DNA of 64,000 bases from Nageia nagi (GCA_050084985.1 JBITNC010000002.1:31496001-31560000), one strand, 5' to 3'; shown: positions 1 to 64,000, numbered from the stretch's first letter. Program-made: numbers and translations. The notes: generated from the sequence alone by a model not told the origin.

Positions 1-1900
1 TTCAAGTAGAATACAAAGTGAAGTTCGATGATCATGTCAAAATTGATAGCTAGATTGGTTTTATAAGCTCACTCCTCCATCTCTTTACAATTTTGAGAAA
101 GTGACTGATGCATTTACAAGACAATACAAATATAATATCAAGACACTAGCTACTTTAGTTGATCTCTTTGCAATATAATAAGGCCCTAATGAAAAATTGG
201 AAAACTATGTCTAGATTCAAGATGCTATGGGAAAATATTTGCACTCCTATTCAAAATTCAAATGTTTAATGAGATCTTTGTAAATTCTTTGATCAAGAAT
301 CTAAGACTATGTATGTGAAAATATCAATCTGCCTTTTGGGAGTTAATTCAAATGATAATCACCAAAGAAAAGTTCTTACTTGAGGTAAGAACAATCAAAT
401 ATGAAAACTTCAAAACCCTAATGATGATTACAATGTTAAAAACCTCTATCCTACAAAGCGTGGAGATAAGAAAATAGTGAATGTAGTTGAAGGTGATTCT
501 CAACTAATCCAACTAACAAGGTCTCAAACTCAAAAAGAAAATGGATTTACTTTTCCTACTCCACCTTGTTACATTCTCTCCGATCTCTTGCAAAAGTAGT
601 TGATCATATTACCTCCTAAAAGGGCTTAAGACAAAAATAATATAGCAAAACTAGTTTAGCATCGAGAAAACATCATACTATTGCTACCATCAATAGAAGG
701 GTCATACAACCAACTAATGTAGCAAACTCAAAAATGAAATTCAATGAGTAATCAATGAAGCAAAAATGAAACTCAATGAGTAATCAATGAAGAAAGTTAT
801 GTACTCAATCATAAAACTTATGTTTGCCCAACTACAATGCTAAGCTCATGATCAAACTAAGAACGCCAATAATATCAAAGGATTCATACACAATAGCTTA
901 GACAATCTTTATGGTGTGACTATTAAAAAATTAGGATTTAAGTGCTCATACTCACAAAGACATAACGGGGTATAAATCCAATTTCTAATGTAAGAGTGCA
1001 ATTACCACTAGATCCAAAGCAATAAAATGTCATTGATCTATTGAAAAACACTCAAGTAAATATCTCCCTATTTGAACTTTTGGAAATTTCTCAATCACAT
1101 TTAAGATTTATATAAGAATTTCAAGAAAGAATTAGTAACCAAGAATCTCAATGCAGGAGCCTTTGCCACTATTATTGATACATGGAGACCATAATACAAA
1201 GACATCAAATTTAAACCTTTAAAATTACCCAGCAAAGAATCAAATTTAACTCTTTAGAATTACCTAACAAAACAAAGACATCAATGACCAAAATTTACCA
1301 TTGCACATCAAAGTAGATATCTTGGAAAAGAAAGGTAAAAAAGTCTTGGTGGACATTGCATCAAGCCTTAGCATTTGCTTTGATACTTTCATGCAACATT
1401 TCAAAGAAGAAATTTAGCTCCATTGAAAAGTCAATAATGAAAATCAAAGGTTTTGATTTTGTAGATAAACAAACTGTACAAGTTATTTTACCTTCCTATT
1501 GGATTGGATCCAAAAAAATTGAGCACTCCTTACTAAATCATGAAATTGTTTTTACCTTATAACCTCCTCTTAAATAAACCTTGGATCCATGCTATGGAAA
1601 ATATTCCTTCCATTGTGCATAGGTGTATAAATTTTGGACAAAATGGTGTTATCTACAAGTACACAACATATGAAGAAACATACAAATATTGTCATGATGT
1701 TAGCTTGGAAATAACAGATCTTCACATGGTTCCTCATAATGAAATCCCACTCTATGAAATCACAAAACCTCCTTGTGGTAAAACAATAGACCAAACAAAA
1801 TGCAATCATATGGGAGAAAAAATCTTGAAAGAATTAGAAAATCAAACTTAGATTAGAGATATTAGCCAAAGATCCTACCTAACCAATAATTCTCAAATTC
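1..1900 (+). mobile_element. Degraded Ty3/gypsy gag-protease remnant
   Basis: Frameshifted gag-like text (dLLKntqvnisLFELLEIS ~1035-1095), a decayed protease motif VLVDI(A)S at ~1343-1362, and the ORF 1540 motif YNLLLNKPWIHAM resembling the retropepsin LLGRPW flank. Confidence 0.55.
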
Positions 1901-2080
1901 GAGAATCCTTGCATCTTCAACAGATCAAAAAATGGTACAAGGCTAGAGAATTGATCCATAAAGTTTGGTAGCCTATGGCTGTCCAAGACTCACCACATAC
2001 GGATTTATCACACTTGTACTACAAATTCTTGCAGAATAAAAATTAAACGACTATAATTAATTTAATATTGCAAAATATAA

Positions 2081-3545
2081 TGTTTTGAGAGAGAAAATCA
2101 TTCACTACAAATTGAGACAACTACATATCCTGGAGAAATCCAATGTGTATAGAAATCTCCAACAAAAACTTCACTATGTGATGAACATGTGAATGCAAGG
2201 CCTTCCTCGAAAAGGCTCTCCACAATGTTGCTGACAAGAACAAACTTAAGGACTCAAAACATCAATGGTGGTACCTTTTTGATGCTTTCAAGACTCAAGC
2301 AACAAGCTCACAATTTCTCAACAAGAATTATCATGGCCAACACCAGCATTGAATTTTACAATTGCTTATGCATACATTAGCATAGCACTATTCTTTAAGA
2401 GCATACAAACTTGCCTATGCAATAATTGCTACAAGGTTGCCTAAACTCTCAATTCTCTCATAAACACTCTCTTTGCGGAATCACACTACCTCTCTTAGAA
2501 ATGCTCATTAACCATTTCCTCAATCAAGCCTCCTATACTTTACAAGGGGCAAAAGATTAAAAATTAAATGGTTATAAATAATTATTGGAGATAATAGCCA
2601 AGAGTTTACTTTGCATTAATGAACGAAGGGTTTAAATACATCATCGAGAACATTCTCATACAATAACGGAATAATGATAATAGAAACCTTAAATATTTAT
2701 TATTATACTTTAGAGTATATTCTAATGTATTTATTATTTATGTAGATATCTAATGTATCTAATGTTAACTAAATGTATTATTTTTTCTAACACCCCCCAT
2801 AATACATTAGGCCTTCAGAGAACATGAGAGAAAGCTCTGAAAGTATTCAAACTTTCCACTGTAAAGAGATTTGGTGAAGACACCTAAAATTTGCTTCTTC
2901 ATGGAAATGTAGTGGAGCTGGATGTTGTGTAGTGAAACATGATCCCAAATGAAGTACACCTGTATCTCAATGTGTTTGGTGTGCTCATGAAAACAAGGGT
3001 TTTGAACTGGTTTCAATACACCTTGATTGTCACAATGTAGAATAGTAGGTTGCTTCTGTGGAATTCCAATGTCTGTCAAGATGTGACGTAACCATACTGC
3101 TTCACAAACAACATTCTCCTACAATAGGGTATTCCGACTCTATAGTAGATTTGGATGTTATGCTTTGTTTCTTGCTACCCCATGAAATCAATCTAGATCC
3201 AAGGAAGAACATGTATCCTGTTGTTGATCTTCTATCATCCAAGGATCCTCCATAATTTGCATCTGTGTATCCAAAGAAGACGAACTTATCGTTCTTCTTG
3301 TACTCCGGGCCATAACTATCAATGCTATAGATGTATCTCAAAACGTGCTCTATTGCGGTCCAATGGGCCTTCTTTGGTTCATGCATATATTGTGAAAGAT
3401 AACTAACGACATAGCAAATATCCGGCTTGGTGTATGGTAGATAAATTAACGCTCCAATCAGCTGGCGCTAGAGAGTTGCATTTACCAATGGAGAACAATC
3501 ATGGCATGACAAATGTAAACCAGGTTCAATTGGCGTGGACATCAA
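2081..3545 (-). mobile_element. Ty1/copia 3' end: RT/RNase H fragment, PPT and 3' LTR (~2081-2792)
   Basis: ORFs with HEPKKAHWTAIEHVLRYI, GYTDANYGGSLDDRRSTTGY, ISWGSKKQ, HCDNQG and HTKHIEI; minus-strand ATGGGGGG|TGTTAG PPT/LTR junction at 2792. Confidence 0.9.
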
Positions 3546-3737
3546 TGTAAATCATGCATTCCATAGATGACTTTCTATTTCATATGTTTTTGTATATGAT
3601 TTATGAATATGAATTATGATCCACTATTATTTTTCTTAAATATATGTCATGAATGTGTTGTTCAATGAGCTTATTTCATGGAAAAATATTTAAAAAATTG
3701 CAGTTTTTTGTTTTTTTTTAATGTGCCACGATTAAAT

Positions 3738-3899
3738 AAAACTAGTGAGAAAAGCCTTGTTGGATATTTAAACATAAAACCCTTGCTGGAATTTGGAAAC
3801 TAAAACCATATTAAGTTTAAAACTAGTGAGAAAATCCTTGTTGGATATTTACACATAAAACCCTTGCTAGAATTTGGAAACTAAAACTATATTAAGTTT
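3738..3899. repeat. Tandem duplication, ~81 bp x2
   Basis: aaaactagtgagaaa..ccttgttggatattta.acataaaacccttgct.gaatttggaaactaaaac.atattaagttt occurs twice head-to-tail. Confidence 0.9.
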
Positions 3900-5616
3900 G
3901 CAGACCAGACGTTGCTTGTGTGAATACCATTTTACCTCCAGACCAAACAATAGTTCTTTGGTATTTTATTGTGGTGGCTGTATTATTCTGTAGGTTTTAT
4001 TTAAAATTAGTTGTGTGCATCCATAACATAAATGCAGACTCTAGCTTTATTATTCTACTCTACACACTAGTATGTGAAAATCTGAAACCGGACAGAATAT
4101 GTGTCTGAACGGTCTACAATGCCGAAACCACATTAGTAAAGCAGTGTTCAAAGTAAATATCAGTGTTTACCTCGAAGTGTCTTCTGCTTGAAACACTGCT
4201 GAAACTTTGATGATAAAACTGGAATTCAAGTTTTTTGTAATTGGATGGTTTGGAAATCTGTAAAGTATAAGCTGTATGCTGAAATAGTGAAAACTAAAAA
4301 ATTATGCTGAATTTAAGTTATCTTAAAGCTTTCTACTGAACTGTAATTCTGAATATTTGTAGAAGATCTGAGAGCCTAAACTTCAATGTTAATTGTCTAG
4401 AACATGGTACCTAAAGCTATTACTTCTGCTAAGGTTTGTGTGATTGGTTTTGCTTTTGTTGAACATGGTTATAAGTTTTGAAGCGAGAGGATCAAAGAAC
4501 CAAGTGGTGTAACAGATTACATAATAGTCTCAATCATGTAAATGTGTTTACCTTGCCTATGTGTTCCACTTAATTTTGTGGTCAGAGCGACTAATCTTAA
4601 TTTGTATCCTACATCATGATGTAATCCCCTTTGAGTCTTCTCCACTGAGAAACTTATGTCAAAAGGAGTTTGAGCAGCATTCACTAAGACCTGGTCTCAT
4701 CTCAAGCTAGCGAACCTGCTATGTACATTCAATGTTTTGCAAGTGCCTGCCAGCACAAGAAGACTATTGCTTTTTCAGAGCCTTCAACATCCTCAAAACA
4801 GCTACAAATGTTTGATAAAGCGGTTGCAATGTCAAACAAAAGCAGTGATTTCCTTTCTCCAATAACATCTATTCTAATTATAACTTTATTAGAACAAACA
4901 TCCATTGGCCTATACGTTTTTGCTTGTTCGCTACAACCTGTCGACAAATATTTCTTATTTCAAATAAGAACAAAAGGTGAAGCTGTCCAACCTAAGTGCC
5001 TGATCATTCCTCCACTTGAATTAAAAAATTCACCAATTTGTGTAATGAACCAACTAGGAAAACACACTTAAAACTGAGTTTATCACATCAAATTAGGGCA
5101 AATTCATACCAAAGTAACTTTTTGTTTGATAATCAGCAAATATAATTCATAATACACTCAGCAAATATGTCCCAAAACTATCCCATTTCATCCAATGATG
5201 TTTATAAAAATTATTTGAGAGTGCAAACACAATTTCTGACTTGGAATATACCATAAACACTCCTCAACCCTGCAAATTAAAGTACCCAAGGCTGGAAGAT
5301 CTGGTCCATGGCTTAGATCTATTGTCAAACAAGTGAATAGGCTCCCTTGAAACGGGATGATCTACCTTCTAGGTGATTGATCAGCAAAATACTATTAAAA
5401 ACCCTTCATGTAGCCCTTTTCCAAGTTGAATATTGATGATCTAGCTGACAAGCGCTCACAATATTTTTCAGAATGCTCTTAAAAGAAGGATGATCCTCCT
5501 AAGCAGTGACAACTCCAAAACAAGCACCAAACCCTCCTCTAGGCTAGACGAACTTGTCTAGGCTTGATTTATTCTCAGATATGGAAGTTTAGCACTCATG
5601 CAATGCAATAGACTCA

Positions 5617-6163
5617 AGGTTGGTCTTCCCCAAATCATCACTCAGAGGCTGGTCTTCCTCCAAGTTCCTACTCTTGAGCTAATCTTCCCAAGAGAAATCA
5701 GAATATTAGTTGCTACAACAATATTCCAAAAGTTTTCAAGATCAAAATCAGAACATAGCTAAAGATCTCAAAAGTAGTCATATTTAGTAAGAAATTTAGG
5801 CAACCTAAGGCTATCACGAAGTCACCAACAAGAAGTTGGCTTGTACAACACAACTTCACCTATTCCAATTCGATGCATGTTTTAGCTCTTATGAAGGCTA
5901 AATCTCTGTATGTATCTACATATAAGATCTCTCCCTCCAAATGCTTTCTACCATGTAAAATAATACTTATAGGTGTTTGTAAATTCTTTGCACTTGCAAT
6001 TACATGTGCATTCGTTATTATTATACCATATGAATCTATAATTTTCCCATACCTATACATGTCATTGAGATCTTGTGTTCTACTTAACACAACAACAACT
6101 TTTGCGATTGATGGGCGCTTTTCACCATATGCGTGACTAATCATTTTTCAAAAATCTAAACCT
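5617..6163 (-). pseudogene. DEG14/HtrA-like protease fragment, tandem unit L1
   Basis: ORF 5860-6144 ...GKIIDSYGIIITNAHVIAS...IILHGRKHLEGEILYVDTYRDLAFIRAK; internal deletion relative to the other units. Confidence 0.8.
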
Positions 6164-6739
6164 AGGGTTGGTCTTCCCCAAATCTTCACCCAGAGTCTGG
6201 TCTTCCTCCAAGTACCCACTCTTGAATTGGTCTTCCCAAGTGGAATCAAAATATTAGTTGTTAGAGCAAAACTCCAAAAGTTTTCAAGATCAAAACATAG
6301 ATGACGATCCAAAAAATAACCCTAATTTCAACCAAAGGCTGTCACGAAATCACCTGCACGAAGTTGGCTTGAATAAGCCAACTTTGACTATTCCAATTCA
6401 ATGTGTGTTTTAGCTCTTACAAAGGCTTAACTTCTATATGTATCTACATATAAAATCACTCCCTCCAAATGTTTTCCATCATGTAAAATGATACTTATAG
6501 ATGTTTGTGAATTCTTTACACTTGCAATTACATGTGCATTCATCATTATTGTACCATATGAATCTATAATTGTCCCATACCCATACAAGTCATTGAGATC
6601 TTGTGTTTTGCTTAACACAATAGCTTTTGCAGCTTTTGCGATTGTTTCTGCCATAGAATTCTTTGTCAAACAATGTTCATGGATGTTTGAGCGCCTTCCA
6701 CCATATGCATAACTAATCATTTTTCCAAAATATGGAATT
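6164..6739 (-). pseudogene. DEG14/HtrA-like protease fragment, tandem unit L2
   Basis: ORF 6427-6765 HCLTKNSMAETIAKAAKAIV...GYGTIIDSYGTIMMNAHV...LHDGKHLEG; premature stop. Confidence 0.8.
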
Positions 6740-7287
6740 AGGGTTGGCCTTCCCCAAATCTTCATTTAAAGGTTGGTCTTCTTTCAAGTGCCCACTCTTC
6801 AGCTAGTCTTCCCAACAGGAATCAAAATATTAGTTGCTAGCAAAATAATAAAAATTTTCAATATCAAAATTAGAACATAGCTACGATCCCAAAAGTAGTT
6901 GTATTTGGTAAGAAATTTGGGCAACCTAAGGCTATCATGATATGAAGTTGGTTTGAACAACCCAACTTGGCTCATTCCAATTCAATGCATGTTTTAGCTC
7001 TTTTATAAAGGAAAAATCTTTGTATGTATCTACATATAAGATCTCTCATTTCAAATGTTTTTCATCATGTAAAATGATATTTATAGGTGTTTGTGAATTC
7101 TTTGCACTTGCAATTACATGTGCATTCGTCATTATTGTACCATATGAATCTATAATTGTCCTAAACCCATATATGTCATTGAGATCTTGTGTTCTACTTA
7201 ATACAACAACTTTTGCAACATTTGTAATTGATTCTGTAATAGAACTTTTTGTCAAACAAGGCTCATGAGCGTTTGAGCATCTTTCAT
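6740..7287 (-). pseudogene. DEG14/HtrA-like protease fragment, tandem unit L3
   Basis: ORF 7046-7255 ...TIIDSYGTIMTNAHVIASAKNSQTP...; GGA>TGA-type stop. Confidence 0.8.
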
Positions 7288-7288
7288 C

Positions 7289-7877
7289 GAATTTTGGAAA
7301 AATAATTAGTCATGCATATGGTGAAAGGCGCTCAAACGCTCATGAACATTGTTTGACAAATAATTCTATTACAAAACCAATTGCAAAAGTTACAATAGTA
7401 GTTGTGTTAAGCAAAACACAAGATCTCAATAACATGTATGGGTCTAGAACAATTATAGATTCACATGATACAATAATGACAAATGCACTTGTAATTGCAA
7501 CTAAAAAGAATTCACAAACACCTATAAGTATCATTATACATGATGGAAAACATTTTGAGGGAGAGATGTCATATGTAGATACATGTAGAGATTTAACCTT
7601 CATAAGAGCTAAAACACGCATTGAATTGAAAGGGCGGGGTTGGGCTATTCAAGGCAACTTCGTGCAGGTGATTTCATGACAACCTTAAGCTGCCCAAATT
7701 TCTTACCAAATATGACTACTTTTAGAATCGTTAGCTATGTTCTGATTTTGATCTTGAAAACTTTTAGAGTATTATTGTGGCAGTTAATATTTTGATTCCT
7801 CTTGTGAAGACCAACTCAAGAGTGGGCACTTGGATGAAGACCAACCTTTGAGTAAAGATGTGGCGAAGGTCAACCTT
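7289..7877 (+). pseudogene. DEG14/HtrA-like protease fragment, tandem unit R1
   Basis: ORF 7353-7679, then after a frameshift LGYSRQLRAGDFMTTLSCPNFLPNMTTFRIVS, matching the HtrA LGxSxxLRxGDxVxAxGxPxxLxNTVTxGIVS block. Confidence 0.82.
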
Positions 7878-8283
7878 GAGTCTGGATTTTGGAAAAATGA
7901 TTAGTCATGCATATGGTGAAAAGTGCTCAAGCACCCATGAACATTGTTTGACAAAGAATTCTATTGCAGAATCAATCGCAAAAGTTGCAAAAGTTGTGTT
8001 AAGAAGAACACTAGATCTCAATGACATGTATGGGTCTGGGACGATAATAGATTCCTATGGTACAATAATGATGAATGGACATGTAAATATAAGTGCAAAA
8101 AATTCACAAACACCTATAAGTATCATTTTCCATGATTGAAAACATTTAGATGGAGAGATCTTATATGTAGATACATACAGAGATTTAGCCTTCATAAGAG
8201 CTAAAACACGCATTGAATTGGAATGGGCGAAGTTGGGTTGTTCAAACCAACTTCGTGAAAGTGATTTCATGACAGCCTTAGGT
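7878..8283 (+). pseudogene. DEG14/HtrA-like protease fragment, tandem unit R2 (3'-truncated)
   Basis: ORF 7858-8139 with GSGTIIDSYGTIMMNGHV, then RDLAFIRAKTRIELEWAKLGCSNQLRESDFMTALG. Confidence 0.82.
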
Positions 8284-8869
8284 GATATGAAAATAAATCA
8301 AGCCTAGACAAGTTCGTCCAACCTAGACGAGGGTTTTTTGCTTGTTTTGGAGTTGTTTTCACCACCTAAGAGGATCGCCTTGCTTCTGAAGGCAATTTGA
8401 AAAATATTCTGAGCACTTGTCATCTAGATCCATCAATATTCTGCTTGGAAAAGGGCTACATGCAGGGTTCTTAGCAGTATTTTGCAGATCAATCACCTAG
8501 GAGGCAGATCGTCCCATTTCCAGGGAGCCTATTCACTTGTTTGATAGCTGATCTAAGCCCTGGACCAGATCATCCAGCCTTAGGGACTTTAATTTGTAGG
8601 GTTGATAAGTGTTTATGGTATGTTCCAAGTCAAAAATTGTGTTTGCACTCTCAAATAACTTTTATAATCATTGGACGAACTGGGATAGTTTTGCGACATA
8701 TTTTCTGCATGTATATTGAATTGTATTTGTTGATTATCAAACAGAGTTACTTTGGTATGAATTTGCCCTAGTTTGATGTAATAAATTCAGTTATAAGTGT
8801 GTAGAATTTTCTGGATAAAATTGGGTATCTGACATTATTTTCCTAGTTTTCCTAGTTGGTTCATTGCAA

Positions 8870-10030
8870 TCTACGAAGACATATTCCTATACAACACTAA
8901 TAAGTTATGAGGCATAAATCTTGCCTTCTTGTGATGATCCCAAACTGGCAGATCATGCTCAAACATGCGCTGGGAGAGGGACGTTTGCCTTCTTGCTCTA
9001 AATTCACCCAAACAAGCTTAAATCACCACAAAATATCCAACGTCTAGCCAAATTGAGCAAATACAAGTACGAACATGCAAACATATCTCCAATAAATATT
9101 TAACTTTGAAAATAGCACTCCAGATCCAATGTTGCAACCAGGAAGGGAAAATAGTAATTTAACAGTGTAATTATGATTCCAAATCCAACATCTAGCATAA
9201 GAGGATAGTTACAGCAAAAATGAGAGAAATATGTAATTGTATTGATAAGAGAAATGTTGAAGCACAATTACATAAATATATTTCAACCTAAGGAGCTTGT
9301 ACCAAGACTTCCTCCAATAGGGTTATGTTGGATAGCACTAGGGCTTCACCAATCACAACAATGACAAGGGAAAGTCTAGGACTTCCCCACAGATTCCGTG
9401 ATGGAACCGACAGTGTTCCTCTCAAGATGACTGGAGTAAGCTTGACGCTAGCCTTCTATGACCTTAAGATCTCAAATGCAGGTTGCCCTACAAGTGGCAA
9501 AGATAGAGTTCTCACACTTAGTCCTATAAAAAATGGTTTATAATCAATAATCGCATACTTTGGAATGTCTAGGAGTCCTTTTATAGGCGATGTAATCTCT
9601 CTTCTAATCTTGCATTGAGATGATCCAATGGCGAGATGTGATTCGTGTGCTCATGTTATCATTGTCCAAGACGAAGTGCCTTGGCATAAGTGAGATCACA
9701 TCCAACGGTCCAGGAGTGCAATGTCCAAGTGGTGGTGATGTTGATGTGGCTTGGGATCAGCACCGCCAAGTGTCCAACATCCAAAAGAGGTGATGTGGGG
9801 CCTTGGGATGCCCAAAACTCCGTAGGGGTGAATTAAGCCCTAAATGCCCAACATCCAAGTGTGAGAATCTTCCAATGCCTCAAAATGCCAAATAACTCCT
9901 TGAAATGCCACGTCCAAGCTTGGATGCTCTCTAAAGATCTCGTAGTCGGTGAAATCACCTAGGGGGATGATCTACCTCAAAAAGGGGAGCACTAATGATT
10001 AGAGATACATCAAATGCCAATATTACAACT
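8870..10030 (-). mobile_element. LTR-retrotransposon remnant (degenerate PBS-like site ~9115-9129 and LTR-like GC-richer block)
   Basis: gcactccagatccaa|tgttgc resembles the reverse-complement Met-PBS next to a TG; the block ends near tattaca. Confidence 0.35.
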
Positions 10031-11131
10031 GTTAAGGCTAAAAATATGCAACACCTCTTTTAGGGAGACTAATATTACATTTACAAATATAATTGCCTTG
10101 GTATCATAAATACATCATTATTGGCATTCTAGGTACTTAACTAAATGTAATAAATAAATAAAAAGAACCATTTGTTCCATAATTAGAGTTTTTAATTAAG
10201 TCTCTAAGTGGAACTTAGATTATTTGGCCAAAACCTACCAAAATAGACAAAATCACACTTAAGCTAATGTTCCCATTTATCAAAGGTGAAATGGCGAAAA
10301 CACCTAAAAAATGGGGACATTACACTTCTCACCCATTGTTTGATTACTCCTTTGCACAACCTCTTCTCCTGATACAAAACTATGAACCATCTATTCACAC
10401 CTTGCTTTGCACAAAAAAAAAAAAAAGTAATTATATTAATGTTTACAAGTGACCAAAATAAGTTAGTAGGACTCAAAGTACATCCAATGATAATAGAAAA
10501 GCATTAGGGTTTACGAATCATAGGGATTAACACTACAAAACTATAATTCACCACTCAAAAGGGCCAATGATAAATCTAATAACGTCAATAAGGGTTTGTC
10601 CAATGTTGTCGCATGCTTAAAGCAGTAGAATTGATGTTCATTCATCATTCATCATTATGAAGGGGCCAGTGATATGTCTGATAATATCCATAGCAGACTA
10701 TCCAAAGTAAGGAGAACCAGGTTGGGCCTCCCTAACCCAAGATGCTCCACGATGTTAGGTAGAGAAAAATCGACGACACTAGGAGTGAAGATAAGAGCAC
10801 TAGGGTACACAAGTAACGATGCACGAAGGTAGGCACCATTGCATCGACCTACCCCTGTTAGCATGTAGATCAACAATATTTGGTGGTGTATGGTGCCTCC
10901 AATGTGAGGGATGGGTTGGAGAGAGGAACTAATCAACTAATGACCCTAGGACTTCTTTAGATCTTTGCATGTGAAGATAATAGCCACTTGGATGGAAAAA
11001 GTACAAGCATCTTTGATCACTATAGCAAAATAAGGTGGATATGGAACTTCCAAATTCCTTGTACAAGCAATGGTACCTTTCTTGAATATCGTAATAGATG
11101 CAACATAGGAAAATGAGGTGATCTTCATTCT

Positions 11132-14100
11132 TATAATGTTCCCAAATTATCCGTATTCCAAATTATTAGCCAATTAAGCAATGAACAAGGAAATGAGCAA
11201 GAACAATGAACTATGCCACAAAATACCCAACGCATAAGCAATATAGGAGAACAAATGCCAACGTCTCAATATTAAGCAATGATGGAGCTGATACAATGCA
11301 ATATGGCCCAATAAGGTTGACATTTGGCTCAAGGGAGCAAATCTAGGGCACAACACATTCCAACTGCAACTGGAAAGCTGACATCACACTACTAGGGCCT
11401 TCAACCCCCGAACCTAAGATGCAAAATTGGATTGACTAGGGGTTTTTGTCCTTAGCCAAGATCTAGTGAGGGCTAAATCCCACTAAACCCTTCCCTCACT
11501 GGGTTTCCGTCCAACAAGAGGCACAAGAGATGGCGTTGCCACTCCAAAGTAGAAGATGTCAATAAGCTCAATGATGCCCCTTCAATCTTGCGCCAACCAT
11601 ATATATAGGAATCCCTCAAGGTTAGGCGCCATGACTCCCACCTTGGAGACGTCAAGCTTGGACGTCCCACCTCTTGTAATGTCCCCATTTTTATGGTGTT
11701 TTCCCCATTTCACCTCTGATAAATGGAAACATTAGATTAGGAGTATTTTTATTTAATTTTGGCAATTTAGTGGATTTTTAGCCAAATTATTGTTAGTTCC
11801 ACTTGGAGAGTAATTGTCGTGGAACTTACAACAGCAACAAATACCCTCCAATGGCGCAAAAAGTGCCATCTAAGAGGTCTCCAATTGTACAAACAGCAGC
11901 CAACACATCAGTCCCGAAAATGCCAACCACAACCCATACAATGGCTCTTTCCTTTCCATATTGAATTGCAGTCTTTCTCTACCCTAATGCAGCCCATGAA
12001 TAATAAAAAAGAGTTTTCAAAACTTTACCAAAAGGTACCCAAACAGTCTCTCTTCCAACAATAGCCATGACACCATCAAATGCAGCCCCTTTTATATGGA
12101 TGAAAGCCTTCAAAGCTTTCCCCAAAGATACCATAACAGTCCTTTTATCAACAACAGCCAACGAATTTGCTCTATCCTTGGCGACTTCAAACTTGTGATG
12201 AGAGCTCTCCCAAATGATCTTGATGAAGATCATTAATGCCCCTTTTGCAACAATCGACAATACATGACTATGTGCTCTCCCAGTGTCAAAACCATCATCA
12301 AATGGAGCAAGAGCAACAAGCACATCAGCAGCAGTCCCAACTACATGCAATGACGCCTCTATTAGATGAAGGAGAGCCTCAGCGTCCAAGCATGCAGACA
12401 CAACCCCACCAAGTGAAGCCATTGAAAGTGCTATAATCTCCTCAGCGCTGCTGGCCTGTGATTCAAACTCAAAATACAATAAAAAATCAACAAGTTAAAA
12501 TTACCATACAAGACATACCTCCAACCAAGACTTTCATGATCACCACTAACTCCTCCAACGTCTAGGTGGTGCACCAAAGGGTGGACAAACTGTGCCACGG
12601 CAAGAATCCTCCTCTCTATGACACCCAAATCAAGACATCCTCCTCCAAATGTTGAAGATGACTCCATGCCTTTACGAAGCTCCTACAAGGTGTCATCCCT
12701 TATAGCTAGTATGATGTCCTCCTAGCCAAGTGCTTTACCTCCATATACTCGCTCCAAGCGGCTAGATGAAGCCTAAGGAAAGTAATCCTTGATTCCTTGC
12801 AGGGTATACTCTTTCTCATTGACCTCAAATTTCATTACCAACTTTTGATAATTACAGCAGATGTCTCCCAAGTTGTACAGCCATTGCACTCCCAATATCA
12901 AATGCAGAATTCCATCTAGGGGATAGACGTAGAAGTCTTCCCTAGTCACAAGTCCTGGACCCTTACTTCGAACTTCTCCACTATACTATCAACCAATATG
13001 AGCTTCCCATTGGCATTGGTGACACAAAACCCGTCGAACTCCTCAGTCTTGAGTCCCTTCTTGCACATAAATTCTTCATCAATGAAATTATGTGTGGCTC
13101 TTGGATCTACAACACCATCACCTCTTGGTTTGCAGCCATCCCCTTAACTTTGAGTGTGAAGTACTTGGGTACTCCGCATCCCCCCTTTGACATCCTTTCC
13201 ATCGTGAGTAGGATGTTCTTGCTCCAAGTCCATCCTTCCCAAATCTAGCTCCAAATCGGAAACATTGTCCTCCAAAAGCACCTCAATGTAGTGGACTTCT
13301 CCTTTGCCCAAACACCTATGGCCACGCTCCCAAGGTTGCTTGCAATTGAAGCATAGATCCCTTTTTCTCAACTCATTCCTAGTCTACAGGTTCGGTTTGC
13401 TCTCTCCCGACGGTTGGCTTCTCTTGGTGGCGGGAGGTCCTATCTCCAACGTCCACTTCCCAAACGTCCCCATCTTGGGTGGCATAGTGGATCTAATCTT
13501 CATCATGCCAGGTTCCAAATCCAGCACCCTCTTAATGGCATCCTATACTTGTGTTGGGTAGAAAGCCTTCACAAATCCCCTCAATGGTTTCGAAAACCCC
13601 TCTGAAGAGAAAAGTAACCCTTTTCTTTGAAATGCTAGGGACCATTACAGCGATCCGCTAGAATTCCACCACCTACTCCTCTATTGATCCCTTTTGCTTC
13701 ACTGCAGCTAGGTCCTTGATGTAGTCATCCTCATCTTTTCGGTCGAATCAGTCTATCATCCTCCTGTTGAACACATCAAAGGAAGTGATAGCTCCATGAC
13801 CTTGCATGGTCATGCCATGCTGCCACTAGTCATATGCTAGGCCATCCAAGTCTAGTGTAGCAAACCGTATGGCATCTTCCTCCACCATGGGACTGAGCGT
13901 GAAATATGTTTGCAACTTTTGTAGCCATGCCCTTACAATCATCTTATTACTTCCATCAAACAAGAGCACCTGCATTCTGCTCAACCTTTGCTACAAGTTT
14001 GTCCTATCCTCCCGTGGTTTGCTTTGTGAATAACTCCAACTAGCCTTCTTACCCAAAAATTCCATATACATGGAAAAGGTCATGTCACTCTTGAATTCTA

Positions 14101-15463
14101 GCGAATTCAAGGAGTACTCTCAATACAACTGATTGAGCTCAAGGGGTGAAATCAAGCTCATCCCACTCTCCTACTTGGGAAAAAACATGGGTTTGCTAGT
14201 ACGTGGTATGGGTGGAGGTGCAGCAGCCATCTTCAGGATGTCCACATTGAAGAATCTCTCCATCATCGGCTCTTCGGCAAGTGGATCTCTGGTAGATCAT
14301 GTCCTAAACAGTGAATATCCCCCATTGTCCATCATTATGGAAAACCTAGATCTATAAAATACTGGATCTCCTCGATCAAACCCTAGGTATCTGGATCTAT
14401 GCATGGATGCTTCTCCTTCTGGCTCTTTCTCATGACTAGAAGTGGATCTCTAGGTATCGGTCATCCTAGAGCTTCCCCAACTCCAACGTCCCTCTCATGT
14501 TCTTCCTTTTTGGCTGCATGCTCTTTCTATTGCTACGTTTGTTGCACAATTGTCTTCATTATGTTTAACAAATCATCAAACTTCTTTTTGGTCGAATTTT
14601 TAGGTGGATTCTCCCTTTCCTCATGCACCTCTTCCTCTTCATGTGCATTTTCTAGTCATCCTTGGATCTAGTTTGTGGTACCAAGGGATTCTTCTTCCCC
14701 TTCTGACGTTGGTAAACCTTCTCAGTTGATTGCATTTAGCAATCCTCCCACAAGATGACAGGATTATAGCTATGAGACCATTGTAATGTTTTGAAAATAT
14801 CCTTATTCCAAATTATTAGCCAATTAAGCTATGAACAAGGAAATGAGCAAGAACAATGAATTATGCCACAAAATAAACAACACACAAGAAAAATTGGAGA
14901 ACAAATGCCAACATCTCAATATTAAGCAATGATGGAGCTGAGACAATGCAATATGGCCCAATAATGTTGATGTGTAGCTCAAAGGACCAGATCTAGCGCA
15001 CACCACACTCCAACTGCAACTGGAAAGCTGACATCACACTCGTAGGGCCTTCAATCCCCGAATCTGAGATGCAAAACTGGATTGATTAAGGGTTTCCATC
15101 CTTAGCCAAGATCTAGTGAGGGCTACGTCCCACTAAACCTTTCCCTTGCTAGGTTTCCGTCCAACAAGAGGTCCAAGAGATGGCACTTCCTCTCCAATCC
15201 TACACCAACCATATATATAGGAATTCGTCAAGGTTAGGTGCCAAGACTCCCACCTTGGAGACGTTGAACTTGGGCATCTCACCTCTAGCCTCGGGATAAC
15301 TCCAATCCATTCGCTCACTCCTAATCATGCATTGGGGTCTTGGGATCCCCACAATCCATTTAAATGCTAATTATGTTCCTAATCTAACTCAAGGAGGGAG
15401 ACATCCCACATTGGGCTCACAATTGGTTCATTGGACCCATAAGTCTCCAATCTCGAGATTACA
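11132..15463 (-). mobile_element. Ty3/gypsy element with paired LTRs (11132-~11674; 14782-~15463), gag and protease present, RT/INT not seen
   Basis: LTR pair shares ttccaaattattagccaattaagc.atgaacaaggaaatgagc...; PBS-like gctatgagacca at 14769-14780; gag WLQKLQTYFTLSPM; knuckle CFNCKQPWERGHRC; protease VVDPRATHNFID and ILGVQWL. Confidence 0.85.
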
Positions 15464-16099
15464 ATCAAGCCTACAATACATTAACTACTTATATCTACCA
15501 AATCACACCTAAAAAGGAACGGCTAATAAAACGGAACATCATAATTCTCCACCTCTTAGACAGAGTAGAGATGACAAATCCTATCATTGCAAGGAATAAG
15601 GTTATCAATCTCAACTCGTAGTTGGTGAGAGAATACTCTCAGGTGACCAAGGGGTAACCCTCAAACAATGCAACCAAGAGGTAACAATCAAACAATGTGT
15701 CCAAAGGGAAGACAGTACAATTTGGTGATGATGCCATCAATAATTTGTTGGACATGCTTCACATACAAGACCACCTTAGGGCTAAGAGGTTGGGGGAGAG
15801 GTACAAGTAACCTAAATATATTATAAGTAAATATTATTATTGACAGCTCTATTAACCATGTCCTTTGAAGGAATAAGATGACGAGGAGCATCCAATCAAG
15901 TACCTAAATGGGGGAAGTTGATCAATGAAGAAGTCGATGGATTGGACAAGCAAACTAGCCTCAAATACCAACATTGTCAGCGCTTGGTGAGACCTAAGGA
16001 AGCAATATTCTATAAAGAACACAATGCAAAATATGGATACCTCTCACAACTTGAAGTAAAGTCACATAGTGACATGAGTCTATGAAGATAGATGGTGAG

Positions 16100-17200
16100 C
16101 CTAAATATACTCTTTAAACGGAGGGCTAAGCAACAAACACATCTTGAACAATACACTAGAACAACTATTTGTTTGCAATGGACCATGCACTAAAGCATAA
16201 TAATTTGAACTCTCTCAATACATGCCCACCCAATAGACCCTAAATTGATGCCCATACCTTAAATCCATAAAGAACTATGGATTTAATGATTGCATTGAAG
16301 AAGCATTTCTTTTAAGGAATATTCTAGAAGTGTATTTGAAGCCACTAACATTCTAGGATGGAAAGTGAAGCATATCCCTTGCAAAGGCATGATTGTGAGG
16401 TTGGTTTCAAATTAAGGGATGGATAAGAAAATTGAACCCTTAAATAAGTATAAACAATTGTGATCTCGACTAGCTCCCCTTTATAGAAGAACTAAAACTT
16501 GGAAAGAGCATCCTAAGAAGTATTAAAGATCATGACCTTAGTCCCGCTAATGTTAACTAGCAACTATTTAATCTTGCAAAAGCGAGCAAGTGCATCTAAT
16601 TGTCTCAAAAGGCCTTTCATGGAATGAAAAAAGAGTCACATCATTTGCAAACAATAATATAGTGATCAGAACATGATGCAACAAGCAACCATCATCAATA
16701 TGAGTGTGCTACTGAAGAAAATCCTCAAGTTCATCTATGTAAGTATCGAAAAGAGTTGGCAATAGAGGACATCCATATTTAACACCAATAGTACTCTTGA
16801 AAAGTCTAAGATTTCATGGGCAATCTTGAATCAACCAATGATTGTTTTATAAAGCCTCATGATGGAAATAATGAAGGTATATGAGATACCAATGGTATGT
16901 AGCTTTTGGAGAAGCAAGTGTTGTCGAACAATGTCAAAGGCCTTCCAAAAGTCAACAAAGCACCAAAAGACTTTAGAAGACCTTTGACGAGCCTCCTCAA
17001 TAGTATGGATGTCACTCCTAAGCTAGCTTAACCTTATGCCCTCTAATTAGCACAATCCAAGTGGTCTGATGACATCATGTCCAACATTATTGCATAAAGT
17101 TTAGCAAATGTGAGTCCAATCCTTATAGATCTATAGTTGTTCAAGTTTGAACTATCCCTCGACTTATGAATACGATGAATGATGTGTTGCAAAACTCTTT
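16100..17200 (-). mobile_element. Degraded non-LTR (LINE) reverse transcriptase
   Basis: NNYRSIRIGLTFAKLYA, CFVDFWKAFDIV and GVKYGCPLLPTLF correspond to LINE RT motifs. Confidence 0.8.
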
Positions 17201-17797
17201 GAATTGCCTTAAAGAGACTCCACAATTGCACCCCACCCCAACCTCCATCTCTTGTCAAACCCAATCCAACTCTACAAACACCTAACTTGAGAAGTTTCAC
17301 ACACATTCCAAATTATTTCTCAAACAAATTCTTCAAAGGGTCATTTCCTAAGATACATGGGGTTTCAAGGATAGGGATAGCGACGGATGAGGGGGCATGT
17401 TTTGACAACGAGAGGGGAGAGCATGCCACTTTTACGAAACAGTACAAGGATAACAAGGAAATGACATATAAAAATATATAAAAAATAAATAAAATATAAA
17501 AAATTTAAACTTAAAAATTAGAAATTAAAAATTAAAACATTCAATAGATTAAATATTGAAGTTTTATATTTTTTAAATATTATATATTTTAAAATATTAA
17601 TCGTTAAATATTAAAAGCCCAAACAAGTCACCCTCAAACTAAAAAGAATTTCTATTTTAGGTGAGGATGAGTGCGAGGATCCTCTCTTCGTCGCATCATC
17701 CTCCTGGAATAATATTGCTTGATTCATTACTTACATGGGTACTACTATTTAGCTACTACATGAATTTAAAGTTTGAGGGAAAGTAAACATAGTACAA

Positions 17798-17870
17798 AGT
17801 TGGCAAAAAAATCCTCCTCCATACTCTGAGTTGGCAAAAGAATCCTCCTCCATACTCTGAGTTGGCAAGA
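17798..17870. repeat. 31-bp tandem repeat x2.3
   Basis: agttggcaaaa(a/g)aatcctcctccatactctg repeated. Confidence 0.85.
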
Positions 17871-19029
17871 AATGGGATTCTAGAGGTTCAAGAAGGATTT
17901 GGTAACGATAATGTTGGCTAACAATTATATGGGCTTCACTCGTTCCATGCCATATTAAGCATAAAAACAAAAGGACATGAATGTGACTCCGTTTTTTTTC
18001 AATAATTTAGTTTTTTACGTTTTTTAATTTAAAAAATTAATTGCTACACATTAATTTTATTTTATTTTTCCTTTTTTCTATTAAATGTTTTACTATTAAA
18101 TCTAAGATCATCCTCGATTTCGGTTGATTGTGCCAAGGACAATTTAAGTTGGGTGGCCCCAACAAGAGACAGCAAGAAACATCCCCTATGTCGTTTGACC
18201 AGTTTGAAGATACCACGATGAAAAGAACAACCTCAAAAGGCTAGGGGACATCTCCATGTAACCCTGCTTATTTCTCAACACTTAGTGTTTAGAAGGAACC
18301 CACTTGTTCTCTACTTTGATATATATACCAATCACAATATAAGTGCATGTGGAGGTTAGATAGCTAATTATTCTTCAGCTACTTGACTACATAACCACAT
18401 AACTGACCAATAACTTCTCGAATACCTAACCACCCCAATAATTGGGTGATTATTATAAAATCTGATAGTTCACTTCCAAAAGTTTACAATTAGTAAACAC
18501 AAAATACTGGTTTCTGCTTCTTCCATGCAAAAAAAATGCTCATAGTATACACAAAGGATAACAGAAAATACAATGAAATTGTTGTAACAAATTTATTCAA
18601 AGTGAAAGAACGGTTAGATTTTAAACATTTTTATAATGACCCAATTTCCAAAGGCCTCAAAGACCAATATCTTTTGGTACATCAACATGCTATAAGTAGT
18701 GAGAATATGCAATGCACAGTTTCTTCCAATTACTTTGTATTGAAGGCATTACAGCATGATAACTTCCTCAACATATGCATAAATCTCAATTTGTTTCAAA
18801 GGATTCTTCCTTGCGCTGATTCTTTTTAAAATAGCACATATTAGCAAATTGTTATTATTATTGTGTTTGTTGTAGATAAGCACTTCATGAAACTAGTAGT
18901 TGTGCTCCTCACAGTGGATACTGGTGAATCGGACACTAGAATTTTTCATATTGAGGCTTCCCAAACTAAGAATATATGCGTACATATTTCTAAGTACCAA
19001 ATAAAGGATTCAAAAGACAGGAAATTTAC

Positions 19030-19113
19030 AGTGGCAAGTGTACAAGGGTTATTGCCTTTGGAGCCTGAAAAGATAATCCTTGTTGCAGAATTCAATGCTC
19101 CCTCCATAACTTT
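19030..19113 (-). CDS. Sec14/SFH PI-transfer protein, visible coding exon 8 (KVMEGALNSATRIIFSGSKGNNPCTLAT); 3' end uncertain
   Basis: Acceptor TTCTTGTAG| in phase 0; candidate donor |GTAAAT; read-through would stop at TGA 18946-18948. Confidence 0.6.
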
Positions 19114-19256
19114 CTACAAGAATAAACAAGAATCATAGAATCTTAACCACTTAAATTCAGTCATATTGAGAAAATATTCACACAAGAAATGATTCATGAA
19201 AACTGCTACTTAGAAACACTCAATGTCCTAAACAGAAACATGACAATCCACTCTAC

Positions 19257-19356
19257 CTTCCTTATTTTCGAGTCATTCCAAGGACCTATATCAGAAAATA
19301 AGCAACCACCTAAGCCATCACAAGTGCAAGTTCCACCCAAAAACTCTGGCAACTGG
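19257..19356 (-). CDS. Sec14/SFH exon 7 ([33 protein letters not shown])
   Basis: Hallmark [23 protein letters not shown]; TACAG| acceptor and |GTAGAG donor; 100 nt, phase 2 to 0. Confidence 0.95.
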
Positions 19357-19441
19357 CTGTACCAAATGACAACAGGTTACTTCATCAATCTTTCCATATA
19401 CAAAGTGATCCATTCACTAAAAATCATAGTGCTAAAAATAC

Positions 19442-19491
19442 CTTCTATCTATGATTTCCAACAGCTTACTCTGGTATTGGCTGCCTAGAAC
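19442..19491 (-). CDS. Sec14/SFH exon 6 (VLGSQYQSKLLEIIDR)
   Basis: GGCAG| and |GTATTT; 50 nt; matches SFH VLGxxYQSKLLEIID. Confidence 0.95.
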
Positions 19492-19614
19492 CTGCCATAA
19501 AATTGCAAATGTTTATGTGAAGATATCCAGCAGTGCATGTTCATAAAAGCAAACAATCAAGATCAAATAATTGAATTAGGATACAAAGAAAATTCGTGAT
19601 GGGTGATCACATAC

Positions 19615-19716
19615 AACAATTTTTGCTGTTGTTCTAGGATCTAAAAATCCCTTTACTGTGTTCCATAAAAGCTTGAAACCAGAGCTCGCATTGACAATCA
19701 GTAGGGAACTCAAGGT
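19615..19716 (-). CDS. Sec14/SFH exon 5 (TLSSLLIVNASSGFKLLWNTVKGFLDPRTTAKIV)
   Basis: TGCAG| and |GTATGT; 102 nt; CRAL-TRIO gating helix and the PxTxxKI motif. Confidence 0.95.
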
Positions 19717-20070
19717 CTGCATCAACCAGAGTATAAACAAGAGTTTAAAATGCAGAAAAATAACTGCAAAAAAATTCATAACCATGCACGAAAAAAAAAA
19801 TGTCCACGTGAAATGACTGTATTGACTAAGGGAACAACGTACAAGGAAGTCCTACTGGAAATAAACTAGTTATGTGTTATGGTAAAACTGTAAAGGTCCA
19901 TTTCTTGCCTAGTGAAGGAAATATAAATTACAATATTGTAGTTTTATTTTTCTAGTACATGAGAGAATGCAACAAAATACTTCCAACAAAATCCTATTTC
20001 CGAATGAACACAACAAAACATGATAATTGGGAAGTCTTTGTTGCTGATTGCAGTATGCAGGTATACAAAG

Positions 20071-22975
20071 CATGGAATAAAAATATGGTTTTTTGTAAAT
20101 AAGGCCCAGGCCAAATAAGTAAAAACGGCCAAAAAAAACTGTCAGTATGATGAAAATGGAAAATATGGGAAAAGTTTGTGGCAAAAAAATGGAAAATTCG
20201 GAAAAAAAACGGACAAAAGATGGAAAAAGACGACAGATTTGGGAAAAATATATGGTGCGTTAAAAAATTTTAAAAATGAAATTTTTTGATATTTTTCTAT
20301 AGAATAAGCTTATATAATTGTCATAAATGATTAAATCATTCCCATAAACAACCATATCATCTATCAAAATGATAGTAGATCGTAATTCATGTTCATAAAT
20401 CATAACATCAATATATGAAAATAAAAGTCATCTACAAAATGTATGTCAGATCAAGATGTCTGCTCATAAAATCATAAGTGTACTACGACTGTCTCATAGA
20501 CTCATAATGCCACTAAGTGTCAAGCACTAACAAAGTACAAAAAATTTTAAAATACTAAATAACTAAATACAATGTCTCATGAGTCATAACTCATCAATGT
20601 GTGTGGTCTAGGCCCCTAGGGCTCTAGCCCTTTTACTAATCAATCGGCTGCCACTACTACCACCACCACCACATGCTCTACTAATCAGAGTAGTAGAAGA
20701 TTGAGAAGGTGCTCTCCTAGTGTGAGGATCCAAAATGAACCTCAAATCAAATATTAGTAACTCAATAATCAAATGCACAAACTAGGGTTCCCAACACCCA
20801 CAACAACACTTCCACAACACCAACAATGGGCCTCTAGGGTACCAAACACACATACACCCAACAAATGCTCACAATGATGAATATGCAAGTCTACAACATC
20901 AACGATGGCCACAATACGGAAAACCAACATAAATAAATGCTACAAACACCAACGCATGCACAATTATGGAACAATGGTGCTCAACAATGCCTATATTATG
21001 ACATGAGATGAATAACAATACAAACCCTAGCTCCCAGAGCTGGACGTTGGCCTCCAAGGAGCCAACTAGGGCACAAAAATGTGAAACCCTCACTAATATG
21101 CTGCTGAACCATGGGATAGACGCACTCCCTCAGACTCTGAATTCTCTCCACTGAAGGAGCCCTCCTGGAACCCTAGATATCCACTGAAGGAAGAAGTGTA
21201 TCCTCGGAATGTCACCGGATGGGCTTGGTACTCCACCAAAGCCGTAGATAGTCAGGATACCAACGCCTACCTACCCTCTAAACGCTCCGCCTAGGAAGAG
21301 GTGCTTAGCACCGCTAAGACTTGTTGCCCGAAGGTCTAGTATAAAGTGTATAACAATCAAGTGGTAATTATCAATGAGGTCCTCATGTCTATTTATACTT
21401 TACATCATGTCCGAATCTCACCTTGGAATCATCCCAGGCCCATGTAATCCAACATTGGGGTTAAAGAGGTCAACCATGCCAACGTGGGGGTCATAATGGC
21501 TCAGTGTGCCAATGTGGGGATCATAAAGGTCCATCAAGCTGATGTGGCAGTCATAATGGCCCATTAGGCTGACGTGGGGGTCCTGGAGTGCCCAAGTGCC
21601 AAAATGGGGGTGCGGGGCCCTCCCCAATGTTGCGCAAGCATGCTAGTATCCATCCAATCCATCAATGTATCAATATATCTCGAGATTCCCACAATTCGGG
21701 ATCTCCACACATCACACAAACCTATTCTACTACTCAAGAGGGAGACGTCCCACTTGGGGCTCATAGTGGGGTCCACAAGACCTATTATTATTCCTATCCT
21801 AAGTTACAATGAGGTACATGAAAACGCACAAAGTAAATATAGTACAAGGTGCCCAACGAGTCCCATTACATATTCAAGGGGGGCGTCACATGTAGGCATA
21901 GGAGCACTATGAGGAGAATATTCTCAACTACTAGAACTGCCACCAACACTCTTGCGGGGCCTCTACCTCTACCTCTAATACCAAATAAGTGGCTCATCAT
22001 CCTTAGGCTCACTCTCAATGTCTCAGTAAACCTGACGCTCATAAACCTGTTGAGATCCAACACCATGATCAAACACCACAACAAGAGGCAATGGATCAAA
22101 ACGTTGTGGCTCCGCCTCCTCCTCTACCATTCTTCTCAAAATACTTTGTGTAACTGCTCCTTTGGATTTGCCACTACATCCACTGGAGGTGCATCACTGT
22201 AAAAAAAAAGGCAAAAAAAAGTCAACATTTATAAGGTCTATCAAGAGTTTTTAAATATCACCGGATAGGCTTGTTACAAAGATTACAATTTAAAAATGTT
22301 GAACTGTCTTGAACCCCCTCTAACGGAGTTACATACTACCAAAATCTATCCAACTCCTTAGGCATTTTGCAAGTGAAGAAATAGAGCTCCCAACTTTAAA
22401 CAACATCCTCCAACAATGCTCCCCTCTCCTTTTGCTAAGCCTACGAGTAACAAATGAACTAAAAACCTCCCTTTTTTGCCTTTAAAACGTCTTCAACTGA
22501 TGTCTAGCTAGATCTCGCATATTTGTAGCATATTTGACGTTTTTGTCGCGTATTTTAGACGTTTAAATGCCAAAGACAAAAAATACGATGAATTTGGCCT
22601 TTTTTCCATGTTTTGCTCCTGTCTGTCGGCATTTTCAAGGCACATTCGACGAATTTTAGACATTTAAACACGTTTTTTGGGCCTACAAATGGTAAATATG
22701 GCGGGTACAAGAATGGACTTTAAGTTGTCATTTTCTTCCATGCTTTTTTGGCATTTTTTTATGTTTTGGGGTGATTATACGTGTTTTTAGCCATATTTTA
22801 TTTTTGGCCAAAATCTACGTTTTTTTGGGCATTTTTCCCCTTTTTGGCATTTTTTTGCATTTAAACAATCGTATTTTGCTCTAATTTTTTTTTTATTTTT
22901 TGGAGGAAAATACGATTTAAAAAAAATGGTTATTACATCGTATTTGAAGTTTATACGGCATTTTTTTGTTCTATG
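20071..22975. mobile_element. Non-autonomous hAT-type element carrying a nested solo LTR
   Basis: TIRs CATGGAATAAAAATATG / catttttttgttctatg; flanks atacaaag / ctatagag (decayed 8-bp TSD, 5/8). Confidence 0.65.
20721..21890 (-). mobile_element. Solo LTR with internal ~30-bp subrepeat array
   Basis: TGTGAG...GTCACA termini; reverse-complement homology to 37998-39050; six gccaacgtggggg-like units at ~21450-21615. Confidence 0.65.
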
Positions 22976-23469
22976 CTATAGAGGCATTCAAGGTAAAAAA
23001 CTTTGGCAATGACAACCTTATTTGAATATACATAAGAGAAGTTTAGAAAATAAAAGGTTATATCATATGTGATTACAATTGTACATGATGGAGCATGAAA
23101 TGTTGAAAAGACTCCCATACAGTGGAACAAAAATTTATACTTGATAACCAATCATGGAGAATAATTTGTTAAATGTAACATGTCTTCTAGGCCCAAAATA
23201 CTAAGATCGATGTTTTAAACAACCATTATCCCACTTAAACCTCAACTTTTGTAAGAAGTCACAACGCAATATAATCATTAAGGATTACATGCATATGTAT
23301 ACAATAAGTAGTTTGTTGAATACAACCAACATGGTTGTCTTCTAGCCCCAAAATAACATTTCACAAGATACCTATGAATAGATACAAACAACTCATATAA
23401 TCCCTACATACTGGAGTGATTCTAACCATAGTTGTCAAACTTTGACTTGCTGTGGAATCATCAAGGTCT

Positions 23470-26370
23470 ACCCAAGGTTCGTACTTGGGACTCGGCAAAA
23501 AACCACGACCGAACTTGACAAAAAAGCAAAATTTAAAATATATATACATATTCAATGAAAACATAAGTTTTTTCAATTGCATATTACTTATTATTGTTAT
23601 TAGTGTCTTCTACAAGCCTACTTACCAAACATCAACATTATACAATTTACAATATACATAATTACAAATAAGAAATGGCAAATAGGAAAGGGCATATGTT
23701 TGTATTCATCAAAATGTTAAAATTTCACATTATTTACAATACAAAATATGCCTATGATGGCTAGAAAATACAAAATCACACAATCTATGATGGTCGCAAA
23801 ATACAAAATCACACAATGGTTGAGGGATACAAACTTCAAGTTTTTGCTTTACTTTTCCCCTTTGTCCTACTATAAGCTACAAGCACCCTTTGTGCCTGAG
23901 ATATGGAACTAGATCCAACTACTTCATCTTGTGCCCCTTTGCTCTTCTTGCCTCATTGTCGCTAACTCCTTTGCTAGATTTTAAAGATCTTCAAAAACAA
24001 TGTCAAGAATATTGGGATCCTTTAAAGGTTGATCCTCTCTGATCCATTCATTGGATGGATAAATGGCATCAAGTTCAATGGACTCGTAATCTACACTAAT
24101 GTTTGCATCACGTTTTGCATTATTAGTGTTCTAGCACAAAGGTTTAAAGTTTATCTACACGGCATGCATTGTATGTTTTATGAAAATGTAGTTAATGGCC
24201 TCATAACCTAGAATCTAGAATTCTATACATGCAATTTTTTTTATGCAGTATGATCTTAATGCACAAACACAAGGTCATTTAATTTTTATTATGTTAATAT
24301 GTTTCTCTTCTTGGAGTGAATGTGCTCAGAGATACTCCAATTACGTTCACAACCAAAAGCATTGCATGCCTAGGATAAAATACTGATTGCAAAATTTTGC
24401 AAGTTGGGCATAGGTGACACAATATCCTGTCACCATAGGTCTTAAAAAAACCAATAAAAATATAATTAATACATCACAACTCACAAGTTCACATAAAATT
24501 TGAAATTGAGATTAAAAGATAAAATTTAAAAATTTAAATAACTTATGTGGCAACAAATGATCACTTGCTTGGGCACACTCAAGGGAACTTAAAATAATGT
24601 CAGTGGCATTTTTATAAGATTGCATTTCACATTGTATTTATGTGTGAATACTTGGATGAGCCACCAAATGGTTAATAGCAATCTTGAAACCTAATATCAT
24701 CTAATAATCCTTAAATTTTTTCCAAAAAATATTTGGGATTAAGATAGTAAGTTGCTGCATGAAAAGGCTATGAAGTTGGGAGGTCCAATGTTAATCAATG
24801 AGATCCTAAATGGATTGGTATTTGGCCTTGACATCATTAAAATATGCAGCAATTGACTGTTTGGCCCTATACATGGCCTCGTACACATAACCCATAAGTG
24901 GTTTCTCTCCATCGACAAGATGGAGAATTCTCACCAAAGGCTCTACTACCTAGAAAAAAAGTATTTAAATTCAATATAAATTTGAAACAAAAAAATAAAA
25001 TTAAAAGTTTAATCTTGCAAGTTGTAGTTTGTAGTTGTACTTTGGTGGCCTTGTACGTGGCCATCCAGAAGAGCTCTTCAAATAAAATGGTGTAGACTAT
25101 CTTCCATTGGGTGGTGCCTCTAAACGGCTCCAATTTCCATAAGCCACTCATCGCCAACAAATATCTTCTTCAACGCCCCTTAGATATCAAATTTATTATT
25201 GAAGTTAGTTGATAAAAATTGACAATTGAAAATAAATAAGAATTATCATGTGTATGATACTATGAGTATGAAGTTATGATTTGCCAACTTGTGATTGGAT
25301 GACACTCTGCATTGTAATAAAAGTTGTGGTGAATTATGTAATGTCAAGTCATGCTATCTCCTTGCCACTAGTGTACTACCTCATAGTGTGCAACAACCAT
25401 GAATGATTGTAAATATATTTAATCACAATATTTTCCTTCTCAAGAATTGACATCACTCAACATAATTTGCCAATGTCCTCCAACAGCAAATAAATACAAT
25501 GGACTTCACATGGGGTCCATAGAAGTGTCTAGCATGTTTTCTCCAACAACCTTCATGCTAACTTATAGGCTGAAGCATTGTTTGTGATGATCTGATGAAC
25601 ATTTTCAGCCCCCACCTCATCTACTATATTACCCAACAAGGATGCAAGACGTAATCCCCCCTTCACCATCAAAGATGCATCTATGGATTTCAAGAATACA
25701 ATGCCATCAAATGAGGCAACCAAGAAATTCAACAATGTCTTGCCCTTCCTATCTTCCCAACCATCTAACATAATCATGCACCTCGTGTCTACAAAGCCCC
25801 AAATTGCTTATCAAGCAACTTCTGAATGTCCTACACAAAGTCTTCAAGAAGAGGACCACTCAAATCATGATATGTGGGTGGCTTAAATCATGCAGTCATA
25901 GCATGCAATGTGGGTTGTGGCCCTGGAGTGGAACGTGTAGCAAAATAGGATTCGGAAGTGCCATTCCCATGGTGTGCAATTGAGGCAATGTTGGAGCTAG
26001 TGCAACCACTACAAACTCCAAACCTAGGAAATAGTGGTGGCCCATGTGTGCTATTGATACCTATGGCTCCAGGGGGTTACCATGGCCTTTGTGTGTTTCC
26101 TTTTCAATTCTTTCTTCTCATAAAAATCAACGAAAATTGCATTGCACTTTTGCTCAACATCAATGGGAACATTAGGGCATGGCCAAACTTCTTTCCCCAA
26201 TATCCTAGCTAAGTGATGTTTGAGGTGGTTTATACCTCCTGTCATCTTCATGTCATAGAATTTGCATATTAGATCCCCTTTTTTTGGTCCATATTTCGAT
26301 GTTAGATCTTTCTTCCTTAGGGTTGGACTAGCCATCATGTTGGATTTTTGTAGTTGCATAAGGAAAAATT
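23470..26370 (-). mobile_element. hAT transposon with decayed intron-containing transposase (BED finger, DUF659-like core, dimerisation domain)
   Basis: CKFY..MTGGINHLKHHLA..CPNVP; DGWEDRKGKTLLNFLV; VDEVGAENVHQIITNNASAY; WTPCEVHC; EPLVRILHLVDGEKPLMGYVYEAM; GCERNWSISEHIHSKKRN. Confidence 0.92.
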
Positions 26371-26384
26371 AAAAACAATCACCA

Positions 26385-27370
26385 ACAGGTATATAGAAAA
26401 AAGACACATACGAACATATACTTGCATTTCTCATCTCATCATCATTATGCTCAAAAGATGAGGGTACTCAATACTCTTATAACTAGAGCCCTTAGAATTT
26501 CAGATCATGACCATATACATAAGGAAAAAATGCACTTAACAAAAGCACTAATGAAAAATTGTTATTCCATTAAGGAGATTAGACATGCATGGAATAAGAT
26601 AGAAAGAGGAAAAACTAATGAAAGACAAGACCATAATAATACTAATTCTTACATAGGGGTAGCCTACCTTCCCTATATCAAGGGTTTAAGAGAAATTTTA
26701 GCTAAAATATTAATGAAAGCACATATTAAGACAATTTTTCTTCCTCTCAATAAATTAGAGAACATGTTCAAATCTGTGAACATCACTTAGAATCCTTACA
26801 ACATAAAGGTGTATAGAAGATAATATGTGAGTGTCGAACTTGTTTCGTTAGTGAAACGGGTAGGTCAATACATGCACAAGTTAAAGAACATTGTGCATAT
26901 TTACAATACAATAGAATAATCAAATCTACCTTTGTTGAACATGTGGATAAGACTAAACACCATATACTGATGGATAAGGTTGAAGTCTTGGCTAGATGTG
27001 ATAAATTCCAAGAACGAAGAATTAGAGAAGCTACTAAAATTAAACTTGACCCTTATAATATTAATAGAGACCAAGGTATTGAAATTAGTAGGACATGGTT
27101 ACCTATTATTGACCTAATTCACGAACATAGAAGGAAAGTAATATGATACAAAAATAGTCATAACTTTTGCATTTTAACTAGGTTTTTCATGTTCTTTACA
27201 TCGTTGGAAAGATATTTTTATGTAAAATCTAACTATATTAATTTATTTGGTATTTAATAATGATTGAGAGATGACATTGATCTTATAAAATTGGGTAATA
27301 TTAATCTCTACTTAAAGAAGAAGGTTCCACTTTATTTTCTTCATTCAATAATTTTGAAGATGAATCTCAC
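26385..27370 (+). mobile_element. Penelope-like retroelement (RT thumb and GIY-YIG endonuclease), Dryad-type
   Basis: VYRKKTHTNIYLHFSSHH..QKMRVLNTLITRALRIS; LPYIKG; GVY..ICEC...F.SETGRS..QVKEH; KSTFVEH; RRIREA..I...NINRDQG. Confidence 0.9.
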
Positions 27371-27439
27371 AAATTGGACTTGAAACATCAATAATTCAAA
27401 TTCATATGCAAGTCAACCTCAAACTACTAAAGAATATAT

Positions 27440-30400
27440 TCGATTCATCCTAGATCTAATCCAATCCATAATTATTCAAGGATACATCTCTATAGGATTG
27501 CTTGTATTTAAGTGCACTCATTCTTGGTTGTTTTTGTTAGATCTTGAATGTTATTGCACTTGTAGACAATATTTGATTGTGTTTATTATTTGAGATTGTA
27601 TTTATTTATTATTCATAATCATTATTTATTGTCTACATTTTTGGTAAACCTGTCCTTTTTATTCAAACTTAAATTTTAATTTTTAGGTTTGTTGAACATT
27701 GCACTTTCTATTGAAATTTTCATTGAATTATAGGTGCATTTGCATCTGAAATCTGCATTTTTAGTTTATGCAGAAAACATTAAAACAAACGAGATCTAGA
27801 AAATATTTTCCAAACATTTGGTTGCTTCTTTCATCATAAAAACTTGCCAAAATCATAGGTAATCATAATAGACAACTTTTTGAGAGTAATTTGAGCTCAT
27901 TGCATTCATTTTCATCAAGTTTTCTAGAGGTTTCCAATTTACAAACAAAACGATTTTGCATAAAAACATTTATTTTAAAAATTATTTTCTTGAAATTGGT
28001 GAGTTCTACCATCATAAAACTTGTCCTACATCATAGATATATATGCTAGCAACTTAATTTTATTTTTACATGGTCTAAAAAATTTTATTTTTACATGGTC
28101 TAAAATTGCATATTTTGTCACACTTCTTGAATTCTAGATCTAGCATTTTACCATGGGTGTAAAGGTTGTTTTCATGGATTATGGAATATGTTATTTAATA
28201 CATTTAAATCTCATGATGAATAAATCAAGAACAAGAAATGCCCAAAGTAAATGATATGCTAATCATTGAAAATCATGAGAATGATAGCAATAGTGATGAT
28301 GAAGATTATGGCATGAATTTGATCAAAATGGCAATCTCATCAAGTTATTCAATCTCTCATTCTAATCATTTCTATCAAGATCTCATCAAATATCATCACA
28401 TATCATGAAAGTTATTCAATTGTCATGTCCCTCATCTTTTCATCATTTCCATCAAGGTTTCATCAAAAATCATCATTTCTGAATCTCATCATTTCATCTC
28501 TCAATCTCTTCATACATCATTCTTCATCAAGCCTCATCATCTTCATCAATAATCATTCAATTATCATGATCATCAAAACTCATCAAGGATTATCACAACT
28601 TGCCATATTAATCAAGTGTATTCATATTTAGTTATGTGCATCTCATATCTAGTTAAGTGCATCTCATATCTAGCTAAGTGCATTTCATATTTGTCAAAAT
28701 GTTGCAACAAAAAATATCAGCGCAAACAAATTCAGATTCAGTTCAGGTAGGGGGCAAGTGAGATTCAGATTCAACTGAACTACGGGCAAGTGAGAATCAG
28801 ATTCAGTTCAGCTATGGGCAAGTGAGAATCAAACTTAAATCTTCTTGGAACAAATCATCGATAGAAATCAGTGTAAAAATCAGAGATCAGAATCAGTCAA
28901 GGATCAAGAAGAAATTAGAAAGTAGAAATCAATGTTCAATCAGAACCCTGAGTGGTAATTTCAACTTCAAAAATAAAAAGTCAGAAAATAAAAACGCCAA
29001 TGGAGTTGTTGAAGTTTGTAACAAAAACACCAACAACGTAGAAAAAGTAAAAAATCACAAGTAAAAATCAAGTATATCTCTTTCTTGCAAGTTACTTAAT
29101 CTCAAAAGTGCTTTCATAGAGTTTTTCAAGAATGTTTTCATAGGATTTACCAAGTAAACTTTCATAGATTTTATCAGGAATACTTTTATTAACTTTACCA
29201 AATATACTTTCATAGAGAGTTACAAGAATGATTTCATACACTTTTTCAAGAATGATTTCATAAAAGTTTATCAAGTATGCCATCATATAGTGTTTCAAAA
29301 ATGCTGCAATACACTTTATCATGAATGTTATATGTCATATATAGTCATGACTATCACTAACAAGGAAGGGGCTTGATCACTTTAACAAGCATAGAAACCC
29401 TTCTGCACATCTCAAGTTCTACAGGAAATTCATCATTTCACTATCTAAAGTAAAATCAAAACTGTTCATTTTTTTTCTGATAAGCAGAACCGCTAGCGGT
29501 ATTAAATCTCAAGAAAGTCAAGTATATCAAAACGGTAGGCAGGTAAGAACACGTAGTGTATCCCTCCTCCTTCATTCAATTCATTCAACAAACTTTTGGT
29601 TATGGAGGTATAATTTCTCTCTAATGAAAATGCAAAAACTACACAAGAATTCTCAAGGTTCTTGTAGGGGCAGATTTCTTACAAATATGGCTAGTGAGTT
29701 ATAGGAACCCATAACCAAATCAATAATTCTCCAATAAGTCATGGGAACACATGACACCAACAACTAAGTTCCTTTTTTATTCTTTGAGGGTATTAAAAGA
29801 CTTACACGTTTCTTGATGAATATCAAGTATGCAAGAAATACAAATTCAAAAGTTGGACTAAATCATCTATGATTTTGCTTAGGGGAGATGGCTATGCTCC
29901 TAAAAAACCCATTTTGGTACTTTTGGGGCATTAAAAGTTCCACTATGGGAACAAGTTATCAAAGATCATTCTTGGCTAGATAGCTTTTCTCTCAATTTTT
30001 CAATTTGCAAGTTCTATATTATATTGATTTCATCTTTGCTACTAACATGTTATATCATATAAGATAAAGTCTATGCTTGTATTTGTTTCCTTCATGTCTT
30101 TCAAGCTATCTTCATTGACCTTGGAGAGTAGAGCTTCATCTAATCAATTCTTCAAGCTACAAGATGAAATTTTTGCCTTGCTGCCCATTAGTGCTGAATT
30201 CTTGGGGCAACAAAATCAAAAAGGGGGCATGGATGAGGCATTAATACAAGCACCATCCATACTATAAAGGGAAATACACCTTAGTTTCTATTATATAAGT
30301 TCTTACTTCTCTATTCTTCTTTGGATATCCAATTCAGATTCTTATCATTACATACCTAAAGAGGGGCAAATGTCCAAAATGATTTTTTATTTTATATTAA

Positions 30401-31882
30401 ATCATAATTTAGCGCCTCTATGCAAGATATTATTTAAATTGTGAAACTGCAAATATCAAGGCTAATATGCTTTTTTTGTGTTGATCAATGCTAATTGTTA
30501 TTAATCATGATTATATCTAGAAATGTCTTGAGATTATAATTATTACCTTGTTATTATGGGATTATCGGTTATCAGTCTTTTCTATATCTTGACAAGTATA
30601 AAAGGAGGAGCATGGCATGACATTTCCTATCAAATCTCATCTGATAGGTCGACTGAGAAATAACACAAAACTCTCACAGTGTCTCTCGATGCCACCTATC
30701 TAATACAGATTTGTTATGCCCTCTAACTCTTGAATATTTTCTCTGTTTTGCACATCATGTGATTCATGAGATACATAAACACCACCAATTTTGCCTAATT
30801 GATAATGTTGTTGGTTTTGTTTGAGATTAGAGTGATAGATCTGAATGTGATGACCCTATTTTTGAGAATATCTTGTATTTGGGATTTTCCATCTTCTACA
30901 AGTCAAATATGGTCGTTGCACCTTCAAAATTGGATAGAGCATCTCGTGGCATTTGTTTTAAGTGGTCACACAACCCCTTTTGGACAAGAAACAAAGGAGT
31001 TATGGCTACTTGAAGTTCGCCAATGGGACCAGTTTTCCATATCGCACCCATACACAAAAATCCACTTAACTTAGTGGATTTCTACTTAAAATTGCAACTT
31101 TGGATTATAATAAGCTTTTATGTTATTCTAATCTTATTTTAAGTACTTTTATTTGTAATAAAGCCAATCAATGGCTTAGATTAGCTTAGAGGGGTCAATG
31201 CAAGATTAGGGTTGGAGTCTATATAAGGAGATGCAGCACTCCATTTTTGGGCATGTTATTGATATTATTGAAAATGAAATCTAAAACCCTTGAGTTTCCT
31301 TGAGTGAAGATTGAAGGTCTTGCTCACCCCAAAGTGCATTGAAGGTGCATGGTTTGGATCTTTGGCAATATCATTGAAGGTGTGATTGCCCTCGAAACAC
31401 AAAAATACAAAAATAGTCCCAAGGAGATTCGTGGCATTTTGGGGGTGTTATATCTGCATTTTGATGTTATTTTTGTGGATGCCCTTGGTTATTCCAATGC
31501 ATGTATTGTCTTGCAATATTTTAATATATTCTCTTGGCTGGTTATTACTCATTTCTGGGTGTCTTTTGAGTAATATTTCAGTTCTGTATTTTTTCTATAC
31601 TTGTATTTCTGTAATTTCGTTTTTGGAACATTACACTGAGTGACGACAAACATAGATTCAAGTCATTGTATATCCATATTTGGTCCATCGTAGATCCAAT
31701 CCAATCCACTTCTTATTCTCTAGAGGATTTGCTTCTATTCAAGTGCACTCATTCTTGGTTATATTTATTAGATCTTGAATGTTATTGCACCCTATAGATA
31801 GTATCTAATGGTATTTATAATTTGAGATTGTAGATAATAATTTTGTTCATTTATTATTCATAATCATTATTTATTGTCTACA
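27440..31882 (+). mobile_element. Non-coding LTR retrotransposon (LARD-like): truncated 5' LTR ending 27636, 3' LTR 30371-31882
   Basis: Shared LTR end ...aagtgcactcattcttggtt...atcattatttattgtctaca at both positions; tggtaaacc PBS-like site after 27636; aaagagggg PPT before 30371. Confidence 0.7.
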
Positions 31883-32029
31883 ATCAGCAATTTTTATTCC
31901 CTAGGCAGCAAGATCTTTTTCTTTGGTTGATCTTAGCAGCAATAAAATACCATATTAAATCTTCCAAACTTGAACATTGTGAGCATAATGGTTAACTCTT
32001 ATTTCCTTCTCTCTATTGGAACATCATTC

Positions 32030-33350
32030 AAGCTGTAAGAAAATTAAGCACTAGAAAGGGTTGATTGGGAGGGCGGCAAAGCTGAGTTTCTCAAGTATGG
32101 CACAAATTCACTTATGCATCTCTCACATATTTTTTTGATGAGGTTGCGCATATTAGCTTCTTCTCTTCTTGCTTGAAATATATTATTTGCATGATCCACA
32201 CAGTTTGGGAGAGTTTGATCCCAAATAACTATAGACTTATCATCATTGGACACACACTTGCTAAGGTTTATATCAGGATCCTAGAAATGCAATCCAATCA
32301 TTTAGATTAGGGCGAGCTTAAAGCTAAGGGTTAAGCACAACTCAAGAGTGATTATGAGACAAGTTACAACATTTTTACTCTTTTAGCTACTATTAATGTG
32401 GCTCATCTACAATCTTCTAAGATATTTTGTTCCTTTGTTAAGTTCAGGATGCCCTAAATGGTAAAATTCAACTACGGGGCATTGATATCTCCATATCTTT
32501 CATCACCACTAGCATAAGTTTATATCAAGAGGTTGTATATTATTGCACAAATTTAAGTTTTTAGAGGTCAATAGTGTTATTGCAATCTAACAAGAATGCC
32601 GTTTTTCTCCAACTCTCTTTGGTGTTTATGTTGATAGGCTTGAATACTTCATTTGTTACAACACTCATGCAAAAGAAAGTTGTTCGATGCAACATGTTCT
32701 CATTGCTATATTCCTTTCTATTTATATAGTTCTTCTTGCACTCTTCCCTTGAACAGTTCGGCTTCTCATATGAACCTTTTTATCTTTCATTATCCTTGGC
32801 AAAACTAAGATCATGATAGCCAATGCTTTAGAAAAATGCTATTCTAGTTACAGTTTTTCCTCAAGTGTAAGCCACTTGAGATTGTCACATCTTACATATT
32901 TGGAGTTGAACTTTCAAGATTTTCACAAAATCTCAAACCTGTTGTGTCCTCATGTCTTTGTCTTTGAAACACCAATGTGTACAAATATATTTCCAAGACA
33001 GGAATACAAGGATGCACCTCTTTAACAAGATACTTAGGCCTACAATGCTTTTATCTTTGAGACTCGAAGCTCCAGTTTGGGAGTGCTTATACATATATTA
33101 AGTGGATTGAGACACCCCTCTAGCACATTATACATTGTAAACGAAAAGTTGTGTAACCTTTTTCTTAGGTTCAATTCTGCACTTAATCACTTCATATTGA
33201 TAGATTAAGACCACATGCAACTTTTCAATGGGTTAGGGAGAGATTTATCTATTAAGATTTGGGTTACTCCTAGTGAACAACAATGAGGTTGGTTCGTAAT
33301 ACCCAACATTCTTTGCTTTATTCCTATCTCCAAAAGTTCACTTCCACCCT
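32030..33350 (-). mobile_element. Highly decayed LINE-like fragment
   Basis: Only weak motif remnants are visible. Confidence 0.3.
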
Positions 33351-33546
33351 TCAAATCTTCCTTATCTCTTAATGAATAACAAGATGAATATGAAAGCAGC
33401 TACTCAAGACATCCATTGTACAGATATATTCAGCTTACATGGATCTCCTCACCCAGCATCTTAGCCCCCAAAATGGCCATTATGCCCAACACTTCTAAGA
33501 GAATCGAATTATCACTTGTCTTCATTATAATACAGTGGCATTGGAC

Positions 33547-34192
33547 CCATGGCTTGAAGATCCCACTTGGCCAACTTCGGATTTGCTCCTAACATGTGAA
33601 ATTGTCGATGTATCATACATCCCCAAGGATGACTATAGTTGTTGCCTTTTCTTTGTTCAAGAGGTTGAAAGTTAAGAATTTATTTCTCAGTGTCTTGTCT
33701 TTTATGAGATCCGATGGAGAAGCTATTGTTTGTTCATAGACTCAAAAGTGTCTCTTGTTATCTTTTTCTGCTACTGCAGGCAAAAGTGCTTAGCTTTGTA
33801 ACTAACAGAAGAAATTCCTAATTGGCAGGAATCACACTTCAAGGGAGACCTTAAGAACAAGCAAACTTATCTATCACTCCTACAACCATTTTTTGTTGTT
33901 GAGGGCAACAAACAACCCTTTGACACTATGGGGACCCAAGTTGATGAAAAACCATGGGAATCTTTGACATCAGAGCCATAGATTCAGGATTCTACTTGGC
34001 CAACTTTGGCTTTGCTTCTACCATGTGAGTTTGGAGATGGATCATACGCCCCCAAGGATGACTAAATTTGTTACCTTTTCCTTGTTCAAGAGGTTGAGAC
34101 TGAAGAAAAATCTATTTCCCGGTGTCTTGTCTATTATGAAGTCCAAAGGTAATATGATTGTTTGTTTCGAGAATCAGGAGTGTCTCTCATTA
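33547..34192. repeat. Diverged direct repeat ~210 bp (33547-33760, 33977-34192)
   Basis: Shared acttggccaactt.gg.tttgct.cta.catgtga...ccccaaggatgacta...ttgttcaagaggttga...gtgtcttgtct. Confidence 0.8.
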
Positions 34193-35619
34193 CCATAGGT
34201 CTCATCAAATTGTAATTGCCAGACCCTATCACAACCTATAATAACATCGAGTCTCTCATTACCATGTTATTGCACGATCCCAACAGTTAGAATTATCTCA
34301 TTCTTATATATAACTGATCTCTAACCAAGATCTATTTTATTAGGTAAGAGTGTGTTTGTATTTAGATGGATTACGGAAATCCATAACAGAACATGATTAA
34401 TTACCCTAATGTACATTGTAGACAGTGAGATGATGTTAGCTTAATGGTTTCAAATTATCATTCTATCAATTATTAGCTTATTTACTTTACAGTATGCCTG
34501 CAATCCATTTTTTATGAATGTAATTGAGCTTTCAATTATGAAAAAACACTTTAAGCATACAATAGTTCAAGACAGCCAGTTAGACCTACGATATATACCT
34601 AATTGCCCTATTGAATAACCAGTAAAGAATAAAGAAATGCAATTCAAATCAAGATAAAAGGACAACTTCTCATTGGTTATCTGTTTTATTTGCAATATAC
34701 AATCAAACAGTACGAAAATAGTCTTATTTTATTTTACCTAAATTAAGTTTTCATTTAAACTATTACTAACGTATAATATGGACTTAACTGGAAACAAGTT
34801 AATTAAAAATGATTTGTACCACATTACCATGTGATTCATTCAATATTTAATTCCTAAGTTGTCACCAAACCTTAATGGGGAAAGAGCAAAATAAATCCCC
34901 AGGATATCATCCTCATGGATCCACATTCCCTCTGCAGTGAATTTATGATTCAACCAACCCACCACATTCATATATAGCTGTGGCACACAAATATTATTTC
35001 ACTATAGTGCAATTTCCCTGTTGGGGCCCTCAAGTGAATTATATATGACCATTATCCAGAGAGTCCTGAATTGTACTTTGTTTAGCTGCATCATCCATTG
35101 GCTGTATTTGCCTTCAACAAAATTTACAAGTCCAACATATAAGTAAAGTTGGGTGATTAACTTTGAAATGCTTAGGTGATGCCATGTCTGAAGTCATTAA
35201 GGTAACTTTTCTATCCAAACAGAAATGTTCGCAAGTTAAAATTCAAGGTATAGAATACAAACATGACTTTTAACATCATTGACTATTACCACAACAATTA
35301 ACATCCTGAGAATATGAAGCACAATCCTATCATCAACTTTGTACAATTGTCAAATTCTAGTCATTGGCATCAGTTTCTAAAATTCAAATCTCTAGAAAAC
35401 GTCATATACATTATGTTCAACTTTCTGATGTTCACGAGGAAAAGATTCCTTGACTCATAATAGCTCCAACAGTCAGAAATAAAGGTAGGTGTTTTTCTAT
35501 TACTTTTCATCATACTAAATTAATGGCATAAGAGCAAGTGCTAAAACAATTACAAGTTGCATAGCATTCTCTATGTAGCAGGTAACGTGAGTTATGTTTC
35601 AAGTTGAAATAGAATTTAC

Positions 35620-35697
35620 CTCTGGATAGTTTTGACCATCAATCTTTTGTATCTCTATAATCACATCTCTAGCAGTCTTGGTGAAATTCTTTAAGCC
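35620..35697 (-). CDS. Sec14/SFH exon 4 (GLKNFTKTARDVIIEIQKIDGQNYPE)
   Basis: TTTTGCAG| and |GTAAAT; 78 nt, phase 0/0; NYPE motif. Confidence 0.95.
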
Positions 35698-36396
35698 CTG
35701 CAAAATATGGTTACCCAAACTAAGAATCCTTTGGAATAAATATAATTACTTGCAGTTAAATTGAGATACCCAGCAAGTATTAAATAAATAAATTATTAGC
35801 ATTCTCCAGATAAAGAGAACAGTGAATGAACTTTTTAACATGAAAAGTTATATAATAACACAAAACAGTAATTGCAAATGGAATAAAAGAAAAGCAGGCT
35901 TCATCAGCTTAGCCCCCTCCAAGCTTCATCAGCCTTATTTTCTATGAAAAGAGTTCCAGTCAACCAATTACCTAAATATCCTCCAATGATTGATAAAGTT
36001 CCCATCACACATCTTATAAACCTGTTTGACTCCACACATCACCACAAAATTTCCTACACCTAGATTGATTCTTCTGGATAAGGTTGGCACAGAACAAAGT
36101 TGATCTCTGACGGCCACAGTGTGGAAAATAAATTTGCTTGTTTTGAAATCTATAATATTTTTCAAGAAACGTTATTGCCTTCAATTGCATTGCTATTGGA
36201 TGGACCTACAGTTAATATTGATAATAGTGTGGTCATACAAAACAAACTAATTCCATGCTCCCAAATTTAATGAACAAAACATTAAAACTAGTTCCAACAG
36301 TAGGGCTTCAAAAGATAATATTAGAAATGTCAATATTGTCTTGCATGGTGAATGATCCAAATTCATAAAGTATTCAGAGTTATTTGAAGAATTAAT

Positions 36397-39300
36397 TGAT
36401 GCGCGTTGGTAGGCCTAAATCCAGAGACAACACAATAAGTTTGGACAAATGATGTAGTAAAAGGTAAAAACAATATGTAAAAAGGTGAATATGTGTGGGG
36501 GGAAAACACACCTTAAACATACAACAGTTACATCCATCAGTGAGACAAAATATGAGCTCAAGTACTAAAAATGCATATATCAATACAAATGTGTCTGTAC
36601 AACAAACGTCTCTGCGCAGATATGTGCCCCAGGGTATTTCTCTAGAATGGAGATGTCATCGATTGTATAGAGAGAGAGTTGTGTTGTGCAACTGCATACA
36701 CAAACCAGAATGTACAGATCTTACTCTGCTCCTATCCTCCTCCATCCTTACTTCATGCCTTCTGGGTGCAACAGACATGGATACGTGAAGGTATAAAAGA
36801 TGGGTTATGAAATGTTTGGGTTTCTATAACTTTCAGCATGACAGTTGAGCTTCAAATGTTCATCTAACTCCATGTGACAATTGGTTGGAATTTAGAACCA
36901 CCACCATTGTCACACAAGGTGCTTCCAATGTCAACAAAAAACTTATGATGCTCATGCTCATCATCAATCAATCTCTAGAGATGGCTTATGTCAGTTGTTC
37001 TCGCCAAGCAAAGAATGTTGCGATCATCCAACAACTAGGGTTCAGTACCAAATGGATTGACATCTATAGGTGGTATCCATCATGTAACACCTGATAGATG
37101 TCTATGGTCTCCATCAGGGATAAGAGATGACAGATACTAGTGGTCTTCACTAAGGATAATAACTAATGGTTTGAGTGTGTCCACTTGCAGACTGTGCAAG
37201 GCTAGTTTTCAAAGAATTGCACGAGTGTTGAACATTGATCCCCTCAAATTGTACCTCCCTCCTTGATTAGAAATTGACCACATTAGGTTGCTACTTGCAA
37301 GGCAATTAGACTACCAAAGCATTGAAGCATTACTTATCAATTTGTTGGGGGTAACCCAACCAAAATCCATTTTGATCAATGATGTAGAGTGATGTATCAT
37401 ATGTTTCCCTAGCCAAAAGATGGTTTTGACATGATTGCTTTTGCCATAATACCCATAGGGATTCAAATTCTAACAAAGGTGTTCCTCATGGCCCTTTCTA
37501 CTATAATATGTGTGTATACATCAAAATCCAATGTGCTTGGGTCTCTATCTAACCTTTGAAGTTTTTGTAATAACTTGGAACATCTTTCTCAATCTTTAAC
37601 ATGACCGATTTCCCACCTTCTTCATGATTAGAAAAAGGTTGACTAGACTTCACCTTCTCCTCCAATTTCATGCATTTTGCAAATAGCATTTGATTCTCCA
37701 CAAAACTCTTGGATGGTGTACCCATTCTTCTTCACAACAAATTTTACTTTATCATGGACGGTGTCAATAAACTACATACTTTGGAATCGCAAAGCATTCA
37801 ATTTATTCATAAGGAAGCTTCTCTTCTTTCTCAATTAATCCATATCCTACCAAAGCTTCATTTTCTTTCCTCGCTTGTTGTATTATTGGAAATAATTATG
37901 GAATCCAATAGATTCCTCTTTGTAATATATTTTATTATTGCATTGTCTTTTAAGTTATTGCTTGGGATAGAAGACTTAATGGATCAATGGACCCCACTGT
38001 GAGCCCCAAGTGCGACGTCTACCACCCAAGCACAGATTAGGAGTCTTAGTGTACTTGGAGATCCTAATCATGATTGTGGGAATCTGAAGGTCCATTTAGC
38101 ACTTAGGAGATGGGATGAGCACTTACGTACATGCGCCAACCTTGGGGAGACTCCTAGACCCCCACGTTGGCCCATGATGACACCCAGCCCCCACGCATGG
38201 CTCCTAGACCCACGATAGGCATGCATGGCACTCCAGACCCCCACGTTGGCACTTATGACACTCAGGATCCCCACATTGGCATGCTTGACCCCTAGGCACC
38301 CACATTGGGCATTCTGGGCCCTCCAAGAGGATAACATTGGATTCGAGGGGCTGGGAATGATTCATAGGTGAGATCCAGATCCAACCAAGTTATACAAAAG
38401 GACATTGGAGCCTCATTACTGGATATGCTTGATTATTATTACACTTATTCCATCCAAAAAACAAGAAGACTTAGCGACGCTAAGCAATCCCCTAGGTGCA
38501 ACATCTAGGAGGGCTATCAGGCTGAGGGATCCTATAAGTCTACAGCACTAGTGTAGCACCTTTTCCTATCTAGTGGTATTCCGAGGTTGCGCTTCTACCT
38601 TCAGTGGTTTCAAGGATCAAAGGAGGGATCCTTCGATGGAGAGGAATCGAGTTCTGAGGGAGCAAGACTATACCACCCGTCCATCTAGTTTGAGGAACTA
38701 CATTATGCCCTAGTTGGCTCCTTAGAGGACAACATCCAGCTTTGGGAGCTTGGTATTGTATTACTATTCATTCTACACCATATATACAACCAATGGGCAT
38801 TCGGATCTCGTATTACTTGTGTGTATGCTTCATTATTGCAACGTTGTGGTATATTTGTCTCTTTATGCATGTATGAGCCAAACGTTGGCATTGTTGTATT
38901 ATTGATGCTTGTAATTGATGCCCTAACCCTAACGTTGGCACCTTGAGGTTGTTTAAACTTGCATTTACACTTCTAGGCCTAACGTGGGCATTTGCTTGGC
39001 TGGAATTGATCATTTTATTTTGAGATTGCATTCGGGTCATTACAACTAACAAATTCAATTTTTAACTACATTTAAAGAAATGATATTCTTTTGACCACCA
39101 TTATCAAGAATGAAGTGGATAGGCTCACACTTGACCCACATATAGAAATGGAAGAGGATCTTTTCTTCTAGCACCAAACTTAATACCTTTGCAATGGCTA
39201 TTGTGGCTAAAGGACTAGTATCAATTTCTACATGTGCATCATCTTCCTCCTTGGCTAGTTCCTCATCATATGACAACACAAAGGTAACTATAGCTATATT

Positions 39301-40809
39301 TTTGGTTTTGCACTCTTTCTTGGTATGGACTTTGGTCTTGTGGTAATGATGCTTATGATATTTCTTAAGTTGTTCATTTTCCTCTTCCATATGAACACAC
39401 TTTCTCTTATGCAAGCCTTTTGTTCCAATTTCATAGTGAACTAGTATGCTTGCCCCAATGTGGTGAACTCATGGAGATCCATGTCTTCTCTAATATGCCA
39501 ATCCAAACCTTTTTGGTACATCAAAATCCGATGTTCCTCTACTTAATCAATGCCAAATTTGACTACCAACTAGGAGAAGTTATTGATGTACTTAGCAATT
39601 GTCTGATTTCTCTCAACATAATTGTTCCCACTTCATGACCAACTCTTCATATATGTTGATTGGGCAATATTCTTTCTTGACAAACTTCATGCTATCATCT
39701 AATTTTAAGCCTTCCTTATATTATCTCTTCTACTACTTAATTTGTGCACAATATGCGGCATACCAATTCCTTGCCAGACTACTTGCCTTCCAACATTGCG
39801 AATGTAATCTCTTTCAAATAAGTTATTCACAAAGTAATAAGAATTTAACTCATCTATACAACATATATAGTATCAACATCAATCTTATCTTCAAGAACAA
39901 GGATATCAAGATTTAATTTTAACTTGAATAGTTTTTGTTCTCTAAAAGGCTATCTACCTTATGGTATGCTTTGTTGCATAGAAAATTTCTCCAACTCTTT
40001 CTTCTATTTTGCCAATGTTGCATCTACCATTCCCTGGACTACTTCCTCTCCCATGTTACCTACCATTTTAAGCCTCTTGAAGTGACCTGGTAGTTATTTG
40101 AAGCCTCTTGAAGTGACTTCGTAGTTATTCTAAAGGATTTTTTGTTTGCAACTTGAGTTCTTTGTTTAACCTTGGGAGTGTGACTTCGTAGTTATTCTAA
40201 AGGATTTTATGTTTGCAACTTGAGTTCTTTGTTTAACCTTGGGAGTGTGATAGTGTAAGCGGGGATGAACATGCTATGATACCAATGATTTGGATTGGTA
40301 GGCTTGTATCCAAAAACAACATATAAATTGTGAAATACTAATTTGTCAAGAGATAAACATGTATGTAAACATGTGAATATGAGTAAGGAAGACTACACTA
40401 TTAACAGACAACAAACCTGCATCCTTGAGTGTAAAATATTTGTGTCGAGAGATAAACATATATGTAAAGATGTAGATACGAGTGAGGAAGAAATACATAG
40501 TTATCCAACCACAAACATACATCCATGAGTTAGACAACTACAAGTGTTTATATATATATATATATAATGCAATTATTTGTGGACAACAAAATCATTATGT
40601 AGATATGTATAGTAAGGTATCTCCCTACATGGAGGATTGGTGTGTTGTGTACACATAAACCAAAATGTATAAATCTCATTTTGCTTCTATCCTCTATCCT
40701 CACTCCATTGCTTTTGATTGTAGCATATACGGGCTTTTGTTACCATCTAGTTGATGGTTAAATTCCCTAACTATTTGGAATGATTGAGACCCATTGTCGT
40801 TGTTAGACA
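36397..40809 (-). mobile_element. Decayed gypsy-like LTR element (LTRs from 36397 and 40286) with gag/protease remnant
   Basis: Both LTRs start tgat..g.ttggtaggc.t..atcca.a.acaaca; PBS gctatgatacca at 40273-40284; purine tract near 37240; protease-like HFILDNGGQKNIIS. Confidence 0.7.
37998..39050 (+). mobile_element. Nested solo LTR, same family as 20721-21890
   Basis: tgtgagccccaagtgcgacgtc start; cccacgttggc subrepeat array at ~38135-38340; ends near cattaca. Confidence 0.6.
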
Positions 40810-42964
40810 TGTTATGTTTCTAGAATACTCGACACTTGTTTGTATTAGAATATGAGTATATAGAGATTACAATTACAGTTCAATGGGGCACAACAAAATT
40901 CTACTACTATGAAAGTCTAGTAAGAAGGGAAAGTTTCCTAGAGGGAAAGTTTACCAAAAGCAAAGTCTCTCTAAAGTAGAATGTTTCTATTTTGAAAATG
41001 ACAACTAATAAACTATAATCACAATGACTTTATTAATGCCTAAACACTAGAAATTAATTGACCGTTATTATTCTAAATCTAAAATTAATCTAACACACTC
41101 CCTTAATGGTCAATATACTAACTACACCAAGTTTAGAATGCATAATAGGCTTGCTCCCACTCCTCTATATGTTCTGCAATAGAAGCCTTTTCCAAAGACC
41201 CTCCTTGGTTGGTATAAGCCCCTCCTTGTCATAGTAATAACAAGTGTTGGTATCATCCTCACTACTTTCTTCTTCTTTCTTCTTTGCCCATTTACTTTTG
41301 CCCTTGTAATTGACTGCAAAGGCTTGCTCCAAATCATTTGTCTCACTGCAACTACTGAACTGCTTCTTCAATTTATCCTATTGTAACAGCTTATTACACA
41401 ACTCTCCAAAATTCAGGTCAACATTTGTAGTAGTGATGTTTAGGGTTTCAATGAAGTGCTCATAAGAATGTGGTAAGATTTTCAACATTATTGCTATTAT
41501 GTTTCTTCTTCCATAGTTTGACCAATAGTTGAGCATTGCTTTGTGATATCCTTGTTCTTATGTAAATGCTCTAGTAAGGATATAGACTCATCCATCATGA
41601 TTGAAAACAATATATTCTTCAAGAAGAAAGCTCTTCCCTTCACTAGAGTCTCATGCAACTCTCTTAGATGCTTCCAAATTGCAATTAGCGTCTTCCCAAT
41701 CTAAACTTCAAGGAGCATCTCATTTGTTATAGACAAATTAAGCAGCAACACTACTTCTGTATCTCATTCATCAAACTTATATTGGTCTTTACCAGTAACA
41801 ATGGGTTAGGTATCTTTACCCAAGACAATCTTATCCAAGCACCTATACCCTAATATTACTAACATTTGTTGCTTCCATGTATTATAGTTTTTCCCATGAA
41901 ACCTTTGGTTACCTTACAACATAATATTGGTTAGAGTTGCCATAACCATAGGTCACTGGATAGTGAAAAAGAGCCAAACACCTACTCTTCCATCCCTCAA
42001 TTTGGATTAAGAATTCTTGGATAATGGCTCTAAACAAATGTAGCAGCTACATATCACTTGTTGAAATTAACCAAGTCAGCAATTAATTCTTTTAGATCTA
42101 CCAATATGGGAAACAACACAAACAAGGATAACAATCTACCAATCTTTTACACAAGCTAATCTTCTACGCAAGAAAAACAATTGTTTCATCACAACAATAT
42201 CTAGGTCTTTCATCCATAATAGAACATACAGAAGTTCACACTCTCGTCGAACCTTCGTTCCTTGCCTAGAGCACAACACTCTGAATGTCCACCCACAAAT
42301 GCAAACAACAACAACAGTCCAACTAGCAAACAACAACATAGTCTACCCATATCATTCAGGTAGAGAAACGCCTTCAACAAGACACATCCTCCACTACTCG
42401 CAAAGTATCCACTTCAATCTCTCTCAAGTAGTATCCAACAAATTTACACCCAAAACACATCTTCCAAAACATGTAGCACTCCACATTTTGGGTACTTCTT
42501 CCAACCAATTGCGCTCATAATAACCTAGCCCAATGTAACTTCCACACTTGTATCCACAGTATGCAAGATAACCTCATCTTGGAAAACACACAAACGTCTC
42601 ACTTACCCAGACTTCCAAGGTAACAAAAAAGAAGACCTCTTCTCTTTCTCCAATATTCTTTCCACATCCCAGTTTCAAGAACCTGGCTTTGATACCATGT
42701 TACGTTTCTGGAATACTCAACACTTGTTTGTATTACATTATGACTATATATAGAGATTACAATAACAGTCCAAATGGGACAAAACTAAAAAAATACTAAA
42801 AGGAAATTCTAGTAAGAAGGGAAAGTTTCGTATACAAGGTTACAAAAAATATAATCTCTTTAAAGCCTTATTTTTCTATTTTGAAAATGACAACTAGTAA
42901 ACTATAGTCACAATGACTTTATTAATGGCTAAACACTTGAAACTAATTGAACATTATTATAACA
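40810..42964 (-). mobile_element. Gag-only Ty1/copia element (TR-GAG-like) with ~280-bp LTRs
   Basis: LTRs at 40810-41095 and 42698-~42964; PBS gctttgatacca; PPT taagggagtg; copia gag motifs FHGKNYNTWKQQM and LPHSYEHFIETL; no pol. Confidence 0.8.
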
Positions 42965-45900
42965 ATATTGATAGAAAGCTTGTGTTGGTCATGGATGTCA
43001 ACAATGGTTATGGATGTCACCAATGTCAATTTTAAATTTTTATTATTTAATACTCTAGAATTTGGCAATCGCACATGGTGTTCTACTATTAATTGATCTT
43101 GCATAGTATTACCTGCTACAAGTCTACGATTAGTTACTCTTGATTACTAGAATTGTGGAATTCACATTTTATTTTTGCTATTTGTACTAGTTGAATTGTA
43201 ACAAGTGGTATCATAGCATCGATCTTGGTACTTGTGGGAAGCTAGCATTTGATGAAAGAATGGCCACTACAAACAAGACTCCATAGAATTTTATTTTTTT
43301 CTATTTGTTCCTTAACTTTATATTTTTTCCCTTTTCATATAACTCTAGTTAGAAACCCTATACCAAGGATTTCAAAATATTGGAAGGATCTAATGTTCTT
43401 AGCTACGCACATTTGCCCATAAAACGTGTGAAGTGATATGCAATAAATGCATTCCATATATGGATTTGACCTCCCACATACCTAAGTATATTGAAAACAC
43501 TTATAGGATCTGAACTTGAACTTTAGCCCTAGGAAGATTGTCAACTATGTATTAACATAGAACACAAGGAATATTCCCCCAAGATCACCTAAGAAAGATG
43601 TGGTAGTACAACCAACAATATAATCTACACTCTCTAACATTGGGCCAAGTGTTATTATTAGGTCTTAGTAATATATCAAAGGGTTGCATAATGCACACTC
43701 CTAGCCTGTCTGTATACTGTAAAACCCTTACATGTAAGGCAATACAAAAAAATTCTTAGACACAAGGCAATGGTGATTTTTTTTTTTTTAATAAACACCC
43801 ATCACAAGATCTAGATCATTAGATCCATCTCATCAAGGTAATCGCAATAGCATGTATTCTCCGATAACACCCCTAGTAGAGTCAATACCAAATTTACCCC
43901 ATCAAAAGATCTATGCCATTAGATTTGTCTGACAAAGACAATCATAAGAGCATATATTTCCAATAATACCCCTAGCATATCTGAATCCCAATAACCTGAG
44001 ACCCAAGACACCTGCAAATCTCCATAAAGAACCACATTGGTTAGGTCACCTACATGCCACAAATTGGTTTCCAAAGAAGAATTGAGCATGGGAAGAGACA
44101 AAACCTTGCAACATTCAAAGACCCCACAAACATTATCATCCAAGAAAACTCTAATGAACCCAAATCAGCAAGCATTGAAAGAGGCATAAGTGGAATATAT
44201 CCCTAATAATTGGATGAATGCAAGGATCACCAGAGAAGAGAATGAATGTGTAACTATGTAGTTCAATTCTCCTTATACAAGCAAGATCAAAAAGATGATA
44301 TTTACAAACAAAACAATTTAACTATTCCCAACAAAACAAGGAAAATTTGCCCTTTGTTTGAAATAGAAAAGGTGTGATTATGACAACCTAGATTTGATTG
44401 TTATGAAATAGTTCTGAAAATTATGGTACTATCTATGGCGATATGTTTACCACTTCTTATACATTTGAGCGCAACTAACGAACAATATGAAATGGATATG
44501 AAGAAATCAAATAATAACACCAACATGACTATGTATAGTGACTTTGATAAACTTTCAATGGGCAATATAACGGTAAGATGCAATACCTAGCTTTTCAATG
44601 TGGTCTTGACTTTATGTCAATTACTTTAAATTCAAATATCTATATTAAATAAATATATTTGCAAATAATAATGTGTTTGATGCAAAATTTAAATATATTT
44701 ATCTATATACAACTGACAGTATTTATCTTTTTTGCATAATTAGCATATAATTGTGGGCCTTTGTATATCTCTCACATTTTAAGGTTTGATTCTTATTGTT
44801 CGGATATATTTGTGCTTTCACTATTTTCTTTATGCTTTTCCTAGATTGGGCCCATTAAGGGTTGCACTAGCTCCTAGAATATGATTGTATCCACTAGTCC
44901 CATTGACCGCTTTTGGTCATCTATGGACATTAATATACTTTATTTCTACTACAAAGGATCCTTCGGCTTTGGATGTTAAAAGAGATTCCAAGGAGACCCA
45001 ACTTAGTCTTTCTAGCTCCATGCAATCATCGTTGAAGGTGATTACATCTTTTATCGGCCCCTTCATAGTAGTGGATGATGACACGACCATTTCTATCGCC
45101 TCGAACTTGTGACATCGCCACATAGGCTCTTTCAATGTTGTCAAATATCACTAGCATCTCTTTTGATGATAGACTCTAGTTTGTATAGCTTTTATGTCAA
45201 TCCTTTTGGTTCTCAAACCCTAGTGCTTTTTCTTTTTTTAATTGGATTGTATCGTTGAGTCATAGACATTAATTAATTTTCTTTCTTTGAATGGATTGAA
45301 TATCTTATGGGAGAGTTCTATACTTTCGCATCCAATATTTTAGTTAGTAAGTATATTGGGTTGATGAACATCATGTTTCTAATTATATAAAAGGTCATGA
45401 ACTCTTAGCACTTATAACATGTCAAGGTTATTCCCTTGTGTTCAATTTTTATAATGTTGGATACAAAAAAATGTGAAGTCCTTTGTGGACAAAGAGAGCC
45501 TTATGGTTGCTTCATTTGATGACCTTGGCCTTTGAATGTCTTCTTTCCAATGACCATAAGAGAAATCTCTTTGATTTTTCTTTCAAATGTTGCACCTTTC
45601 GCTTTTGGTTCAAGTTCATGACATGTATGAGGTGATGTTGATTTCCATAAAGCAATACAAGCTTCCCTTCACATATTGTGCTTTAACAATATGCCTTAAA
45701 AGGTTCAAGCCATCATTACACACTGAGTTTATTACACTTTTCCCAAATGGTGCCTAAAGTCTTTCAAATTAAAAATATTATAGATATGATATCCTTATGT
45801 CCAACACATTTCGTAAACTTAAATAGATGGGAAGAAAGAGAAAAAGAAATTATATAAATGTCCACTAATGACCAAAAAGCTCAAAGAGACTTGAAAGTAG

Positions 45901-48415
45901 AGCGAAGGGAATAAAGATGAACTAGGGAAAAAAGCCTCTAGTGAAGACAGTTAACTAAAACAAAACAAAGGGGTAAAAAGATAAGGGGATATATCCATTA
46001 AACACTAAACCCTAACCCAAAAAATTACAAATACGAGAGGGAAGGATCACTCAAAGAAAGAAAGAAAATATTTTTATGTCCATGGATGACCAAAAGCTAT
46101 CAAAGAGACTAGAATGTACAAGAACGGTAAAATAGCAAGCAAGGCCCCAAAAAGGCACACCATAAAGCTAAATAGAAATAAAATAAACCCAACTAAAGTG
46201 ATACAATAAAGGGGTAAAACCTAAAAAAGAAAATATAACACAACATAGTTCGCTAAAGAAAGGGCCGCCACGGACCTCACTAGGGAAAGCACAAGGGCGC
46301 TCTCGTTTGCAAGACCAAGGAGAGAGCTCGTTGATTGTTGTGTGTTGTGTTTGTGGCGATGCTACCCGTGAGTCCTCGAAAGAGAATGGGTGTCTTGCAA
46401 GCGTTGTTTGGTGCAGCATGTAGGCTAAGGAGGCTCGTTACTCCTCTAACAAGCTCCCTCAAATGAGGAGGCTCAAAAGAAGGATGAAATACAAAGGACT
46501 CCTCTTGTATGTTAGATATGAGATACGAGATGCTTCCATAGAAGGTTGCCCTCTCAGAAATAGAGAGCTATGCATTGCCAAATAGAATACTAGAAAAAGG
46601 TAGACAAATTATGTGAATCTCGAAAGAGACAATGAAAGATAAAGTGGTCTTTAGATTCAATCTCAAACAAGTACAAATGGTAGACTCACAAATCACGGGC
46701 TACATGATGATATATGTTGATCCTCAACTAATGTGAGAAAACTTGGAATTGTCCAAGAAACATCCTCAATCCAAGGGTTAGGTGTAAGCTAATGTACCTG
46801 AGGGGGAGGATCAACCCTCTATCAATTTGGATAATGTGATGGGAATAATGAGTCAACTTAGGTAATAAGGCATTGTTGGGGAGTGACCCAAGTAATTTGG
46901 ATGTAGTCCTTACAAATTGCCTCCTATGTCGATGTCAGTGAGTCCACTACAGATCTAAGCAAGCCCCCATGAGGCATAGGAAGCCTATCATGGAAAAGTT
47001 GAAACATCGTAATGTCTCAAATACCTCAAAAAACTAGCACCAATGGCAACTCCGAGTGACAACGTCCATCAATGAACCCAACACCCTAGAAGGAAATCTA
47101 ACTACAACACCTCCAAGATTTTCTAAATTATGCAAATGATGGAGAAAAAGGACCGAAGAAGCAATGGCCCACACCTGAAGAGGGTAACATCTGAATTCTG
47201 CAAGCATGATAAGGTGGAGAATAATCCTGTTACTCCAAATGGAGCGAGAATATTTTGGGGCCATACAAACACAAGCCCCCTATACCACAACTTATGGCGT
47301 GAGCCATCCACATTGGGAGATGCTTGGAAACAAGTGAAGAGAAAGAGAAAAAAGTGATGCCAAAGAGAAGTACAATTGGAAACCAAGCAATATCATATAC
47401 CTAGAGTGAAGCACGGATCTGAGGAACCAACAGATCTAAAGAAAGGACCTATGCAGCATCTCTATATTGATTTCATATCCTTTTCATACGTAATTAGCGG
47501 TCAGCAATGTGTTTACCATATCTAATAACTAATAGACTTTTTATTTATAGCATACATCATATTTATTTGAAAGAAATTTTATGAACGATATATTCTAAAC
47601 ATATGCCTGAGTGGGCATAATGCACTAATCAGTTGGCAGATTGGCTATCTGCTCTCTCTTTCACTGGAAGAAGAGATGAAAACGACTTGTAAAGGGCTTG
47701 AGAAGAAAATTTTCAAACATGGATGCATTCATCCTATGATGATCTCAATACTCAAATTAGTCTTACATGCTTAAATATTTTCTGTTGATTGAGATTAGCA
47801 AATGCTATATGTTATTTGCCCTTGCTTGTGCAAAAAGTGGTGATCTTATGGTGTGCTATTCTCCTCTACATACATTATTTTCACATGCTATTCTCAACTT
47901 TTTGTTCAGGAAAAATATACTATAATAGCAGTAAGTAGCATAGTAAATTTGTTTCAAATGTAGATAAAATCATTAATTTCATGTTATCAAGTAACTCTTA
48001 ACAGAAAAGTACAAGAGAAATATCATTTTTCCTACACTAAGATATTAGTATAGGTTTTTTAGCTTAAGGAAGAGCAGATAACTAGAGGATAACATGCTCA
48101 TCAACAAAATTTAGTGCACATAAATGACAAGCACTTTTTGAAATTTGTAAGTAGCGTAATTATAAAACCATATGGAATAAAAAGAAATTGAAATGGAATG
48201 GTTGGAAGTTTGAAACAGCCTAAATTTAGAAAATACTGCAATGTTTCAGGACTTAAAGTGAATAATCAAAAATCGAAATCAAAAACCATTATTTTTGATA
48301 AACAACCAAAATCCATCTAACCTATCTACATATATCCAAAATGTAAATAACAATAGAAAAGTATTAAAGTATTAACATGAAGGTAGTTAAACAGTTACGG
48401 AAAAAGATAACACAC

Positions 48416-48682
48416 CACACCAGTCACATCCAGGATTGCAGTTGTTGAGTCTATGACCCGTTTTGCAGCTATTGAACAAGCAGGAAATCTTAGGTTTAGA
48501 GTTTTCTCCAACTCTTGCACATGATATTTCAAATACTTTTCCAGTGTTGTGATTTCCATTAGCTTATTTGGATCTACCTTTCCAATTCTTTCAATGTAAA
48601 CTGGCCTCCCATACTTGTCAACTCCATGATATCCATGTGGATAACAGTTCTTTACTTCAGTGCGTTCAGTATAATCAAAATC
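48416..48682 (-). CDS. Sec14/SFH exon 3 (DFDYTE...[21 protein letters not shown]...[24 protein letters not shown])
   Basis: TACAG| and |GTGTGT; 267 nt; canonical plant SFH motifs. Confidence 0.97.
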
Positions 48683-49239
48683 CTGTACCAAAGAAGAAGC
48701 TAATAAAAAAAATTTTGGCACTAAAGCTAAGTGATTTTTAGATAATCAAAAACATCAGAACGCCTTAGCAATTATAAAATTAAATGAAGCACAAATTGTA
48801 ATGATGAGTATCTGAAGCAGACAAATAGCATATTTGAAAGCCTTTTGACAACAGTCAAATTCAAAATAAATGTCATGACATCAGCCTGCATGATAATATT
48901 ATATAACCAGAGTTTTCTTGGACATTGTTTTTCTTGGTTACATCCTTTGTTGCAAACTATTTCTTTAATTTCATTGAACTACTCTAGCTGATAAACTTTT
49001 ACCCCTTGCAGGTCAACTTAAACAAGAGTTAAAAGTATTTCAATCAACTACGTTTTTAGTCTAAGCATCCAAACAAAAGGACACCCATATCAAAGACAAC
49101 AAATGATGTAATAAACTTATAATCCTAGCATTCCCCACCTATTACACCATATCAGACAAGTAAACCTGCTTGGCTGGAAACACACAAAACAAAGACACTA
49201 ATCTGACAACTGGGACACACACTTGAAGTTCATTCTTAA

Positions 49240-49522
49240 GAACTGAAGACGCATTTGATAGTTCTGAGTGTATCTCCACACTCAGATGCTGACAACACAC
49301 TTGACAAATGCCATATACAACTCAATTTAGGAACTGAAGATGCACTTAACAGTTTCTAAATTACATCCTATGTTCACTGAAGACGCACTTAACAGTTTGT
49401 AAATTAGACATTATGCTTATTGAAGACACACTTTCTAATTAACAAATATATACTACAAAGTACAAGCATTTACTGAAGACACACTTTACAATGATCACAT
49501 GTCCATTAAAGACACTTTCCAA
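49240..49522. repeat. Degenerate dispersed-tandem repeat, 6 copies of actgaagac(g/a)cactt
   Basis: Copies at ~49242, 49333, 49376, 49419, 49472 and 49505. Confidence 0.7.
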
Positions 49523-51079
49523 AAGAGTTTTTCATAGTTCTTTTGAATTCAAGTAAGGCATCCAGAAGGTTCCCTATAGTTCCATCACTTTTATTACTGC
49601 TAAAATTCACAGCTAGAAACAGCTTATCCCTTCTCATTCTGCCACTTGAAGTGCAGTCCCCTCCAGCTCAAAAAGTTACGTGGCTTTAAAACCTCCACTA
49701 AGTAAGTAATCACTCTCAAAGGATTTTTGAGAACCATGTATATATATGATTACCACCACAAGAAAATTTTAAAAAGATATAAGAAACCGTATTGATGTTC
49801 ACAAGTGACCGAAGTAACTTAATGAAACTGAAAAGAGACATTAAGATACAAATCACACATAGGTTGAAAAAAGAAAGTAAAACGTAGAAGGAAAGCTAAA
49901 AATGACTAAGCTAGAATAAGATACAAAATATATATGGATGTAATTTGAGCAACATGAGACGCTACAAAAATGGCAATGCACTAATAATTTAATATTCATC
50001 AATAATAGATTTGTGGAAGAAGAAACACAATCCCCATCAATAACCCTGGACAAACTGATACATGATTTGATGATACTGGTGTGAAAGTGGACAAGGCTGA
50101 GTGAGTTTGGTTGGACAACCCTAGAAAGGCCCAAAGAGCAGCTTTGCAGAACTGTCCTATCATACTCATCATAGAAAATGCATCATCACATGCTTGGAAA
50201 TGAGAGATTGATTACCCTTCAGTGTGGAGGTCAACTACCCTACCTTTGCCCATAGTTAAGACAACCAAAGTGGATATGTATTAGCAACTTCCTTACTATA
50301 TCTGGGGGATCATCAATTGGATGGTACGAAACAGGGAAGATCTTCTCTATGCCCTCATAGAATTGCTCAATCTAGACCTTTTCATCTACCATACTTTCCG
50401 GTAAAACTCTACAGATTTTTCATTTTCCAACTCATGATAATTGATAACAATTCCTACGCTTTACCTACTGCAATTAATTAATTTTGGCCTTGCAATCTAG
50501 TTGGGGTCTTCAGAAGTTTAGCCTTGATATCCTTTGTACCAAATCCTTGTATTACAGATCTACTCTATTTTTTCTGTATCTGTATCATATGTACATTATC
50601 TGATGTTAGGCATGAATTCGTATTTGTATTTTCAGTATGTAATTGTTAATTTATAGATGACTTATTCTCCCTCACAATATTGTCACAATGTATTTTTAAA
50701 TCCCATTGACCCTTTTTGGTTGCTTGCAGACATAAGTAAATTTCTGTCTTTCACCAAAATGAACTCAGCAATCTTATTGAATATCCACAATGAGAAATCA
50801 AACAACATAGATTAACAGGCATTGACACAACCACAGATACATATATATATATATTGAATGAATCCATCACAAATCACAAGGCCTGAACTAAGTGATTCAG
50901 ACTTCTCCATAATGTATCCTGAAGTCCCATATGTCGTTGATTTGAAAAGGCTATTTGCAAAAACTACAATTTGATCACACACAAACCCAACACCTAACTG
51001 CTATTGCATTAAAGTGAGATCTTCATTATTTATTTTATACGCACTGCATTTACATACAATTTACAGAGAACAAACCGAC

Positions 51080-51179
51080 CTGCTCAATTGTATCCGCACC
51101 ATAGTCTTTTCGCCATTGCAGCATATTTTCCCACATTTCTTTTGTTTTAATGAGGTCATATTTTCTTGCACATAAAAAC
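51080..51179 (-). CDS. Sec14/SFH exon 2 ([33 protein letters not shown])
   Basis: TGCAG| and |GTCGGT; 100 nt; completes the LR|FL.ARK.D CRAL-TRIO-N motif. Confidence 0.95.
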
Positions 51180-52686
51180 CTGCATAAACAATTGTTTCAT
51201 TGCAAACACCACCACAAAGTACATGAGATAATCATAATCAGAAATCAAATAGCACGACATAACAGAGGTAAATTTTTTCAAAGATTCAAATAAAGAAAAT
51301 CCTGAATAAATTTCCAATTTATGGCATTTGCACATCACATTTTGAATTTCCAGAAACAATCAGCAGTTATGAATTGGAAAAATATATCTTTTAAAGATAC
51401 AAAGATAAACGCATTGATTGTCGTATGCATATCTTGTTATGAATAGAATATCCCATAGCACACCAAGACAGAACAGAAATTTCCAGTTACACTGCATAAT
51501 AAAACATAATGTAGGAACAATTTATTGAGTGTACAATTTGAACACCACAATGTATCAAAAATTACCATACAGACATACAATCATGTCATCATCTAAAAAA
51601 CAATACAGACAGTACTTTGCCTCAATAGAAAAAGAAGAATCTTTATGATCAAATTTTGGTATATAAATGTTCCCTGAAAAATCATAGACAGTGTAGTTGA
51701 CTATAGATGTTCTCAAGACAAACTCCCTGGCCAAAGAACTCAACAAAATACACTACAAGACCCAATCTACTCCTGCTCAAATATTTCCCAAGCTAAGAAC
51801 CCAGACCTCAAAACTGGAAAACTTCCCACAGCCCTATTACAAAAAAAATAGAGGATGAAAAGAAGAATAGTAAACTAAAAATTGAGGACTTGGAACCTCA
51901 AATAGAACATATAAAACTACATATCCTGACGGCATTGTCCTCGATCCCGTTGAGGAAGAACTCCAAAAGTTGAGCTGATGGGTGAAACGGACCATTCTTG
52001 ATATCAACAGGGAAAATAATGGAGGGGGAGCTCATAAAGTTTTAAGGTAAAATAGGTGGGGCTTGGAGGGAGTATGAAACGGCTATCACTGTTTTTTATT
52101 ATTGGTAGGTGAAGGTACGAAGTGGATATGTTCATATGGAGCCATTAAATATTTTCATCTACAGGTTGACAGTGGGTCTATCAATCAAGGAATATAGCAG
52201 CAGTTTCCAGAAATTAATTATATAAGCAAAGCAAACAGTCATTTAGCTATTTTCAAAATTAGAAATAGAAAGAATGAAACTTACAGTGAGGTTTTTGTTA
52301 TAGATAGTTACAAATATAGAAGGAACAGAAATCCTACTACAACTATGAACCGGTTGCTTTGTTTTAGTGATAATGGTACTTAACCCTGGATGGGTTGGGG
52401 GTCATGCCATTGGTATTATTTCTGAAACTATGGACTGCCAATCATTGTAGAAAACTGGTCAATATAGGAATCTAAAAGCTGTGATTGTAAATGCTTTTTA
52501 AGAAATAAATATCCAATGACGGATTGTGCCAAGGATGCAGATATAAGGTTTTGATACGTTTTTCCTCCTCCTTACAAGGTACCGTTGAGACAGCAAAAAT
52601 GATCATGCGTTCCATCATCTGAGTGAGGTAGTCATCACCTACACCCACTTAAAAGGACTAATACCCCAAGGTTTCTATCTTAAAAT

Positions 52687-52882
52687 CATAGAATAAAAAA
52701 ACTCTGTTTAAACGTGTATTTTCCATTTAAACACGTATTTTCAAAGGCCCCGAATTTAACCATATTTTAAAAATACTTACCTTCTATAATATTTTTGGCA
52801 TCTTTTCCCCATTTTTCCCATATTTTTCTACCATTATTTCCGTTTTTTCATATTTGACCTGGGGCCATATTTTTATTCTATG
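52687..52882. mobile_element. hAT MITE (196 bp)
   Basis: TIR CATAGAATAAAAA / TTTTTATTCTATG; TSD cttaaaat / tttaaaat. Confidence 0.88.
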
Positions 52883-53089
52883 TTTAAAATGTCTATGTTC
52901 TGTGATAAAATCTTGGAATTGAGCCAATCAAGTAGAGATGCAACTCTTACCCACATTTTAATAGGCATCTGGAGTATGTTTCTTGCGTTTCAAAAAGAGA
53001 TCTTCTTGTCCTTACTAAGACTCTTTAAGTTTGAGTTCTTATCAAGATTTAAGATGTAGCAAATGGAAAAGGGAGATTGGATGAAAGAA

Positions 53090-54260
53090 AATAAAACGGA
53101 GAACAAAATAAGAAGTTGGTTTCCGAAATACGAGAAAATACTGTCAAAAGTGCAACATTGTCTAAAACGTTAATCTTTTTTGGGTTTCTTAAGGTCTTTC
53201 ATTCATTCATTCAATCAAGTCTAACTACAAACGACATCGTACAAATTATAGAGAGAGAAAAGCACAAAGTGATCCGATCTTTCGATTTTTTAACCCCTCA
53301 AAATGACTCCTCAAAAGCAATTCTGCACCTCTTTGCCTCCTTACAAGTTTTAAGAGCCAAAAATGGTGCAAATGGCATTTTTGGACTTTCTATTCTTCAT
53401 TTGGTGCATCATTTCACCTCCTTAAGTGTTTTAAGCCTCTATTTTCATGCACCCAAGGTGTTTTGCACTATTTTTGCTGTTTTTACCCTCCTAAGACCTC
53501 ATTTTGATGCACCCAAGGGAGAGATGTATCATTTTGAGCATCTTAAGACCTCAAAATGATGTGCTTAAGGGTTTTTTTTGTCTAGTTTTCATCATTTTGG
53601 CATTTTAAGGGCCCATTTTGGTGTGCCTAAGGAGGAAATGTTCATTTTTGAGTTTTTTTGCATTTTTAAGACCTCTAAATAGTGTGCCCAAAGGATCTTG
53701 GTCTGTATTCATCATTTTGACCCCCTTTTCACACTTAGGTGCTTTTAACACCTCGATTCGAGGCACTTAAGCCATTTCTACCTTTTTTTGACTGTTTGCA
53801 CCTTTTAACACCTGAATTTAACACTTTTCACCTTTTGAGACATTGTTTAAGTGCCTCTTGGCATTTTTGCCCCTTGATAGCTTGATTAGGTCAAAAGACT
53901 TTCTTTTCAACCTTGTAAAATCCTTGGATGATGTGTATTGCCTCTAGATCTCTATAAGATTTCTTGATTGTGTGCACTTGTTTCTTTAACTCCTTGGATG
54001 ATCCTGGCATGAATTTGGCATTTTTCTCTTTCCAGTACCTGAAATATTCCTCGTCTTGTGCCTCCAAGGTGGTTCTCTCCATAGCTTTGTCCGAAAAAGG
54101 GCACCAAAAATTGTCAAATTTAGGGGCGTGTTGTGCGAGCACAACATGAGGATAATCCATTTTCAAAAGCAGTGTATGGAGATTACACGTTAGGGTGAAG
54201 TAAATCTGCAAAACAAAAGGTCTTGTGCATGTGCAAACAAACAGATTTCAAATGTTCCAG
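53090..54260 (-). mobile_element. Probable TE-derived segment with ORF remnant (53891-54211) and degenerate subrepeats
   Basis: Recurrent ttaagacctc / gcacccaagg / cattttg motifs; ORF unrelated to SFH; family not recognised. Confidence 0.35.
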
Positions 54261-54725
54261 AGTTGAAATAAATTGGCATAACATTGGATCATAAATGAAA
54301 ATTTCCCTTGCAAATTTTTTCTGATCACACCAGCTGTTTTTTAGCTATAGCTAACTTTTTTAATTCTACTGTCATGTTTTGCATGCTCTCCTATTTCCCT
54401 CTAATTTCTTTATTTATACAATTGAGAATTCGTAGATTATTTCCTTTACTCTTTGCTTTTTTGCTTTTGTTTTGATTTCCTAAGCATATGAGGCATCAAA
54501 AAGAAAGTACTGCAAGTAAAAGAGTTAGAGTAATGGCAATAGTGAGCATCAAAATATATCCAAGAGAGTCGTAAAGTGGTTCAAACTTCCTTCTATCAAT
54601 CTTTTTCATCATAAGTTATATTGTTATTTACTTGTGTTTATGAAAACATTTGTTAGGGTCAAGTGTGTTTTACAAATGTAAAAAAGGGGTAGTTAGGCAT
54701 AATGTTAAAAAGTTACTATATTAAG

Positions 54726-55016
54726 CATAGTAGTGAAATTCGGATTCAACTAACATTTGTTTCGGTGCAAACTTTTAAAAATCAGCCATACTGAGACTAT
54801 TCAGTAAAAATCCGGCAAAAAAGAGGTAAATTAAAAATGTAATAAATACTAAAATTAAATGCATCAAATGTCTATTATTTGGCAATTATTCAGCATTTAT
54901 TTGAAAAAACTCGCATATTCTCATTTTTTGCCAAATTTTTCACAATCATTTGTTTTCATTGACTCGACAAATATTTGATAGCATAAACTGAATATTCACT
55001 GAAGTTCATAACTATA
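54726..55016. mobile_element. hAT MITE
   Basis: CATAGTAGTGAA ... TTCATAACTATA ends; flanks atattaag / atattata. Confidence 0.6.
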
Positions 55017-55476
55017 ATATTATATTATTAATTTGCTACTTTCTTTCTTAAAGTTTTGAACAAGCGATAAAGATACTTTAAAGTTATGTGAAGGAAATAA
55101 AGTAACTCTATATTATTTATCTCATACATGAAAGCCTGAAAGGGCAAAAAGAGAAAACGAAAACTTTAAATGCATCAAATGTCTATTATTTGGCAATTAT
55201 TCAGCATTTATTTGAAAAAACTCGCATATTCTCATTTTTCGCCAAAACTTTCACAATCATTTGTTTTCATTGACTCGACAAATATTTGATAGCATAAACT
55301 GAATATTCACTGAAGTTCATAACTATAATATTATATTATTAATTTGCTACTTTCTTTCTTAAAGTTTTGAAAAAGCGACAAAGATACTTTAAAGTTATGT
55401 GAAGGAAATAAAGTAACTCTATATCATTTATCTCATACGTGAAAGCCTGAAAGGGCAAAAAGAGAAAACGAAACTA
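54855..55476. repeat. Near-perfect tandem duplication, 311 bp x2
   Basis: ttaaatgcatcaaatgtctattatttggc... starts at 54855 and 55166; only a handful of substitutions. Confidence 0.95.
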
Positions 55477-56524
55477 TAAATAAAAACCTACAAACCTTAA
55501 GTACAAGAATGCTTTTGGAAAACAAGGAATATTATCCAAGCACAAAACTTCGATCATTCTTGGCCAAATACAGCAACCATACTGCTCTTGGAGTATAAGG
55601 GCTAGGATTTGGCAACTGCAACATTCTCAAGAAAAGTTCTCTAACTTCTAAACTCTTTAACAAATAGTTTATTTCGGAATAGAGATTTATGTTTTGTTCT
55701 CTTCCACTGTTAGTTTCCTTCTTTCACGTAGTTAAATTACCTAAAAATAAAATGCATATAAAGTAAATTAAAATAAGGCTTCTAGTTAGAGATAGCTTTT
55801 TATTTGTTTTAGTTACAAGAAAGTTTGCAGAATTATTTCAGTCCAGTTTTTTTCCAGTAATCAGCATTTTCTGGTTCTGTCGGTTAGCTTTAAAGGTTGA
55901 GCTAGGGTTCATACTTCATATTTCATAACACTGCTTCGCTTAATTATCTAATTAGAAACCCAAGAAAAGTGCAGTCTTCCAAGTCAATAGTAAAATCATT
56001 ATTGACAAGAAACCAACAATACATAAATATTAGCATCTAGTGTTGCATGTACTGATCCTACCATATGGCTTTGAATTGTTTCTATCTGACGTTAGATTTT
56101 GTGTGCAGCAGAGTCCTTTGACATAATGATAAGATGCTGATCTGAATCCAAAATGTTACACACATCAGGAGCATGACTACTAAACTGTGTCCATGGTCTG
56201 GAACATAAATAATGATCCATTCAATGTTGCCTATGAGCACACAAATAAAATATGTTAATATCTACTTGACCAACTACTTCATAGGAGGTTAATACTAAAT
56301 ACCATCATCATCATTCTTTTCAAATATGTCAATCATCAAGTTCTTTTAATGAATATAGATAAAGATTTCAGCAATTTTGATTCCAAAAATGCAAACACAC
56401 TTTTAATAGCAGATTCAGCCTCTAATTCTATAAAATAAGCATTATTAGCTCAAATGATTATGTTTGTCAATTTCATGTAGTTCAAGTTGAAGTATAGCCC
56501 ATGATTGCTCGACTTTTTTTACGT

Positions 56525-57321
56525 CCTCAATTTCCAAAAGCTTAATTATTGACAAAGATGCCTCAACCTAGAAAATTGTTGTATATATGCAGCTCTTGAA
56601 TTCCACCTTGGGGTTATCTTTAATACACCTAGTGCTTTCCTTTTTCCTATTTATAATGATAGGACTGCCTGTTCCCATTCCCTTACTGCAAAGGCCTAAA
56701 TTGTCAGGTTGCCAACAGAAATTATTTCTCAAACAAAGCTCGTTGTTGTCATAGAGATTTTTCCGGACCATCCCTTCTTCAATGAAGGCTTATCGTTGAC
56801 TGTCTGGGCTCCACTTTAGAAAAGCATATAGGGCTTTTCTATGTTCACTAACAATTCAGAACTGTCTTGATTTCTGTATTACACCTCAACATAATTGCCA
56901 ATAGCTATACTTGACATTGATGACCTCAATTTCCAAAAACTTAATTATTGACAAAGATGCCTCAACCTAGAAAATTGTTGTATATATACAGCTCTTGAAT
57001 TCCGCCTTGGGGTTATCTATAATACACCTAGTGCTTTCCTTTTTCCTATTTATAATGATAGGACTGCCTGTTCCTATTCCCTTACTGCAAAGGCCTAAAT
57101 TGTCAGGTTGCCAACAGGAATTATTTCTCAAACAAAGCTCGTTGTTGTCATAGAGATTTTTCCAGACCATCTCTTCTTCAATGAAGGCTGATTGTTGACT
57201 GTCTGGGCTTCACTTTAGAAAAGCATATAGGGCTTTATTATGTTCACTGACAATTCAGAACTGTCTTGATTTCTGTATTACACCTCAACATAATTGCCAA
57301 TAGCTATACTTGACATTGATG
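56525..57321. repeat. Near-perfect tandem duplication, 399 bp x2
   Basis: cctcaatttccaaaa.cttaattattg at 56525 and 56924; twin ORFs 56568 and 56967 offset by 399. Confidence 0.95.
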
Positions 57322-58315
57322 ATGATCAATGTACGTCATGAAACTTGAAACTCCAACAAATTTGATGATATGCACAATGGACTTTAACCTGACAAACATT
57401 TCACATAATTGCAAAGCCTTGCTATGCACAACAGGCTTCAACCTGACAAACATTTCACAAGATTATAAAGCCTTGCTTATCAAAAGTATAATATGTAATT
57501 ATTCCGACTGGTGAATGAAAATCTATGATTCTTATACATACAACAAAGTTTTTCACAAGCCACACTTTTTATAACTACATTTGCTTTAAATCATAAGGAT
57601 GTTTCTAAGTCACTAATGCCCTGTTGTACCAAACATTTAAAAATTTAGATAGAACAAGTTTCAAGGAAAGTGGACAGATGCTTCTTGAGATGATCCCACA
57701 AACTCTTTGAATAATTTGAGTTTGAAAAGCATTCATCACAATAATATAGCTTTTCCCAAGATGATTTGGAGTTCACAAATATGACACCATGCTTGAAATC
57801 AAAAAACACAACTTAAATGTTTTCCATATAATAAACAGTGCAGTAGTACACTCTTTTTTCCAAAATGACTTGCTGTATAAATGAAGAATCTATGTTTAAG
57901 ATCATTTGAAAATACAAATTCAAATCATCTTAATAATTTAAATCAAATCCAAAACCCCATACATTAAATGAAAATTTTGGCAATAGTAAAAGAAAATAAC
58001 ATTATAGTAGTTGCAAATTGAAACTGTGTTATAATACTTTTGACATACAAAGCTAGCACTTTCTGGATGCTTAAATGTTCCTACAACCCTTTAACAAACA
58101 GGAACACCAACATTTATAACTTTCTCCATGAGAGAGGATCTTCATAGATAGCAGATAACATGGCCAGGGTATGTTAAAATTCATACTCAAACGAAGCCAT
58201 TATAAACAGCAATACTAAATGGCACAAATCCATCTACAAATTTCAAAACAAAACATAAAATAATAAAACTAATATCTAAGTGAATAAAGAAAATAGATCA
58301 ACAGAAAAACCTCAC

Positions 58316-58838
58316 CGTAAGAGTGTATGGTAGTCATCATACTTTTCCGGAAGTAAATTACTATCAACAAGCATCTTCCTAAATGATTGGACGACATCTT
58401 GCTCTTTTGGATCACGTATATCTCTAATAATTAGTTTGCTATCAGTCCTTTTAAGCCGTTTCTTCATTGAATGGCTAATCTTTGAGGAAGCAGTCCTAAA
58501 AGCCTTGATCCCTCTCATAGAAGGATTACTCTGTACACTTGCATCACCTAATTGACTTCCAAGTTCATCAGTGTTGAAGCTTTCCGATTTTCTTTCTATA
58601 TTTACTGTGGTAGACCAATTGGAATGAGCATGTCTTGTATTTTGATGTTGTTCAGGAGACCAGCTCAAAGATCTTTCTCCATTTTGTGCAGTTGATCTGG
58701 CAGAAAACCTTTGTTTTCTTTCTTGATCTTCATGGATTGATATTTTAGAAGATCCTAGTCCTTTTTCTTTCCAAAGGAAGTCTTGAAGTTTCATTCCTTT
58801 CCCTTTATAGATCCCACTACTTGTGTTTTGTTTGTCAC
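58316..58838 (-). CDS. Sec14/SFH first visible coding exon (N-terminal extension ...DIRDPKEQDVVQSFRKMLVDSNLLPEKYDDYHTLLR)
   Basis: CTTTTCAG| acceptor (phase 1, frame open) and CG|GTGAG donor; SFH motifs ASSK..HS.KKR and LLP..DDYH.LLR; upstream start exon not located. Confidence 0.93.
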
Positions 58839-59488
58839 CTGAAAAGAATTAATCTTTAGATTAGCTGTATAAAACCAATACAGACCACAACTAAATTGTC
58901 CAAGAGATATCCAAAAAAACAGAATACTTCTCAATCATAAAGGAAATACAATCATATTCAATTCCATAGGTAACTGACCAGAACTAGACCACCATGCTAC
59001 TCAATTCGTAACAGCTAAAGATAATTAATTGTTCATGAAATTGAAATATTCAACACTGAAGCCTTCTTATTCTTGAAGGCATTTACCAAAATAATACATA
59101 CAATTTGGAAAGTAAATACTAGGTGTTTTCTTATTCTCTATTTTATCCACGATTAAAAATGTAGTTCCATATTTGGGCACCACCTGGCGGATGGGACTGG
59201 AATCCAGACGCATAATCACTATTTGGAGTGGTGAGAGGACCTTGGATGTTTTCATGATGGTGTTTTCATGTTGAATCCATATTATTCTTCAGATCTATCA
59301 TGTGCCTATATGAGCATCCATTGTCTAGGATTGCATCTTAGAATGTTAAGATATGCTAGGCAAGGCTGATTGAATGAGTGAAGGGATATATCATCTACAA
59401 CAGCAACGTTGACATCAAAAGTCCACCAAAAAGGCTAACAATCAAAGTATTGATGAGACGTAGAGCCAATCAGCAATAAGGTTGAAAG

Positions 59489-59791
59489 CATAGTAGCGAA
59501 ACTCAGCCCAAGTCTTAAAAACTCATTGAGTCCAGGTCCAAGTTGGTTCCATCAAGCTGCTCAAGCCCAACTCACAAGTTTTTCAAAAACCAGTGAGTCT
59601 CAACAAAAACACTCACCACTTACAATATGCCTGTGGAAAAGGTCAAAGTCTGTCTTTTTTCATTTCCGAGTTTTTGCCAAGTTTTTCCGAGTTCTTTTTC
59701 TAAGTCCAAGTTTTTCTGAGTAGAATGCAAGTTGAGCTTTTGCCCAGTTTTTCCAAGTTGGCCTTGTTGAGTCCCAAGTTGCTCTACTATG
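59489..59791. mobile_element. hAT MITE (303 bp)
   Basis: TIR CATAGTAG / CTACTATG with perfect 8-bp TSD gttgaaag on both sides. Confidence 0.93.
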
Positions 59792-60308
59792 GTTGAAAGT
59801 ATTGCTCAGAATCCAATAAGAATTACGGATCTCTTGGAACCTCTTCCTTGCATATACTGCAGCAATATATTCCTTTGTATCTTGAGTGGATGAAAGGTTT
59901 GAGCTTGTTTTACAGGAATCAAATGGCTCTATTGGTTCGTATAGGTATTCTATAAACAAGATTTAAGGCCTACGTCTAATGAACGCCTTTGAACACATCC
60001 AAGGCAGGATCCAAATGAATGTTTCACAAGGAAATCCTATACCAATAGCTTGTAATGAATAAATCTCACTGCACCATTTAGAATGATTGATGCAACAAAA
60101 TACAAATATGATACAAAAATTCCACATGAATGTTGATGGAAGTTGTCACTACATGGACACCCTCTTTAGTAACAGTTTCTGAAATCCCGAGCATACGTAC
60201 AGTAGGCACACTATATACAATGGCTAACTATGCCAACAGCCATAAATGTAGTGTACCGATACCTATGTTAGAACAAGATTTGAGAATCCACTAGTTGGCA
60301 TAGGTACA

Positions 60309-61330
60309 TGTAATCAACTGGCCATAATAACACAGAAATATTGCAAAACTACAATCAAAACACAGAAATTACTGACTCTGATTTTTTTTTTGACACAGAA
60401 AATGCAGTAGAATGATTTTATTCACAGCCAAAGGCCACACAGTCCGGATCTATTCAAAACAATAGATAAGACTGAAAAAACAGAGTCTTTTCACCATACA
60501 AACTCCAGATCTGGTGCAAAGGACCAAGGGCTTGGCTAGAACTGGCCAAAATCTGATACTGAAGCAAAACTAGGGCTCTCCAAGCCTAATGTAATCTTCC
60601 CACCATGGAGTGAGGTATTGTAGATCTGATCTCTCCAACTGATTTATCCAATGAAGCACCAATGCAAACTCTGTATGAATTTGCCGTAAGGAATATAAGA
60701 GCTTTGGGTTTACAATGGAATTCAAACCACAAAGCCTCTAAGAGGTTGGAGTGCTCTTAGAATTCATTCTCCTAAAGCTTGTCCACTCTTCAAGAGCCAA
60801 ATACAAATTGCTAGCCACAGCAAATTGTCAAAAATGATTATAAAAATAATATTCACCAACATGAATCGAAATGAGCACCCTCACATATATATCTTGCGAC
60901 AATAATATGCAAATTGATCCTCAACCATCAGATCTAATCAATGACTGGAAATGATTGAGATCTGCCCTTGGAAATGATAAAATCTTGCCTCACACATGCA
61001 TTAAACACAAATCTCCATCATTAGGGCTAATGTTAGGGTAATAAAGGCTTCAACTCAGCCTCGAGATCCCACGTTTAGGATTAGAGAGGCTCCTAAACTG
61101 TATTTGATGGTTGGGCAAGCTGGAATGGGCCCACGTTTGGCAGACTTGTGACCTAAAATGATGATGTCCTGGCTGAAATGACCTGGCAGGTGTGACATCA
61201 GGCCTGAGGCATCATTGTCTTGGTTGGAATTCATCCCTAGACCCCACACATAGGCCAGATCTTCCCTCTAACTACCTGCGTAAGCTAGTATATCCCTTTA
61301 GGTTGTCTCTCATCTGGCAATGGTGTTTAT
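60309..61330. mobile_element. LTR-like segment
   Basis: tgtaatc start, LTR-like composition, reverse TATA-like tatatat at ~60885; boundaries uncertain. Confidence 0.35.
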
Positions 61331-61458
61331 GGCTGACATTTGGCTGGCTGGAGTAGTTTTAGAGCCTTATAATTATCATATATGTGTTTTATATCTTGAG
61401 GATAGGATCTAGATAACTTAATGAGTAATGCATCAATCCTTATCCACAAACTCACAAC

Positions 61459-64000
61459 CTGTTGTGTCTTACACAACCCGCCCCAAAATTTCGCAATTTT
61501 GGAGACCCTCTGCAACTTACACGCATCCGGCACCTAGTCAATGAAGCTTCTCCATGTCCCCCGACGAACTCAATATCATGCCTATTAGCCCATCACCCAA
61601 ATGTGTCCAAACAACGGAGGGCTTGACTTTTTTACCCTCGCAGCCTATTGGGAGCCCCTGTGGGTTGTTGACTGCCACCTCTTCTTGTTCGAATCCTGAG
61701 TGTGCCCTCTACTCCACCAACGTGCGCAATTTCTCCTTTTTGTTCTGTCAAGTGAAACAAGAGTATTAAATGTTGCTATTAATAATGTTTAGAAATCTAA
61801 AAAGAACATTTCTTAGTCTCGTAACTAAACATTGCAGCTTATCAGCCGCCTCTGTGTGCAACTTTGCACCTCATCTTTGAGGACCCTTCCCTCTCGCGTG
61901 GCTCCATTTTTTTCTCACTTCGTTTTTTGTTTTTTGTGTGGTGTGGATGAACATCATCTCCGCCACAAAAGACCCAAAACGAAGTAAATCTGGCCACTTG
62001 CAACCCAACGCATGCCTTAGAAAGATAGAATCCTAACTTTCTGAACCATGCACCCAAACTAGAAGAGGCAGAGAAGTTGGAGAGAGTTTAAAAAAGACAA
62101 AATCTTGTCTTTTGAAATCATGCGCCAGGCTTGGAGGGGCCTCTGGGTCAATCCGTTGTGCAAAATTGGCAAGCTGCAATGCCAGGATGAGCAAAAACGA
62201 GCAAATTCAATTCACACCTAGCTCAGGAGAGAGTTGGGAGCACCGTTTCAAAAGACAAAATCTTGTCTTTTTGTAGCATGCTCCTAGCTCGGGAGAGAGT
62301 TGGGAGCACCGCTTCAAAAGACAAAATCTCGTCTTTCTCCGGCATGCTCCAAGTTCAGGATATATGCCCGAGATAGCTAGATTTCAAAGATAGCCCCAAA
62401 GACCCCACATCCAATCTCCGACAGTCAAGCATGGAAGTTTGAGCGCAAACACATCTCGAGGTTGGCCATTTGGACAGTCAAGATCAATCCCTCTCATGCC
62501 TAGCCGACTAGGGTTTTTTGGAGACCAAAATTTGCTTATAAACACCAACCTGGGGAGCTCATTATTCCAAACTCAGATTATCTTGCTCCTCATCCTGTGC
62601 ACCAGAATGGTCAAACCAAACCTTGAGGCACTAAAGCAAGGAGGCGAGACAAAGGGAGGCATGACCACTGGCAATACCTCGCCAAGACAAAGGCATAATG
62701 TTGACATCACAACCTTAATAAGATCATTGCACGAGGATCCCAGCCTAAGAGCAAGAGACGAATCTACAAACACTCACTATGTGAGTAGATTCGTGTTCAA
62801 GGTGAACAACACACTTTCTGTCACCAAAGTTGCCTTGAACATAGATCCGGAGGAGCCACAAGACTTGGAGGCCCTTACTCTAAAGACTGAGATTGATGAA
62901 GTCAAAACCACTGGGGCAGAACGGATAAGGGATATCACCAAGTTGGTAAAGGAGCTGGAAGAGGGGCAAGGGAAGCTAAGCCTAGAAGGAGAGCCCACAC
63001 CTTCCAATCCAGATTGTCTTCAAGACCAAGTAGCCACAAACGGACAGGAGTACCATCAACAAGCCAGCAATGGGGTCTTCAAGCTCGGCATTGCAAAGGC
63101 AGAGAAGGTCAATCAGCAGGAATAGACCCGAGAACATTCAAGGTAGAATGTTGCAAGTGCAACAATTAGTTTATTTTACATTTTTATTTATTGCAATTTT
63201 ATTTTAAATTTGGATTCCAAAGACTTATTAAATTTTGTACAGCCTTGTGATGGATGAGCACTTGCTCCCACAAGTGCTAGAATAAATCTTGTAATGCCAT
63301 GTGGCACTTTATTATTAGACTGCGTTTATTTTTTGAAACTTGTAATTAGGGTTAGGGCAACACTGCTGGTTGCTCCTAAACTATTTATACCCCGTTTTGA
63401 TTCATTTGTAAGGGGGATTGACACTTTAACAATAGAAAGGAACTTTTGCTTGCTAGACCAAAAATTCTCTAAGTTGTTAAATGTGGTGTATGTATGTGTA
63501 ATTATGATGAAATGCTTCTCATGTTGTCATGCCAAATTCGAATGAATGATTGACAGTGTTGTCTAGTTTGTTCTATTGCTGCTTTGTGTTAATTTACATC
63601 ACTTAGTGCATCCTGTAAATTCCGTGTGAAGTGGACATGAGAGTGCTTGTATATCTTATGAAGTGGTCGATTAGCATATTGTTGGTGATATTTTGTCATT
63701 TGAAATCTTAGGCTTGGATACTTCAAGATGTCTTGTTGATGTTGCTCATAGTAGGAACTTCACCCGGATCGTCAAGTGTTACCTTCACCCATCCTACTCC
63801 ATCCTTGCCACAGCCACATGCTCCTTCCACTAGATCATTCGTGTTGTTGGCTAGCGGAACAGATTGAGGGTGTGTGGAACCTACGTTGAGACCCAACAAG
63901 TCAACTTTTGAGGACCTTATCCCAAGCCTGTGTGTCCGCATGCCAATAGTTGCATCATTCTACCCACAAGTCTTTCCACCATCTTTTCTTTATTTATTTT
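61459..64000 (+). mobile_element. Long, relatively intact LTR-like sequence running off the window edge
   Basis: TGTTGTGTCTTACACAACCCGCCCC start, CpG-retaining, ~59-bp subrepeats at 62075-62340, TATA-like tatttata at ~63383. Confidence 0.55.

Follow-up and report, generated by a model that had tools for sequence, protein, structure and literature searches.

A 3.8-kb foldback of five DEG14-like protease gene fragments in Nageia nagi, probably a relic of a break- or replication-associated inverted duplication

We identified a genuine single foldback of 3828 nt at positions 5041-8868 of a 64,000-nt stretch of Nageia nagi DNA (the window), which consists of five fragments of a DEG14-like HtrA protease gene enclosed by a pair of outer arms. 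The locus combines parts of equal age, neutral decay, missing transposon hallmarks and a thermodynamic potential to form a hairpin. Taken together, this makes it probable that the locus is neither a gene nor a mobile element but a structural relic, which originated from an inverted duplication associated with a DNA break or with replication and decayed neutrally afterwards.

Repeat finding and self-blastn confirmed the original prediction that nearly all of this region is an inverted repeat. Its limits are 5041 and 8868, with an exact 20-nt match of 5044-5063 to 8846-8865, and self-blastn aligns 6331-8283 with its own reverse complement at 83.3% identity over 1971 nt and the outer arms, i.e. 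5062-5580 and 8285-8802, at 85.9% identity over 523 nt. The proposed layout of outer arms around three minus-strand and two plus-strand units was recovered as well, the outer arms measuring ~540-585 bp. The left outer arm (5041-5583), for which no protein homology was found, pairs with the right outer arm (8284-8868; K2P 0.14), which contains an extra 43-45 nt at 8803-8845. On the minus strand, U1 (5581-6155) has an HtrA/DEG14-like coding remnant at ~5752-6141 followed by a non-coding tail, U2 (6156-6731) a coding remnant at ~6331-6726 and U3 (6732-7290), which adjoins the centre, a coding remnant at ~6879-7258, all three delimited by the unit alignment and by tblastn with DEG14 proteins, for U1 and U2 supplemented by Pfam. 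On the plus strand, U4 (7291-7885; coding remnant ~7329-7741) adjoins the centre and is the most complete unit, and U5 (7886-8284) is truncated to its coding part (~7915-8283) and directly joined to the outer arm. Only four of the five fragments are full units, and the arms are not strict mirror images. The units show pairwise identities of 82-88% with transitions exceeding transversions by ~2.2:1 in the unit alignment. Tandem Repeats Finder reported no repeat, the unit period being above its 500-nt limit.

The centre of the foldback is nearly devoid of a spacer. In the fold of 6700-7900 the loop comprises ~30 nt (7290-7320), which the unit alignment assigns to the first ~30 nt of U4 that are absent from U3, in agreement with the predicted short, unit-derived spacer. 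Identity of the innermost arms, 7000-7286 with 7322-7608, is 85%, as had been estimated by eye, and repeat finding places 35 nt between them. A small palindrome, ATTTT..AAAAT, is present at 7291-7303 and partial pairing reaches into the spacer, which at ~15% divergence is indistinguishable from chance; an inverted microhomology bordering the spacer is no longer legible.

Each unit carries the N-terminal His/Asp part of the HtrA/Deg protease domain, bearing out the claim of five DEG14/HtrA fragments. The ORFs of four units match profile positions 1-59 of 144 of Pfam Trypsin_2 (best E 1.2e-6, for U1), HtrA proteins of the PDB match at E 2e-5, and the top names among the profile matches in a library of 1.8 billion proteins are 'protease Do-like 14' (DEG14). 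The majority sequence of the five units, a reconstruction made without a reference sequence, restores a single open frame of 163 codons, which aligns with residues 160-306 of Amborella 'protease Do-like 14' at 43% identity (E 9e-31, 110 bits); every one of its best matches bears the name Do-like 14, and other HtrA representatives score ~73-80 bits. The homology of this rebuilt ancestor stops at GIVSYV (Amborella residue 306), before the GNSGGP serine motif, with the His and Asp regions of the catalytic triad being present and Ser being absent. As the His-Asp-Ser triad is incomplete, the units contain a fragment rather than a protease. We found no PDZ match and no further DEG-like exon in the window using tblastn at E up to 10, and Pfam revealed nothing in the ORFs of the flanks or outer arms. 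A profile of the five ORFs yielded zero matches among 5.8 billion proteins of 62-196 aa, and hence that set holds no annotated sister fragment. We abandoned the idea of each unit being an exon with AG|GT borders, as in-frame coding homology extends ~50 nt beyond that GT. Elsewhere in the window, a SEC14-like exon is located at 48395-48721, with relatives among short proteins being 60-74% identical.

All parts of the foldback are about equally diverged, with K2P distances of 0.13-0.22 among the units and 0.14 between the outer arms. Any pair of units has only 0-3 derived sites and no indels in common, resulting in a star-like tree of units. All five units are disabled, four by stops and the fifth by a frameshift: U1 has one stop and private 42-nt and 6-nt deletions, U2 two stops and private 14-nt and 2-nt deletions, U3 two stops and a loss of the first 27 nt of the unit, U4 one frameshift and U5 one stop. 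Substitutions at codon positions 1/2/3 number 44/60/49 (P 0.27), there are 113 nonsynonymous and 25 synonymous codon changes, and the CpG observed/expected ratio is 0.30 at the locus and 0.31 for the window. The arm differences had been proposed to include many transitions, some of which would be G:U pairs in RNA; transitions indeed predominate, but G:U wobbles are not in excess over A:C, with 62 G:U vs 71 A:C in a plus-strand transcript and 71 G:U in a minus-strand transcript. Because of the even distribution of changes over codon positions, the stops and frameshifts, the lack of a G:U excess and the background level of CpG depletion, the decay of all copies since amplification looks neutral, and nothing in the arms points to selection for pairing. 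The 163-codon majority frame suggests that the fragment was still open when it was amplified.

The mutation spectrum of the units switches strand at the centre of symmetry. In sense orientation, the singleton changes are 15 G>A vs 1 C>T in U3 and 14 G>A vs 2 C>T in U4, which places polarised C>T changes on the plus strand to the left of the centre (15:1) and on the minus strand to its right (14:2). The bias is confined to the two central units (central vs distal units, Fisher P 2.8e-4). The pattern emerged post hoc, from 32 substitutions in all. An unpolarised check yielded 44 C/T-type vs 20 A/G-type differences (P 0.004). The test for a tC preference of the APOBEC type was negative (P 0.22), and CpG methylation was rejected as cause of the strand bias, only 2 of 29 G>A changes being located at CpG.

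Independent data on the structure came from two low-depth contig sets, X1 and X2, neither being on record as RNA; the type of X1 is unrecorded and was guessed as RNA. Four short X1 contigs and two X2 contigs reproduce pieces of both arms with 0-1 differences. Contig depth at the locus is 2.5-4.5 and similar to that of the left flank, the neighbouring repeat at 8926-9900 reaching 590, and in these two low-depth sets the locus behaves as single-copy. Coverage by X1, though a small data set, amounts to ~25% for the locus and to half for the left flank, which would indicate low-level transcription if X1 is RNA. The centre (7153-7546) is spanned by no X1 or X2 contig, the junction therefore resting on the assembly alone, and in one X1 contig 7052 is connected with 8153 of the opposite strand; both observations would fit an assembly artefact created by a chimeric fold-back read or by collapsed and inverted repeats. 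We regard such an artefact as barely credible, since fold-back read artefacts yield identical arms, whereas the arms observed differ at 12-18% of sites, a divergence that the original prediction had already held against an artefact, and have private indels, and since arm-specific sequence of both arms is exactly reproduced in two other data sets. Folding of the whole 3828 nt bore out that a read-through RNA would form a very long imperfect hairpin, with a minimum free energy of -2046.8 kcal/mol vs ~-836 kcal/mol for shuffled sequences, 1344 base pairs across the centre, 81% of the bases paired and 16 helices that continue for at least 21 bp without interruption. This very strong folding, 19 exact inverted matches of 20-57 nt within the foldback and the contigs of X1, guessed to be RNA, that exactly match both arms and the left flank would suit a working hairpin-RNA locus, in which a Pol II read-through transcript folds and is diced by DCL proteins into small RNAs that silence a DEG14-like paralogue in trans or direct methylation in cis. 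Gene-fragment inverted repeats acting in this way are known in plants, i.e. poplar ARR17, persimmon OGI, the soybean CHS I locus and Arabidopsis PAI1-PAI4, and Allen et al. reportedly proposed in 2004 a model of inverted gene-fragment duplications as hairpin-siRNA or proto-MIRNA loci. Our locus shares with these the inverted fragment of a protein gene, the short loop and, thermodynamically, the long dsRNA precursor. In contrast to them, its arms are old, having drifted to 82-88% identity without an excess of pairing-preserving changes on either strand, the nearest known proteins are only ~40% identical to its fragment, and its arms consist of tandem units, three vs two, making several pairing registers possible. 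The proposed homology of the dsRNA to a DEG/HtrA protease holds at the protein level but amounts to just 38-43% identity of the ancestral fragment to DEG14 of every angiosperm tested, these being 71-79% identical to Kingdonia DEG14 over the same region, so that the tested angiosperm DEG14 genes are not targetable by small RNAs of the locus. A close parent is likewise missing among the 62-196-aa proteins searched, and no Rfam family was found in the 64-kb window. Given the strand bias of DRM2, RdDM fed by a hairpin transcript of one strand should leave its marks on one and the same genomic strand throughout both arms, unlike the C>T strand switch observed at the centre. A working hairpin-RNA locus is thus unlikely, and we infer the locus not to be a functional small-RNA gene; if transcribed through, it would still be a Dicer substrate giving rise to mostly cis-acting small RNAs of the heterochromatic type. 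Reviews on related subjects are PMC10004981, PMC9641971 and PMC9636151.

The suggestion of a gene-capturing palindromic element is not supported, as we found no target-site duplication, no further copies in the 64-kb window and no recognisable terminal motif. A non-autonomous foldback or Pack-MULE-type DNA transposon, whose long terminal inverted repeats absorbed a gene fragment that was then internally duplicated in tandem, would account for the whole structure being bounded by inverted termini and for the host-gene fragment carried, and Pack-MULEs and foldback (FB/SoFT-like) transposons likewise have long inverted termini, internal subrepeats and captured host-gene fragments. Unlike in these, the gene fragment at our locus is part of the inverted repeat and not cargo between the termini. 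Within ±7 nt of the ends and with up to 2 mismatches we found no direct repeat of 8-11 bp, a feature that 48% of randomly chosen pairs of places possess, and shorter candidates occur at chance level only, so that a target-site duplication of 2-11 bp is not above chance. No second copy of the arms or units exists in the 64-kb window, X1 depth of the outer arms corresponds to a single copy, a transposase or related ORF is absent, and we know of no superfamily consensus resembling the termini TGTAATGAACC and their inverted partner. A transposon origin is not supported because of the missing target-site duplication, the lack of a second copy in the window and the single-copy-like depth, and we consider it quite unlikely. 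The ends read TG...CA on inverted, not direct, repeats and the flanking 5-mers are CAATT and ATCTA; an LTR-retrotransposon integration product was therefore rejected, the repeats being inverted and a 5-bp target duplication lacking. The TG...CA ends and the uninterrupted coding piece of ~450 nt could also reflect an intron-free piece of a DEG14-like mRNA that underwent snap-back copying by reverse transcriptase and integrated, and the sense G>A changes of U3 and U4 would be expected from deamination of first-strand cDNA as well. A single exon would look identical, however, each unit has ~150 bp of non-coding tail and no poly(A), the 5-bp target duplication is absent, and the G>A bias is missing from U1, U2 and U5. 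Furthermore, snap-back copying results in mirror-shared mutations, whereas U3 and U4 have just two derived sites in common, making a retro-derived origin decidedly improbable.

For the break- or replication-associated inverted duplication, which we favour as the probable origin, the following order of events is suggested. A piece of ~580 bp of a DEG14-like HtrA protease gene would have been copied while it still was an open frame, comprising ~150 codons with the catalytic His and Asp and ending ~25 residues before the Ser, plus ~150 bp of non-coding tail. This piece was presumably amplified in tandem, and soon after the array together with ~550 bp of adjacent DNA may have been duplicated in inverted orientation, resulting in the near-spacerless palindrome, most likely by a break- or replication-associated fold-back or by head-to-head joining. 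Neutral decay of every copy would have followed, K of ~0.14-0.2 corresponding to several to tens of millions of years. We infer this origin because of the asymmetric spacer of ~30 nt, the strand-switched C>T changes and the fact that break repair is known to generate inverted duplications of the fold-back type that have short spacers (PMC3907307; see also PMC10622511 and PMC7467729). The asymmetric spacer comes together with a lack of target duplication and with arms and units of like K2P. Fold-back inversions from breaks or stalled forks (PMC3907307, PMC10622511, PMC7467729, PMC3834830) resemble our locus in the head-to-head arrangement, the short unique spacer and the absence of a target-site duplication, and they share with it a content that is indifferent to sequence type. 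Fold-back inversions known from yeast and human are of recent date and large, from kb to Mb, and most are terminal or derived from dicentrics, whereas the locus described here is small (3.8 kb), interstitial, fixed and ancient, and it resides in a plant.

The strand switch might offer a further trace of such events. As a tentative and rather doubtful interpretation, the centre could be a fossil record of single-stranded DNA, with C>T changes on the strand running 5'->3' toward the centre on both sides. The changes affect ~14% of one strand's cytosines, a density far exceeding one episode of spontaneous deamination and needing recurrent exposure or an unknown mutagen. To our knowledge, land plants do not have ssDNA-specific deaminases of the APOBEC kind. 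Where both sides of a break undergo 5'->3' resection, a '5' C single-switch' pattern has been described (PMC6786661), and similar to these clusters the locus has top-strand C changes 5' and G changes 3' of one point, here the palindrome centre. Single-switch clusters originate in a single event from a mutagen specific for ssDNA, such as APOBEC or alkylation (PMC6786661), whereas the changes reported here show no motif preference and may have built up over millions of years.

As a summary, nothing shows the locus being in use. On its own it is another decayed gene-fragment duplication in inverted orientation that could feed RNA silencing, and since it shows no sign of being kept for silencing it should not be regarded as regulating DEG proteases. 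Its value lies in being a dated and internally controlled example, in which five copies allow the changes to be polarised and in which, judged from sequence comparison, amplification and inversion appear to have happened together. If the reading of the centre as a record of single-stranded DNA holds true across the palindromes of this plant, long palindromes would be recurrently broken and resected, or would stall replication forks, and their arm differences would constitute a natural assay of structure-induced mutagenesis, possibly by a plant mutagen that acts specifically on cytosines of ssDNA. An origin at the DNA level and a mutational scar shared among palindromes would outweigh any single hairpin candidate.

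The foldback over 5041-8868 is real and reaches the coordinates of the original prediction, as seen by self-blastn and by an exact 20-nt inverted match at its ends (5044-5063 with 8846-8865, with TGT before it on the left and GCA after it on the right). Repeat pairs, self-blastn and unit alignment also bear out the structure described there. A repeat search identified 18 pairs of inverted repeats and 8 families of direct repeats within the locus, and self-blastn aligned 6331-8283 to its own reverse complement with 83.3% identity over 1971 nt and the outer arms (5062-5580 and 8285-8802) with 85.9% identity over 523 nt, the direct-repeat offsets being 548-595 nt. Between the outer arms, the protease-sense unit alignment places U1 (5581-6155), U2 (6156-6731) and U3 (6732-7290) on the minus strand and U4 (7291-7885) and U5 (7886-8284) on the plus strand. 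The first 27 nt of a unit are missing from U3; their counterpart in U4 forms a loop of ~30 nt, and the right outer arm carries a surplus of 43-45 nt at 8803-8845. U5 ends after the coding part and directly adjoins the outer arm, so that the mirror symmetry of the two arms is not exact. No other sequence resembling the locus or its flanks was found in the 64-kb window. A perfect 57-nt inverted match (5878-5934/8152-8208) joins U1 and U5, whereas the arms elsewhere are ~86% identical; chance (which we estimate at roughly 1 in 50-100) or local gene conversion could account for it, or the stretch may be conserved.

ORFs of four units match positions 1-59 of the 144-position Pfam Trypsin_2 profile (best E 1.2e-6), and unit ORFs also match solved HtrA protease structures (E 2e-5). 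A profile built from the five unit ORFs and scored against 1.84 billion representative proteins had just 20 hits with E <= 1e-3; the best real matches were 'protease Do-like 14' of legumes and Kingdonia with 33-34% identity to single units. We rebuilt the ancestral fragment as a majority-rule consensus of the five units, resulting in one open frame of 163 codons which shows 43% identity to residues 160-306 of Amborella Do-like 14 (E 9e-31). The homology, which was also traced by tblastn, stops at GIVSYV, corresponding to GIVSCV in the Amborella protein, so that the His and Asp regions are present and the fragment ends ~25 residues before the catalytic Ser motif; the protease fragment has no PDZ domain, and the remaining ~150 bp of each unit are without protein homology. 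Over the fragment region the Kingdonia protein shares 71-79% identity with DEG14s of angiosperms ranging from Amborella to Asteraceae, and the rebuilt fragment shares 38-43% with each of the 136 angiosperm DEG14 proteins compared. Judged by these alignments, the units hold an HtrA fragment for which DEG14, in Arabidopsis a heat-induced mitochondrial Deg protease (PMC6793672, PMC4130198), is the nearest named family as originally labelled, yet at a large distance.

The units diverge by a K2P of 0.13-0.22 (mean 0.17) and the outer arms by 0.14, with mirror-partner units no closer to each other than other pairs. Since any two units have only 0-3 derived sites in common and every indel is private, tandem amplification and inversion were close in time and followed by independent decay. 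Substitution rates per site per year are 1.3e-8 in grasses, 7e-9 in Arabidopsis and about 2e-9 in conifers, dating the duplication event to roughly 6 to 45 million years ago. Changes since amplification fall on codon positions 1/2/3 in 44/60/49 cases (P 0.27), and of the codon changes 113 are nonsynonymous and 25 synonymous; four units contain stops and the fifth a frameshift. Transitions per site are ~3x more frequent at G/C than at A/T, and the locus has a CpG o/e of 0.30, against 0.31 for the window overall (0.22-0.48 in every 4-kb bin). The cytosine decay of the locus is the heavy decay of its surroundings and nothing beyond. Low CpG and the presence of only four ORFs of at least 130 aa in the 64-kb window fit a large, repeat-rich, heavily methylated plant genome.

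Elsewhere in the window, a high-copy repeat at 8926-9900, its ORF having no Pfam match, begins ~60 bp past the right end of the palindrome. Two low-depth contig sets from sequencing runs of one sample, X1 and X2, give it summed depths of up to 61 and 590, respectively, the palindrome and its left flank having depths of 2-4; a boundary near 8929 shows up as numerous variant contigs and loose ends. An exon with a CRAL/TRIO (SEC14-like) domain (48395-48721, minus strand; Pfam E 1.2e-6), only 60-74% identical to the closest short database proteins, and a same-strand ORF ~10 kb upstream (58312-58794), by eye the N-terminal part of such a protein, suggest one gene with very long introns. Two direct repeats of ~540 bp (11131-11674/14781-15286; 81% identity, 3.6 kb apart) are perhaps the LTRs of a small old retroelement, and 82 bp are tandemly duplicated at 3737-3899 (95%).

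Polarising the singleton changes of each unit against the other four, in sense orientation, revealed a strand switch at the centre. The central units show G>A and C>T changes in ratios of 15:1 (U3) and 14:2 (U4), compared to 4:6 (U1), 4:7 (U2) and 3:1 (U5) in the distal units (heterogeneity P 0.002; central versus distal, Fisher P 2.8e-4). In U3 and U4 together, 29/210 G sites and 3/142 C sites changed (P 1e-4), the changed sites not being common to both, and on the plus strand this reads as C>T left and G>A right of the centre, throughout the 560 bp to either side. The unpolarised comparison of U3(+) with the reverse complement of U4 yields 44 C/T-type and 20 A/G-type transitions (P 0.004). 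No motif preference was found among these changes, and 2/29 G>A changes in the central units are at CpG. The geometry is the same as that of the '5' C single-switch' ascribed to a double-strand break resected 5'->3' on both sides (PMC6786661); by our own reasoning, the lagging-strand template would acquire the same pattern if forks coming from either side stalled at the palindrome. Simple fold-back priming on a damaged template would instead have left mirror-shared changes, and RNA-directed methylation with a strand bias, guided by a hairpin transcript of one strand, would have marked one and the same genomic strand in the two arms; neither matches the pattern. We regard the pattern as a lead: it was found post hoc, comprises 32 changes and is too dense for one episode of spontaneous deamination.

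The original prediction offered the locus as a hairpin-RNA candidate, and in the folds we ran a read-through transcript would indeed form a long hairpin. The central 1.2 kb fold into a single stem (-655.6 kcal/mol) and the whole 3828 nt reach -2046.8 kcal/mol compared to about -836 for shuffles, with 81% of bases paired, 5041 pairing with 8868 and so on inwards, 1344 pairs spanning the centre and the surplus left-arm unit looping out. Together with 16 uninterrupted helices of at least 21 bp and 19 exact inverted matches of 20-57 nt, this predicts any read-through RNA to be an excellent Dicer substrate. Nevertheless, we consider a working hairpin-siRNA gene unlikely. Transition differences between the arms would form 62 G:U wobbles on a plus and 71 on a minus transcript, with bias neither way, and nothing suggests that pairing capacity is maintained; silencing of ordinary DEG14 genes in trans is excluded by the ~40% protein identity of the fragment. 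None of the runs holding the locus is on record as RNA. The type of X1 is not on record, RNA being a guess; measured against the 8926-9900 repeat, the locus is better represented in X1 than in X2, which, should X1 be RNA, would be compatible with low-level transcription. In one X1 contig (depth 3.3), U3 at 7052 switches to the reverse complement of U5 at 8153, the homologous position, across a common exact stretch of only 27 nt, shorter than the assembler's 31-mer; a variant copy, a recombinant allele or template switching on a hairpin may account for this contig. Another differs from 5532-5754 (U1 tail and inner end of the outer arm) by 24 differences and 2 gaps, and two X2 contigs carry C>T at 5643; a diverged second copy of 5532-5754 may exist elsewhere in the genome.

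The other part of the prediction, a gene-capturing palindromic element, is not supported. No direct repeat of 8-11 bp with <=2 mismatches flanks the ends within +/-7 nt (145/300 random place pairs give one), shorter ones are at chance level only, and the flanking 5-mers (CAATT and ATCTA) leave no 5-bp duplication. As there is moreover no transposase-like ORF and the arms are at single-copy contig depth, we interpret the locus as a duplication of fold-back or head-to-head type, which break repair or replication would have produced; a foldback or Pack-type transposon is slightly less likely even than the siRNA gene, and a retro-derived snap-back product is improbable. X1 and X2 contain exact pieces of both arms and the left flank at depths of 2.5-4.5, and we give misassembly hardly any weight. 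Best supported, and in our judgement probable, is that a pseudogene piece, amplified in tandem, was long ago duplicated as a palindrome through DNA-level rearrangement and has since decayed neutrally. Short-spacer fold-back inverted duplications are a known class (PMC3907307; also PMC10622511, PMC7467729 and PMC3834830), to which the Nageia nagi locus would add another case.
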